Source: Cenococcum geophilum (taxonomy: Eukaryota). From it: a stretch of 64,000 nucleotides of DNA. The DNA lies in NCBI GenBank assembly GCA_050273025.1, contig CP158635.1, forward strand, positions 17,112,001-17,176,000. Direction: 5' to 3'. The number at the start of each line of letters is the position of its first letter. Positions within the stretch are counted from its first letter, which is position 1. Shown here piece after piece: positions 1 through 64,000 of this stretch. The notes below the pieces were generated by a model. That model did not search any database and was not told where the DNA came from. It saw only the letters and a list, made by a program, of their open reading frames with translations. Both the position numbers and the translations under genes were made by a program.

Positions 1-800
1 GCCAAGCACTAATCTATAAGTTCCTTTAGCATCTATATAGTAGTAAAAACTAGTAATATAGCTTGCTATAGGTCTAGGGTAAGCTTATTAAATAGGTTTA
101 GCATTAAATCTTTTTAGGGAATTTAAGCCTAGCTAGCTAGGTGCAGAAAGTGGGTCTAAAAGGCTAAGAAGGTCTCTATTGTTTTTATATTTAGGCTTTT
201 ATAATTAAGTTAGGTATTTTATACTTTAAAGGGGTCCTTATAAATAGAAGATAGGTAAATAATTATCTCTTTATTAAAGAGGAAGGGATTTACTAATTTC
301 TATACGTACTAAGGACATAGGTGCGTCTATATATCCCCGCTAGTACGGCTAAAGACATAGGCCATTTTAGCCTAAGTAGTAGGAAAGTAGTCCATATTAA
401 CTTTAAGCTTATCCTATAATTAAAGCTTCTAATTATTAAATATAGGGTTAGTTCTATTTATAAGTAATAGGGGGTCCGCAACCTTTATAGACCGTAATAA
501 TACTAATACTATATATTAGGCTAGAGCTTTAAGGACTATAGTAAGTCTCTAGGTATTTAATACCTCTTTATTAGGTATAGGGGTTTTTCTAACTTTAAGC
601 AGCTCTTAAAGTTATTTAATTTTAGTATTAGCTGCTATAAGCTCCACCTAGGAGTTTAAGTTAGTTACTATTTTACTATTAAAGGCATTTAATAGTCCTA
701 CAGCTACTTTACCGGCTGCTGTATTTCTTAGCATTATGGTATAGTTATTAGGGTAACTTTTAATAGGATTCTATAGGGGTTCTGGTCTATGCGTATTTTA
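1..800 (-). mobile_element. RIP-degraded Ty3/Gypsy retrotransposon gag region (continues past window start)
   Basis: Minus-strand translation through RIP stops gives IKVADPLLL.N.TNP.FNN*KL*L*DKL.VN.D.F...AKMAYVFSRT.G......P, typical of fungal Gypsy gag. Strong TpA excess. Confidence 0.75.
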
Positions 801-1100
801 TAAATCTTATTATTCTTTTTTATTCTTCTAGTTTTGTTTTATTCTTTAAGTTCTAATAATAGTTTTTAGGTCTACTTCTATATTCTATTCTTATTTATAA
901 TCCATAAATATTTTTAAGTTCCTTCTTAGAAAGAAGAGGTAGTTAAGCTTTAGATAATATTAGCGACTTAGTTAATTAAGGCACGAGCACGGTAAAAGGG
1001 ACGCGTAAGCCTATACGATTGGCAGTCTATAAACGAAGATCTAAAGCTAAAGAAAGACGAAGGGTGGCGCCGCTTAACGTTATATACAATCCTCTAGTTA

Positions 1101-1595
1101 CGTGACGGCAACTATTTAGAACTGTATAAAACTGTCTATAACTATCTACGACTATCTATAACTATCCGCTATAATCTACCAATATCTATTAGCTACAATT
1201 TACTAGTTTCTACTAGTGCCGTAATAAAGTATAAGCGGCGATAATATATAGCAAGGTAGATATTATTAAGCTATATATATAAACTGTATAAGGAGGTTAA
1301 GACGTTATATAAGGAAAGAAGGTAGAAAAATAGGAAGAAAGGGTATATATTGTGGACTTAGTTACTTAGTTAATATATATATAAAGCAGAATAGGATTTA
1401 GGTAGTAGTCCTAGTAAAACTTAGTAGGATTTAGTAGAACTTAGTAGAACTTAGTAGAATATAGCAGAATGTAGTAGGTTGCTATTAGATTGCCGCAGAT
1501 TACTATTAGATTGCCGTCTTATAGTTAGTCTTTAGTTGCTAAGTTAGTAAAAATAGGTAAACGTATATAAGGTGTTATGGGGGTGTCCCATAATA
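1101..1595 (-). repeat. Probable LTR, boundaries approximate
   Basis: On the minus strand it starts T(G>A)TTATGGG directly after a polypurine tract (rc of 1598-1608). It contains short internal tandem repeats (cttagtagaa, actatct) and lies upstream of gag. Confidence 0.5.
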
Positions 1596-2090
1596 GTACC
1601 CCCCTTTTAAACTTAAGCTTCTGTAAGATAGGGCTATAGTAGTTCTAGGTGGAGTTTATAAAAGTTTTCTGCGGCTTATATAAGTCCTATAGAGTTAACG
1701 GGTTCCTATAAGGGCTTAGTAAAGCCTCTCTATTTTATAAGATATATATATTAGCATTTCTGTTTATTATACTTAATATTATTAATTCTTTTAATAAAGC
1801 ACTCATTCTTACCATCCACTTTAACTGGTAGGGGAGGGTCTTATATTTATCTGGGTAGGGCGTTTAATATAGGAGTAGTAGGGTGGAGGACTGATATATA
1901 GAATATGGGGTGGATTTTAACCATATTAGGGAGCTTTAATTGGTAGGCGTGGGAGGAGATAACCTTCTTAACCTTATAAGGGCTAGCGTTCTTCTAATTA
2001 AGCTTCTTAACAGGTTGTTTTGTGTTTAGATTTCTTATATTTAGCTAGACGAAGTTACTAATTTAGTAGGCTACGTCAGGAAAACGGGAA
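1596..2090 (-). mobile_element. RIP-degraded chromoviral Gypsy integrase C-terminus plus chromodomain and PPT
   Basis: Minus strand reads HAYQLKLPNMVKIHPIFYIS (GPY/F region, ~1895-1950) and YLIK*RGFTKPL*EP (chromodomain with TGG>TAG, ~1700-1745), followed by AAAAGGGGGG. Confidence 0.8.
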
Positions 2091-2351
2091 AGTGGCAGGA
2101 GCTAGCCCGGGGCTAGCCCCGGGTCATTTTAGCTGGATCCGCTGATCTGCTTATGTACACTTCTTTACGCTAGCCCGGGGCCACTTTAGCCACTTTAGCT
2201 ACTTTAGCCACTTTGTATCTAATAGTTATAATATTTATAATTTATAAGGATAGGAGGGTAAAGAATAAGAGAAATAGGGCCTAGGTTAAACGGATTAGAG
2301 GTAGGAGCTATGGAGTATATAGGTTTAGCGCCAGGCGCGTAGAAGGGTTAT

Positions 2352-2648
2352 CCCTTAGCACGTCAGGGTCCAACGAGTAAGTGGTCCGTGCGGGAACACC
2401 GTTTTCAAAAACGCACAAATACCTACCGCAATGCCTTCTAATCGTGCTAGAATTTCTGCAGAAAGGATAAGTGCTAGTAACCTCATATTGAGTGACTCAA
2501 CTTCAAAGAATAAGCTTATATATTAAAATACTATGGAGTTTGGCCTCTATCAAAAGCTTCGTATTCCTGAGTACGGGCGTTAAATGCAGGTCAATTGATT
2601 GGCTGGATCTTATCGATAACAATTGGACCCGAATTGACGTGCTAAGGG
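2352..2648 (+). mobile_element. Non-autonomous piggyBac-like element (deletion derivative)
   Basis: Perfect 14-bp TIR CCCTTAGCACGTCA/TGACGTGCTAAGGG plus inner GGGTCCAA repeat. Shares ATGCCTTCTAATCG and the CTGCAGAAAGGA... block with the element at 6650-7268. Confidence 0.75.
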
Positions 2649-3668
2649 ATACTTCTGGATAAACTGCCCGTAAAACGGGGCACAGGCTAGGTAAGTGGGA
2701 GGCTTAACGTTAGACCGGCAAGCAAGAGGCTTAGGGCGGCGGGGAGTTTTAGCAACGCGACCTCTAAAAACGGCAACAGAACCCTCCAAAACTGGCAGTC
2801 AGATCTCCATTTTCTTTTTTAATGGAGTATACGCGTATAGTGCTAAAGTTCATCTAGTGTAAGATTTTGCGACGTGGCGTATTTCAACACTCCCGCAACA
2901 CTGGCCGAGCTCCGGACTCCGCTGGCCCGCGCGTGTACGGACTGAGTGTGTTACAAAGTTGCTCTTTGTGGACAACATCGGAGACAGTTTTGCTTGTGTG
3001 AGTCCAGTCAAGGACTGCAAGGCCGCTAAATAGAGTGTCGTTGGTACTCTGAGCCAGGGTCGTTGAGAGCCCTGAAGCGTCACCTCCGATAGCTCCAGCA
3101 ATGGCGATCGAGAGGTTACGCCATGTTAGGAGTTGAGAAATGCCCGGAATCGGGTCCTTGTATATTAAATAACTCTGCATATTATAGCGATCTTGTCTAA
3201 CCTGACGAATATAAATATATATCAAATTCGAGCTTTATTATCACGATATTGCGTTATAATTGATTGATCAAACATACAGCATCATTTTGCCAAGACTACG
3301 TCAAATCTAGATCATCTGGTTGGTTCGCTTACTAAACGACCTTCTTAACAGCGCATGGGATAAGAGTACCATCCGCAATAGAATATTAGATATAAGCGCA
3401 AAAAGAATTAAGCAGTATGCAATTTTATAAACCCAACCCCCCCCATTTCCTATGTGATATTCCCCCAGCAAATAAAAAAAAAAGGCCACGACCGATACAA
3501 GACTTGTACTTGTAGCCTTGCCCTTAATATTTAGGAGGGGCACGCGCTACCATTGCGCCAACCCTATTCGATAATAAGCTACAGTATTGCATATTCGATG
3601 TGAACAAGGTAACATACGGCCAGGTGGATCTAGAAAACTGATTATTTGAAAATAAAAATAACAAAATA

Positions 3669-3855
3669 TATATACGGAGGTAGCGGTCAAAAGTCCCTGG
3701 GCCTCCTCTTGTAGTGGCGTGCGCTAGCCTTTAGTGGCTTTGTGTGGCGTAAATGCTTGGCGCACACTGCTTACGCCACACTAAGCCACTAAAGGCTAGC
3801 GCACACCACCACGGCAGGGGGTGCCAGGAACTTTTGACCGCTACCTCCGTATATA
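3669..3855. mobile_element. Foldback MITE-like inverted repeat with TA-rich ends
   Basis: Arms of ~80 bp (TATACGGAGGTAGCGGTCAAAAGT...GTGTGGCGTAA and its reverse complement) around a short loop. Confidence 0.75.
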
Positions 3856-3869
3856 AAAGCATTATATAA

Positions 3870-4147
3870 AGCTCTACACGAAGCTCTGCACAAAGCTTTT
3901 ATATAGAGCCTCCGTAGTAGAGCCGTCGTACGCAAAACCGTCGTACACAGAGCCGTCGTGCAGAGCCTCCGTAAAGAGCCTCGTGCAGAGCCTCCGTAGA
4001 GCTTCATGCAGAGCCTCCGTATGCAGAGCTTCATACAGAGCCTCGTGCAGAGTCTCCATACGCAGAGCTTCATGCGGAGCTTCGTGCAGAGTCTCCATAC
4101 GCAGGGCTTCGTGCAGAGCTTCGTGCAGAGCTTCGTGCAGAGCCTCA
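3870..4147. repeat. Minisatellite, ~12-bp core GCAGAGCTTCGT/GCAGAGCCTCGT
   Basis: Visible tandem iteration. It produces spurious CRAS/QSFV ORFs. Confidence 0.85.
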
Positions 4148-4484
4148 GTAAATATATTTCTATTTCTTTAAATCATATATCGGCTCTCCTTTATCCAGTT
4201 TAGTTAAAATTTTACAGATGCCAAGCTTTATCCAGATATTATCCGGATATTATCCGATATCCGGGCTATCCTCGGATAGGATTATTATCCGCCTGACTAG
4301 ATAGGATAATTTATCCTCCGCAGGTCTGTGCAAGAGATAAATGTGATGTGGCGCCAGTGAGGTAACGTGGACCACATTATATACTGCACATCAAGCTTGC
4401 CTCAGTTACCTTTACCTTGACACCTTTACATCGATTACGAAGGAAGTTGATCTCCAACTCTACTTGCTGAGCACTACATAGATT

Positions 4485-6599
4485 ATGCCTTCTGAGTTTG
4501 ATTTCATCATTGCGGGAGGTTTGTTAACCTCTGTTATATTCGGTATAGAATCTAATGATTTCTCTAGGTGGAACTTCAGGCTGCCTCCTCGCAAACCACC
4601 TTGCCAATGCTCCTACTCGCCCGTCAGTTCTCCTTGTCGAGGTCGGTGGAGAGCCTGTAGGGAAAACCGTCCGCCCGCCGTTCTACCGATTTATGAATGC
4701 CTTCACGCGTCCTGACCTGGATCACGGCTATTCAACTACCAACCAGCCTTTGTTAAATAATCGCAGCATTCAATATCCAAGGGGGAAGGCTTTAGGTGGA
4801 AGTTCGGTTCTGAACTTTATGGGTATGTGGGCAAGAGACGCAGATAGCGATGCATATATTACTAAAGATACCTAGTATACGTGTACGGATCAGGAGAAGA
4901 CTACAATAGATGGGGTGAGCTAGTGGGAGATGATAGTTGGAGGTGGGAGAATACCAAGGAGTTGTTTAAACGGGTACTTTAAAACAAACAAAGATGGAAG
5001 GGGTAATACTAACAAAAGATTCATCAGATTGAGAATTACGACATGGCAGCTGCAAGCTCGTATTCTCAATACGCGAATCCATCTCCCTCAGAGCATGGAC
5101 AGAGAGGGTAAGCCCCTAAGAACAGACATTGTTTGACCAAGTTACAAAAGGCTCATATATATAGTTTGGTCAATGTTTCCCTTCCACTGGTCTTAGAGAA
5201 AGGAACCGCAGTTGCGTTGGATGCCATGGATAAGTTTGGTGTAAGCTTGCAGAGTCTTTCGTTGAATCCTGCGCTAATAGTATATAGATGGGACCACGTA
5301 ATCTCGATTTGAATTCTGGTGATCCAGTTGGCGTAGGTATCTTCCCAAGCTCTTATGGTCGCGATGGACGTACAACAAGTGCCACAGCCCATCTTTTGAA
5401 TGCACCCAACAACCTTACAATTTGGTCAAATGCGACCGTCTCACGATTCATACTAGACGGCAAAAAGGTTCTTGGTGTGGAATTAGCAGATGGTCGTCAA
5501 GGTAACACTCATAATTATGTCTTTAGTGTATATTGCTTACCCCTGCATCTGTAGCTATGTCTAAGAAGGACGTTATCATCAGTGCCGGAGCCCTCGACTC
5601 ACCAAAACTTCTCCTGCTGAATGGTATTGGGCCAGCAGATGAACTTGCTGCTCACAACATTAATGTTGTACACGATCTTCCCGGAGTTGGTAAGAATTTA
5701 CGGGATCACTTGCTAGTATTCCTGCCTATGGAAGTCGATCCAAGTTTGACGGATAAGCACGCGTTCGAAAGCGATACTGCTGGAATAGCGCAAGCTCAGG
5801 AACAGTGGCTTAAGGATCAGACAGGCCCTTTCACACTCCATAATTCAACGCTGTTTGGAGGATTCCCAAAACTCCCACGCTTAGAAGACTCAGCCGAGTT
5901 CAAAGCCTTGGATAAAGACTTGCAGGAATATCTCTCCAAACCAACGGTTCCGTCATACGAAATTCTCGGAAATGCGCCCTTGGCTCTACCAGGGTTCCAA
6001 CTAGCTGCGGATAGTGCATTCTTGACCTTTGTGGCGTTTCTCATGAACCCGCAATCGCAAGGTGAAGTTACTTTGCGCTCTACTGATCCTCGCGATGCCC
6101 CGGTCATTGATCCGAAGTACATGGAACATCCTTTTGACAGAAAGGCAATGCTAGAGACAATTCGTGAGGCAGTGACCTACGTGCAAGAGAGCGATTTGAA
6201 GAAATACTTTAAGCGTTTCATTCTCGGCCCGGCAAGTACATCCGACGAGGATATCCAGGTACGCTGCACTGTTCTATACTTCTAGTAACTTTGGCTCTGA
6301 TTACCTTTAGGAATTCATGAAAGAGGCGCTGAGAACAGGGTTGCACGCTAATGGAACCGTCAAAATGGGCAAACCGGAGGATTCTAGTGCATGCGTTAGT
6401 CCTGATTTCCGAGTGTATGGAATGGAAGGCCTGCGGGTGGTTGACATGAGTGTCTCTCCACTCACTCCGAAGTAAGTCGTACGGGGCTCGTTGAAGAAAT
6501 GGTGTCGCTAACTTTCATGGTAGCAATCACACCCAAACTACGGCGTACCTGATAGGCCAAAAGGCTGCTGACACCATCATTGCAGAATACGAACTTTGA
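4485..6599 (+). CDS. GMC (glucose-methanol-choline) FAD oxidoreductase, multi-exon
   Basis: FDFIIAGG|GTSG dinucleotide-binding motif across intron 1, PRGKALGGSSVLN, VIISAGALDSPKLLLLNGIGP, DLPGVGKNLRDH, HANGTVKMG, FRVYGMEGLRVVDMS, and C-terminal NHTQTTAYLIGQKAA...EYEL*. Confidence 0.92.
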
Positions 6600-6649
6600 T
6601 GAAAGAAGATTCAGAGCGATGTGCATAGTTAATAGATATACGAAAATAT

Positions 6650-7268
6650 CCCTTAACCCGCTGGCGTCCATCTGGTAGATGGTTCGTGCGGAACGCCAGA
6701 ATCAAAACTACGCGTATAGCCTACATAGATTTGATCAATACATTACCATCAGCCATGCCTTCTAATCGTACTTCTAATGATATAGACTTTGCTCAGCCGA
6801 CTCAATATAACGTTCGACCAAATCGGGTAGCTAAAAAACCAACCCCGGAGCCATAGGAGCTGCCCGATTTCGACGACCATGGCACCCCAAATCTACCTCC
6901 TACCCTTAATCGAAGCGATCCGTTTACTATATTTGGTCAATTCTTCACGGATAAGATCGTAGATAAGCTAGTAGAGTGGGCGAACAATTATACAGAGCTA
7001 CACCCGTCGGACGGTGGAAGAGGCCTCTGTGAGTGCCAAGGAAGCATTTTAGGTGTAAAATATATCAGATTCCGTTCTGCAGAAAGGACGAGTGTTGGCT
7101 ACTTCATATTGGGCGACTCGTCTCTAAGGAATAAGCTATATAGATTGTTTTATATGATATTTAGTGGATCACCAGTCTCATATCCCTGAGCATGGCAATT
7201 TAATCCAATTGATCTGATTGGCTAAATCCTTATCGATAACGGATGGACGCAACTCGGCGGGTTAAGGG
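6650..7268 (+). mobile_element. Internally deleted piggyBac-like DNA transposon
   Basis: TIR CCCTTAACCCGC/GCGGGTTAAGGG. Retains the transposase N-terminal motif PFTIFGQFFTDKIVDKLVEWANNY (~6920-6990) and the C-terminal Cys-rich remnant HFRCKIYQIPFCRKDECWLLH (~7045-7107). Confidence 0.8.
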
Positions 7269-8475
7269 ATAGTAGATACTAAGAAAATCTTAAGTGATTC
7301 ATATATGGTTATATTTCGGTTTCCTCCGCCGTGTAGTAAGGAAGATGTGTTGAAGGCGTCCTCACATCTGCTAGATGCGCGTCTCGCCTGTAACTAGTGA
7401 TAAAACTTACGATCCTAGTAATTAGGCTCGTATATTGCAGTATAGCGCTCGCTTGCATAATTATCCCTTGCACAGATAGATAGAATGTGCACCGTGCGCA
7501 CCAATCAATAAGCTGCACGCGCAGGCGGTAAGTTGTTCTGCCATGTAACCAAAGATTTCGAATGAAGCCACGAATATTGTATTTCTGGTGGAGATTATAT
7601 ATAGAGCCTCGATCAAGGGTGCTAAGTCGATTGACGTGTTCCTGCCAACAAGGGCTGTCCTTGTACAGTGGTATTCGACGGTCCTTGTTGTCGATATGGG
7701 GTGGAAGATTTGGCTGCCCATACTCGTTTAATGTTCTTGTTGTCGTGCACGGGCCACAAAATATAGTACCTTATTTGTGCAAGGGATACATGGTTGCTTA
7801 AGAATTGTCGGGGATGCATGTGCTGTGGGGTTGTCGGCAGGCCAAACGAAAGAGTTGCCGACTAGTTCTCGATGAAAATCATCAGCAATAAATTCGAATT
7901 TTAGAAGCGATTGGACAATTGGCGGATTGTGGAGATGAGGCTGATGATGCTTCGTGCGCACTTTGAAGGCGCTCGGTTGTGGTTGCTCGTCGCGACGCCT
8001 TGGTATTTAGTTATTGACACGAAGCTGCGACTGGGCTAAGCATCTTTACCTTTCTCTCATCTCAGAATTCCTCCGAAACAGAATTGTAATTGGCATCATC
8101 GATACGAATCCTCAACTCGACAGTGTCATCAAGCGCCAAAGCCGTTTGGTAATAGGGATTGGGTGGTTGGGTTCTGCTGGAAAGAGTGGCTAGTACTCCC
8201 AGCCTCCTACACATTTTGCATATCCTTCCCTCTCCTACCTACATTCCTCGTGCATATCTCCTACTCTATTTCGCTCGTTCAGAACTGACTTTGCTCTCAA
8301 CCCTTGAATTGCTTGTAAAGCTGTCGAGGCAGGAAGCTGCAGAACCGAACCGAATCCACCCCGCATCAACAACCACGATATATCTCCCGAACACCGATAA
8401 GAATATCCTCCTACGAGTCTCTTCGCACACTATTTACCCCTCTCTTGGGCCAATTGACGACCTCCAACGGCCAGC

Positions 8476-9644
8476 ATGAGGTTCCTCGAAGCTCCTTCCA
8501 CTCTTTTAACGTCCGCTGCGCTTCTCCTTTCGTTTGCATCACTCTCCGTCGCAAAGCCGTACCCAATCGAAGCGTTCAGCGACCTACAGAACAGCACAGA
8601 GTCGGAGCACCTCGAAGCGCGGTGCGCAAACCCCTGTGGTTACTACGGTCAGCTTTGCTGTGCCGTAGGTCAATCGTGCTACACAGACTCGCACAACCAA
8701 GCCCAGTGCGGCGGACCAGTGACTGCTGCAGCAACTGCAAACGCTGGCGGCTGGGTATACTACACCTCCACATGGGTTGAAACCAATTACGTTACTCGGA
8801 CAGCTGTCTATAGCTCGTATGTCGGAGTATCAGTCGCAGCCACTCCAACTGCGGCAAGCTGCTCTCAGTACAACCAGTCGCCTTGCGGCAGCATCTGCTG
8901 TGACAGCGGATACTACTGCTTGACGTCCGGGACATGCGCGTATGCAGGAGGAGGGAGTTCAGGAGGAGTATATTACAGTACACTCGCCCCATCCGCACCC
9001 TTACGTCCCACGAGCTCTACGCTGATAGTGGTCACAGCCACTGGCACCCCAACGACGACCGTTCCCTTCCAGACTCCCATCGCGACCGGCGCCAATGCTA
9101 CGATCACATCTTCTCAACAAACTGGCGGTAACGGCCTCAGTGGCGGAGCAATTGCCGGAATTGTCATCGGAGTGTTAGCCGGAATCCTTCTGCTCACTCT
9201 CCTTTGTCTCTTCTGCTGTGCTAGAGCTATATTCGATACTGTCTTGGCCATCTTTGGCCTCGGCAGGAACAGAAGACGCGTGCACGAGGAGACATATATC
9301 GAAGAGCACCACCACAGCAGCGGAACTGGTGGACGTCGCTGGTACGGAAACCGCCCGTCACGGCCAGCTTCACCTGCAAGAACAGGCGGCAGATTCGGCA
9401 ACGCGTTGGGAATTGGAGCATTGTTAGGCGGACTGGCTATTGCTCTTGGCTTGAAGAGGCGGCACGATCGACGCCATGATGAGAAGAGCAATACTGTATC
9501 GAGTTATTCGTATAGCGATTACACAAGCACAAGTAGGTCTTCTGCTGAACGCAGTGCTTGAATACCAGCATAACTAACCTTCTTTTAGGTAGCGCAAGCT
9601 CAGATCGGCGAACGAGAAACACACGCCATTCCTCACGACATTAG
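8476..9644 (+). CDS. Single-pass type I membrane protein: signal peptide, Cys-rich and Ser/Thr-rich ectodomain, Mid2/SKG6-like TM
   Basis: Hydrophobic N-terminus, two CGxxCC modules, S/T stalk, LSGGAIAGIVIGVLAG TM segment and basic tail. One intron near 9533-9588; last exon ends TAG 9642-9644. Confidence 0.8.
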
Positions 9645-12600
9645 CATCAATGATGCTCGTTGACGATGTACAAAATATTTCAAAGCTTAACTTTTATTTG
9701 TATCATGAGACAGGCGTTATGTTTTCGACATGCATTTTGAGGCCGTTGGATAAACACCACCTCCCGGGCGGCGTTTTTGGTTTCCAGCGCAGGATGAGCG
9801 TAGGATAGGCTACGAAACGGCTTCGTGGCTGACAGATGTTAATGAATGTTGAACGGAATGTGCTGGAATGGAGGACGCGACGGGAACGAGTGTCTCGGGA
9901 CAGACAGAATTAAATGAGGCCCGTGAAAAACGAAGCCATGGCTAGAAGAACAAGACTTCTTCTGAAACCAATTGAAATTGTACCAAAGTGTTCATATCTG
10001 CCTCCGTGAAATCCGTCCCCTCGGTCGAAATTCGAATGGCGCATTGCAGGCCATCCAGCGATCCCGTGACAGTAATGCTGCAAGCCCCTCAACACCAAGA
10101 ACCTCTCACTATCCAAGCAATCATCCCACCCGTATTTGTAATATCAATTTATGAAGACGTCATAATTAACATACCCCTTGGTATATCCATATGTCTTGGA
10201 TATGATGAGCCCAAGAGAAAATGGCGAGCATCGAGGACAGTTCAGCCATTCATGTATTGAGGGTTTGAAGAGAGCATTCGAGACCCATGTTCGCACAAAT
10301 GCAATATGATCCTAGACCAGACTACATTGCATGGGCTTGTAGAATTGGGAGTGTGCCGAAGCTTTGGATCTCTTCCGTAGTTTATTAGGCTTCAGATACA
10401 CAACTTAATCATAACATTTACGGAAATGCTTGATTTACTCGAGTATCTGTTTGCTCAAGCTCCAGGTCTCTATACTATTATATCCATTCGATCATTCCTA
10501 AATTAGCTTGAAATAGAAGCCATTATCGGAAAGATCGGCTGAATGCTCAGAGTTGGCCTTCGATGCACTCTGCTGCAGCTCTTCTACGCAGCCCGGCTGC
10601 CGTTATCCCATCTCAGTTAACAACAGGTGCTATAATTGTCTGTTTGTACTCCAACAAGTACTCCCAATAATAGCTATCAATACCCTCATTCTCGAGAGTA
10701 TCTGGCGCAGCTTCGTCTTCATCCTCATCATCCAGTCAATCTGCAGCGTAATCCTCCGTACAAGGTCATCTCGATTGCGCCCTTCAAGTAGTGCCTGAAT
10801 CTAGCAGGCTCACCACAATAGTAGCACGGAGACATTCCTAATCAATAACAGCAGTAATCCTGCCCGCTTCGTCAACCAATATATGCTACATTGACAAACC
10901 CTTGTGGGAAAGGATAGTGGATTCATTTTCTCCGGGTGGAAAGATGTGAGGTAGGATTTAGAGCAACCTTCAAGCAATACTCTTCGCATCTCCGCGCCCT
11001 CAACTTCATCCCAACTGTTGGAACTTTTCAGGATGGAATCCTAGTCATTGAGAATAAATGTCAGCCGAGCATGAAGCCAGTGGGGGCTATTTCGACTTAG
11101 CATTCGAGAAACGTTAGGTGTAATACGATCACTCCAAAGCGGACGGCACTTCGTCGCAGCTGGCCAACTTTGGTGTGTCGCTCGAGCCGGAGCCTGTCTT
11201 CAACTTATCTATAGGTTCAACCTCTTCCTTTTAAGTTTTATACATGTTCCCGATCCCTTTAAATTTCCCTGCAACAATTCGACCTAGTAACCCACAAGTT
11301 GCTTGATCAAATTCTCCTTGGCGCGCATGGGAAATTTCTTCCACCTCTTGCGTAAAGGTTGGCCGGGCATCAGCTCCACAAGCATCCATTCCAAACCAGG
11401 GTCACTATGATCCGGCTCATCAGATGCAATGATCTCGGGACCGGCGTCTCTGTTTCTTGGCGAACAAGTTCGATAGTTGTAACCTCGTTCATATGACGAG
11501 AGTCGACAGATAGAGACACACGCACCAAAGCCGTGCCACTATCGGTGTCCGCTTTATAAAGTTTGTTGAATGCTCCCTGAATATGAAAATGGACCTCGCA
11601 GCGTGCATCCCTACCTCAGGCCAAATTCTGGAGAGTAAGAAATTCGATGATCGCAATTTGGCTCCTTTGCCCAACGAGACCCCAGATTGAAGTTACCCTG
11701 TATCCAGCTAAGTCCATCTTGACCCATCACGTTGGCTGAGAGAGACCGGCAGTAGATTTGGCAGCTCGGGTTGAGGGAGAGAAAAGGTTCAAGACTTCTG
11801 ACGAAAAATGAAAGGATGGAGCGCGGTAGGCAAGGACGGAGTTGGACTACAAACCCTCACAACATCACGCCTTCTGTACCCCCCCGTAGCGCAATTAATG
11901 TTCCGGCTTATACGAGGTCGATAGTTGCCCAGAATCTCTAGATACCGCTATGAGCAAAGAGGAAATGTACTCAATTGACGTGTTTCAGTAGTGCAAGGAT
12001 CATCTAATATATCGTAGCGCTACGATCCTACTAGAAGCCTAGGACTCTAGCCATAAGAACCATTTATAGGGGTTTTAAGTACAGTTTGGAAGGATACGTA
12101 TCATACCAGTTATCAAACACATCTCATTCCCGTCAACGGGCGTTTCTTTGCGCTTCCGAAGAGGGCGCCGTAGTCAGTTTACAAGAATATGACTGAAATA
12201 ATGAGATGGCTGCTGTCAAACAGGACGGTCAAGGATGAGAACTCTGGTCTATTGAAAGAGGTTCCAGAGCCTCATTAAATACACGAATTGGGTGGATCAA
12301 GACCCCCTGATCTAAGCTTGATATTGTGTGTAGTGATTGACACCAGGCCGACAGCTGCCTTGCTACGGCTGTCCATAAAGAACGGTGTAGTAAGGAAGGG
12401 ATGGGAAAGGAAATAGAGGCGATGCATTGAAAAAAGAGCTCGCGGTACACAAGTCATATCCGAGATGATGGAAGGGACGCGCCCATTTATCATAATTTCC
12501 CAAATGACCCTACTAAGACCTTTTTTTCCCTTTTTTTACACGAAACGCAAGCCCGGTTTTCCTTGAGCGGAAAACATGCCCCGTGAGGAAGTGTTCGTCG

Positions 12601-12843
12601 GCGTTCGGGTTTCGAAGGCCTGGCGACACTGACGATCCCACGAGCATTCCCAAAGGAGTTAGGCAACATTTAATCAGGAGATGCGACCTGACGTTGTCCA
12701 TTGATCCATGTCCCGATTGCATAAAGTGGCACGGTTGTTCAGTTATTCGACTCTCTAACTGGGTCTAAAACACTGGTTGTCGATGAGATATAACGGAGTT
12801 GGCCGAGCCTGGAGGAACAATTCATGAAAGGGACATTAAGACG

Positions 12844-14523
12844 CTAAACTCCAGAAGTTGTTGCAATCGTAGAAACCCTCGGAACAGCAGTTTCTGCATC
12901 CAGTTCTTCAACGAGTGCCTGAGATGTTGGTCGTTCGCGTGGCGTTTCCTTCAACATGCGTTGTGTTAAATCTAACTTTTGCTCCCAGGAGTCTAAATTC
13001 GGAAGGTTCGAGGACCATGTGTTCTCCAGATTGGTCAGCCACGCGTTGACTCTTGGTAGGTTATGGGAGAACTCGGAGTAATCACTGTGATCTTTGAGGT
13101 CCCCTAAATCCTGATCTCTCCGATATTTCTTGAACATCTCCAAAGTGTAATTAGAAGTCGCAACTGTGGCCATTTCTGCGAAGACGCAGCCAAGAGAGAA
13201 TATGTCTGTGCGTCTAGTGTGACTTTGGGTCTGCAGTAAGTTTAGATCGGGCGTAAGCTCAGGAGCAGCATATTCTCTGGTGAAACCCGTTGAGCCGTCA
13301 CTGTGAGAATGACCTTGTGACTGGATTCTTCTGGCAAGGCCAAAGTCGCAGACTACGACAGAAAAAAACTAGCCTAGTGGTTAGCAGATAAAATTGTTTC
13401 CAAAGATTGAACAAACTAAAAAAGACTTACAGGAGGTTCCTTGCTCTGTTTCACAACGATATTGTCAGGCTTGATGTCCATATGTTTGACAGGGCCTTCT
13501 CGGTGAACGTATGCTATGGCATTCGCTAGGTACTTGAAGAAGTTCTCTAGGCATGAACGGTAAGGCTTGAAATCATACGACTCCTTGTCGGGTATTGCAA
13601 CAAGGCTAGGTTCTGAGTGTCTCTGGCGGCATAAGTCCCAACAAATTGGATCAAGTGTTTGTGTTTAAATGGAGAGCTGTTCTTAACTTCCATGAAGGCT
13701 TGTAGTTGGTGGCCTGTCCTACCATAAATATATTTCCGGACGACCAGCACGGGCTCACCGCTCCTTGAGGGACACTCTACAGCCGATACCGACCCATGCG
13801 CCCCATCCCCCAAATGCCACTTATAAACAAGAAAAGCATTCTCCTCTGACCTGCTTTGAAAGAATGTGTGTATGCCCTTTCGTGACCAGCTTGGGACAAA
13901 CTGGCCATCGCGGAAATTCAAGCCATGGTTTCGCACATGTTGTTCGTATTCTGTCTCGGGAAGGGATGCGGAGGCATTTTCCATTGTAACTGGACTCAAA
14001 AGTGTCCCGTTCATGGAGGGGGTGGGCAGCAGAATATTGATGTATGGGACAGGACCACCAGAAACTTGCTCAGCTGCAGTGATGCACGGTGTTTCTGCCG
14101 TCGCTATTTGAAGGATAGTATTGGAGGTCGGAAACTTCCTAAAAGTTGCCAAATAGGTTTTAGGCGATAGGTAGATGGGGGAATCCTCTATAGAGCCTAG
14201 TTCTTTTAGCATTGAATTGGAATTATATATTTATCGTTGGCTACGAGCCTCACCGGTCGCAAGAAGCAGCCCTTGTGTTCTGATAGGTGTTGGGCTCAAA
14301 GGCTATCATCCGTGAGAATGCGTTTGGGTAACCGTTGTGTTGAGCCCATACTTACTGGTGATTCGTATGCAGTGTAATAAGTCGAGGTCGATTGATTCGA
14401 GGCGGACGAGAGCGCTCGTTGGCGGGTGCCTTCAGGAACTTGGTCTGGCGCTGTGAAAACCTCGTCTGGGGGCTGCACGACAAGCTCGGGGATATGTTCT
14501 CCTCTATTCTTGCTGGTTTCCAT
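12844..14523 (-). pseudogene. Ser/Thr protein kinase, disrupted
   Basis: LGDGAHGSV, HKHLIQFVGTY, HMDIKPDN, CDFGLAR, YAAPE and DIFSLGCVFAEM are all present. The frame changes after LQYP (~13590) with no intron available, and there are further stops near the 5' end. Confidence 0.75.
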
Positions 14524-15676
14524 GTGGAGAGAGAATGTGCGTGGAAAAAGCTAAAGGTGGCACAAGCAACACGCGCGTTGCAAGGCTGGTGATCTGGCGG
14601 TGCAGCTGCAAGCAGCTAAGAGTCAAGAAAACATTACCAGTATGCGTGAGTGCAACATGGCAATATTCAAACGAGAGTACCGGAATTTTAGTGAAAGAAA
14701 TCGCTGTGTTAAAAACAGATTTTTGACATTAAGGACAACATGAGGACAATAGCGTCATCAGGGATATTCGCAAGCTGCGGGGATATGCTTCGAGTGTGCC
14801 AGCGAGCGCTTTGCTTGGGGGCTGACACGAAGCGGCTCCTTTCGAGGGCTGCTATTTGCTGCCACTAATGCGTCTAAGCACATAATCCCGTCCCATCAAT
14901 AGCGAAGAAGGCTAGAATGCTGAGTCGCTCAGCCTCTGTTACAGTTCCCCCGGTTTCTCTTCGTTGTTTGGTTCCTAACAAGGCAGTGTATGCGGCAAGA
15001 AGCACAGCCTCCCCCGCCAGGATAGTCTCACCAATAAATGCTTTCGGCTTGTGGGGAATGGCATTATCGCAAGAATGGGCCAAAGATCGCTCAGGTATTT
15101 GATGGTTAGGTTAAGATAGAGATTGATAGGGAGATTCAAGTAATGAATAGCATCTTACCGCAGAACCTCGGTTATTCCTGACGTGAAGGTCTGTCCTCTC
15201 CATCCACGCCTCTATCAACCATGAATGTTTGCTCTGAAAGGCCAGCCTTAGATGGCAAAGGCGTGAGCCAATTATGCTGGCATTATACATGACGAATGAT
15301 ATAATTGTTAAGGAAAACTGCGAGAAAGATAGGCACAAATGCCTTGCGCTACGCAAAAGGCGAAATTTTTAGCGAATATCTCGGAATCGTATCATCCCAG
15401 GGAGGGTTGAGATGAAATGCGAAGACAAAAGAAGAAAGATTGATGTAGGATTTCTCATCCTGCCGTAAAGTATAGTCTGTGGTCAAAGCGGATTTTGTTG
15501 TATCGATACATCAAGTGAAGTGTGAGCGATCTGGAAGGAGCGGAAATTGTGGAACATGCTCCGTGCCAAGGTTGGCTTGACGTCCCCCTCGACCTTCTTG
15601 TCGAAATTTATCGACGAAATGTAACCACCAGCGAACGCTTATCGTTTTCTTGGGCCTCTTCTCAAATTCCTTCGCA

Positions 15677-18185
15677 ATGGCTAGGAAGAAGAAAAGCCAG
15701 CAAATCGATGTCGCTGCGAGCACCAATGGCAATGGCATCACTTCTCCCATCCCGCCACCGCGAACGAACGCTTCACCCACCCCTTCATCGATTAAAACCA
15801 AAACTCCTGAGCCGTCGACATCAGCATTAATCATATGCCGCAATAAGTAGGTAAAAGTGGAGGCATGTCCTTATATTACTAGCGTCATACTCCATGGTTC
15901 TAACCGTTTATACTAACTTATTCTCTTCAAGGCACTGGCGTTACATATCCTCCTTCCATGGCCCATGGCTACAGCTACCCCCAGAAGTTCTTGAGTCTCT
16001 TGCGCACAGCAATTACTTCTCGCCACGCCCTCATCCAATTGACCCGGCTGTTTTCTACGATCTTGTGAAAATCCGCAGGGCTGTCGATGAGGCCACAAAT
16101 CTTGCAGTACGCGCCACTAGCGGCCTGACATCTTCCGCCTTAAGCAGCTCCCTAAATGCTGGGAATGGAATGCTAGGGGGCGCGGCGGCTTTAGGCATTG
16201 GATATGGGGGAGGAGGTGGAAGTGCGAAGCTGAGTCGGGAGAGGAAACACCGAATGCGAGAACTGGCGACGCAGAAGTTATCCCAGGCATACCACCTAGA
16301 TGAAATTGCGGCTAGCGTAGCAACGATGCAGTCCACCTCGACATTAGAAGACGTTGCTCAGCTAGTATTGCAACGGAGCGCAACGGATATCGATGCAAAA
16401 TATGTCCATTTTTTTCACGAGAAAATACCTTCCCGAATGATGGCCCAATGCACGCCGTTAGATGTTTTAAACGAAATAATAGCAGAAAGACCGAATGACG
16501 GATCACCTTTAAGAACTCGCGCGTTGACGAGAATATTTAAAGAGGATTATACTAATGCAGCACGGGATTTAACAGAGGGCCTTGCAATTTGTCGATTCAT
16601 GATAGCTCAGCATAGAGCGGGCAAGGATCAGCTGGTTCTCGCGCGGACCATAAAAGAACAATATGGTAGAGATTGGAGATCAGAAATGAAAGTTGAAGAG
16701 GAAGATCAACCGAATTCATTAGAAACACAGCTTCTCTTTCATCGTGCTGGGGTCTACTTTACAATCGCCTGCCAACACGTTGATGCTGCTTTAGACGGCT
16801 TAAAAGAAGCTGAACAGGCAAATCAGAACATGAACAGGTCTTTAAATCCGGAAGGGGACGAACCACCCCCTCTCAATGCAGCAGAAAAGGAAGCCCATCG
16901 TCGCCGGCTTGAAGCCCGAAAAGCCGTCAAAACCAACGCCAAGCGCGCACTCCGAGACTATATCGCATTCCTTTCTCAATTTGACTACACCCCTGGACTA
17001 GCCTCCGAAATCGCAGAAGAGTTTCTCCGCTGCGTAAACAGCGCAGCCAATGGTTATAACAACAAGCCAGCCAAAAGCTCTGGCACCCCTCGACTCCTCG
17101 ACTCACCATCTAGCCCCTCCTCCCCTGCCTCTGACGCCCTAGTACCTCACCGCAAACCTAGTCCTAACTACTCTGATCGTTCCAACTGGCCTCAACTTCC
17201 TCCACCGGAGATCTACCAAGTCTCCCAGCTCTTTTCCTCCACCCCTCCCGCCTCCCTACCTCCTTATCCCAACTCAAATGGCGCATCCTTTACCTCTTCA
17301 ATTCCATCCTCTATCCAACAATCTGCTGCTTCGGCGGCTGCATCTGCATTTGCAGATTCACACGAAGCAATTACCTACCATCCTTTACTCACTGACGCGC
17401 TGCACTCTCTCCTCCTTTGCCATGCCCTTCTTCAAACTCCATCCAAGGAACTCCTACGCCATGCCCACAACGCTGCTCGCCTCGCCCGTGTTTGCGACGG
17501 TTACCCGATATTTCTTGCCGCGCGCAGCCCTGCCCGCGCTGACTGGATTGAGGTGCTCCGCCGTGCAGGAAACTGGATCCAGCTGCAGCAGAGCTGGGAG
17601 ACGCTCTGCCGCCCTGCTCCTTTACCGGGCCATGGTAACTCCTCATCATCGCATCCCAGCAACGAGCTCTCGAAGATGGGTGCGGGAAGCGCCCCAAGTG
17701 CGGCGAAGCCAGAAACCGAAGCCCAGAAGCGTGAGCGCCAGAAACACGAAGCGATCCTTGAAGCATTAGCCGACGAGCGCGTTGTGGATGAAGAATCCTT
17801 CCAACGTGCGGTGCGTGCGAGGGAAAGGCGAGCCAGAGAAGACGAGGAGGCTGATGCGAAGTTGAATCGTGCTGCTGGTACTACCACTAACGGTGTTAGT
17901 GCTACGTCCAGCACCATGACGCCGACGAACCCTGCTCCGGCCCCGAAGCGCTGGGCGCAAGAAGACGGCAAGGAGTATCCCATCTCTACAGAGCGTGCGG
18001 AGGCAATCTCGCGGTGGGTAAAGGAGGCGCCGCTTACAGTCGAAGGGGGCAAGAAAGGGAAAGGAAAAGGAAAGGGTTCGACGAAAGGGAAGAAAGCCTC
18101 ACTGAGAGACGATGACACGGGGCTAGAAGGGAGTATAGGGGCTCTGAGTGTGGAGGATTTGGGAGACGATGGATTGGACGGATAG
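15677..18185 (+). CDS. Conserved fungal protein of unknown function (helical/TPR-like), 2 exons
   Basis: MARKKK...SALIICRNK|HWRYISSFHGPWLQLP joins across intron 15847-15931, followed by a long intact ORF. No recognisable catalytic motif. Confidence 0.85.
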
Positions 18186-18473
18186 GCTGTTTGGATTTAA
18201 AACTGGAGCAAAGATGCTGGCCTACGCTATAGAGTATGCCGAAAGCGGTTTTAATCTAAGAATCGATTTTTACGGACGAAAAAACGCAGCCTGCGCTTTG
18301 AGGTGGTCGCATGCTTGTAAATGTGTCTTATCTCCTGAATATCGCCTAACACCGCCTTTGTCTGCATTGAAGTTTCATTCATTAAGTCAATTTCAAGTAT
18401 TAGACCCGTACCCCTCTGATCTGTTTAATCCACCATATCGCTATTAAAACACTTGGTATTACAGAGCGTCCAG

Positions 18474-19094
18474 CTAGCCCTCTTTCCAGACGCTCAGAAC
18501 CATTGCTAACCGCTCCTCTAAACCGAGCATAGTCTTAGGAAGAAGGTAGTATTCTACCCCTGCCTCATTCAACATCTTACAGAATAAATCATGAAATTTA
18601 ACCCAACCAGAGACATCATCAGGCATCACCCTTATCCCATCGTCGAACAGCCATGGAACTCCACTCTCGCAAACAAATACCAACCCGAGTTTCATACACT
18701 CCCACATCTCCAGCCATTCTTCTGACTTCATCATCTCTTCTGCAGCGTCTTCTCCTACGTAGTACCGAGCATAAACAATCGGATCTAGTGCAGAGCGATC
18801 CGAGATATACCATCCATTTCTTTGCGTTTCCCTTTCTATCTGGCATTGGGCGGCAAGGATGAGCTTTTGAAGCTGGGCAGCTCGAGATTTAGAGGAAGTG
18901 ATATCGCTGGCAGTGAATCTGTGTTCGCGGAGAACATTTCGAGCAACTTCGTTGATGATATAAGGCTTTGGAGTTGCTTCACCGTGAAGACAGCGGTTTT
19001 TTTGAGTTTCAAAGAACTTGCTTAAAGCATGCACTAGCGTAGTCTTTCCGGTACACTGGGCTCCTACAATGTAGATGTTCTTCGTGTCGGCCAT
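18474..19094 (-). CDS. AAA_28/NadR-like P-loop nucleotide-kinase-fold protein (206 aa)
   Basis: N-terminal Walker A IYIVGAQCTGKTT, EVAR, NMP-kinase-type ISDRSALDPIVY, and DDGIR lid motif. Intronless and intact. Confidence 0.85.
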   Translation of the reverse strand: MADTKNIYIVGAQCTGKTTLVHALSKFFETQKNRCLHGEATPKPYIINEVARNVLREHRFTASDITSSKSRAAQLQKLILAAQCQIERETQRNGWYISDRSALDPIVYARYYVGEDAAEEMMKSEEWLEMWECMKLGLVFVCESGVPWLFDDGIRVMPDDVSGWVKFHDLFCKMLNEAGVEYYLLPKTMLGLEERLAMVLSVWKEG

Positions 19095-19337
19095 ATTTGT
19101 AGTCTTTGCGGTTGTGGTGCCTTGCTAACTGAGAGAGAGGTTGAGACAAGGCTTAGAAAAGACTCCGCTCTCTGTTGTGTAACCTTGCCCCGCCCTCTCT
19201 CCGTCATTTCCACGTTTCTGGTCGATACTGAAAGAGTTGAGCCATCTTACCAACATACCCTCAAATCTTGGCTGGCCTCAAAGCCAAGAAGAAACCGTCC
19301 TCTACTAAGACAACTCTCATACTAATAGAGCTGCATC
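19095..19337. promoter_or_regulatory. Probable bidirectional promoter (243 bp between divergent ATGs)
   Basis: Head-to-head start codons at 19094 (-) and 19338 (+). Promoter function is inferred from geometry only. Confidence 0.55.
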
Positions 19338-22300
19338 ATGTCGAACCAATCTAGCGTAAAGAGGCTCCGATCTTTCCAGCGAACGCTTCAGCCGGTAATC
19401 AAATTAGACGACCAAGCCTGGTCTTATAATATTCCCCGTCTGCCTAATAGCGCCGAACTATCCCGTCAAGGCCTAGTCAAATCCGTATCAGTCGTCTCCA
19501 ATGATGAACGTCAGTGTATTACGCTCAAATTAGAACAAGCTCCTCAAAATAGAGTGACCTCAGTCGAACCTCTGGAACACTTCATTCTTATATCTTTTGC
19601 TGATTTTCGGATCCGCTGCCCTTCAAAAACAAATCCAAATGTGACCGAAGCAGGAAGTGCGCGACAGTCAGCGGACTACATTATTCGTCTTCTTCAAACC
19701 GGCATAAACCTTAATGGAGTTCATTACTACTTCTACGGCCATAGCAACAGCCAGCTCAAGTCTCGATCCTGCTTTCTCCTAGCGGAATCCGTTGAGGAGA
19801 TCTCTAGAAAAGTAGAGCAAATGGGTGACTTCTCAAAAATCAAGACTGTGGCTAAGAAAGCAAAACGTATCGGTTTGCTCTTTTCTAGCGCCGTGATGGG
19901 GGTGCCGCTACCTCCGGAACGTTGTGAGGATATTCCAGACGTGCAGTCCGCGGATTATATCTTCACGGACGGTTGCGGACTTATTGCGCCACAATTGGCA
20001 GAGCAGCTAGTGAAGCAAGTCAACATTACCTACCGAAACAAAAAGTATATGCCATCTGTGTTCCAAATCCGCTATCGCGGCTACAAGGGAATTTTGACAT
20101 ACGAACCATCAATGCACGGCAAAATCCTGGCAAAGTTTCGCGACTCTATGAGGAAGTTCAAAGGGGCGGTCAACCACGACCTGTATGTGGTAGAATATTC
20201 AAAGGTGACCTAAACATAGGATTTCTGGCCAGATATTTTGTGCATCCATGCTAACTATTTCCAAGCCGTATGCTTACGGGTATTTCAACGATGAGACAAT
20301 ACTTCTTCTTCATGCCCTTGGAGTTTCTAGAGATGTTCTCCTCCAGAAGCAAGCTGATTACCTAAATTTCCTTCAAATTGCATCCTCGGGAGCCGATGGG
20401 GGACACGCCGCATTCAAGTTCTGCACACTTACGAACCATATGGATCTTGCTGAAGCTTTGCTAATCGAGGGCGTGGAAAAAGTGCTGCCTCAAGTCCGCA
20501 CGCTAGTAAACCAAGAAGAGCAAAAATTGCTGAATAAAAAAAAAGGTCAAAGATGCAGAATTATGGTGCCACAATCGAGGCTGATTTTTGGTGTTTGCGA
20601 TCCATATGATGTACTCCGCGAGGGGCAGTGTTTCGTCAGGATAACTCATGATGGTGATGGCGTGGCTCGAACAGTGACAGGCACAGAAGTTCTAGTAACG
20701 AGGAACCCGTGTTTGCATCCTGGAGATCTTCAAAAATTTCGAGCAATAAACCATCCCAAGCTGTCGCACCTCGTTGACTGCATAGTGTTTCCCACGAAAG
20801 GGCGCAGGCCAAGTGCTGATCTTATGTCCGGAGGAGATTTGGACGGTGACAAATGTAGGCAACACCCCGAAGCCCTCTCCTAACTTTGATCGCAAGGGCC
20901 ATTACAATCATTCGGTTCGTTGCTGATGTAATATGCCGGGCAGTCTTTGTCTGCTGGGATCCAGACCTGGTGCCTAGTATAATATCAGAGCCTGCACAAT
21001 ACCCTGGCGCCAAAGAGGCAGTTACATTTCGTCCAATTACTCACCAAGACCGACTCGAGTACTTCGCACGTTATTCTAGTGTGTCACTAGGGCGTGTTAA
21101 AAATTTGTATTTGGACTGGGCGAAATTGAAAGGCCCAATGAGCCCTGAATGCCAGCAGTTGAACAGACTTTTTTCGCAATGCGTGGACGGTAATCGGATC
21201 AAAATTCCAGTAATTCTAGAAGATCCGCCCAAAAAGAACCCGGATATGGATGACTTCATCCTCGATGTTTTGCATAGGGCATCATCTTCTCGCATCCAGC
21301 TGAAACTGTCAGCCCAGGAAAATCCAGATGCTTTCTCATTTGAAGCCATGGAAGTGCTGCTCAGTAACGAACCTGATGCCATATCTGAGTTCGAGCGCAT
21401 TCAAATGGCATATCGCTGGTTGCTAAAGAACGGTGGCGATTTCTCGGATTTTTTACCATTCTTCAATCTCGGACTACTCACTGATGAGCAGAAGGCTTGG
21501 ACCCTGAGTCTCCTTCCCATATCTGCTACCGGACCTAGCCTGGTCATGAATGGGCTTCTACAATCTGATCTCGTTGAGCCCGCAGAGCTGGAGAACTTCC
21601 AATTACATCACCCTATCTTCCATTGGAAGCCTATTTTCGACTCTTCGACCGACAGGCTCGAGACTTTTCTATCTTCCGTCAGCCGTAGTGTGGAGCTTTT
21701 CCATAAGAAGCTTATCATCTTGAGAGTGGATGAGCGCCTTACGGTAGCAATATATATCCCCCAGAAGTTGGAAAAGGGCCAGGAGTGTCAGGTTGGTGCT
21801 GCAGTACGGGTTTTTGCGTTCCCAAGGTCACAAGGCAGTAATTCGTCACGATACCGTGTGGTACCGACAAAAGTTAATTATAAGCTATTCTGTGACGACA
21901 ATGTTCTTCAGCTTTACGATGGAAAGCGTGCGAACACATTCATTTTCTTGTCAGAAGGTCCTCAGAATGATTCCTCTTACAGGCAGGAAAAAAGCAGCGG
22001 AGATCGGAGGAGACAAAGGCAGAAGACTTTCGAAGACGGGACGAACCATGCGTGCCGGGCTAGCATTGCGCTCGACAAGATTAGCAAAGACGTTCAGAGG
22101 CATGTGGGAAGGATAATTCGTTCAGGAATCGTTGCTGCTGTAAGAGTTTGAAGGGATGGGGTTGAGTAAAATCGCTAATAATAAGCTGCAGGAAGTCTAC
22201 GTCATCAGCAACAGAGATGTAGAGTCCCTACGTGCACTCGATCTTTGGTTGCAATATATTGACACCGAAGAAACATTGCCACTGTTTGAGAATGAAGCCA

Positions 22301-24731
22301 AGGAATTCTCCATTCCTACCTTAGGAAATATTGAATGGGATTCTGAGCCGGCTTATGTTGAAGACGTTCTTCGAAAAGAAAATCTAGCGGCACTGAACAA
22401 CTTGGAAAATTTCAGCGAAATTGAGCATGTCATGAAAATCCTCTTAAAACATAATGAGAGGTTGCGACTACGGAGATTGTTTGATTACGTTCTGGAACAT
22501 GTACTCCCTTCTAAGCGTGACCGCCGGAAGACTTTATTCCCATCTTTGCTCGGCATTCTGCTTGAAGCGCCCTTTCTAATTCAGGCTTTCCTGCTATCGA
22601 ACAGTTGGGATGCCCTATTTAGTGACCTTGAAGAAGACTTTGCCGATATGGCGCCTCAGTTGCTAACAGCACTAGTCATTGAATCCAGCATCATGCATGA
22701 GCTGATTCTCGAACCTTTCAAGTTAGTCTTGAGCAAGTTAAAGTACCTATCCCTACAACACCTCTCGGAAATTGTAGAGTGTGTTGCACTAACGATCCGC
22801 TCCCCCGACCTCGCAATGGACATACTTCTGGATGCATTGGAACCAGAGGGTAGTCGGCTATTGGTGGGCCGGCGGCCTGCAGTCGAAACATTCATGCGAG
22901 GTATTTTTGGAATCGCACTCGATCATATAGATGAAGCACTCGCTACCAAATCGGCGTGGAAGGGGCTCCTCGGTTTGACTTACAAGGATACTGTTAATGG
23001 CCATTCCATTGTTGAGGCCCGACCCCGAGTAGACGCACCGATTGCCCGCTTTTCGAGAGATGATCATGTTCGGCTCACGGCTGCAAGTGTCCCCAAGAAC
23101 TATCCCCTCGGACGACCATTCTCTATGGATACTATTGTCCAGTCTGCTCAGCTTGGAATTGTGACCTTCCGCTGCTTGCATCGACCACCCAGTTACCTGG
23201 AAGACTGCTCCTGGCAACTAAAGAACTGTGGTTCTTTCGTTACTAGTAGGGCCATGTTGGATGCTGTAACAGAATTTTATACCAACCGGGAATGCTGCCC
23301 AATATTCATGGAACTCGCCGGCTTAATACGGGAGACATCGATATTCGGAAATCGGGATAGGCTTGATTTAGCATATGTTCCCCGGCTTGATCTGAACGCT
23401 AGCCAAAATAGAGCGATCGAGGCAGCAATAACGTCTTTGGTTTGTCTGCTATGGGGACCACCCGGCACTGGTAAAACGCGCACAATTGTTGCCATGATCC
23501 AGGAGATGTTGCTAGCCGAGCCGGAAAAGAGAATATTGGTAGCTGCACCAACTCATAACGCAGTTGATAATGTCATGCGCAAGTACCTGGATGAGGTTGG
23601 GCATAAATATCAGGGTTCGGTGCCGCTCCGTGTGACGACAGATGTAGGATATCATTTCTTGGTCCTTGATTCCCCTAGGATGCTATTCCATGCTCCTATT
23701 TGTGACTAATGATTACCATGTAGGTCAGAAAGGTATCCGAAGACCTCAAACCTTATACATGTGACGCAATGTTAGGAAAGGATATCAATGAGCATCCCGA
23801 AGCACGTCGCAAAGCTCAGAAGCGGGTCAAAGAATCCCAACTGATATTTTCAACATGCATTGGTGCTGGTGTTGGGCTTCTTCGATCCGAACTCTTTGAC
23901 ACAGTGGTAATAGACGAAGCTTCACAGCAGACTGAACCTGCATCTCTAGTTCCACTCGTCAAAGGAGCAACAAGAGCCGTGCTCGTGGGGGATCACGTCC
24001 AGCTACGAGCAACAGTCCAACAAAATGCCCTTGCACAAGGATTTGACGTTTCTCTCTTTGAAAGACTCTACGGGCTTCCTGAACGTCCTGGCGTTCGGAA
24101 AGTTATGTTGGATACCCAGTACCGCATGCACCATGACATCTGTTCTTTCAGTTCAATGGAATTTTACGACGGCAAACTCCAAACGGCTGTGCGTGATGAT
24201 GCTCGCCCTCTACCACCCTCCAAATTCCCATGGCCCGCAGCGGGACCCAGGTCTTCTAACCGCAAAGTCTTTATCCCATGTTCTGATCCCGAAGACCTCG
24301 GCCGGAAATCAAAAAGCAACAGAGGACAAGCTATTCTCTGTCGGGAAGTCTGCAAACTCCTCACCACACATGCCGAGACAGGCGAAGCTCTCAAAGACTT
24401 CTCTATTGCCGTCCTGTCACCCTACGTGCGTCAAGCCGAGCTGCTACGTGGAATGCTGCCGGGCATTGAAATTGCGAGTGTGGATAGTTTTCAGGGTAAA
24501 GAGGCTGACATCATTGTTTACCCCACCGTAAGGTGTAATCTCAAACGGGAATCGGGGTTTTTGAAGGATATGAGGAGGTTGAATGTCGCGATGACAAGGG
24601 CGAAGGCTGGGATGGTGCTGATTGGACATAGCGAGACTCTTTTTGGAGGCGATGAGGATAAAGAAAGTGGGGATGTATGGAGGAGGTTGGTTAGGAGTTG
24701 TGAAATTGTTGAGATGAGCCCAGTGGTTTAG
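19338..24731 (+). CDS. RNA-dependent RNA polymerase fused to a UPF1-like SF1 helicase, ~1703 aa; exons 19338-20204, 20266-20854, 20944-22139, 22192-23643, 23724-24731
   Basis: Four GT-AG introns with branch sites join the ORFs in frame (5112 nt). RdRP motifs: FTDGCG, FQIRYRGYKG, RNPCLHPGD, SGGDLDGDKFFVCWD. Helicase motifs: LNASQ, WGPPGTGKT, APTHNAVD, IDEASQ, VGDHVQL, QYRMH, SVDSFQGKE, RLNVAMTRAK. Confidence 0.9.
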
Positions 24732-24779
24732 GGATAAAAACAATAGTTTAAATGGAATGAGAACTCATCCCTATAAAAG

Positions 24780-25640
24780 GAGTCTTGCGCTCTTAAGTAT
24801 TTAGGCTATAGCACCTTTCAGAACTTCAAGGACACTAAGGTATTCTATATTCAATATTAATATAAGGGCGTATGAATATTGATATTAAACCGCCAACTTA
24901 TATTAAACATTTTATTAAATATTAAATATTAAGCCAAGCTTATCTCAGGTGGCCTCAGCCGCTTCTCTGAGGAATTTGTGGCGTTGCATGGCCCCACTCT
25001 TCAAACTCGTGCAAACTCCTAAGCCAATCAGCGGCTTAGACTAACTCCTACAAAGCCAATAGAACCTCGCGCTACTCCTAGCCCCTCTATACCCCCTTAA
25101 ATTTCTCTATAAAGCATTTAAGAGATTAAAAACGCATATTTAGTATAATTTATATACTATCTTTAACGCGTATTAAATTTAAATAGCTATATTAAGGCTG
25201 ATTTAGTAGCTATTACTATAGTTTATAATATATTTATATTATAACCTCTCCTACCAATATATTCTACTTAATTAAATTAGCTAACTAATGTATTAAGAGG
25301 TAAAGTATAGCCTTAAATTTTAAAGAAGTATTTTTAACCCCATATTTATCTAACTACCCTTATTAATATACTTCTATTTACCCTTAAACTCTATTTTAAA
25401 TAGCTTATTTAACTTTACTATACTAATATAATATTAGTAGCGCGTTATTAGCTAGGTATACTCTTTTAGATACTTCTATAAACTTTTACAAACTTCTAGG
25501 CTAATTAAATAGCAAGGTTTAGGTCTAAACTAAAAAAAAAGGTAGGTAGTTAAAATAGACTATTAGGGTTAATAGTATAGAGCTTGGGGTGGGTAGTAGA
25601 GCCACCTATATTATAAATATTAGCTAATTATAGTTCTATT
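24780..25640. mobile_element. AT-rich RIP-degraded repeat relic, family not identified
   Basis: Abrupt drop in GC, TpA excess, no ORFs. Confidence 0.6.
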
Positions 25641-25644
25641 CTAA

Positions 25645-25900
25645 AGTGAGACCGTCGTCTAAAGTTAAGGCCTTGGATGCTCCATAGTTAATATAAATTC
25701 GCTTATAGATAAACTTGGCAATTGTCTTAGCTTTCGCGGCTGGCATAACGTGGTCAACAGCTATAATAATTCATTTGTTCCCGTTGTCGTTGGTTAGCGA
25801 CATTAATTCGTCATTACTCCCAGTCTTTCTCTTGCCTGGGCCTGGTTAATGGTAGGATGAATCTTGCAAAGTTGGGCTGGGCGAGTCCGGATAAGAACTA
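25645..25900 (-). mobile_element. Retrotransposon integrase core fragment
   Basis: Minus strand reads NGNK*IIIAVDH..PAAKAKTIAKFIYKRIYINYGASKALTLDDG, resembling the rve core with an internal deletion. Confidence 0.55.
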
Positions 25901-26104
25901 AGTGCTCGACTTCAAAAAAACTTTTGCTAAAGGCGAAGCCATAGAGTGTTGATCGTGCGGAGGTTAATGGTGTGATCAAAGGGCTGGATAATTTGACGTA
26001 CATTAGAATGGACAATAAGTAGCTTTAATAATTTCAAAGCACCTTTTATTATAAAGATAAAGATAAAGCCCGCTTAAAAGGAGGTAGATAGGGAGGTTAG
26101 AAAG

Positions 26105-29100
26105 CTAAGTAATGTCTATCTTAATAAAAGTTAAAGGGCCTGATGAATGCCCCAGTACAAGAAGAGTTTCCCAAACCGCTACTGCTGTTACTCTAAATTC
26201 CGGAGGAAGCCAAAGAATCTCGTCTTTACTATCGTCACACACCCACTCTTGCTTAATAAAGAGGTTGTGCGAAGGTATAGTCTGAGGTAAAGGTAAAGAG
26301 TCTAAAATAGTACGGCTTAGGTTAACCCGCCCTTTACTGGAGTTAAGATATAACCCATTAGGCGAAAAAGAAAGCTCCGTAATATACTCATCGACATTAA
26401 CAGATCTGCAGAGCGCCTCCGTTACAGAGTCCCAGAGCCTGACCGTTTCGTCGTCCGACGCCGACGCCACCAGCTGGCCGTCCGGTGAGAAGGCCACGGC
26501 CCTGACCCACCCTGTGTGGCCCTTGAGTGTGCTGCGGGCTGCCCCCGTCGCTGAGTCCCAGAGCCTGACCGTGTGGTCCTCCGACGCCGACGCTACCAGC
26601 TGGCCGTCCGGCGAGAAGGCCACGGCCCTGACCCCCCCTTGTGGCCCTTGAGCGTGCTACGGGCCGCCCCTGTCGCCGATTCCCAGAGCCTGACCGTGTG
26701 ATCCTCCGATGCTGATGCCACCAGCTGACCGTCCGGCGAGAAGGCCACGGCCCTGACCCCCCCCCTGTGACCCTCGAGCGTGCTGCGGGCCGCCCCTGTT
26801 TCTGAGTCCCAGAGCCTGACTGTGCTGTCGTACGACGCTGATGCCACCAGCTGGCCGTCCGGCGAGAAGGCCACGGCCCTGACCCCCCCCCTGTGGCCCT
26901 CGGGTGTGCTGCGGGCCGCCCCTGTTGCTGAGTCCCAGAGCCTGACTGTGCTGTCGTACGACGCTGATGCCACCAGCTGGCCGTCCGGCGAAAATGCCAC
27001 GGCGCTGACCCACTTCGTGTGGCCCTCGAGTGTGCTGCGGGCCGCCCCTGTTGCTGAGTCCCAGAGCCTGATCGTGTGGTCTGACGACGCCGACGCCACC
27101 AGCTGGCCGTCCGGCGAGAAGGCCACGGCGCTGACCGCATTCGTGTGGCCCTTGAGCGTGCTGCGGGCCGCCCCCGTCACCGAGTCCCAGAGCCTAACCG
27201 TGCTGTCGTACGACGCCGACGCCACCAGCTGGCCGTCCGGCGAGAAGGCCACGGCGCTGACCCACCCTGTGTGGCCCTTGAGCGTGCTGCGGGCTGCCCC
27301 CGTCGCCGAGTCCCAGAGCCTGACCGTTTGGTCCGACGACGCCGACGCCACCAGCTGGCCGTCCGGCGAGAGGGTCACGGCGCTGACCGCATTCGTATGG
27401 CCCTTGAGTGTGCTGCGGGCCGCCCCCGTCGCCGAGTCCCAGAGCCTGACCGTGCCGTCGTACGACGCCGACGCCATCAGCTGGCCGTCCGGCGAGAAGG
27501 CCACGGCCCTGACCAACCCCGTGTGGCCCTCAAGCGTGCTGCGGGCTGCCCCCGTCGCCGGGTCCCAGAGCCTGACCGTGTGGTCCTCCGATGCCGACGA
27601 CACTAGCTGGCCGTCCGGTGAGAAGGCCACGGCGCTAACCCACCCTGTGTGGCCCTCGAGCGTGCTGCGGGCCGCCCCCGTCGCCGAGTCCCAGAGCCTA
27701 ATCGTGCGGTCCTCCGACGCCGACGCTACCAGCTGACCGTCCGGCGAGAAGGCCACGGCGCTAACCCACCTCGTGTGGCCCTCGAGCGTGCTGCGGGCCG
27801 CCCCCGTCGCCGAGTTCCAGAGCCTGACCGTGTGATCCTCCGACGCCGACGCCACCAGCTGGCCGTCCGGCGAGAAGGCCACGGCGCTGACCTCCCCCGT
27901 GTGGCCCTCGAGCGTTTGCAATAAAGCACTCCAGTCCCTCTGCACTTTAGGATGCCTGCATATCCATCTTGGTATCTGGTCCTTAAACGTGTCTCTGACG
28001 ATACTCCTCTCTGGCGCAAAAATCAATGCCGATGAATACAGCTGAAGAGGCGCGTCCTCGATTATTGACCTATTCTTAAGGATAAATCGTTTCGCATCAT
28101 GAAGGAAGTTGAATAGCTGCGTGCTTCCTTTAGCCTGTGTTACATTTGTATTAGTGAGCAATCAGTGCATTATTAGTGGTCATACTTACCTCTAAAATTA
28201 ACTGCAGTATATCCATCATCGAGATGCTCTCGATTACGTTTCCTATAAGACTTAAGGCTTCAAGCCAATAGAGCAGACGCTCATAAAGAAACACATGAAC
28301 CCGATCCCCATCACAAATTGTAGTCTTGCTGTGCTCTAAGCGGTAGACCCAGTAGCGACATGCATATTGAACGTCTGGCGGTAGAGCATGTCCAACAGCT
28401 TTACTGTCGACCTTGCTTCGTCGCGTTCCGGGCCTCTGTAGATCGCAGATGTCCTGCTTAAGATGCTTCGATCTTGACAGTAGCTCAAGACACTTGTTGG
28501 CCAACATCTCATGCACATCTCTCTTATCTATCCAAAATAGACTCTTTCCCCGCTTTCGGGGATCGAGAAGGAAGTCTCGGAAAGAAAGATGTAGAAGTCT
28601 CACAGGAGTAGCCCGATTTGCAGGGACACTGAGAACAGAATGCAGCAAGTCTAGCCTGTAAGCAATCTCATCTTCTGGAATGCCGAGGAGATTCGCGAGA
28701 GAAGTAACTGAGAGAGGACTAGCAAGGACAACGATTGCCCCGACTACTTCTCGAAACTCTTTGGCCAGCCTTTCTTTCTCTGTCTCGTCTTGGTCAACAA
28801 GTAGCTGGTCTAGGATCGGAAGATACGTTTTGTCAAACTTCGACGCTTAGCTTGCTGTTTAATGTTCAAGAATCGTGATCAACCGCTTCTTCGGGTCCCA
28901 TCTTGGATCTCCAACAAATCGACACACAGTCGCTGCGAAGATAAAAAGTGGAATCGCCATCTCAGTAAGAACACGGATATTCGCTTCTCCAGGCCAGTCA
29001 ACAGGTAGCCGGCGGTCGACTCGTATCCTGGTTAACTCGTGCGTTAAGAAAGCGGAGATGTCGTGTTCAACCGTCGCCTTGGGTATTTCATGAAGAAGGA

Positions 29101-30318
29101 AATCCTGATATATTGCTCCTGCCATTTGCTGAAAACCGAGGCGGATTGGTAGCTCTGGCCTGCTTGTCACAAATACCCGCAGACGTATCGGCTTTACGTC
29201 CTTAGCCTGTGCTAGAAGCTGAAGGATTGCTCGTATATCCTCTTCTCGCTCACACTCGTCTAACGCATCGATTACAACGACTAGTACTAAGGTGGTATGC
29301 GGAGAAGCTCGCTTCATTCCAGACAGCGGATAAAGGACAAGCTTCTCGAACTGATCTTTAAGAGCCTTTTCGGAAATGGCAGGGTCAGCATGGATCGCTT
29401 TTCTTATGCTAGGTGTTAGCTCCGGCATACAGGATATTAATTGTGTTGCGATAGTGGTAAAGAATCTCGTCGCGCTGCCGCGATCGCCCTCCCCTCTCTT
29501 AAAGAAAAAGCTGGCTCCTAGCACATCCCAATTTGCAAAGGACTGGGCTACAGTCCGAGCGATCGTGGACTTCCCGGTGCCAGCCATACCACTCAGCCAG
29601 AATATACATTTGCCATCGGGGTCTTCTACCCATTTTATAATATGACGCCGCAGCTCAACTCTTGTCTCCTCAAGACATCTCGCATTGTGTTCCTCATCAT
29701 GCGAATCAAAGGAGGTTCCTTTTGCGGTGGGCAGTTTGGCTAAATCAGCGTTCTGGTCCGTCAGATCTACCTTTCGATAGACAGCATCAGCCTTAATATT
29801 TGAGTGATCTAGCTTCTGATCGAGGTCGATCAGAACGCCACTGGCCCATAAGATTAGAAGTTATCCTCATCTACAACAAGACGAACATGTAAGGCTTACG
29901 TTTGATCGACTTGGAGTGCTAAAGAGAAAGTCTGCTCGTATTTTTCAAGACTACCAACAATCTTTTTCACCTCCTTGCTTGTAAAAGGCCATTTCAAAGC
30001 TCGCACTCCAAACCAGCTCATAACCTTGCGAGTTTTCCCCGGATCCAGCTGTATTTTTAGCTTTTCTAGCAGCAGAAGACAATCCTTAAGCGAGTCCAAT
30101 AATTTGTAAGTGACCGAAAGTCGCGTTTTGTCCCGCCCATCTAACAGCTGTTTAATTCCTCCGACAATATCTTTGATACCATCAACCTTCCCTTGAAGGC
30201 GTTCAATATCTTCCTTGGCATTCTTAACAGCGACTAAGTACTGGAAACAAAGCGAGGCGATTTTAGCGGATAGGTCGACCACAGCGATGGCGCTTGCTGC
30301 CCCCGACAGACCATCCAT
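26105..30318 (-). pseudogene. Fungal NLR: HeLo-like/SesA-like N-terminus, NACHT and WD40 repeats (HET-E/NWD-like), disrupted
   Basis: MDGLSGAASAIAVV...LKWPF N-terminal domain, CLEETRV...FWLSGMAGTGKST, VVVIDALDEC, and 12 WD40 repeats. Introns at 29899-29841 and 28189-28135. In-frame TAA at 28859-28861 and 28847-28849, and a 1-nt deletion near 26635. Confidence 0.88.
26400..27915 (-). repeat. 12 near-identical 126-bp WD40-coding tandem repeats
   Basis: Unit [42 protein letters not shown], repeated at the DNA level. Confidence 0.95.
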
Positions 30319-30831
30319 TATGCGAAGTATTGACAAGGTACCAGGGTCAAGAGCGGGGCTAGACGGTTGAGGACCAGCGTTACGGCGGTAGTATAGGGCA
30401 CCTAATCACTTAAAGCATGTCAGTTAGAGTATCATAATAATGTTGAAATATATGGCCCAAATTACCATAACATACATTATGTACATGCCGAGTGTTGTGG
30501 GTGCCGAAATGGCGTAGAAGAGAGGAGCGGGGATGCATCATGAGCTGAAGGCGCGGTGCGCAACCAGTTGTTTTACAAAGAGCAAAGTGGCGGGCTCACA
30601 GCTCGGCAAGGTCAGAAAGTTGAACGGGGTCAGAACCTTTCAGACCACGCTCAACTTCTGACCCCGCTGAGCTTTATGCATATACAGTGCATATACAAAA
30701 CAATTTTATTTTATTTTATAGAATTTAAAGTATTTAATAAATAAAAATTATAAGTTATATGCGTGGCATATGTGGGGCATATGCCATGATAAAATTAATA
30801 ATTTAAGTTATTAAAATATCCCCGCATATGC

Positions 30832-30878
30832 AGTGTATAGACTTAGCATATACTACGTATATGCTGAGTCTACACACT
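30832..30878. repeat. 22-bp-arm hairpin in an AT-rich relic
   Basis: AGTGTATAGACTTAGCATATAC-tac-GTATATGCTGAGTCTACACACT, with two transition mismatches. Confidence 0.7.
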
Positions 30879-31332
30879 ATACCAAATTTATCTTCATTTT
30901 AGAGATTTTACTAGGAAGCGACGTCGCATAATGCTTCTTTCGCAATTCTTCCTGCTCTGAAGTAGTGACTGCCTCCCCGCTGGCAAGCGCTATTTCATTC
31001 GAATTAATTGTTCGATTGAAAAAGCCATACACCAAGGAGCTCATCCAATCCATGGGTATGGAAACAACGAATCCAGTGAATGCCGATAATGACAGTGCGG
31101 AGTGGGGGACTTTGAGGTTTAGGCAGACTGCAGACCTGTAGCAAGAGAATTGCAAAAGCCTCTTAAATTATTTACGCAGATGGAATAATAGTTAAGGTTG
31201 CAATACTGTTGGGAATGAATGGTAGAAAAAGTTATATACGTATCATACAGGATAGGTGAGGTCGCGAAGGTTAAATAACTCCTATAGAGAATAAATACTG
31301 TCATAATAGAACGCAGTTTCAAGAACGTCTTT

Positions 31333-32622
31333 TTACTTTTGCACCCGCTTCCATCTAATAATTCTAACTTCGAACTCATTGGGGTCAGGTTTTACAGAAG
31401 GAGAGCCCAAGCCAACAGCTTGTCCGTCCGGAACCTGTATATCCTGGGGTTCTCTCCAAGGAATTCTCCCACTACGATAGCTAAAGGCCTGAGAGCTACC
31501 ACGTTTGTCATGCGAAGCGCACAGCCTCCAAGTTGACGATTCAACCTTCCCAGCGTATTTAAGTTCGTGGTGTTCGCCCATTGGAAACTTCCATGTCTTT
31601 GCAGACTGGACCACGTTGTCAAGCTGGGACTTCTTCGCAGCGAAGGTTTCAAGGACCAGGGTGAATTCTTTCAGGCTTTGAAATTTGGAAATGGTATTGC
31701 CCCAACAAAGAGGGTCAGTATAACCTCTCCACGGTCCTCGTCTTCGGTCTTCAGCCAATTGAAGCATGACTGCAGTGGTGGGGCGGTTGCGCGCGCTGCC
31801 GTCGCCGATGCTCGGGTCTAAGCCAAGCTGGCTTCGAATGTTGGTGGGGGCATCAGTCCAAGTCCACCAGTCCGTACGGCTCATCCGAATTGTCAATTTG
31901 ACCAGAGGACGGGCTGTCATGGGCTGATTAGGAAGCGCTGGGTTATCGAGAGAGTTTTCCAGGGATTTAGTCGTTTCAGCTTGATCCTTCTGCTTGAGTC
32001 CGAACAGGTCGAAAGCGGGCATTGCATCGGAAGCTTGAAGCTGCGCACGATTGAAGTATTGGGCCAGGACTATAGCTCCTCGATGACGCTCGGCTGCTTT
32101 ATAAGCCGGAGCATAGTTCCTGAATGCAGAGCCCTCTAGTTGTGTCTGCTGCATGCTGATTTCAAGGGATTGTATAAGAGCAAATTGCCACGGCGCGAGC
32201 TTCAAAACTTTAGGCGTCGCAATATCAGTATTCGGAGATGTGCGTATCCCATGGATTATGACGGGATTGAGAATGTATGCTAGCTGGTAGGCTTCAAGGT
32301 AGGCTGCTCGGCAAGTCAAGAGCAAGTTGAACGCAATGTTTGGTTTCGGGAGAGTGTATTTCCATTCTCGTCGGACTGGCTGGTCTTGATTAGGATGGTT
32401 GTTATCATCCGTAAGCGCATATTCGTAGATGATGTCTCGAAGTTCTTTGGGCAGGATCGAGAAGAGTGGAGATGACTCCTGTAACCGCACTTTGACTTTT
32501 CCCAGTAGATCGAATGCAAGTGGTTGAACAGGTTTCCTGTATACTCTGCAGGACTTTATTGTGCCAGCTGCCTTACAGCTAAGGCAGCCTGAGCCGTCAC
32601 TGGACTCCACATTGCAAGGCAT
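31333..32622 (-). CDS. Hypothetical protein with N-terminal Cys cluster and F-box-like motif (429 aa)
   Basis: Intact intronless ORF. MPC...CLSC...C, then SPLFSILPKELRDIIYEYAL and LLLTCRAAYLEA. Confidence 0.7.
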   Translation of the reverse strand: MPCNVESSDGSGCLSCKAAGTIKSCRVYRKPVQPLAFDLLGKVKVRLQESSPLFSILPKELRDIIYEYALTDDNNHPNQDQPVRREWKYTLPKPNIAFNLLLTCRAAYLEAYQLAYILNPVIIHGIRTSPNTDIATPKVLKLAPWQFALIQSLEISMQQTQLEGSAFRNYAPAYKAAERHRGAIVLAQYFNRAQLQASDAMPAFDLFGLKQKDQAETTKSLENSLDNPALPNQPMTARPLVKLTIRMSRTDWWTWTDAPTNIRSQLGLDPSIGDGSARNRPTTAVMLQLAEDRRRGPWRGYTDPLCWGNTISKFQSLKEFTLVLETFAAKKSQLDNVVQSAKTWKFPMGEHHELKYAGKVESSTWRLCASHDKRGSSQAFSYRSGRIPWREPQDIQVPDGQAVGLGSPSVKPDPNEFEVRIIRWKRVQK

Positions 32623-33178
32623 CTCCTCTCCGAAATGATGTCGAAGCTATAATGTGGTGGCGTTGGGTGCAACGATCTGACTCCCGGAGTGGCTGCCTGT
32701 GACGAAGCAGGGGCGGTGTGGATAGTGGGAATGAAGAGTAATAGACCAAGAGACACGCGGATCCGAGAAGGGTTGTCTTACTTCTACCGTAACGTTCAAG
32801 GGCTGGAAAGAGGGTGCGCTGGGTTTTTAAGGCGGGGTAAAGGTGAACTGCTGCGCCGCCTGTTGCCTAATTCAACCCTAATTCCTGGAACGACTCACGC
32901 GCAATGAGGCACAGCGCGGGAAGCTCCCTGGTACCTGCCTACCTAGCTCCTTATGTACTGCAGGCCAAGGCGGTGTTCTGCCCAATACCGGTACACCGCC
33001 CGTTCCGGAATATTTCTGTCTCATTCCGGAACAGATCGTCCTTAGAGAGGAATAAATCGTGTATCGCTTTTAGCGGCTTTATTCCGGATTAATTGCTTTA
33101 TTCCAGAATAGATCTTTTAAAGATTAGGCTCATTTCTCGGGGAGATTTAGTTGGTTAACAAGGAGCAGTGTGCCCGCC

Positions 33179-33263
33179 CGTGCGCGTAGTGCACGTACCA
33201 ACGGCCCCCCGGGGGTCTGATTTATGGGATGGGTGGATCGTTGGTACGTGCACTACGCGCACG
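33179..33263. repeat. Perfect 25-bp inverted repeat (small MITE or hairpin)
   Basis: CGTGCGCGTAGTGCACGTACCAACG at 33179-33203 and its reverse complement at 33239-33263. Confidence 0.8.
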
Positions 33264-33552
33264 TGCATACTGGCCAGGCACGTACAACATGGGCTTTTTC
33301 ATTTCATCGGAGGAAATGTTCACTAAGAATTCAGAATATGGAATATAGAAGCACCTTCTGCGCTAAGTTGCTCGCCGGATATTTTGTGAGGTTAAAAACT
33401 AAAACCGCTACATAATACTGACCATGACGTCCTGCGGTGGAACATGTTTTGTCCGCTGCTCCGTCTTCCCAACCAAGAAAGATGACGTCTGTTGAAATCT
33501 CAATAGATTTTTCGACTGGACACGATTGTAGCTTTTGGAGTTTATTGTCCAG

Positions 33553-35876
<2,324 letters not shown>

Positions 35877-36350
35877 GCGGACGTCAAGGTATTAAAAGGT
35901 AACGAGTACAACAATGAAGGCCAGCTAAATAAATGAACCCATCATGACAGAATAACTCCAAGAAAATCAGTAACGACATTAATGAGATGAACTCCCTTTT
36001 AGGGATAGATATAGAATAGAATTTTGGCCCACCAGGTTTTCACTCTAAGTTAGCTGCAAAGGATACCCCCGCAAAATCCTCCAGAGGTAAGAATTGCCTA
36101 CCGAAATTCAGAAGCTACGTCTGTGATGACCTTACAGAGAAGTTACTATGCTGATCGCAATGCCACTGTGGTCCAAAATGATAACCTTTCTAAAGGAATT
36201 CCCGCCGCTAAAGCAAGCAGGGCCATCCCACCAGACTCACCAATCCGGAAATAAAGATTCCTAACTCTAACTGTACCCTCATTTAGTTCCCTAAAAGGAC
36301 TAGTGAGATTCTCGAGCATGATATGAGAGGTCAAAGGGTAGTTGAATGGG

Positions 36351-37160
36351 CTACTTCTCAGTTTCCACTACTCCGGTGAGTTTCTCCTTGATATCAAGTG
36401 GGTGTATTTTTCGACCAGTTTTATCGAAAAAAGCAGAGGCGATACGAGGCCAGATATCTCTTTGATCGCGGTGGAGGAGGCGGCTGAGAAGGATGAGCTA
36501 GAACTTACGCAATTAGTAAATGAAGCTATGACAAATGCTTGGCGGGAATCCAAGGACTGGGAGCTAATTGTAGGAAGACACGGCGCTAGAAATATGAGCG
36601 AGAATCAGTCACATACCTCATCCGCACTGAATATGTCATCCTCCACCAATTCTACCAAATCTCCGCTCTCCTGCGCCACCTCCACCACCGCAGGCTCTTC
36701 CTCCACTTCTTCAACCTCTTCCACTGGCCTAGGGTCTTGCTGCTTCCCCTTCCAGCCCTTATTCCCTTTATCCTTGCCCTTATCCTTCGGTTTGCTCATA
36801 TTCGCCTTACTCACGCCACCGTCCTTCGGTGGCACAGCAACCTCCTCGGCTGGCTTGATCTCTTTGAACCGGTTCTTGATCACCCAGTGCGGCTTACCCA
36901 GCGCGATGCCGATCTCTTTCCATGACCTGCTTTCTTCCAGCTTTAGCTTCAGCAACACGTCGTCTTGGGCCTTGGTGAAAGTCTGCTCGTCATCGGCTGT
37001 CGGATTTGGGGCTTCGACAGGAACGGGAGGCGGGGTAGGGTCTTTTACAGGCTCTTCTGCAGGCTTTTTTGCTGGTTCTTTGGCGGTCTCAGTGGGGGGA
37101 TTGGCTGGCTGGGTGGTTTCGGCTGGTTTGGAGGATTTCGAGGTGACGGGTTTCTGGAAA
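36351..37160 (-). CDS. Myb/SANT-like domain protein, 5' end not resolved
   Basis: FTKAQDDVLLKLKLEESRSWKEIGIALGK..VIKNRFKEI. After an intron (~36614-36507) it continues WPRIASAFFDKTGRKIHPLDIKEKL...EK*. Confidence 0.6.
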
Positions 37161-38622
37161 AGAGATTAATTACCTATGAGTGTCTGTATGGATGTGATGA
37201 GTCAATAGTGAAATCCTAGTGAAATCTGGGCTGACAACTTCTTTGAGCAACCGGTTGACTTTGATAGGTGAGTGTGGAACTGCGCTCGTTTAGAGCTCTT
37301 TTAAAGATGGGTGACGTTGCTAGCGTAGCTGCAAGTGCTTCAATTTTCGAGTATCGTTGACAAATATCTTCCGAAAAGAGGATGCTATGGACTGGAAATA
37401 AAAAGTGCCGCAGATACGTGTGGGATACTTTCCAATGGTGCGGTTTTCACAAGCCTTTATAGACCGAAGAAATTGTTCCAAAAATTCCATCTTCCTGACA
37501 TGGGAATGCGGGAATGCGGGAATGCAGATGAGACTTCTTCTGCAGAGTTGAAAGATTGAATGTCACCATGTTCTTCCGGAGATAATAGGAGAGCTGGCGT
37601 ATTGTGAAATGCAACCCAAAAATATCTGGTAGTTTGTATTCAAGGAAGAAAGAAACCCTAGACTCACAGCGGGGGCTGACTTCGAAGCCAGTGGTTTTGA
37701 ATATATTGACTTGGAACCGGCCGCATAAGCAAGAAGCGACGCCCTTGAAATCTTCCGAGGAGCGTCGTTGCGTGAAGCCATCATGAAATATTTATTTGAG
37801 AATTATGAGGGTGAGAGTAGATGATTGGAGGATGTTCGTCTGCAAATAGATTAGGCCGGATTTGACAGGAAAGCAATTGGCAGTCTCCCGTGGTGCTGAG
37901 CACGTGTAGTGACTTTCACGGATGTCGATGAGTCGATCAGAAGAGTCCGCATATCATCGGGTTCATTTGAGACACTCGGTTAAGCAAGATTGTAATGATT
38001 ATTTTCCTGGGCATGAGCTTCGGTTATAGGGCGGACAGAAAATACCCATTTAACAATCTATTCCGATGGTGCTCATACGAACGATCGTGTTTGCAAATGA
38101 ATTACGGGAAAAGAATTAGTGTTTTCAGAATCGTGCTAAGGCACTGAAGCCTCCGTCAAAAGCTCGACAACTGCACGTTCCCTGGGTGAGATCAACTCTA
38201 TGGGGACTTTAAACTGACTTGTTGTAACAACATGAACATCGGAAAACCATCCCTATGAAATTTCTATTTTTGACAAAAACACGAAGGATGGTTTTAGGAG
38301 ACACGAACTGGTCACTAGATGGATATATCATTCATTGGCAACAGGCGTAAACGGTCAAAATTAGGCCGGCATAGTGTGTAGTTAGAATTTTTCTAGGCAT
38401 TTCGAAGAAAGGTTATGCCATTCACCCATTGATATCTCCTAGTATATGGGCCTCCACGTATTGTGAGTAGTTTAGAGGTGATCTCGAAATCAATGGAGCT
38501 CGAAGCCGCACGGGCCGAGGTTTCTCCGATTAAACAACTGGCATCTCGAACTCCTGGAAGACACCAAGAAATTATTCACGCTTTCAGTCATAAACACCGA
38601 GGCAGACAGATATCATTTTAAG

Positions 38623-39404
38623 ATGCTGCTCTCTGCTGTTGCAATTATTGCAGCCGCGAGTGGCCTGCTGGGTCTCTCCTCCGCCCACAACATTCAGATG
38701 AAGGCGCATTCACGAGAATGTTTCCACGAGCAACTGCATAAGGATGACAAGATGACTGTCACGTTCCAGGTCGGCGATCGGGAGTTTGGTGGAAGTGGGA
38801 ATTTGGAGCTTGACTTCTGGGTATATTAACTCTGTCTCTGAAATATTCGGCCTCGACGGATCGCTAATTGCATGTTCTAATGAAGATCCAAAACCCCGCG
38901 AATGCCTACCAAACCCACGAGCGCGGTGTATCCTCCGGCGACCACTCTTTCGTCGCAGGCATGGATGGGCGATATACGTATTGCTTCAGTAATGAACATT
39001 GGTCCGCGAACACTAAGGAGGTCTCGTTCAACGTGCATGGTATTGTCTACGTACCCGAATCGGAAGCACCGCAAGACCCGTTAGACAAAGAAGGTTCGTA
39101 GATCAATTTTGAACAGCTTGAATTCGGGCTGATAGCGTTGCTAGTTCGTCAACTTTCGGAGCTAGTCGCGCAGGTCAAGGACGAGCAAGGATACATCATT
39201 GTACGAGAACGGACCCATAGAAATACTGCAGAGAGCACGAACGCACGTGTTAAATGGTGGAGCATTTTCCAGCTTTTGGTTTTACTGGCAGAGGGTGTTT
39301 TCCAGGTCTGGTGGTTGAAGAGGTTTTTCGAGGTAAGACATGTAATTTAAATCTGTCCTAAAAATAATGCTGACAGTTTTGTTTAGGTTAAGCGGGTTGT
39401 ATGA
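38623..39404 (+). CDS. EMP24: p24/GOLD family COPII cargo receptor
   Basis: Signal peptide, RECFHEQL, YTYCFSNE, RERTHRNTAESTNARVKWWS, TM segment and tail FFE|VKRVV*. Three introns. Confidence 0.9.
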
Positions 39405-39794
39405 ATGACATATTAGACTGGGCTTTGCATTCAATTATCATCTTATTGAGGCGTTGGTAGCATGTTCGTCGTCAGGGCGGAAAACATTACTGGGGTTGCT
39501 GGACACTGGTGTCATGATATTAAACCCGGCGCTTCTATTCCAGAGAGCGGAATTCAGAAAGTATCACATTTAAGAACTATCCGCGCAGATTCGCCTTCAT
39601 AAAATGACTTCTAGGCACGTTTGTAATTTATGATCACATGCGCCTGACGCATTCCTACGTTGGTGATTGTTATCATTCACGCGTGACTCCGTATCTGAAT
39701 GGCGGTGTCATTTTCTATCTATATAAATCACCACCCTCATTAAGTTCTTAAAGTTACACTGACCCTTACAGCAGCCTACGATATAGGTCTAAAA

Positions 39795-40386
39795 ATGTCT
39801 CAGCGTTCAGCCAAGTATGCTTCCATTATATAATCCTCCCGCACAGGTCAAGGTGGGAGGCGTAACCACTGTAACTAACCAAGGAACAAATCTTACTTCC
39901 CTTCCCTCACAACCTTCAGAACAGAAATCACAGATACCGAGAGATAGATATCATTCAAACTCACCAGGGTACTCATCCTATCAGCCTGCGATCAATAACA
40001 ACACTATTGTTTCACCACATAACTACGTCTACGATGAGAGTGGTTCAATCCCCGACACATACAATGATTATCACGAAGAAATCCGCCTCTACACCTGCTG
40101 CAATACCTGGCTTAATGGTTTCTAGCTCCGTGCACAAGACTGGGTACTTGCCAACCTCCAACACACCGACATCACCTTTGACACCCATTGCCACACTACG
40201 CAGAGCTACCTCGAGGGCGGCAACGTCTTCTACTTCCTATACATGCCAGAGGCTTACCTGCACGACACCACATCCATTGGCCTATATATCCACAGCAATG
40301 ACGCTTATTCGGAGATGAACTGGGTGACATACGAACCCCCTTTGAAAGGCATAATCGAGAAGTGGAAAGACGAGGGCATGGTTTAG
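39795..40386 (+). pseudogene. Possible degenerate gene with one internal TAG (40123-40125)
   Basis: The frame of ORF 39817-40125 continues with protein-like sequence to ...WVTYEPPLKGIIEKWKDEGMV* at 40386. Confidence 0.3.
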
Positions 40387-41148
40387 TGCGTCAAAACGTA
40401 CTCTAGAAAAAGTAAACTTGCAGCAGATTGCTGGTTGCATAAGGCATACTTTTTGACATTAACAGAACAAAATCCAGGCAACTTATTCAGTCGACGGACG
40501 CCGCCACCGACACCTCCGGTTTTCGCAGTATAATCATATTTTTCTGGAGTCATAGAAACCTACTTTTGGTGTAGCACAAACGGTGGGGGATCGAGCAGAC
40601 AGTGACGGACCGAGGTGCTAGGCTTAAGAGAGTGATGTACCAATTGGGGTGTACAAGAGTACATGCCTTTTTAGAACTTCTTTCGAGAATTTGATAAAGT
40701 TTCTTGTCTGTGTTCTTTGTATGAGGTGCTCTTAGTAATGGATTTATCTCTTCAGCATGTGTATGTAAACTTCTGTTTGGTACACAGACGTTAATATCAA
40801 TATTTCTTCAATAGCAGTGTTATTGGGGAGGCTCTGGCTGCCTCACTTTCTACATTCCCGGAATATCATTAGACTCAAACCCATGACTGCAAAGCCATGA
40901 TTTGGAAAAGATGAGCATTTGTGCTGCAAGATTCAGCTAGAGGCAGGATTTGAGATAGAGCAGTTATACAAGATTCAAACGGTGTCTGACGCCCCGAAGG
41001 GCTACAAACACCAACCCTTCAAAACAAAGGCCTTTCTAAAGGCATATATAGCCGAACGCCACCTAGCCCCATGCCTAATCACATCACATCATCCCATTAT
41101 TCTAATCCAAACCCCGAATACGGAACACAGAAGTGAAAACGTAGCCCT

Positions 41149-44100
41149 TTAACCCATCTCCTCAACTGCACAATTAGGATGCATGACATACATGACCCTA
41201 CCCTCTGTCTGTAGTCCCTGGCCTTGCTCGTCTGCCAGACCCTCGCCACGAATTTGCATAAGTATGTTATCCTATTGCCATATTAACAACTAACTTCGTT
41301 GTAACAAGCGCCCATGACATGAAAGAGTATGGTAAAGGGAAGAAACGTACCTTAACCATCCTCCTCAAAACTTTCTTAGCCAACTTCCGCTCATTCTCCA
41401 AATCCTCCTGCGTTTCCAGCTCCGCCTCCTTCTGCTCCAAATACCACACCAGCAACTCCTCCTCCTCAACACCATCTTCCGCTGCCGTCTGGTCGTCATT
41501 TACGCGCTGTACCAAAAGGTTTAGAAGAGACATGTACTTGTCATACGTGATCTTCGTGCGCTCCCTCTGCGGTGCTGGGGTGCTTGATGGTGCCCGCACA
41601 CTCGCAGGTCCAGCCTCTGCAGCGTTCATATCGTGGTCCGCATCCGCCATCGGGGAATCGCCATCCGCAGCAGCGGCAGCAGCCTCCTCGTCATCATCTT
41701 CAACCTCGACATCGTCCTTCTCGACCGAGATAATACTCTGACGCAGCAAGTTGTACGCCTCGCGCACGAACTCGGGCGTGACTTCACTTACGCAGGTCGC
41801 CTTCGCAATAGCCTCAGACAAACGAATCATACTCTCGAGCTGACGCACCGTGATGCGGTAGCTGTTGCGGCCGATGCCACCCTGGGCGTCATCGGCGCGT
41901 AGCTCCTTGTACTTCTCGACCAGGGTGGCTTTAGCCTCGGGAGTGAATTCGGGCTTAAAAGTACGTGCGAACCGGATGTACCGTTGCAACTGCTCGGTAC
42001 TGAATTCGGGTTGCACGGCATCGTCGCGCAGCCGATGGATGCCGACAATATGCTCGGCTAGATGCCTGTCAACGGCTTCGTCGCACTCATCTAGGACCAC
42101 GAAAAACAGGTCAAAACGGGACATGATGGGCGCGCTCATGTTGACGTTTGCGCGGAGGGTAGTTTTGCGGTTATATCGTCCTCCGACCGGATTGGCAGCA
42201 GCGAGGATGGAGGTTCGGGCGTTAAGTGTTGCTTGAATACCTGCTTTGGCGATGGAGATGGTTTGCTGTTCCATAGCTTCGTGAATCGCAACTTGATCTG
42301 CTATGTCCATCTTGTCGAACTCGTCGATGGCGCAGATACCGTTATCTGCAAGCATAAGAGCACCGGCTTCGATTGTGAATTCTCCTGTTTCTTCATCTTT
42401 TACAACAGCAGCCGTGAGACCAGCAGCAGAGGATGCTTTACCGGAGGTATAGACGGCACGTGGAAGAAAGCTGCAGATGTATTTCAAAAATTGGGATTTC
42501 GAGGTTGAAGGGTCGCCAACGATGCATATGTTAATGTCTCCACGGAGGGCCATGCCTTCAGGGGTCTCTTTGGACACGCCACTCATCAGCTGGAGCAAGA
42601 GGCCTTTTTTAATGACTTGATGGCCATATACCATAGGTGCGATAGAGTCAACTAACCGCATGAAGATGTTGGGTTTATGCACCATATTTCTCAGATCCTC
42701 AATTTCAGCAGGAGTAAGTGTGGCAAGATATTCCGCCTGTGCTTCTTCTCCAGTAGCTGTTGTTTCGAGAGGCAAGGTCTGATTTAGAGAAGCAAGGATG
42801 TTGCCAGCTTGCCCTGTGAGATGCTGATTCGCTGCTTGGCCAGGTGTGGAAGTATCGGGAGTTACCATGCAGGCCAGGAATGCCATGCGGTATGTCAAAT
42901 CGCGGACGCCCAAGGCTTTAAGCCCACTAACTCCGTTTCCGCCCACATCGCTACCTCGAGGCGCATTCGAGTTGTCCCGAGTAGCCTGCGGCCTCACACC
43001 CGGTACGCGGAACTGGCTGACATCCGGAATGACAATTACCGTGCCGGTGAAAATGCATTTCTCACCCGCTTTCGCCCGGTCCACCATTTCGCCTCGCAGA
43101 ATCACATCCATGGTGCGTGGCATGCTACCCGTTGGTATCTCTGAACTGTTCTCCTGAATGCGAACTTTCTGCCAGTCAACGAACGTGGATTGACGTATGT
43201 CTAGCCGCCAACCTTGTCGATTACCGCAGACCTGATTAGGGCATTGAGTTGGTTCCGTGTAGCGGAATGTCTGCTCGATGTTGGGTACAACAGTATTGCA
43301 GACTTCGCAGATGAAAGTTGCAAGAGAGAGCTCCGGCCTGACTTCAGATGTACGAGTTACAGTTCCAGAGATTGAGAGAAGGCTACCAATGGAAGAAGTT
43401 CGAAGTTGACGGACGCGAGATACAAGTGGTAGATTATAGAAGGCGAGGGTGAAGATTTTATCGGTTTGCTGGTGAGTAGTCTTATCATTAAGAAATTCAT
43501 TCTGGCTTGTAGCATTGCCGGCAACGGACGAGTTAGCCACGGAGGTGGCAGAGGTAGGTTGGCGATGCTCACGGAAGTACTGTGGCTCGTACTTTGCTAT
43601 GAGGTTGTGTAATGCGCGAACCATATATGGCAGGAAGCGATAATATTCGCTGGCTACCGCTGCTGCAACAACGCCGTCTTCGTGTCTGAGGAGGTGTGTG
43701 AAGTCGACATAAAGAGTAGAGAGATTATAGAGGCGTAAGCCGTGGATTTGGGCGATGTAGTACTTGTCGGTAGTTTGGATACTTGACGCCGGTGCGCCTG
43801 AGGATGTTGGATCTTCGGTATACCTGTACAACTTTTATTGGTAATTATGCCTTCATAGTCCGTAAGATCCGCTCACCCTTCTAGGAACTCCTCGAAACGC
43901 TGCGATAATGTTTCTCCTGTAACATCCACAACTTTTGGAATGTCTCCTCTTGGCCCATTTGCTCGGCGGCCTGGCCCCCGTGCACCAATAACCTCATCAT
44001 CTGGAAATCCTTCGATATCGCTGTTGGCGCCGGCACTTTCTGAAGGAGGTGCTCGCGGTCTTGAGGAAGGTGTCTGGTTGCTTCGTCGCGTTGTTCCAGG

Positions 44101-44178
44101 ATCACTTGAAGGTGTCGCTGCAGCTAGATCGCGATCAAGAGTATCTGAATTGAGAACAGCATCCACTAATGAAGACAT
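41149..44178 (-). CDS. MCM6: DNA replication licensing factor Mcm6, 3 exons
   Basis: GTVTRTSEVRPEL, Zn finger CEVC...CPNQVC, PTGSMPR, GDPSTSKSQ, IDEFDKM, MSRFDL, and C-terminal ...VMHPNCAVEEMG*. Confidence 0.96.
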
Positions 44179-44706
44179 TTTGGGCAGGGTGAGATGAAGG
44201 TAAAGTTGACGTTTGCTGGTGGTAGGCTTTCAGGAGTTTTCTTAGTGGGATGAAGTCGACGCGCCAAAACGCGACTTTGATTGCCAAGAGGTAGGGGAGG
44301 ACGCGATCTCAATTAAGTCCTGTTTCGGACTAGCGTAGAATGATCTAGCAAGGAGATCCGGGCTTCTCCAACAAGTTTCGCGGGGACCACGGAAATCTGT
44401 TCCTCATACGTCTTAATGCGTGTGCAATAGGGCGGCTTTAACTTCGCAGCATTGGTCATCCAAATACCCACTAGTTCTCCAGCTGCGATTCCGTTCTGAA
44501 AGCCGAATTCTCCATGAATATTTCCTTCTTCCCACTTCCAGCGTCACAACTGCAAATTATCAGATCCACCACAGTTGCCTATGAGACAAGGGAAGACACG
44601 TCTCAGACATTAATTCGGCCGAATCCATGCCGGTTCCTTTGATAGGCTGATGCGTTATGTACAGTCTACCAATCATGCAAAAGGAAAGAGTCATCAAGCA
44701 AACCGT

Positions 44707-46007
<1,301 letters not shown>

Positions 46008-48558
46008 GATTGTGGGGGGTAGTAGATCCAAGAGTACGTGGGTGCTGATTGTTTCGATAGGTATGGTTTTACGGGGGTGTTCTTCTTGCCGCCCCGGATT
46101 CGGTGCAGATGACGTGCAGTTTTGGTGTTAGAAGCACACGCCAACAGTTTCAAAAAGTGAGGTTTGCACAATCTAAAACAAAAGGAAGATAGCTGGTCGG
46201 TGAGTGTCGAAGGTGTCCTGGACGCAGTAGAGTGCGGGGAAGGATTGAGAAGAATATCTTGTTAGTGGGTAGGTTGCACCCACCAGCTCTCTGGTGTTGT
46301 GGTGGAAAGCCAAGCTCAACACCGTGACCACCAAATTTGCCGAACCCGAAACAGAACTCGCCCCTTTGCAAATTTCTCCAGCTTCACCTCTCACTCTCAG
46401 CTAAAATGATGAGATGTGAGATCTTTAGTACTCGACATAAAGTTTTGAGTCATACAGAGCAGGTCATCAGCAAAATTGCCTGGACTAGCAGTCTAATCCT
46501 CGAAGAAAAAGGGATTCGCAGGAGCATCACTTAATTCAGACAATTCCTGAAGAGGCCCAAAGATTTTGTTAAATTGCTACCTACTAATTGAATTAGCGTT
46601 GCTAGTTGAATGCTCAGAAATCCATCACAGAAACATGCCCGCTTTCGCATCACGCCGAAACTTCAATTTTCTCCCACTCCCGCAACCAAAGCAGAATTAC
46701 CCCAGAAGTGTTATCTACTCACTTTCCCTAATAAATTAAGCAGTACATGGACACTTGGACACTTGGACACACCATGACGCGATATATTGATTAGGAACAG
46801 ACTGGGGCGAGCAATTGGATTTAGTCTCAATGCATCAGCCGTGCCGAACACATAGATTTCTGTAGAGCTTGTAGTAATTATTTGGAAGATAGATCTAATC
46901 GATGTTGCCGATGCAAGCGTGTTGCCGATGCAAGCGTATTGCCGTCCAAACCCATCACAGCCTGACTTACCCGCATTGCAAACTCTATAGATTCACAGGC
47001 TCCAGTACCCAATTCTCAAACGTTGGTACCCCCCTCGCTACCAAGCTACATTTCTTTGTATCAAATAGGCAAGTTTTGAAGAACCAGTTCCAGTTCTTCG
47101 TCAGGCACTACCATTCTAATTTACGAAACTGAAGACCGTAGTCAAAGCAGAACCGGAATATCAGGCTCTGTTTATTCGAACACTAATCCGTAAGTTCACT
47201 TTCTATTGTGGGACCAGAGGGAATTGAAAAGGATTTACTTCCCAACATGCCGGTAATCCTTGAAATTGCAGTAGTAGATCTTCAATTCTTTGAAAGGGTA
47301 CACCTGGTCTGTGGCGCATTAGTGTGTTCTCGCAGGAAAATCACCAACTTTCCATCTAACTCTCCCGAAGCTTGCTCGGCCATGGTTATTTCGTAGTCCT
47401 CCAATGGCAGTATTCTATGCATACGGAATTGTCATAGACACAACTATGTAAATATATTTCATAGTGGTTCATGTTGTTCTTTAAGAGCAGGACCTTATGC
47501 ATTCGTCATCCTCCTTCGAGATGTCTGCAAGGTTTCTGCTACGGAGATATCCACAAAGGGTGCAGGCATTATTGTTGCATGTATCCCAAGAGACACTCGT
47601 CGCATGTTGTTCTTCAGTGTAACCTTCAGCTTGGAAATTCTGGCAACATCTGGTGATCGTTATAAAAAGCGACCCTTTTTTTCCAGATCCAACGGCTTGT
47701 CAGGCTCAGGTTCATAGTAGAATTCTGGCTGTTTGGTTTGTTCCCTGGCCAGTAAGTAGCTTAAACTGTAAAATGACGTATTCTCAACTTCATCGACATG
47801 ACCATTAGGCGCTGCCAAGATGATTTCCAGCACATAGCATCTTCACTTTTGATAAGACTCTCGAGGATTATTTATCCCTGCATAATGCTGGGAGCATTTC
47901 ACTAGAAAGGCTTGAGGCGGAAGTAGTCTGGATCTATCCGTGTGCCTCTAGAAGATAGTTAAAGAGTATTAAGACACGATACGCGAAAGCAATCGATGTT
48001 CCAGCTGAAGTTTTCGGTTTTTACCGTGGGGCTCCTTAAATGGGGGCTCCTTAGCGAGTGTATCAACAATAATATAGTAAGACCTAGAGATCCTACGAGA
48101 GACTTAATAATTCTTTCTCTCCGTATAAGCTCATAAATTCACTTAATGCAGTATGCTTCTAAAATTCTTCGTTAGAGAACTTTACATCGTCTGGAAAACT
48201 CAAGAGCTTCAGATTCTACGCAAAAGATTACTGCTTTCCAAGAACTTTCGAGGTTGCCAATCAAGGATCCTAATTATCATTCTTTTGACAAAGACATCGT
48301 GAATCAGATCGTGGTGTTGAGAAGCGCGAACTGGTCCGTGTGGTGGTTCCTGCATGAGAAATTCACCGCCTACAGAAACACTACGTTTGACCGCCTCTAT
48401 AACAGGCTAGCGCGATCTCGCTTCAGCCGGGCGTCGCTCATTGTATTGTTTTGCGCTTGACAACGGCTTTCTTCCCTTCTTCAACTTCATCCTCTTCCTC
48501 ATTCTCCGTCTTCTTGCATCGCACGACTGTCAAAGTTGATACGACCACTCGACTTGAC

Positions 48559-51297
48559 ATGGCGCTGGGCGACGCCACCTCCTCTTGGGAGCAGTTTCTC
48601 GATTCTCCGCTTCTCCCTTTAGAGGACCTCGTTTCTTCACCTCCACGATCGAAGCGCACGCATGCCGAAGCATTTCCGATGTCTGGAGCTATACGGTCTA
48701 GTCCGATATTACTTGTATGTCATGATACGCTCTGTTTTACCACCTACCACGCTTCCGAACCTTAGCCTCTCCGTCGTGTCTCGCGCTGACCTTCTATACC
48801 CAAGCCATCTACAACCGACGACGCGCAAACAACGCCCGCATCTAAATCTTGCCCCTATATTGCTCCCACTTCTTCTCCTACGCATGAATCCACCGCTTCG
48901 ATGTCATCCAAATCGGTAGTAGCACATGGACGTTCTATTAGGGCTATGCCCGCTCCAGCCGCTCCGGAAGCCGCTCCAGCCGGTGCAGGCCGCTTCGGAC
49001 TATCTTCTGCTTTCACAAACATTTTCAGTTGGGCTCCTATGCTCTCCAATGTCACTGTATATCTGCGGAACATGATTCCAGAACGCCAGACGCGCGAATA
49101 TATACAACGACAAAGAATCGCTGCAGTCCCAGTAGGCAGTAGTGAGAGCGTCAAGAGGATATATTTGGACATTAACGACACTACCGAGGACCTAAGTGGT
49201 CTCAAAAATCTCACTCCAAAATCCATGCCAGGGTCATTCCCGAAAACACCACGCGCGCCATCTCCACGCCATCGCAAGCCACTCAAGGATAACATTTCGA
49301 CTCCCCGCAAGCCGTTAAGTATACCTGCCGTGGCCCAGTCCCAGAATCAACCAGATGGAATTGCTCCTGCAATTCCCAAAGTACAGGCAAAATCAAGCTC
49401 TGAGCCTCAGTCATGGCCAGTCAAAGCGCACCATCGCTCAATACATAGCAAGTTGAGCAAAGACAGCAAACATGCCAAGAGCGAACGAAATATGTCCACC
49501 TTCAAAGCTATTCTTGACATGCAGCGCGTCGCACAAAACGATAGACGAAGGAGGCTTCACCTTGCGGCGAAATCTGAGCCGCGCATCAAGCATAGCCCGG
49601 AAATGCTTGCTCGAGTTGCTGCAAGTAAGCTGCTAGTTGAACAGGAGCTCTACCTAAAGAACCACCAACCGCTCTCTTCCGGCCTTCGACCTGTCGATCT
49701 ACACAGAGTAGAATCTCATCTCAGACCAAGGCCTCACCCAACACAAGAAGCTCGGGAGAAAGCAAAGGCGGAGTTTGAATCCTTAAAGAACAATTCGTCA
49801 ATCGGCGGGGGTGCTTCACAGCACCACCCTGAAACTCAGATCAATGAAGACGCTGCAGGAAATTCCCATGATACAGAGTCGGTCGATCCTATGGGCGTCG
49901 ATGTGTTGACAGCTGGAGACGTACCATCCGCACTGCCTTCAAAACATGTGCACGTTGAGCATAACGCCGTTCATGGTGGTCTGCGCGTTCGAGTAAAAGA
50001 ATTTTGGAAAGACCTCCCGATCAATCGCGACGTCAAAAAAGAGACAGCGGACGGCCGTCATCTTGGAACACCTTTTCGCCACCCTCGAGCTAGCGCCGAA
50101 CAGAAGGACACACCAAATGCTCTCGATAGCACTATATTCGATCTCTTGGCTCCTATAGATTCACCACACTCATTCCCAGAGCTGAGTTCTCAATCACCAG
50201 CCGCTCGAGTAGACGATAGTGAACCATCTCTTATTGAAGGTGTCACTCAGGCATTTGAAAATTGGCAACTGAAAGATTGTCTTGAGTTGGAGTTATCCAC
50301 ACCTGTTCAAAAGAAACGGGAAGCAGCAGCCCGAGCCCAGAAAGCCAGAGAGGAGGAGGAAAAAAGGCGCGTAGAAGCGAGGAAGCGCGAGGAAGCTGTT
50401 AGGAAGAAAGCAGAACTTGAACGCGAGCAAGAGGCGCAGAGGCTAAGGGAGGAAGCGGAGCGAGCCGCCGCTAAACGACTAATAAATCCACTTTCCGAAT
50501 CATGGAAAACCCAGCTGGAGCAAGTCGCGGCGAAGGCTAGAGGCGAATTTAAACGGGCATTTGACGACAAGACTAGTGGCAAAGGAATGAGCGATAGTCA
50601 AAAGCTTGTTGTCAGACAAACCATCCAGAGAGGAATTTCGATCGGAAACCTGAGCATGCACGACTTCGGTACCCTCCTTGCAAGAGATTTCCTAGGCAGC
50701 GACATAGGATGGCTCAACGACGAAATCATCAATGCGTATCTAAAACTCCTCGTCCAACGCGAGCAAGAAAAACGTGGCTACAATAAAGCCTCGAAAGCTG
50801 CACCCCCTGTCCATGCCTTCCCCTCTCAGTGGCATGAAACTGTCAAGAACGCGAACAGCTGCAAGGCAATCAGTCGCTGGACAAAGAGGGCTTTACTTGG
50901 AGGACCACAGTTGCTTGGCGCTAGTCTCGTTCTATTTCCTATCTGCGACGGAAGCCATTGGACGCTACTTGCCATCTTCCCGCAGGAGCGCAAAATCGAA
51001 TACCTAGACAGCCTCTACACCTACGGGGAGGACAGGTTCATCTGTTGGGCTCGCGATTGGCTGAAAGTGGAGCTGGGGGAGCTCTATGTAGAGGACGAGT
51101 GGGATGAGGTCGTTAAAAGAAGCGCAAAGCAAGATAACGGCAGCGATTGTGGAGCCTTCACATCACTCAACGCCCTTGCCCTAATTCGGGGTATGGAGCC
51201 CGGAGAAGTCGTGACTCATACGAATATGAAAGATGCACGACGCCAGATCGCTGCAACATTGCTGCAGGGAGGAGCACATGGCGAATTCGATTTCTAA
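48559..51297 (+). CDS. ULP1: Ulp1-family (peptidase C48) SUMO protease; predicted intron 48715-48804
   Basis: C-terminal WLNDEIINAY, SHWTLL, YLDSL and QDNGSDCG (His-Asp-Cys triad), preceded by a coiled coil and a long low-complexity N-terminus. Confidence 0.85.
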
Positions 51298-53569
51298 TTT
51301 TGCTGGTTTTGGATCATTTTGGACCTTCAAAAGGGTGATTTTCAGCTACTTTTCAGCTACGAATGAATGCATTATGATATATGACATAGATACCCAATAC
51401 CCCGAGCTCTAGGCTCTCTGAGCTGTACAATACATAGATTTCCAGTCATGAAGATGATTACTGTTCTTGCACGTGAAATGAACCTATTTAGGCTATCTTT
51501 AATTAGTGGCTTACCCTGAATTTGTCACACATCTATTCATACGACGCTTTAAATCCTTACTTTATCTTTTGAACAGTTTAAATGTCCTAATGAAAATATA
51601 TTAAATATATAATCATTATTTATTAGGCATGATACATCCAGTATTTATCATTAAATCGAGAAATATCAGGGTACAACTGGAGCCTCCACTCCGCGCCGTC
51701 ACATATTTAGAAAGAAAGAAAGGGCAGAACATGTATATCTGAAGTCTATGGTAGATTTTACTCGCAAGGCTTTCCTATCCTAATTTTGTAAAAATAATAA
51801 CGGTCCATTCTACTATTTAATAAAGGCATTCACAAAATGTAATAAATCCTACTGTGTAACTCAAATTGGATCTCTATTAATGTTCCAGTCGCTCCTAGTT
51901 TACTACTCTATTCGCCCCCATTAAATTAAACTGTTCCAGTGGAGTCTCAGTCCACAGAGCCTGCTGTGCGACGCCTTGATAGAATGGGCCAGTGCACTGA
52001 CCACTTCATAGATATCTCCTGGAGCGATCGAGCTCTGTAGATTCTTCCTCATAAAGCTCTACGCCCATCTTCTCGCCATGCCTGTTCGGTAGTCTGAACA
52101 AGTATAAAACTATCCGTCAAAAAATCACGTGGGCCTGATTATAAGTTATGAAAGGGCATTTGAAGTTCTAATGCAGGGAAGACGATGTAGCTTCGAAGCT
52201 TTACGAAGGACACAGTCAAGCCGAGAGATTGTAACTAAATCCCCTATAGAGGGTTTACCTTGTTCGGAGGCTGTTGAAATCAATGTCTATGCGTGGGGTG
52301 ATTGGAATTAACTTTCGGGTCCGACCAATTCTATCCCTTCGTGTGGCAATGATTTCAAGGACTTTTCGTATATGCACGCCTCATAAGCCAATCTAGAGGC
52401 TCTATACTGTATAGAGCTTGGCGTTAAAGCCTCTGGTCAGTGCGATTTCTCGACAGCAAGGGTGCTGGCGCCTCATTGACGCTTGGATATCGAATAACCG
52501 CTAGTTAAACCGTTCAACCACTTGTGGCACTTAATACACCTCATTTAACGTATATAGCACGTCCTCCCTATAACCTTAAGCTGGTCCTTTACCGGCTTAT
52601 CCTTATTAACTTTATGAACGCGTATAAAGCGACTCTAATAGAGGATTTTCCTATATAACCAGCAGCTGGTTAATGGAGGAAAGGTAGAAACCTCATAACG
52701 TTATATATCACGACTCTTTGCCTAACTTCCTCAATATATATATATAGGTGTTTTTAGTGGTGGCCTTCTGCAGCATTTCATCGGCATCGCAATATTGACG
52801 CGTTTTGGTGAGGCTTGCTAATAAAAAAACGCTAGCAAGGGTGCCTGCAGCATGCTAACCCAGGCAGGAGCGCCTAAAGCGCCCAATACGAAAAGTCACA
52901 CTTGCCAGACGAAGGGATAACGTCCGAGCCACCCGATCGAGCCAACCCCCCGATCGAGCCACCTACCAAAATCTACTAATTTTAATCTTTTATAACTCTA
53001 CTACCACAATATACATTTAGCTAGAATTTTAAATACAAACTTTTTAAAGCATATATAGTTAAAATATATTATTAAATTAATATATATATTAATATTAATA
53101 TTAAAACTAAAATTATTATTTTAAAAATTACTATATTAACTTAAATATATATAATTAATTTTAAAAAACTATATAAATAAAAAGCTTCTATATATAGATA
53201 GCTGTATTTAAAATTTTACTTGAATATCTTTAATAGGGGTGGAGTTATAAAAGGTTAAAGTTAGTAAATTTTGGTGCATCGGCAAAATATTGTCCCTTGT
53301 AAATGACCTCAGCTGCTAGAAGTTGGCGTCGTTGGCGGGCCATTAAGGGCATTGACCAACTTGACAAACCAGCCTATGTTAAGTTCATTTGACACGCAGC
53401 CTGCGCGCAGCCTGCGCATAGCCTGCGTAACCTACGCAACCTGCGCAACCTACGCAACCTACGCAACCTACGCAACCTATATAACTTATAATTTTAGATA
53501 ATAAAGGCTACTTTAAAGCCGTTTATAAAGCTATCAAGATAAATTATATACACTTCTTTATATAATCTA

Positions 53570-53978
53570 TTATGTCTACATCTACTACCTGTCTGCATCG
53601 TCTACCTATCTACATCACCTACCTATCTGCATTACCTACCTGTCTGCATTACCTACCTGTCTGCATCACCTACCTGTCTGCATTATCTACCTGTCTGCAT
53701 CGTCTACCTGTCTACATCACCTACCTATCTGCATCACCTACCTGTCTGCATCGCCTACCTATCTGCATCGTCTACCTGTCTGCATCGTCTACCTATCTGC
53801 ATCGCCTACCTATCTGCATCGTCTACCGGTCTGCATCATCTACCTATCTACATTACCTACCTATCTGCATCACCTACCTGTCTGCATCGCCTACCTGTCT
53901 GCATCGCCTACCTATCTGCATCGTCTACCTATCTGCATTGTCTACCTATCTACATCGCCTACCTATCTGCATCTGCCT
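53570..53978. repeat. ~17-bp minisatellite (TCTACCTATCTGCATCG variants)
   Basis: Direct tandem iteration. Confidence 0.9.
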
Positions 53979-54194
53979 ATAGTGTCTAATTTAATTTGGG
54001 GGAGAGGTCGGCCCGATTAAAGGCTCTAATTAATTCGAATCGTTCTCCATAGCCGTTCGCTAGCTGTATATTCAAACAGTAGTTATCTAGGGTGCCTCCC
54101 TAGGAGGCCTTGATTCGATTCGATTCGGTAATAGGCTCTAAATTAATTCAATTAATCGATTAAATCGTTCGTGGTGTTCGCTGGCTAGTTATTC

Positions 54195-54585
54195 GAACGG
54201 TCGTCGTCTGGTTCTAGTAACGGTCGTCTACTAGTTCTAGCAACGGTCGTCTGGTTCTAGCGACGGTCATCTAGTTCTGGCGACGGTCATCTAGTTCTAG
54301 CGACGGTCGTCTAGTTCTGGCAACGGTTGTCTAGTTCTAGCAACGGTCATCTGGTTCCAGCAACGTTCGTCTAGTTCTAGCGACGGTTATAGTTCTAGCA
54401 ACGGTTGTCTAGTTCTGGCGACGGTCGTCTAGTTCTGGCGACGGTCGTCTAGTTCTAGCAACGGTCGTCTAGTTCTGGCGACAGTCATCTAGTTCTAGCG
54501 ACGGTCGTCTAGTTCTAGCGATGGTTATAGTTCTGGCAACGGTTATCTAGTTCTAGTGACGGTTGTCTAGTTCTGGCAACGGTCC
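54195..54585. repeat. 20-bp minisatellite (CTAGTTCTAGCAACGGTCGT); second shorter array at ~54920-55040
   Basis: Direct tandem iteration with transition-type variants. Confidence 0.9.
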
Positions 54586-55154
54586 TCTCCTACCTACCTA
54601 CCTGCCTGCCTACCTACTTATCTGCCTACCTACTTATTTATCTACCTACCTACCTACCTACCTATCTACCTACCTGCCTGCGTCAGTGTCTAGTTTAATT
54701 CGGGGGAGGAGTCGGCCTAATTAAAGGCTCTTATTAATTCGAATCGTTCTCTATAGCCGTTCGCTGGCTATATATTTAAACGGTAGTTGTCTAGGGTGCC
54801 TCCCTAGGAAGTCTTAATTTGATTTAGTAATGGGCCGATATTAAAGCTCTAGTTTAATTCAATTAATTAATTAATTAAATTGTTTATGGTATTTGCTAGC
54901 TAGTTGTTTAAACAGTTATCGTCTAATTCTAGCGACGGTTATCTAGTCCTAGCAACAGTCGTCTAGTTCTAGCAACGGTTATCTAGTTCTAGTAACGGTT
55001 GTCTAGTTCTAGCAACGGTTGTCTAGTTCTAGCGACGGTCCTCTGCTGGCTGCCGTTCCAGTACCTCCTAAGGTAGGGAGGATATAAGGAAGGGTAAAAA
55101 ATAAGGTGGCTGTAAAGGGGGTAACTTGGCAGAGGCACGTGCGGGGACCCGATA

Positions 55155-55404
55155 TAGAGCTTCGTATAGAGCCTCTATATATAGAGCTTCGCGTAGAGCC
55201 TCGTGCAGAGCCTCTATACGTAGAGCTTCGTGTAGAGCTTCGTATAGAGCTTCGTACAGAGCCTCGTGCAGAGCATCTATATACAGAGCTTCGTGCAGAG
55301 CCTCTATCGCAGAGCTTCGTGCAGAGCTTCGTGCAAAGCCTCGTATAGAGCCTCGTGCAGAGCCTCTATCACAGAGCTTCGTGTAGAGCTTCGTGTAGAG
55401 CCTC
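55155..55404. repeat. Minisatellite of the same ~12-bp family as 3870-4147
   Basis: GCAGAGCTTCGT/AGAGCCTCGT units. Confidence 0.85.
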
Positions 55405-56461
55405 TTAAGTATATAACTTAAAAATAATATATTATATTACCTTAATTATATATTAAGGAATATATAAGTTAGTTAACTGCGTGTTATTTAACTTTTAAAT
55501 ATATTAAGTTGGTTAATTATAGGTTAATTATAGGTTAATTACGTATTATTTAACTTTTAAATATATTAAGTTGGTTAACTGCGTGTTATTTAACTTTTAA
55601 ATGTATTAAGTTGGTTAACTATGTGTTATTTAACTTTTGAATGTGTTAAGTTGGTTAACTGCATATTAATTACGCGAAACGCGCTTAACAAAGTTAACTT
55701 GAAACCCAGCCTGCGAATATTTTCCCGATGTGTATTTTGGGGTGGCTTAAGTAGTGGGGTGGCTCGAGCGGGTGGCTCGGACGTTATGCCTAAACGAGAT
55801 ATAAAGCAACAGGGATGTATATAACTATTCTATTAGTTATATAAGTTATAATTACTATATAATCTAACTAATCATAATTATAATTAATCTTTTGATTATG
55901 ATTACACGTTTATAATTAATATAATCACCTAGGGTAAGAATAGGTAGGAATAGAATATAGTAATAAAGCTTTAGTGTTAAGAAAGTTATTTATTAATTTT
56001 CCTACTATATAGTCGGCGCTAACTAAAAAGCGTTGAGCCAGCTGTTTTATATATAAAAAACGTCCGTGTGGGCTTTCTTAAAAAGACTTTATATATGCGC
56101 CTACGTGTTAGTGTATATTATCTAGAGTTCCATTTTAATCACCATTTACTTGTATTTACACCTACTTACCTAATTAGGAAATTAGTATATAATCAATGTA
56201 ATCGATCAGAATTAGGTGCGGTGATTTTATAATAATCAAAATCAATGGGCTGATTACGATTACGTTGATTATATGCATCCCTGCAGAGCAACAGGAAAAG
56301 GTCGGGCATACTTTCCATGCCTTCAAGCCGACCATCCAGGCTTTTAATAGAATGTAGGGCTGCTTATAAAATTTGACAGAGGACATGCGTACATGAAGTC
56401 AGCAACTCAGCTCTCTGCTTTTAGGCTAGAGAACGTAGCCCTCAACGCTATCAAATCTACC

Positions 56462-57382
56462 ATGCACACAGCCCAAGTCACCTCATGGGGTCAGCCTCCC
56501 CAATACCTAGAAATCGATCCTCCAGTACCACCAGCGCCAGAATCCGGCGACATCCAGATCAACGTCTCCGCCATAGGCCTGCACCGTGTAGTCCGCTCTC
56601 GCGCCGCTGGAATACACTACTCCAGCAAAGCTCTCCCGCACACGCCCGGCACCGATGGCGTTGGGCACACCTTAGACGGGCGCACCGTCTACTTCACGAC
56701 ACTTGGTTCCGGCGGAGGCACCTACAGCTCTATCGTAAACGTGCCCGCAGTTTCCGTAACGCCGCTGCCAGAAGGTGTCGACCCGGTCCAGGCAGCCGCG
56801 CTAGTCAATCCAGGCCTCTCGTCATGGATGGCGATGCGCACGCGCACTGCGGAACTGCCGGCTAACTTCTCGGTTGTAGTAATGGGCGCAACGTCTGCGT
56901 CTGGTGCTATTGCCATCGAGCTGGCGCGCGTGCTGGGTGCGGGTAGAGTCATTGGCGTTGCGCGCAGCGAGGAGAAGCTCGCGGCGTTGGACTTCGACGG
57001 TACTATTCTGCTCCGCTCTCCAGCTGCTGAAACGGACTTCTCGGGTCTTGGAGATGTAGATCTGATTCTGGACTATGTTTATGGCCCCCCGGCCGCGCAT
57101 CTGCTTCAATCCTTGAAGTCGTCCCGTCCAGTGCAGTATGTGCACATTGGAGCTCTAGATCCTAACGAGATGAGCCTCCCCGGCTCTGTTCTGAGATCTA
57201 AGAACCTCATTATCCGCGGGTCTGGGCTTGGGAGCTGGACTCCTCAGCAAGTAGACGCTGAGATTCCGGGACTCCTAGTGGCTATCAAGGGGATTAAGAA
57301 ACAGGAAGTGAAGGTCGTGCCCTTGAGCCAAGTAGAGAACGCGTGGAATGAAAAGGGAGAGCGGACAGTGTTTGTTCCGTAG
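56462..57382 (+). CDS. MDR-family (quinone oxidoreductase-like, probably Zn-independent) oxidoreductase
   Basis: MHTAQVTSWG, LPHTPGTDGVG, AAALVNPGLSSWMA, VVMGATSASG, DLILDYVYG. Intronless; an alternative start exists at 56393. Confidence 0.85.
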   Translation: MHTAQVTSWGQPPQYLEIDPPVPPAPESGDIQINVSAIGLHRVVRSRAAGIHYSSKALPHTPGTDGVGHTLDGRTVYFTTLGSGGGTYSSIVNVPAVSVTPLPEGVDPVQAAALVNPGLSSWMAMRTRTAELPANFSVVVMGATSASGAIAIELARVLGAGRVIGVARSEEKLAALDFDGTILLRSPAAETDFSGLGDVDLILDYVYGPPAAHLLQSLKSSRPVQYVHIGALDPNEMSLPGSVLRSKNLIIRGSGLGSWTPQQVDAEIPGLLVAIKGIKKQEVKVVPLSQVENAWNEKGERTVFVP

Positions 57383-57813
57383 GTCGGAGTATGAATAGAG
57401 CGTCTATTGGCAGGACTTTGTACATCCCCTTGCATACAAGCATACCAAAATTGAAATAAGTCTATTGTTCTTGGATCATCTAACATTCGTACATGCAAAT
57501 AGTTGACTTTGATGGCTAACGTTAGGGCACACCAGGAATCAATAAAAATTCTTTCTACGAACGCTACTGTCCTGTCTGTATCTATGTTTAAATTAGTTCA
57601 CTAGCTCGGTCATTGCTCCATTAGGAGTTTCCATAAGCATGGCATACATTACCGTAAAGCTTAGTTCCTTTGGCTCTAGTGGACGTTAACATGGTTCACA
57701 AATCTCTAGGTTCAATTCGAAAGCCGGGAACTACTAGGGTAGAGTATGCCTCCTCTAATTAGCCCGAGAACGTCGAAATTTATCTATCGAGCTCTTCATC
57801 TAACCCTAATTCT

Positions 57814-59330
57814 TTACTGCACCCTCCTGCCTAACCTCTGGACTTGCCACTCTTGCCACACTCCCATCCTCCTCGTACCACCGACCCCAGACTTCGGGTC
57901 CACGACGCTGCTCCTCCTCCTAGCCGCAGCAACGAGTTCCGGATGCTGCTCCGTCAACTTAGCAAAGTTCTCCTCCGCATCCCAGACCCACGGCCTGTCC
58001 GCAGCGAATAGGAGATCCATTCCCTCCAGCGTGCACTGGTTACCCTCAGGGTACAGCGCCCAACCCATTGGGGGGGTGATGATATTGCTCGCGCCAAAAA
58101 TATAGAGTCTTCTCGCCGACCACGTTGAACATAACTGGGCAAAGTAGTGTGAGCCAGCCGTTGCCGATACTCCAGCCTACAACACCCCATGCATTACCTT
58201 TGGCTCGGACCTCCAGTGGAAAGATCTCGGCCGGGTACAGCCATGGGACAGTTAACCAGGTAGCGCCGAAGACGGAGGTGAAGATGTATACGAACGCTGC
58301 GGCTGCAGCACCGTATGCGGCGGCGGCGAAGTCATCACTAGCTGCTTTGGTGTCGAGACCGCTGCGGGCCATGCCACCGGCAAGAAACATGGCAATGCCT
58401 TAGCCTACGGCGCCCCAGGAAAGTGTCCATTGGCGGCCGATACGGTCAAGAGCGAAGACGTAGATGAGCGTTGAGAACATGTAGAAGATGTTGTTGAGAC
58501 TGTTAATCCACTGGCTCTTCTGAGAATTGAAGCCTGCAATGCGGAAGATTGTTGGAGCATCTGGGAGGAGCCATGCTAGTACCATAATTTAAAAATTGTC
58601 TTGATACTTACAAATGGTGACGCCCGCAATGCCAACCCATTCCTGTAGAATTTGCAGCCAGATTACTAGTTGCACTCTGCGGCCTGTATGAAGCTTTCCT
58701 GCATCAATGCTAAAGAGCATGTGGAAATAAGAATTCTTCTGAAGTTTGAGTCTCGAGCTGGACAATGTTTTTGATATCTTGGAACTCTGCTTCTGCTTTG
58801 CCTCCGTCGCCAGTCTTGCCTTGGAGTCTTCCGAGAATATAGCGGGCTTCTTCATGCCGGCCAGCCTTGACAGGCCAGCACGAGGATTCTAGGAAGAACC
58901 AGACGGCACCGAATAAGATTAAAAGTGGGATAATTGAAATGCCATGGGGAATCTCCAGCGGATGGCTAATCGTCATCCATCAATATATAAAAAGCCACTG
59001 ATGCAAGTTAATAAAAGGTCCTCGAAGAAAACCAATGTAACCTACAATTCGAGCCAGTAGACCACAACCACACCAAAGATGTTAAGTGTGAGCTCAATGG
59101 TAATGAATTGACCTCGAGAAGTGTGTTCAGCGGTTTCTGTGGCCTTGGATAACGTTAGAGTTGATACTTTCTCCAATACGATAACAGCCACCTAGCCAAA
59201 CGGGAACAATGGCGTTCAATATGCCAGTGCCAATACCATTAACAGCGCGTGCTGCATTCAGTCAGATTTATTACATGCATTGCAAAGCAGGAGAGCATAC
59301 CACAAATCATCCAGTCATGATTATTTTGTC
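57814..59330 (-). pseudogene. MFS sugar transporter, frameshifted and fragmented
   Basis: Sugar-porter motifs (ETAEHTSRGQFI, LQILQEWVGI, DRIGRQ, WLYPAEIFPLEVRAKG) are spread over several frames with stops and no explanatory introns. Confidence 0.8.
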
Positions 59331-59495
59331 AAACGATTTGTATTGCCTGCCTGGGGAGAGTTCACACGAGAAGTAATTCCAAGAGCACTTCAGGAAAAAT
59401 CAATCGATTAAAACAGTGTCCTGGTATTATCTACCACTCCGGGAGTGGGTGTTTCGATGCTGGGCTCCAAGCATCAAAAGCATTCCATGCGTTTA

Positions 59496-61321
59496 TTATT
59501 CAAAAGCATATGGTACTGCATCCGGACCAAATAACAAATGTGGCTTCCTCTGCGCTAAATCCAGAACTGTCTGAGCGAAAACCGAGTTCGCCCACGCAAA
59601 CCAACTGCCTAAAAAGCCGCAATTATGAGTTAAGTAGTCCAATATATAAGGAACAGATGAGAGGTAAAGACTTACGCGTGTAATCCCTCAACATATTCAC
59701 ATTAACGCTTTCATGCACTAATCCTAGCTTACACGAACTCCTCACCATCTTCAAACATTTTTCAATCTCTTCATCATCGTCGCTTGTCATAGCTTGGACG
59801 AGGACGCTCATCGGCCAGGCATGCTGAAGTCCAATATGTGGACCACCAATGCCCTGGAAATCCTTCCCCTCGAGAAAATAAGGGTTGCCGGATCGCTCGA
59901 GAATCATCTTGCGTGTGTTCTGGTACGTTTTGTCGCTTGCTTCCACGAAACCAAGTAGTGGGAGAGCGAGAAGTGACGGCAGGTTTGCATCGTCCATCAG
60001 GATCGATGAACCAAAGCCATCAACTTCGAAGGCGAAGACAGGGCCATACTTCTTGTGGCGCACAACAGCATGTTCCCAGATACCATTCTCTATGCTGACG
60101 CCACGGTTCCAAAGCAAGGTCGAGAGCTTCTTCTGGCCCACCTTCTTGAGCATCGTGGCGCAGCGCTTCAATTCCACTGCCATCATTGCGTTCGAGGGGA
60201 TGAAAAAGCCTAGGATTGTTGCATCGTCACTAGGTCGGAAGGCGCTGCGGATTAGCCCAGTGCCACCATTGAGTGGGTTGCCAACGCCGGCAAGGTTGAG
60301 CGTTTCCGTTCCAGTGTTCGTCTTGCGTTGGAAGGTATACTCATTCCTTTGAAACTTGCCAGTATCATCGTTAAAGGTAGGCTTCTCTTGGCCTTTGAGA
60401 ACGTCCATGATCGTCTCGAGAGCAAGATACCATCGTGGGGTTAGAAAATCGGTCGAACCGGTGTGATTGTAGAACTGATTTGTCAAGGCTAGAAAATGGG
60501 CTAGGGAGTCTAGTTCGTATTTGCATTCAAAAACAAAGGAGGGTTCATAGGCTGGATGCACTTCGTCCTCGCCGCCGGTGTAGGTCGGGTTGAGGCCACT
60601 TGGTGGGGGAGGTTGGAAGGCATTGCAGTACGGGGAGCCAATGACGTATTCTACTTGCGTATTGATAGCACCAAGGATGAGGTTCTTAATTGTTTTGTCC
60701 TTCTTGGCCAAAATCTGGTACTGAGCCAACTGATTTGTAGAATCCCGCAACCATTCCGCATTGATGTCTCCCGTTACAATGAAGCTTTGAGCACCTTCCC
60801 ATTTCCCTTCACTATTCTCATTCTTCGAGCCCCGTTTTTTGCCTTTCTTTTTCTCTGTGCCGTTGACGTGCCATCGTACTGTAGTATCTAGAGTATTCGG
60901 AAACGCATTCTCGAAGATCCGCGCAAGGTCCTTGTCCACCATCTTCTCATTCATGTATTCTATGACCTCCTCTACAAGAGGAGATTCGAAAGTGCGGCAG
61001 TGTCGTGATGGTCGCTGAAATGGGAGCTTCATTGGGCCCTGGCTGTATGGAGGACTGTTGAAACGAGATGGTTAGAACTAGTTTTCTAGTAATTTGAGGA
61101 GCTGTAACATACTGCATCCGCATGGCATAATTCTTGTAATCTGGACACACTGCCAAATACTTTGACTTATCCACAGAGCCCTTCAGTAATTCTTGTTGGC
61201 CTCTTATTTCTGGATCGACCGACCCTGCGTGGAGGTCAGCACCGACAGAATTTGTGAATGATCCAAGAAACATGGTGCTGCCAAAGAAGAGCAGGAAGGC
61301 CCGAGATGCTGCTCTAGACAT
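59496..61321 (-). CDS. GH125 (DUF1237) exo-alpha-1,6-mannosidase-like protein, 3 exons
   Basis: N-terminal signal/anchor, FPNTLDTT, TGDINAEWLRDS, KYELDSL, FRPSDDA, MDDANLPSLL, LVHES, and last exon WFAWANS...YAFE*. Confidence 0.92.
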
Positions 61322-61751
61322 TTTTGTGAGTGGGGAGTGCAGTTCTGAGGGTGGGTTGAACTGTGGTCTTTATAGCCACGCAGTGCCTCAACGGAGGTGC
61401 CCAGATGCCGCTGGGGTCCCGACAGAAGGATAAAAGGATGCGGCGCGAGGCACGTAAGGAGGCGATGCTACGCTCAAGTTAAAAGTTCCTGCATCCCGTT
61501 TCACACTTTCAAAAGATGCACTGGCTGAATGAATTTTGGTTTGCCGATAAGGAGACATTAATGTTGGCAGGTCTCCGGTATGGGAGTTTCGAATAGATGT
61601 ACATTTGGCGTATGCGTTGGCGTATGCGTTAGCGTATTCAAAACTGCATACAATCCTTGGCGTTCCGTTTTTCGCGTGCAGTAAGCGTTTGGGCCGGCTC
61701 GTGCACGGTTCAGCGAGCTCAGACGTGATTTTTTTGGCTAGCGTCGGAATA

Positions 61752-62470
61752 ACGTAACAGCCACCCGATCGAGCCACCTAAAATTACGCTTACCTCAGCA
61801 AGCTCAGACCATAGAATCAATTAGCGGACATACGTATATCCGCAAGCGGATATCGCTAACCTTTTTTGTCAAAAAGTTAATTCTATAGTCTAAGGGACTT
61901 ATGTAAGGTTTCTTAGGCGATCCGACTTATTTTATATATAAAGCAGTTACCTTCTTTAACGAAATTAATTTACACCCCTATAATAGCTATTATCTTAAAA
62001 ATACCGTTAAACTAATCCGTAGGAGTAGCTCTATAATCCATTAATATATCTACCCTATTAGCCCCTATAATGTTAAGTAGAAAGTGCCACTAAACGGGTA
62101 ATATATTAATAATTAACTTGCCCGCCCTTACTATAAATATAACACTAGTTAACTGGCGGACGCCTATCTAAACGCTAGCTAGAGCATTTGCTAAGTGGAT
62201 ATTACGCCCAGTAATAAAGGAAAAAAAGGTTAAAGTTATTATAGAGTATTTATAGGACTGGGGATAGTCCTTTAGCAAACTTTCTTTAGCCTAGCTATAG
62301 TATAGTACTAGTAAAAGATAACACTTAAAAAAAAAGAAGGTAAAGGAGCTTATTATTACCCTTTTAGGGGATAAAGAAACCCGTAATATAATTAAGGAGG
62401 CTATAAATATTTATTTAGAACTAGTTAATATAGTTATAAATATCCTTTATATATTACGGACGCTTTAAGT
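61752..62470. mobile_element. Tc1/mariner-like left TIR followed by a RIP-degraded relic
   Basis: TA|ACGTAACAGCCACCCGATCGAGCCACC, related to the TIR at 52920. Downstream sequence is TpA-rich. Confidence 0.5.
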
Positions 62471-62474
62471 ACAA

Positions 62475-64000
62475 TGTTATAACTACTTAGAGAGGAGTTG
62501 GAAGAAGCTAGTTAGTTAATATAGGTACGGACCAAGATAGAACCCATAGAACTATATAATGAGGAATGGTAAGTAAGTCACATAATAGTTAAACGTATTA
62601 GCTGCGTTAAATAAAAGGGACGTCACGTTTAATATAAATAAGACGTACATTACGTATAAGAAGGATTTTATAGGAGTACGGTTATATATTTAAGGACCCT
62701 TAGTCCCTACCTAGATAGTTCCTTCCTTATAGTAATTCTTAGAATATAATTGGAGTTAATCTATTAGGCAATCACTCCACCAGTTATTATTACGTTGTTA
62801 ACTTTTATACTTGTATTTCCTACACACCTAGCCTAATAACGAGCCCATCGTAGATCTTGCTATAAGGTTCCGTTACACAATTACTACCTAGTTACGGTAT
62901 TAATATAAGAAGTTAAATAATATGCCACTAAAAGCAGCTACTATAACGCCATTAACGGCAGCAACTACTTTAAGGATAGGAGGTGATACTAATATAGTAA
63001 ATACTAACTTACAGTAACCTGTGACGGTTGGATAGCTATAGGAAATAGTTAACTAGCTAATAGCTAATAATATAGTGTTAGAAGAAAGACTTAACGGAAT
63101 AGGAGCAGTAAAGATTAAGCTACTATTAATTAAGAGATTTATAGGGGAGAGGTTAAAGCTTAAAGGATTCCTTACGCAGATATACTTTAAGGTCTTATAA
63201 GAGGGAGTAAAGTTACCTATACCTGTGGATCGGATAGCCTATACAGGACTATTCTTATTAGAAAAAGCACTTAAGTAGTTTAAATTTTACCTTACGGAGA
63301 TATAGGTAAATAGAATGACGACCACTAACTAAGACGTGCGATTTATGTTCTTAAGTTAGGAAGGATTCGCAGAATAACTTATACAGATATTTAGAGACCC
63401 GGAAGAAACAACTATAGTAAAAAGAAAACTCTAGAACCTTATACAATAAACTTTAGTAATTAAGTATATAATATAGTTTTAGACACTAGTAATATAAGTA
63501 GAGTGGAATAATAGGGCGCTTATAGTATAGTATAAACAGGGACTTAAGGCTAAAGTTTAGGACGCGATTATCCTAATAGAAGATATAGATACCCTAAGGG
63601 AACTAATAAATTAGGCGATTAAGATTAATAATTAGATCTACTAAAGGGAATAGGCTAAGAGAGGCTAGGATAAAGTTCTATAGTTATATAAGGCGCAGAG
63701 TATATAATAATAAAAGCTAAGTTAGAAACTATAGTATAGTGTAGAGCTAATAGACCTAAATAGCACTAAAGAAACCTATAAGAAATAAAGCAAACTATAG
63801 AAACCTAGAGGATAAGAATTAAGTAATTAAAGGTCTAAGGAGCAGAGGCTAAATTAGGGATCTTAATAGTAGAAGATATTTAGGCGGACTCTATAGTAAG
63901 AGAAATAGTTTAAAGAAGGAGCTTATATAAATTGCGGAAAATAGGGTTATTATATTAGAGACTATAGAAGTGGATAGAGTTGCTATATAGTAAAGGGTAT
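62475..64000 (+). mobile_element. RIP-degraded Ty3/Gypsy element: 5' LTR (~62475-62877) and gag from 62922, continuing past the window end
   Basis: TGT...ACA-bounded segment, then IKLLLIKRFIGERLKLKGFLTQ and a degenerate CCHC knuckle GAYINCGK*GYYIRDY (~63918-63965) with RIP-type changes. Confidence 0.8.

Follow-up and report, generated by a model that had tools for sequence, protein, structure and literature searches.

A conserved head-to-head pair of a nucleoside-kinase-like gene and an Rdrp5-type RdRP-helicase gene in Cenococcum geophilum and other fungi

Analysis of a 64,000-nucleotide stretch of the Cenococcum geophilum genome (contig CP158635.1, positions 17,112,001 to 17,176,000; hereafter the window) revealed that a gene for a small P-loop protein with the fold of nucleoside and nucleotide kinases lies head to head with a gene for an RdRP-helicase, and that the two have remained neighbors in distant fungal lineages. 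We consider it probable that they constitute a conserved, ancient two-gene module in which an active nucleoside or nucleotide kinase is co-regulated with the polymerase-helicase and acts in its pathway. The kinase is likely an unrecognized partner of this RNA-silencing polymerase-helicase, whose Rdrp5 type is, to our knowledge, the least understood of the fungal RdRPs. No description of the kinase/RdRP-helicase pair was found in the literature.

The two genes and their shared spacer

The RdRP-helicase gene occupies positions 19338..24731 of the plus strand and encodes 1703 aa in five exons (19338-20201, 20263-20854, 20944-22139, 22192-23643 and 23724-24731, the last including the stop codon), which were placed from the joints in metatranscriptome contigs; the boundary of the first intron possibly lies 3 bases further right. 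Its four introns are all of the GT..AG type, with contigs of metatranscriptome X17 covering four of them, those of X3 three and those of X2 two, and the spliced frame is open over the 1703 aa. The product contains the motif DLDGD at residue 480, a Walker A motif GPPGTGKT at 1306 and DEASQ at 1432, and is collinear from end to end with ten annotated homologues. With FGSG_09076 (P0182), which is FgRdrp5 of Fusarium graminearum, it shares the architecture of an RdRP followed by AAA_11/AAA_12 and 48% identity over 1722 alignment columns. In that species the neighbor on one side of FGSG_09076, FGSG_09075, is a transcription factor. On the strength of the combination of PF05183, AAA_11 and AAA_12, the DxDGD motif and the collinearity with FGSG_09076, the window gene is classified from its sequence as a true Rdrp5-type RdRP-helicase and an orthologue of FgRdrp5.

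Three domains were placed approximately on the plus strand. The RdRP domain (PF05183) extends over 19533..21257, across introns 1 and 2 (about residues 66-590), and includes the catalytic DLDGD, while the Upf1-like SF1 helicase core (AAA_11/AAA_12), placed by Pfam and motifs, extends over 23407..24689, across intron 4 (about residues 1290-1690). Between polymerase and helicase, a TLDc-like domain is placed at 21537..22209, across intron 3 (about residues 684-890), with coordinates carried over from the model of homologue P0128. This domain was seen by structure search only; Pfam TLDc gave no match in the middle region at E values up to 5. The TLDc chain of OXR2 (4acj_A) matched the homologue model in VIA-align with Z 13.2 and an rmsd of 2.9 over 155 aligned residues, five more TLDc chains matched it with Z 10.6-13.1, and for the middle segment of the window's own protein TLDc was the atlas lead at 0.90. 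The homologue model also matched Upf1, Sen1/SETX, Aquarius and ZNFX1 (Foldseek/VIA), and Foldseek searches with the 927-residue model returned helicases only.

The kinase gene lies on the minus strand at 18474..19094 as a single exon of 206 aa with an ATG start; the ORF listing of the window gave no sign of introns in it. Comparisons with two close strains yielded dN/dS values of 0.33 and 0.23, each based on few differences. The two start codons are separated by a spacer of 243 bp (19095..19337), which is presumed to be a bidirectional promoter. Equivalent ATG-to-ATG spacers in 22 lineages ranged from 112 to 661 bp, with a median of about 218. Metatranscriptome contigs on the kinase side stop at 19121/19124 and those on the RdRP side start at 19246/19251, leaving about 122 bp covered by neither, although contig ends are a mere hint at transcript starts.

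The spacer also contains a conserved promoter word, GTTACACAA (19175..19183, minus strand), given here as read on the kinase strand. Allowing no more than one mismatch and keeping the orientation, we found it in 9 of 13 Pezizomycotina-type spacers, and the exact 8-mer GTTACACA in 7 of the 13, against a maximum of 4 in 200 shuffles. It was found in none of the nine spacers of the distant groups, and twice in the whole window, where 0.3 occurrences were expected. The shared word and the TLDc-like domain inside the polymerase-helicase each offer a further handle on the pair.

Both genes are transcribed, as contigs identical to the window covered them in three metatranscriptomes, and the contigs of the RdRP-helicase are spliced; contig depth in these data sets does not measure expression. 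A raw-read RNA run from another strain (X21) provided 79 reads, with almost none on the 5' half of either gene, a number too small to judge expression. The two genes are probably co-regulated.

Conservation of the gene pair

With the kinase alone as query, 80 metagenome loci were collected out of 281 confirmed relatives. These loci represented 48 lineages, of which 36 had enough flanking DNA to be informative. An RdRP or RdRP-helicase gene was found divergent and immediately upstream of the kinase in 33 of these 36 lineages, adjacent and co-directional in one, and absent from its side in two. At locus L045, the two genes still adjoin each other, although an inverted polymerase-helicase gene leaves them no promoter in common. 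At L027 and L028, which count as one lineage, an intact kinase is preceded by a CorA-like gene in place of the polymerase gene, indicating that the kinase is able to exist apart from it.

As a control, the other neighbor of the kinase was compared across the 23 lineages that offered 2.5 kb of sequence or more, and it was kept in only 1 of them. The difference between this value and the 33 of 36 lineages above shows that the adjacency of kinase and RdRP-helicase goes beyond chance and background synteny. An all-against-all comparison of ORFs in 24 loci and the window likewise identified only two widely common genes, the kinase in all 25 and the RdRP-helicase in 23 of them, and no third gene common to all loci was found. 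On the other side of the kinase, a gene for a concentrative nucleoside transporter (PF01773/PF07670/PF07662) adjoins it in four lineages, in two orientations.

Annotated genomes contain the pair under consecutive locus tags in Cudoniella acicularis (g9546/g9545), Colletotrichum orchidophilum (14095/14096) and Letrouitia subvulpina (000504/000505), and in five further species both proteins come from contigs of the same size. Loci L050 and L053-L080 have kinases nearest to proteins of Panaeolus and Amanita (Agaricales, Basidiomycota), and the pair is present at these loci wherever the upstream DNA suffices. Fusions of the kinase to an RdRP or helicase were sought among relatives of 362-2000 aa and none was found, which is weak evidence; two longer relatives (651 and 953 aa) contain neither, and PF13521 occurred in none of the 120 RdRP-helicase relatives among the matches listed, which include ones from Trichoderma reesei and Podospora.

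A preliminary description of the window had put forward the kinase and the RdRP-helicase as a candidate two-gene system, with a synteny survey set beforehand as its test and unlinked homologues in other fungi named as the result that would speak against it. The survey, run from the kinase side, supports the proposal, since the genes are linked in 34 of 36 lineages (33 divergent, one co-directional) and carry consecutive tags in three genomes. Gene order is reshuffled fast in fungi. Given this rapid scrambling, the persistence of a head-to-head pair in Pezizomycotina as well as in loci of Agaricales type strongly suggests that each of the two products requires the other.

Family, fold and catalytic motifs of the kinase

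The kinase scored 98.1 bits (E 8.3e-28) with Pfam AAA_28 (PF13521), the family of NadR/Ttd14-type P-loop kinases, for which the cut-off is 27; its residues 7-189 cover profile positions 2-160 of 164. Its AF2 model (pLDDT 91.8) has the nucleoside/nucleotide-kinase fold according to structure comparisons with Foldseek and VIA-align. The best structural match among those listed was NadR 8x7f (Z 19.0, rmsd 2.1, 173 aligned), with NadR 6gye at Z 17.3, thymidylate kinases at Z 14-16 and deoxynucleoside kinases at Z 13-15. Two proteins acting on tRNA, PSTK (3a4l, Z 10.9) and Kti12 (6qp0, Z 9.8), were also among the structural matches listed. Clp1, Grc3/Nol9 and T4 Pnk were absent among the matches listed (the best 50 structural rows and the Foldseek rows), a listing that need not cover every family.

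NadR was also the only PDB family reached by sequence profile (E 5.2e-5). Identity to NadR is about 15-19%. The NadR models of NCBIfam scored the kinase far below their cut-offs (TIGR01526, 32.8 bits vs 341.15; NF005988, 21.3 vs 201); these models also span an adenylyltransferase domain that the kinase is without. On these scores, the sequence argues that the kinase is not a NadR orthologue and that its substrate is not readable from homology. Thymidylate kinase models likewise scored it below cut-off (PF02223, 16.5 bits vs 27; TIGR00041, 19.7 vs 83.25). PHROGs matches were to thymidylate kinase and NadR-like families and gained nothing over the fold. PADLOC matches (E 0.002-0.006) were set aside as noise at the level of the P-loop. 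JGI annotation labels several of the kinase homologues 'nicotinamide riboside kinase'.

The catalytic motifs of this fold are in place. The P-loop is GAQCTGKT at residues 11-18 (Walker A), D99-R100-S101 supplies the Walker B aspartate within a DRS motif, and a lid motif DDGxR is formed by D151-D152-G-I-R155. In alignments of 28 and 20 sequences, from Ascomycota to Basidiomycota-type loci, G16, K17, T18, E49, R52, D99, R100, S101, D151, D152 and R155 were without variation in all groups. A variant P-loop, GPQSTGKT, marks the kinases of L041-L054, whose nearest representatives are P0246, P0308 and P0320; a pattern search for a first exon of the kinases at L064, L073 and L062 found none. Walker A, D99 and the lid motif align with the Walker A, Walker B and lid regions of Lactococcus lactis NadR, which lie at residues 187-195, 254-260 and 304-318 (PMC7221760).

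What had been seen of this protein in the preliminary description also stands. The ORF listing and Pfam confirm a 206-aa P-loop protein with a DRS motif on the opposite strand, 243 bp from the ATG of the RdRP. Its assignment to an NMP-kinase-type fold holds in the structural matches to nucleoside and nucleotide kinases, and in the alignment with NadR its DRS motif falls on the aspartate of Walker B.

The kinase resembles the ribosylnicotinamide-kinase domain of NadR (8x7f, 6gye/6gyf, 1lw7) in belonging to AAA_28 and in its Walker A, Walker B aspartate and DDGxR-type lid. It differs in standing alone, without the NMN adenylyltransferase and DNA-binding domains of NadR, and in carrying, like the rest of the fungal family, D-R-S at the position of D-T-D in L. 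lactis NadR.

A proposed module and its alternatives

In the reading that we prefer, the module would be old, spanning Ascomycota and loci of Basidiomycota type, and both genes would be transcribed outward from a very short common promoter, so that the kinase would be produced together with the Rdrp5-type polymerase-helicase. The kinase is predicted to be a catalytically active P-loop phosphotransferase of the kind seen in the ribosylnicotinamide kinase of NadR, thymidylate kinases and deoxynucleoside kinases, and most likely phosphorylates either a nucleoside, at its 5'-hydroxyl, or a nucleoside monophosphate. As an example of how it may act in the polymerase's pathway, it might make or control some nucleotide used or sensed by the polymerase.

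The same protein could simply serve nucleoside salvage, with nicotinamide riboside or some other nucleoside as its substrate. Its gene would then stay beside the polymerase gene only through the entanglement of the two promoters in a very short spacer, with no pathway in common. The fold agrees with this, as riboside-kinase domains of NadR are its closest match among those listed and its sole sequence relatives in the PDB. The JGI name, the nucleoside transporter on the other side in four lineages and the intact kinase of L027/L028, which has no polymerase gene upstream, point the same way. Nevertheless, we regard this explanation as doubtful, because 33 of 36 lineages, Basidiomycota-type loci among them, have kept the polymerase neighbor, and only 1 of 23 the other neighbor. 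Additionally, the genes of L045 are adjacent although their promoter is not common, and promoter entanglement alone is therefore insufficient as an explanation.

Two other accounts concern the activity of the protein. As a polynucleotide 5'-kinase, it would phosphorylate the 5'-OH of RNA templates or products for use by the polymerase-helicase or for Argonaute loading, in keeping with an RNA enzyme as its conserved partner, with a P-loop kinase fold that falls into one broad class with those of RNA kinases, and with the tRNA-acting PSTK and Kti12 among its structural matches. We consider this quite improbable, since small-molecule nucleoside and nucleotide kinases match far better among the matches listed (Z 19.0 to 13) and the nucleoside-transporter neighbor points to a free nucleoside. 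Alternatively, the protein may not be a kinase in practice, and may be a nucleotide-binding regulatory or assembly subunit that switches or stabilizes the polymerase-helicase. Drosophila TTD14, a eukaryotic P-loop protein of a similar stand-alone type, belongs to the same Pfam family (AAA_28) and is described as a trafficking factor that binds GTP and phospholipid, with no link to an RNA polymerase, in which it differs from the fungal protein (PMC4624897). The Asp-Arg-Ser of Walker B and the Asp-Asp-Gly-x-Arg of the lid do not vary between Ascomycota and loci of Basidiomycota type, which fits catalysis better than mere binding and makes a purely regulatory subunit very improbable in our view.

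The module of an active kinase and a polymerase-helicase can be compared with known systems. FgRdrp5 (FGSG_09076) has been described as an RdRP with a C-terminal helicase that forms a separate branch of the RdRP tree and has roles in ascospore discharge and in the accumulation of exonic siRNA (PMC4515635, PMC11237814). The available sections of these Rdrp5 analyses give RdRP and helicase domains only, with no partner, and mention neither a neighboring kinase nor a TLDc domain, both of which are added here. The RDRC of fission yeast consists of the polymerase Rdp1, the SF1 helicase Hrr1 and the nucleotidyltransferase Cid12 (PMC11237814). The RDRC and SAD-1/SAD-3 of Neurospora resemble the window pair in that a silencing RdRP works with an SF1 helicase, to which the RDRC adds a third, nucleotide-handling enzyme. 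In the window gene, by contrast, polymerase and helicase form one chain, and the conserved third party, associated with it by gene order, would be a P-loop kinase and not a nucleotidyltransferase.

In vertebrates, the gene of the nucleotide kinase CMPK2 is divergently paired with that of antiviral viperin (RSAD2), and CMPK2 is proposed to feed the substrate of its partner. The likeness to the fungal pair is one of analogy, a nucleotide kinase gene beside the gene of an immune or nucleic-acid enzyme, and the proteins themselves differ, being a UMP-CMP kinase as opposed to an AAA_28 protein, and a radical-SAM enzyme as opposed to an RdRP-helicase. A bolder version of the module can be put forward only tentatively, as we think it unlikely in its entirety. 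In this version, the pair would form an arm of RNA silencing in fungi that works through nucleotides, joined in some lineages by the nucleoside transporter as its third gene. The NadR-like kinase would turn a nucleoside, either imported or modified, into a nucleotide that serves the polymerase-helicase for initiation or termination, or that it senses as a switch. If true, such an arm would be the fungal counterpart, in logic, of CMPK2 and viperin, and a component that is not known from any RNAi pathway.

A search of the literature found no precedent for a nucleotide-metabolic step in RNA silencing. A conserved nucleoside-kinase-like partner provides a concrete and cheaply testable hypothesis and, if it is true, RNA silencing would gain a nucleotide-metabolic step.

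Conservation of the divergent pair

The RdRP-helicase ORF starts at the ATG at 19338 on the forward strand, and its pieces carry Pfam RdRP, AAA_11 and AAA_12 domains. The kinase ORF (18474..19094, reverse strand) has an ATG start and encodes 206 aa, and 243 bases (19095..19337) separate the two ATGs. The preliminary description, which had placed a 206-aa P-loop protein on the opposite strand 243 bp from the ATG of an RdRP-helicase, was accurate, because ORFs, spacing and Pfam matches agree.

The suspected linkage was borne out by a survey run from the kinase side. Metagenome contigs were searched with the kinase alignment alone, so that the polymerase had no influence on which loci came up. 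Of 593 matching stretches, 281 could be confirmed as relatives, and the survey used the best 80 of these 281 loci, each with as much as 10 kb of flanking sequence. The RdRP-helicase was then detected by tblastn with the translated window exons. Clustering of the kinases at >=85% identity gave 48 lineages, including 12 uninformative ones (less than 700 bp upstream and nothing seen there). Within this best 80 of 281, the RdRP lies directly upstream on the opposite strand in 33 of the 36 informative lineages, and the helicase follows it in all linked loci where the contig is long enough.

The three remaining lineages differ in kind. At one locus (L045) the polymerase-helicase lies on the kinase's strand and ends ~390 bp before the kinase. 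The RdRP is absent in the other two: in one (L027:4264-4884 and L028:2922-3542) the kinase is intact and its upstream neighbour is a CorA-like gene, and in the other (L047:1314-1906) the kinase match falls into three pieces in different frames, with no RdRP within 1.3 kb. Additionally, in L002, which is 96% identical to the window, homology is lost 28 bp before the RdRP ATG (window 19309), where the contig end (L002:1-377) consists of 377 bp of repeat-like sequence with recurring TTCAGATT... units. This break could stem from the assembly or from an insertion into the shared promoter; L001, where the pair is complete, stands for the lineage in the count.

As a control, the 763-aa gene on the other side of the kinase was followed. 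Among the 23 lineages with 2.5 kb or more of downstream sequence it was kept in one, which is the window's own species. When the ORFs of 24 representative loci and the window were all compared with one another, only the kinase (25/25) and the polymerase-helicase (23/25) emerged as widely shared; other clusters were shadow frames of these genes, or small. Kinase and RdRP-helicase bear consecutive locus tags in Cudoniella acicularis (G7Y89_g9546 / g9545), Colletotrichum orchidophilum (CORC01_14095 / 14096) and Letrouitia subvulpina (Q9167_000504 / 000505). In Glarea lozoyensis, Hypoxylon trugodes, Lophium mytilinum, Diplogelasinospora grovesii and Podospora aff. communis we infer that both genes share one contig, since the records give equal contig sizes for both proteins. 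Altogether, the divergent arrangement is deeply conserved against a background of lost synteny.

More distant kinases, 23-33% identical to that of the window, form two groups. Their profile, searched against 1.84 billion representatives, gave 2760 matches at E <=0.001 and 130 at E <=1e-30. Named relatives include the Basidiomycota Panaeolus papilionaceus and Amanita inopinata (Agaricales) and Atractiella rhizophila (Pucciniomycotina), as well as Aspergillus melleus, Cirrosporium, a Chaetothyriales species, Clonostachys and Fusarium equiseti. The kinases of L050 and L053-L080 are nearest the two Agaricales proteins (36-50%), and these Agaricales-type loci have a divergent RdRP-helicase wherever upstream DNA exists; the second group (L041-L054) carries the P-loop GPQSTGKT. 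Pezizomycotina kinase genes have no introns. Agaricales-type loci are intron-rich, and in two of them (L065:5592-5692 and L070:1827-2005) the P-loop is interrupted by an intron (GTGAG...AG) that lies between GPS and STGKT. Linkage in the named genomes and at the Agaricales-type loci indicates that the pair predates the classes of Pezizomycotina and, judged by the nearest named relatives of the metagenome loci, also occurs in Basidiomycota.

The RdRP-helicase and the shared spacer

Transcript evidence came from four public runs aligned to the window, namely three metatranscriptomes, all of which contained contigs identical to the window, and the raw-read run X21. A 5260-nt contig from run X17 spans 19251-24767 and skips four introns on the forward strand (20202-20262, 20855-20943, 22140-22191 and 23644-23723), all GT..AG; three of these joints were seen in X3 and two in X2. 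The spliced frame is open over 1703 aa, with DLDGD at 480, GPPGTGKT at 1306 and DEASQ at 1432, and this open frame, together with the Pfam matches, confirmed the neighbour as an RdRP-helicase. Ten annotated proteins from fungi align with it over the whole length, including FGSG_09076 of Fusarium graminearum (FgRdrp5; 48% over 1722 columns). [quoted passage not shown] The RdRP-helicase itself is already known, since it equals the FgRdrp5 type as described in those parts. The PMC11237814 supplement lists FGSG_09075 as a transcription factor and has no entry for FGSG_09077.

A stretch of ~690 residues that separates the RdRP domain from the helicase core gave no Pfam match. A homologue piece, P0128 (927 aa, corresponding to residues 487-1369 of the window protein, 48.8% identical), was modelled as a structural stand-in (pLDDT 81.4, alignment of 44 rows). 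By VIA-align, its residues ~224-430 fell on TLDc domains, with OXR2 (4acj_A) the best match (Z 13.2, rmsd 2.9, 155 of 167), followed by NCOA7B (13.1), mEAK7 (12.1), Skywalker/TBC1D24 (11.4), Oxr1 (10.7) and Rtc5p (10.6), and residues ~611-927 fell on Sen1/SETX, Upf1 and ZNFX1. The Atlas lead for the window's own middle segment was to BACK+TLDc clusters (score 0.90). These placements and the Atlas lead give a predicted order of RdRP, helical region, TLDc, helical arm and barrel, and Upf1-like helicase, in which the TLDc-like domain would occupy ~21537-22209 on the forward strand, across intron 22140-22191. The parts of the FgRdrp5 publications covered make no mention of a TLDc domain.

In the spacer, kinase-side contigs, which carry no joints, end at 19121 (X17) and 19124 (X3), and polymerase-side contigs begin at 19251 (X17) and 19246. 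This suggests two transcript starts ~122 bp apart, although contig ends cannot prove starts. One X2 contig is unspliced and extends over the spacer as well as introns 1 and 2, so this library contains DNA or unspliced RNA. X21, the sole raw-read run, derives from another strain and, with 79 reads, was uninformative for the kinase or RdRP-helicase. Across the 22 of 27 representative loci where both starts were assignable, the ATG-to-ATG spacing is 112-661 bp (median ~218). If no more than one mismatch is allowed, 9 of 13 Pezizomycotina-type spacers contain the word GTTACACAA, each time in the kinase direction (L003, L006, L012, L016, L019, L025, L031, L032 and the window, at 19175-19183 on the reverse strand, between the two sets of contig ends), compared to 0 of 9 spacers of the distant groups. 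The exact 8-mer is present in 7 of the 13, compared to a maximum of 4 in 200 shuffles, and the word is a candidate shared cis-element.

Other features of the window were also recorded. The 763-aa ORF (15894-18185, forward strand) has no Pfam match and runs towards the kinase gene in convergent orientation. Individual metatranscriptome contigs cover both, and at 18200-18760 most X21 reads on the kinase 3' half share the orientation of the 763-aa gene reads; these contigs and read orientations suggest overlapping convergent transcripts. About 1.7 kb past the RdRP-helicase stop, a NACHT/NPHP3_N ORF and then a long WD40-repeat ORF form a fungal NLR-like gene (26397-29587, reverse strand), and the G+C maximum of the window (0.63) lies at 26-28 kb. 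Positions 1-2000 and 62001-64000 are AT-rich (G+C 0.32 vs ~0.47 elsewhere) with strong skews, and contain no ORFs of at least 220 aa.

Predicted activity of the kinase and the role of the pair

The kinase matches Pfam AAA_28 at 98.1 bits (cut-off 27), and its resemblance to thymidylate kinase and to NadR is weak and sub-threshold. Among the best 120 of 309 relatives of similar length, identities are ~45-56%, the hosts are Lecanoromycetes, Sordariomycetes, Leotiomycetes and Dothideomycetes, and annotations read 'NadR/Ttd14 AAA domain-containing protein', 'AAA domain-containing' or, from JGI, 'nicotinamide riboside kinase'. Residues invariant in 28 aligned kinases include G11, G16, K17, T18, E49, A51, R52, D99, R100, S101, D104, Y108, D152 and R155, and their core holds after far more distant members are added. 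The gene is under purifying selection, with dN/dS values of 0.33 and 0.23 in comparisons with two close strains that differ at few positions.

A PDB profile search with the family returned NadR chains only (6gye, E 5.2e-5; also 8x7f and 1lw7). In the profile alignment, 'isDRS' falls on 'FLDTD' and 'vdDGvRlmP' on 'IDDGFRHM' of L. lactis NadR, whose Walker B (254-260) and lid (304-318) are described in the part of PMC7221760 covered. The DRS motif of the preliminary description thus corresponds to the Walker B aspartate and the following arginine, and DDGxR to the lid. The AlphaFold model (pLDDT 91.8), compared with 48,161 representative chains, was closest to NadR 8x7f (Z 19.0, rmsd 2.1, 173 residues) and 6gye (Z 17.3), followed by thymidylate kinases (Z 14-16), deoxynucleoside or herpesvirus thymidine kinases (Z 13-15), and PSTK, human NRK1 and Kti12 (Z 10-11); Foldseek agreed. 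The nucleotide-kinase fold read from the sequence was upheld by the AAA_28 and NadR matches. Orthology to NadR was ruled out by NCBIfam cut-offs.

A concentrative nucleoside transporter (PF01773, PF07670, PF07662) follows the kinase in four lineages, a minority. It is convergent at the Pezizomycotina-type locus L029 (7443-9151, reverse strand) and co-directional in the GPQ group (L041:11109-11719, L045:5499-6392 and L051:4276-5461, all forward strand), and this difference in arrangement suggests that the association arose independently at least twice. Because the transporter adjoins the kinase, it supports a free nucleoside as the putative substrate.

Divergent gene pairs in fungi tend toward co-expression. 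The reading that we consider reasonably probable is a module in which both genes, transcribed outward from one very short spacer, would be co-regulated, the kinase would phosphorylate a nucleoside or NMP, and its product or activity would serve the Rdrp5-type polymerase-helicase. The pairing could also reflect a salvage kinase kept adjacent by an entangled promoter; at L045 adjacency persists after the shared promoter was lost, contrary to mere promoter entanglement, and we regard it as unlikely. Two other alternatives concern the protein itself. Motif alignment and structural matches point to a stand-alone small-molecule kinase of the NadR-RNK / TMPK / dNK kind, with all catalytic motifs present and the nucleoside/nucleotide-type active site intact; an RNA 5'-kinase seems more doubtful than the salvage explanation, and a non-catalytic nucleotide-binding subunit is the least probable.

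The literature covers FgRdrp5, NadR and TTD14 separately, and in the openly searchable literature no AAA_28 or NadR-like kinase was found linked to a cellular RdRP. The RdRP-helicase is a known silencing enzyme, and its deeply conserved kinase partner is previously unremarked in that literature.
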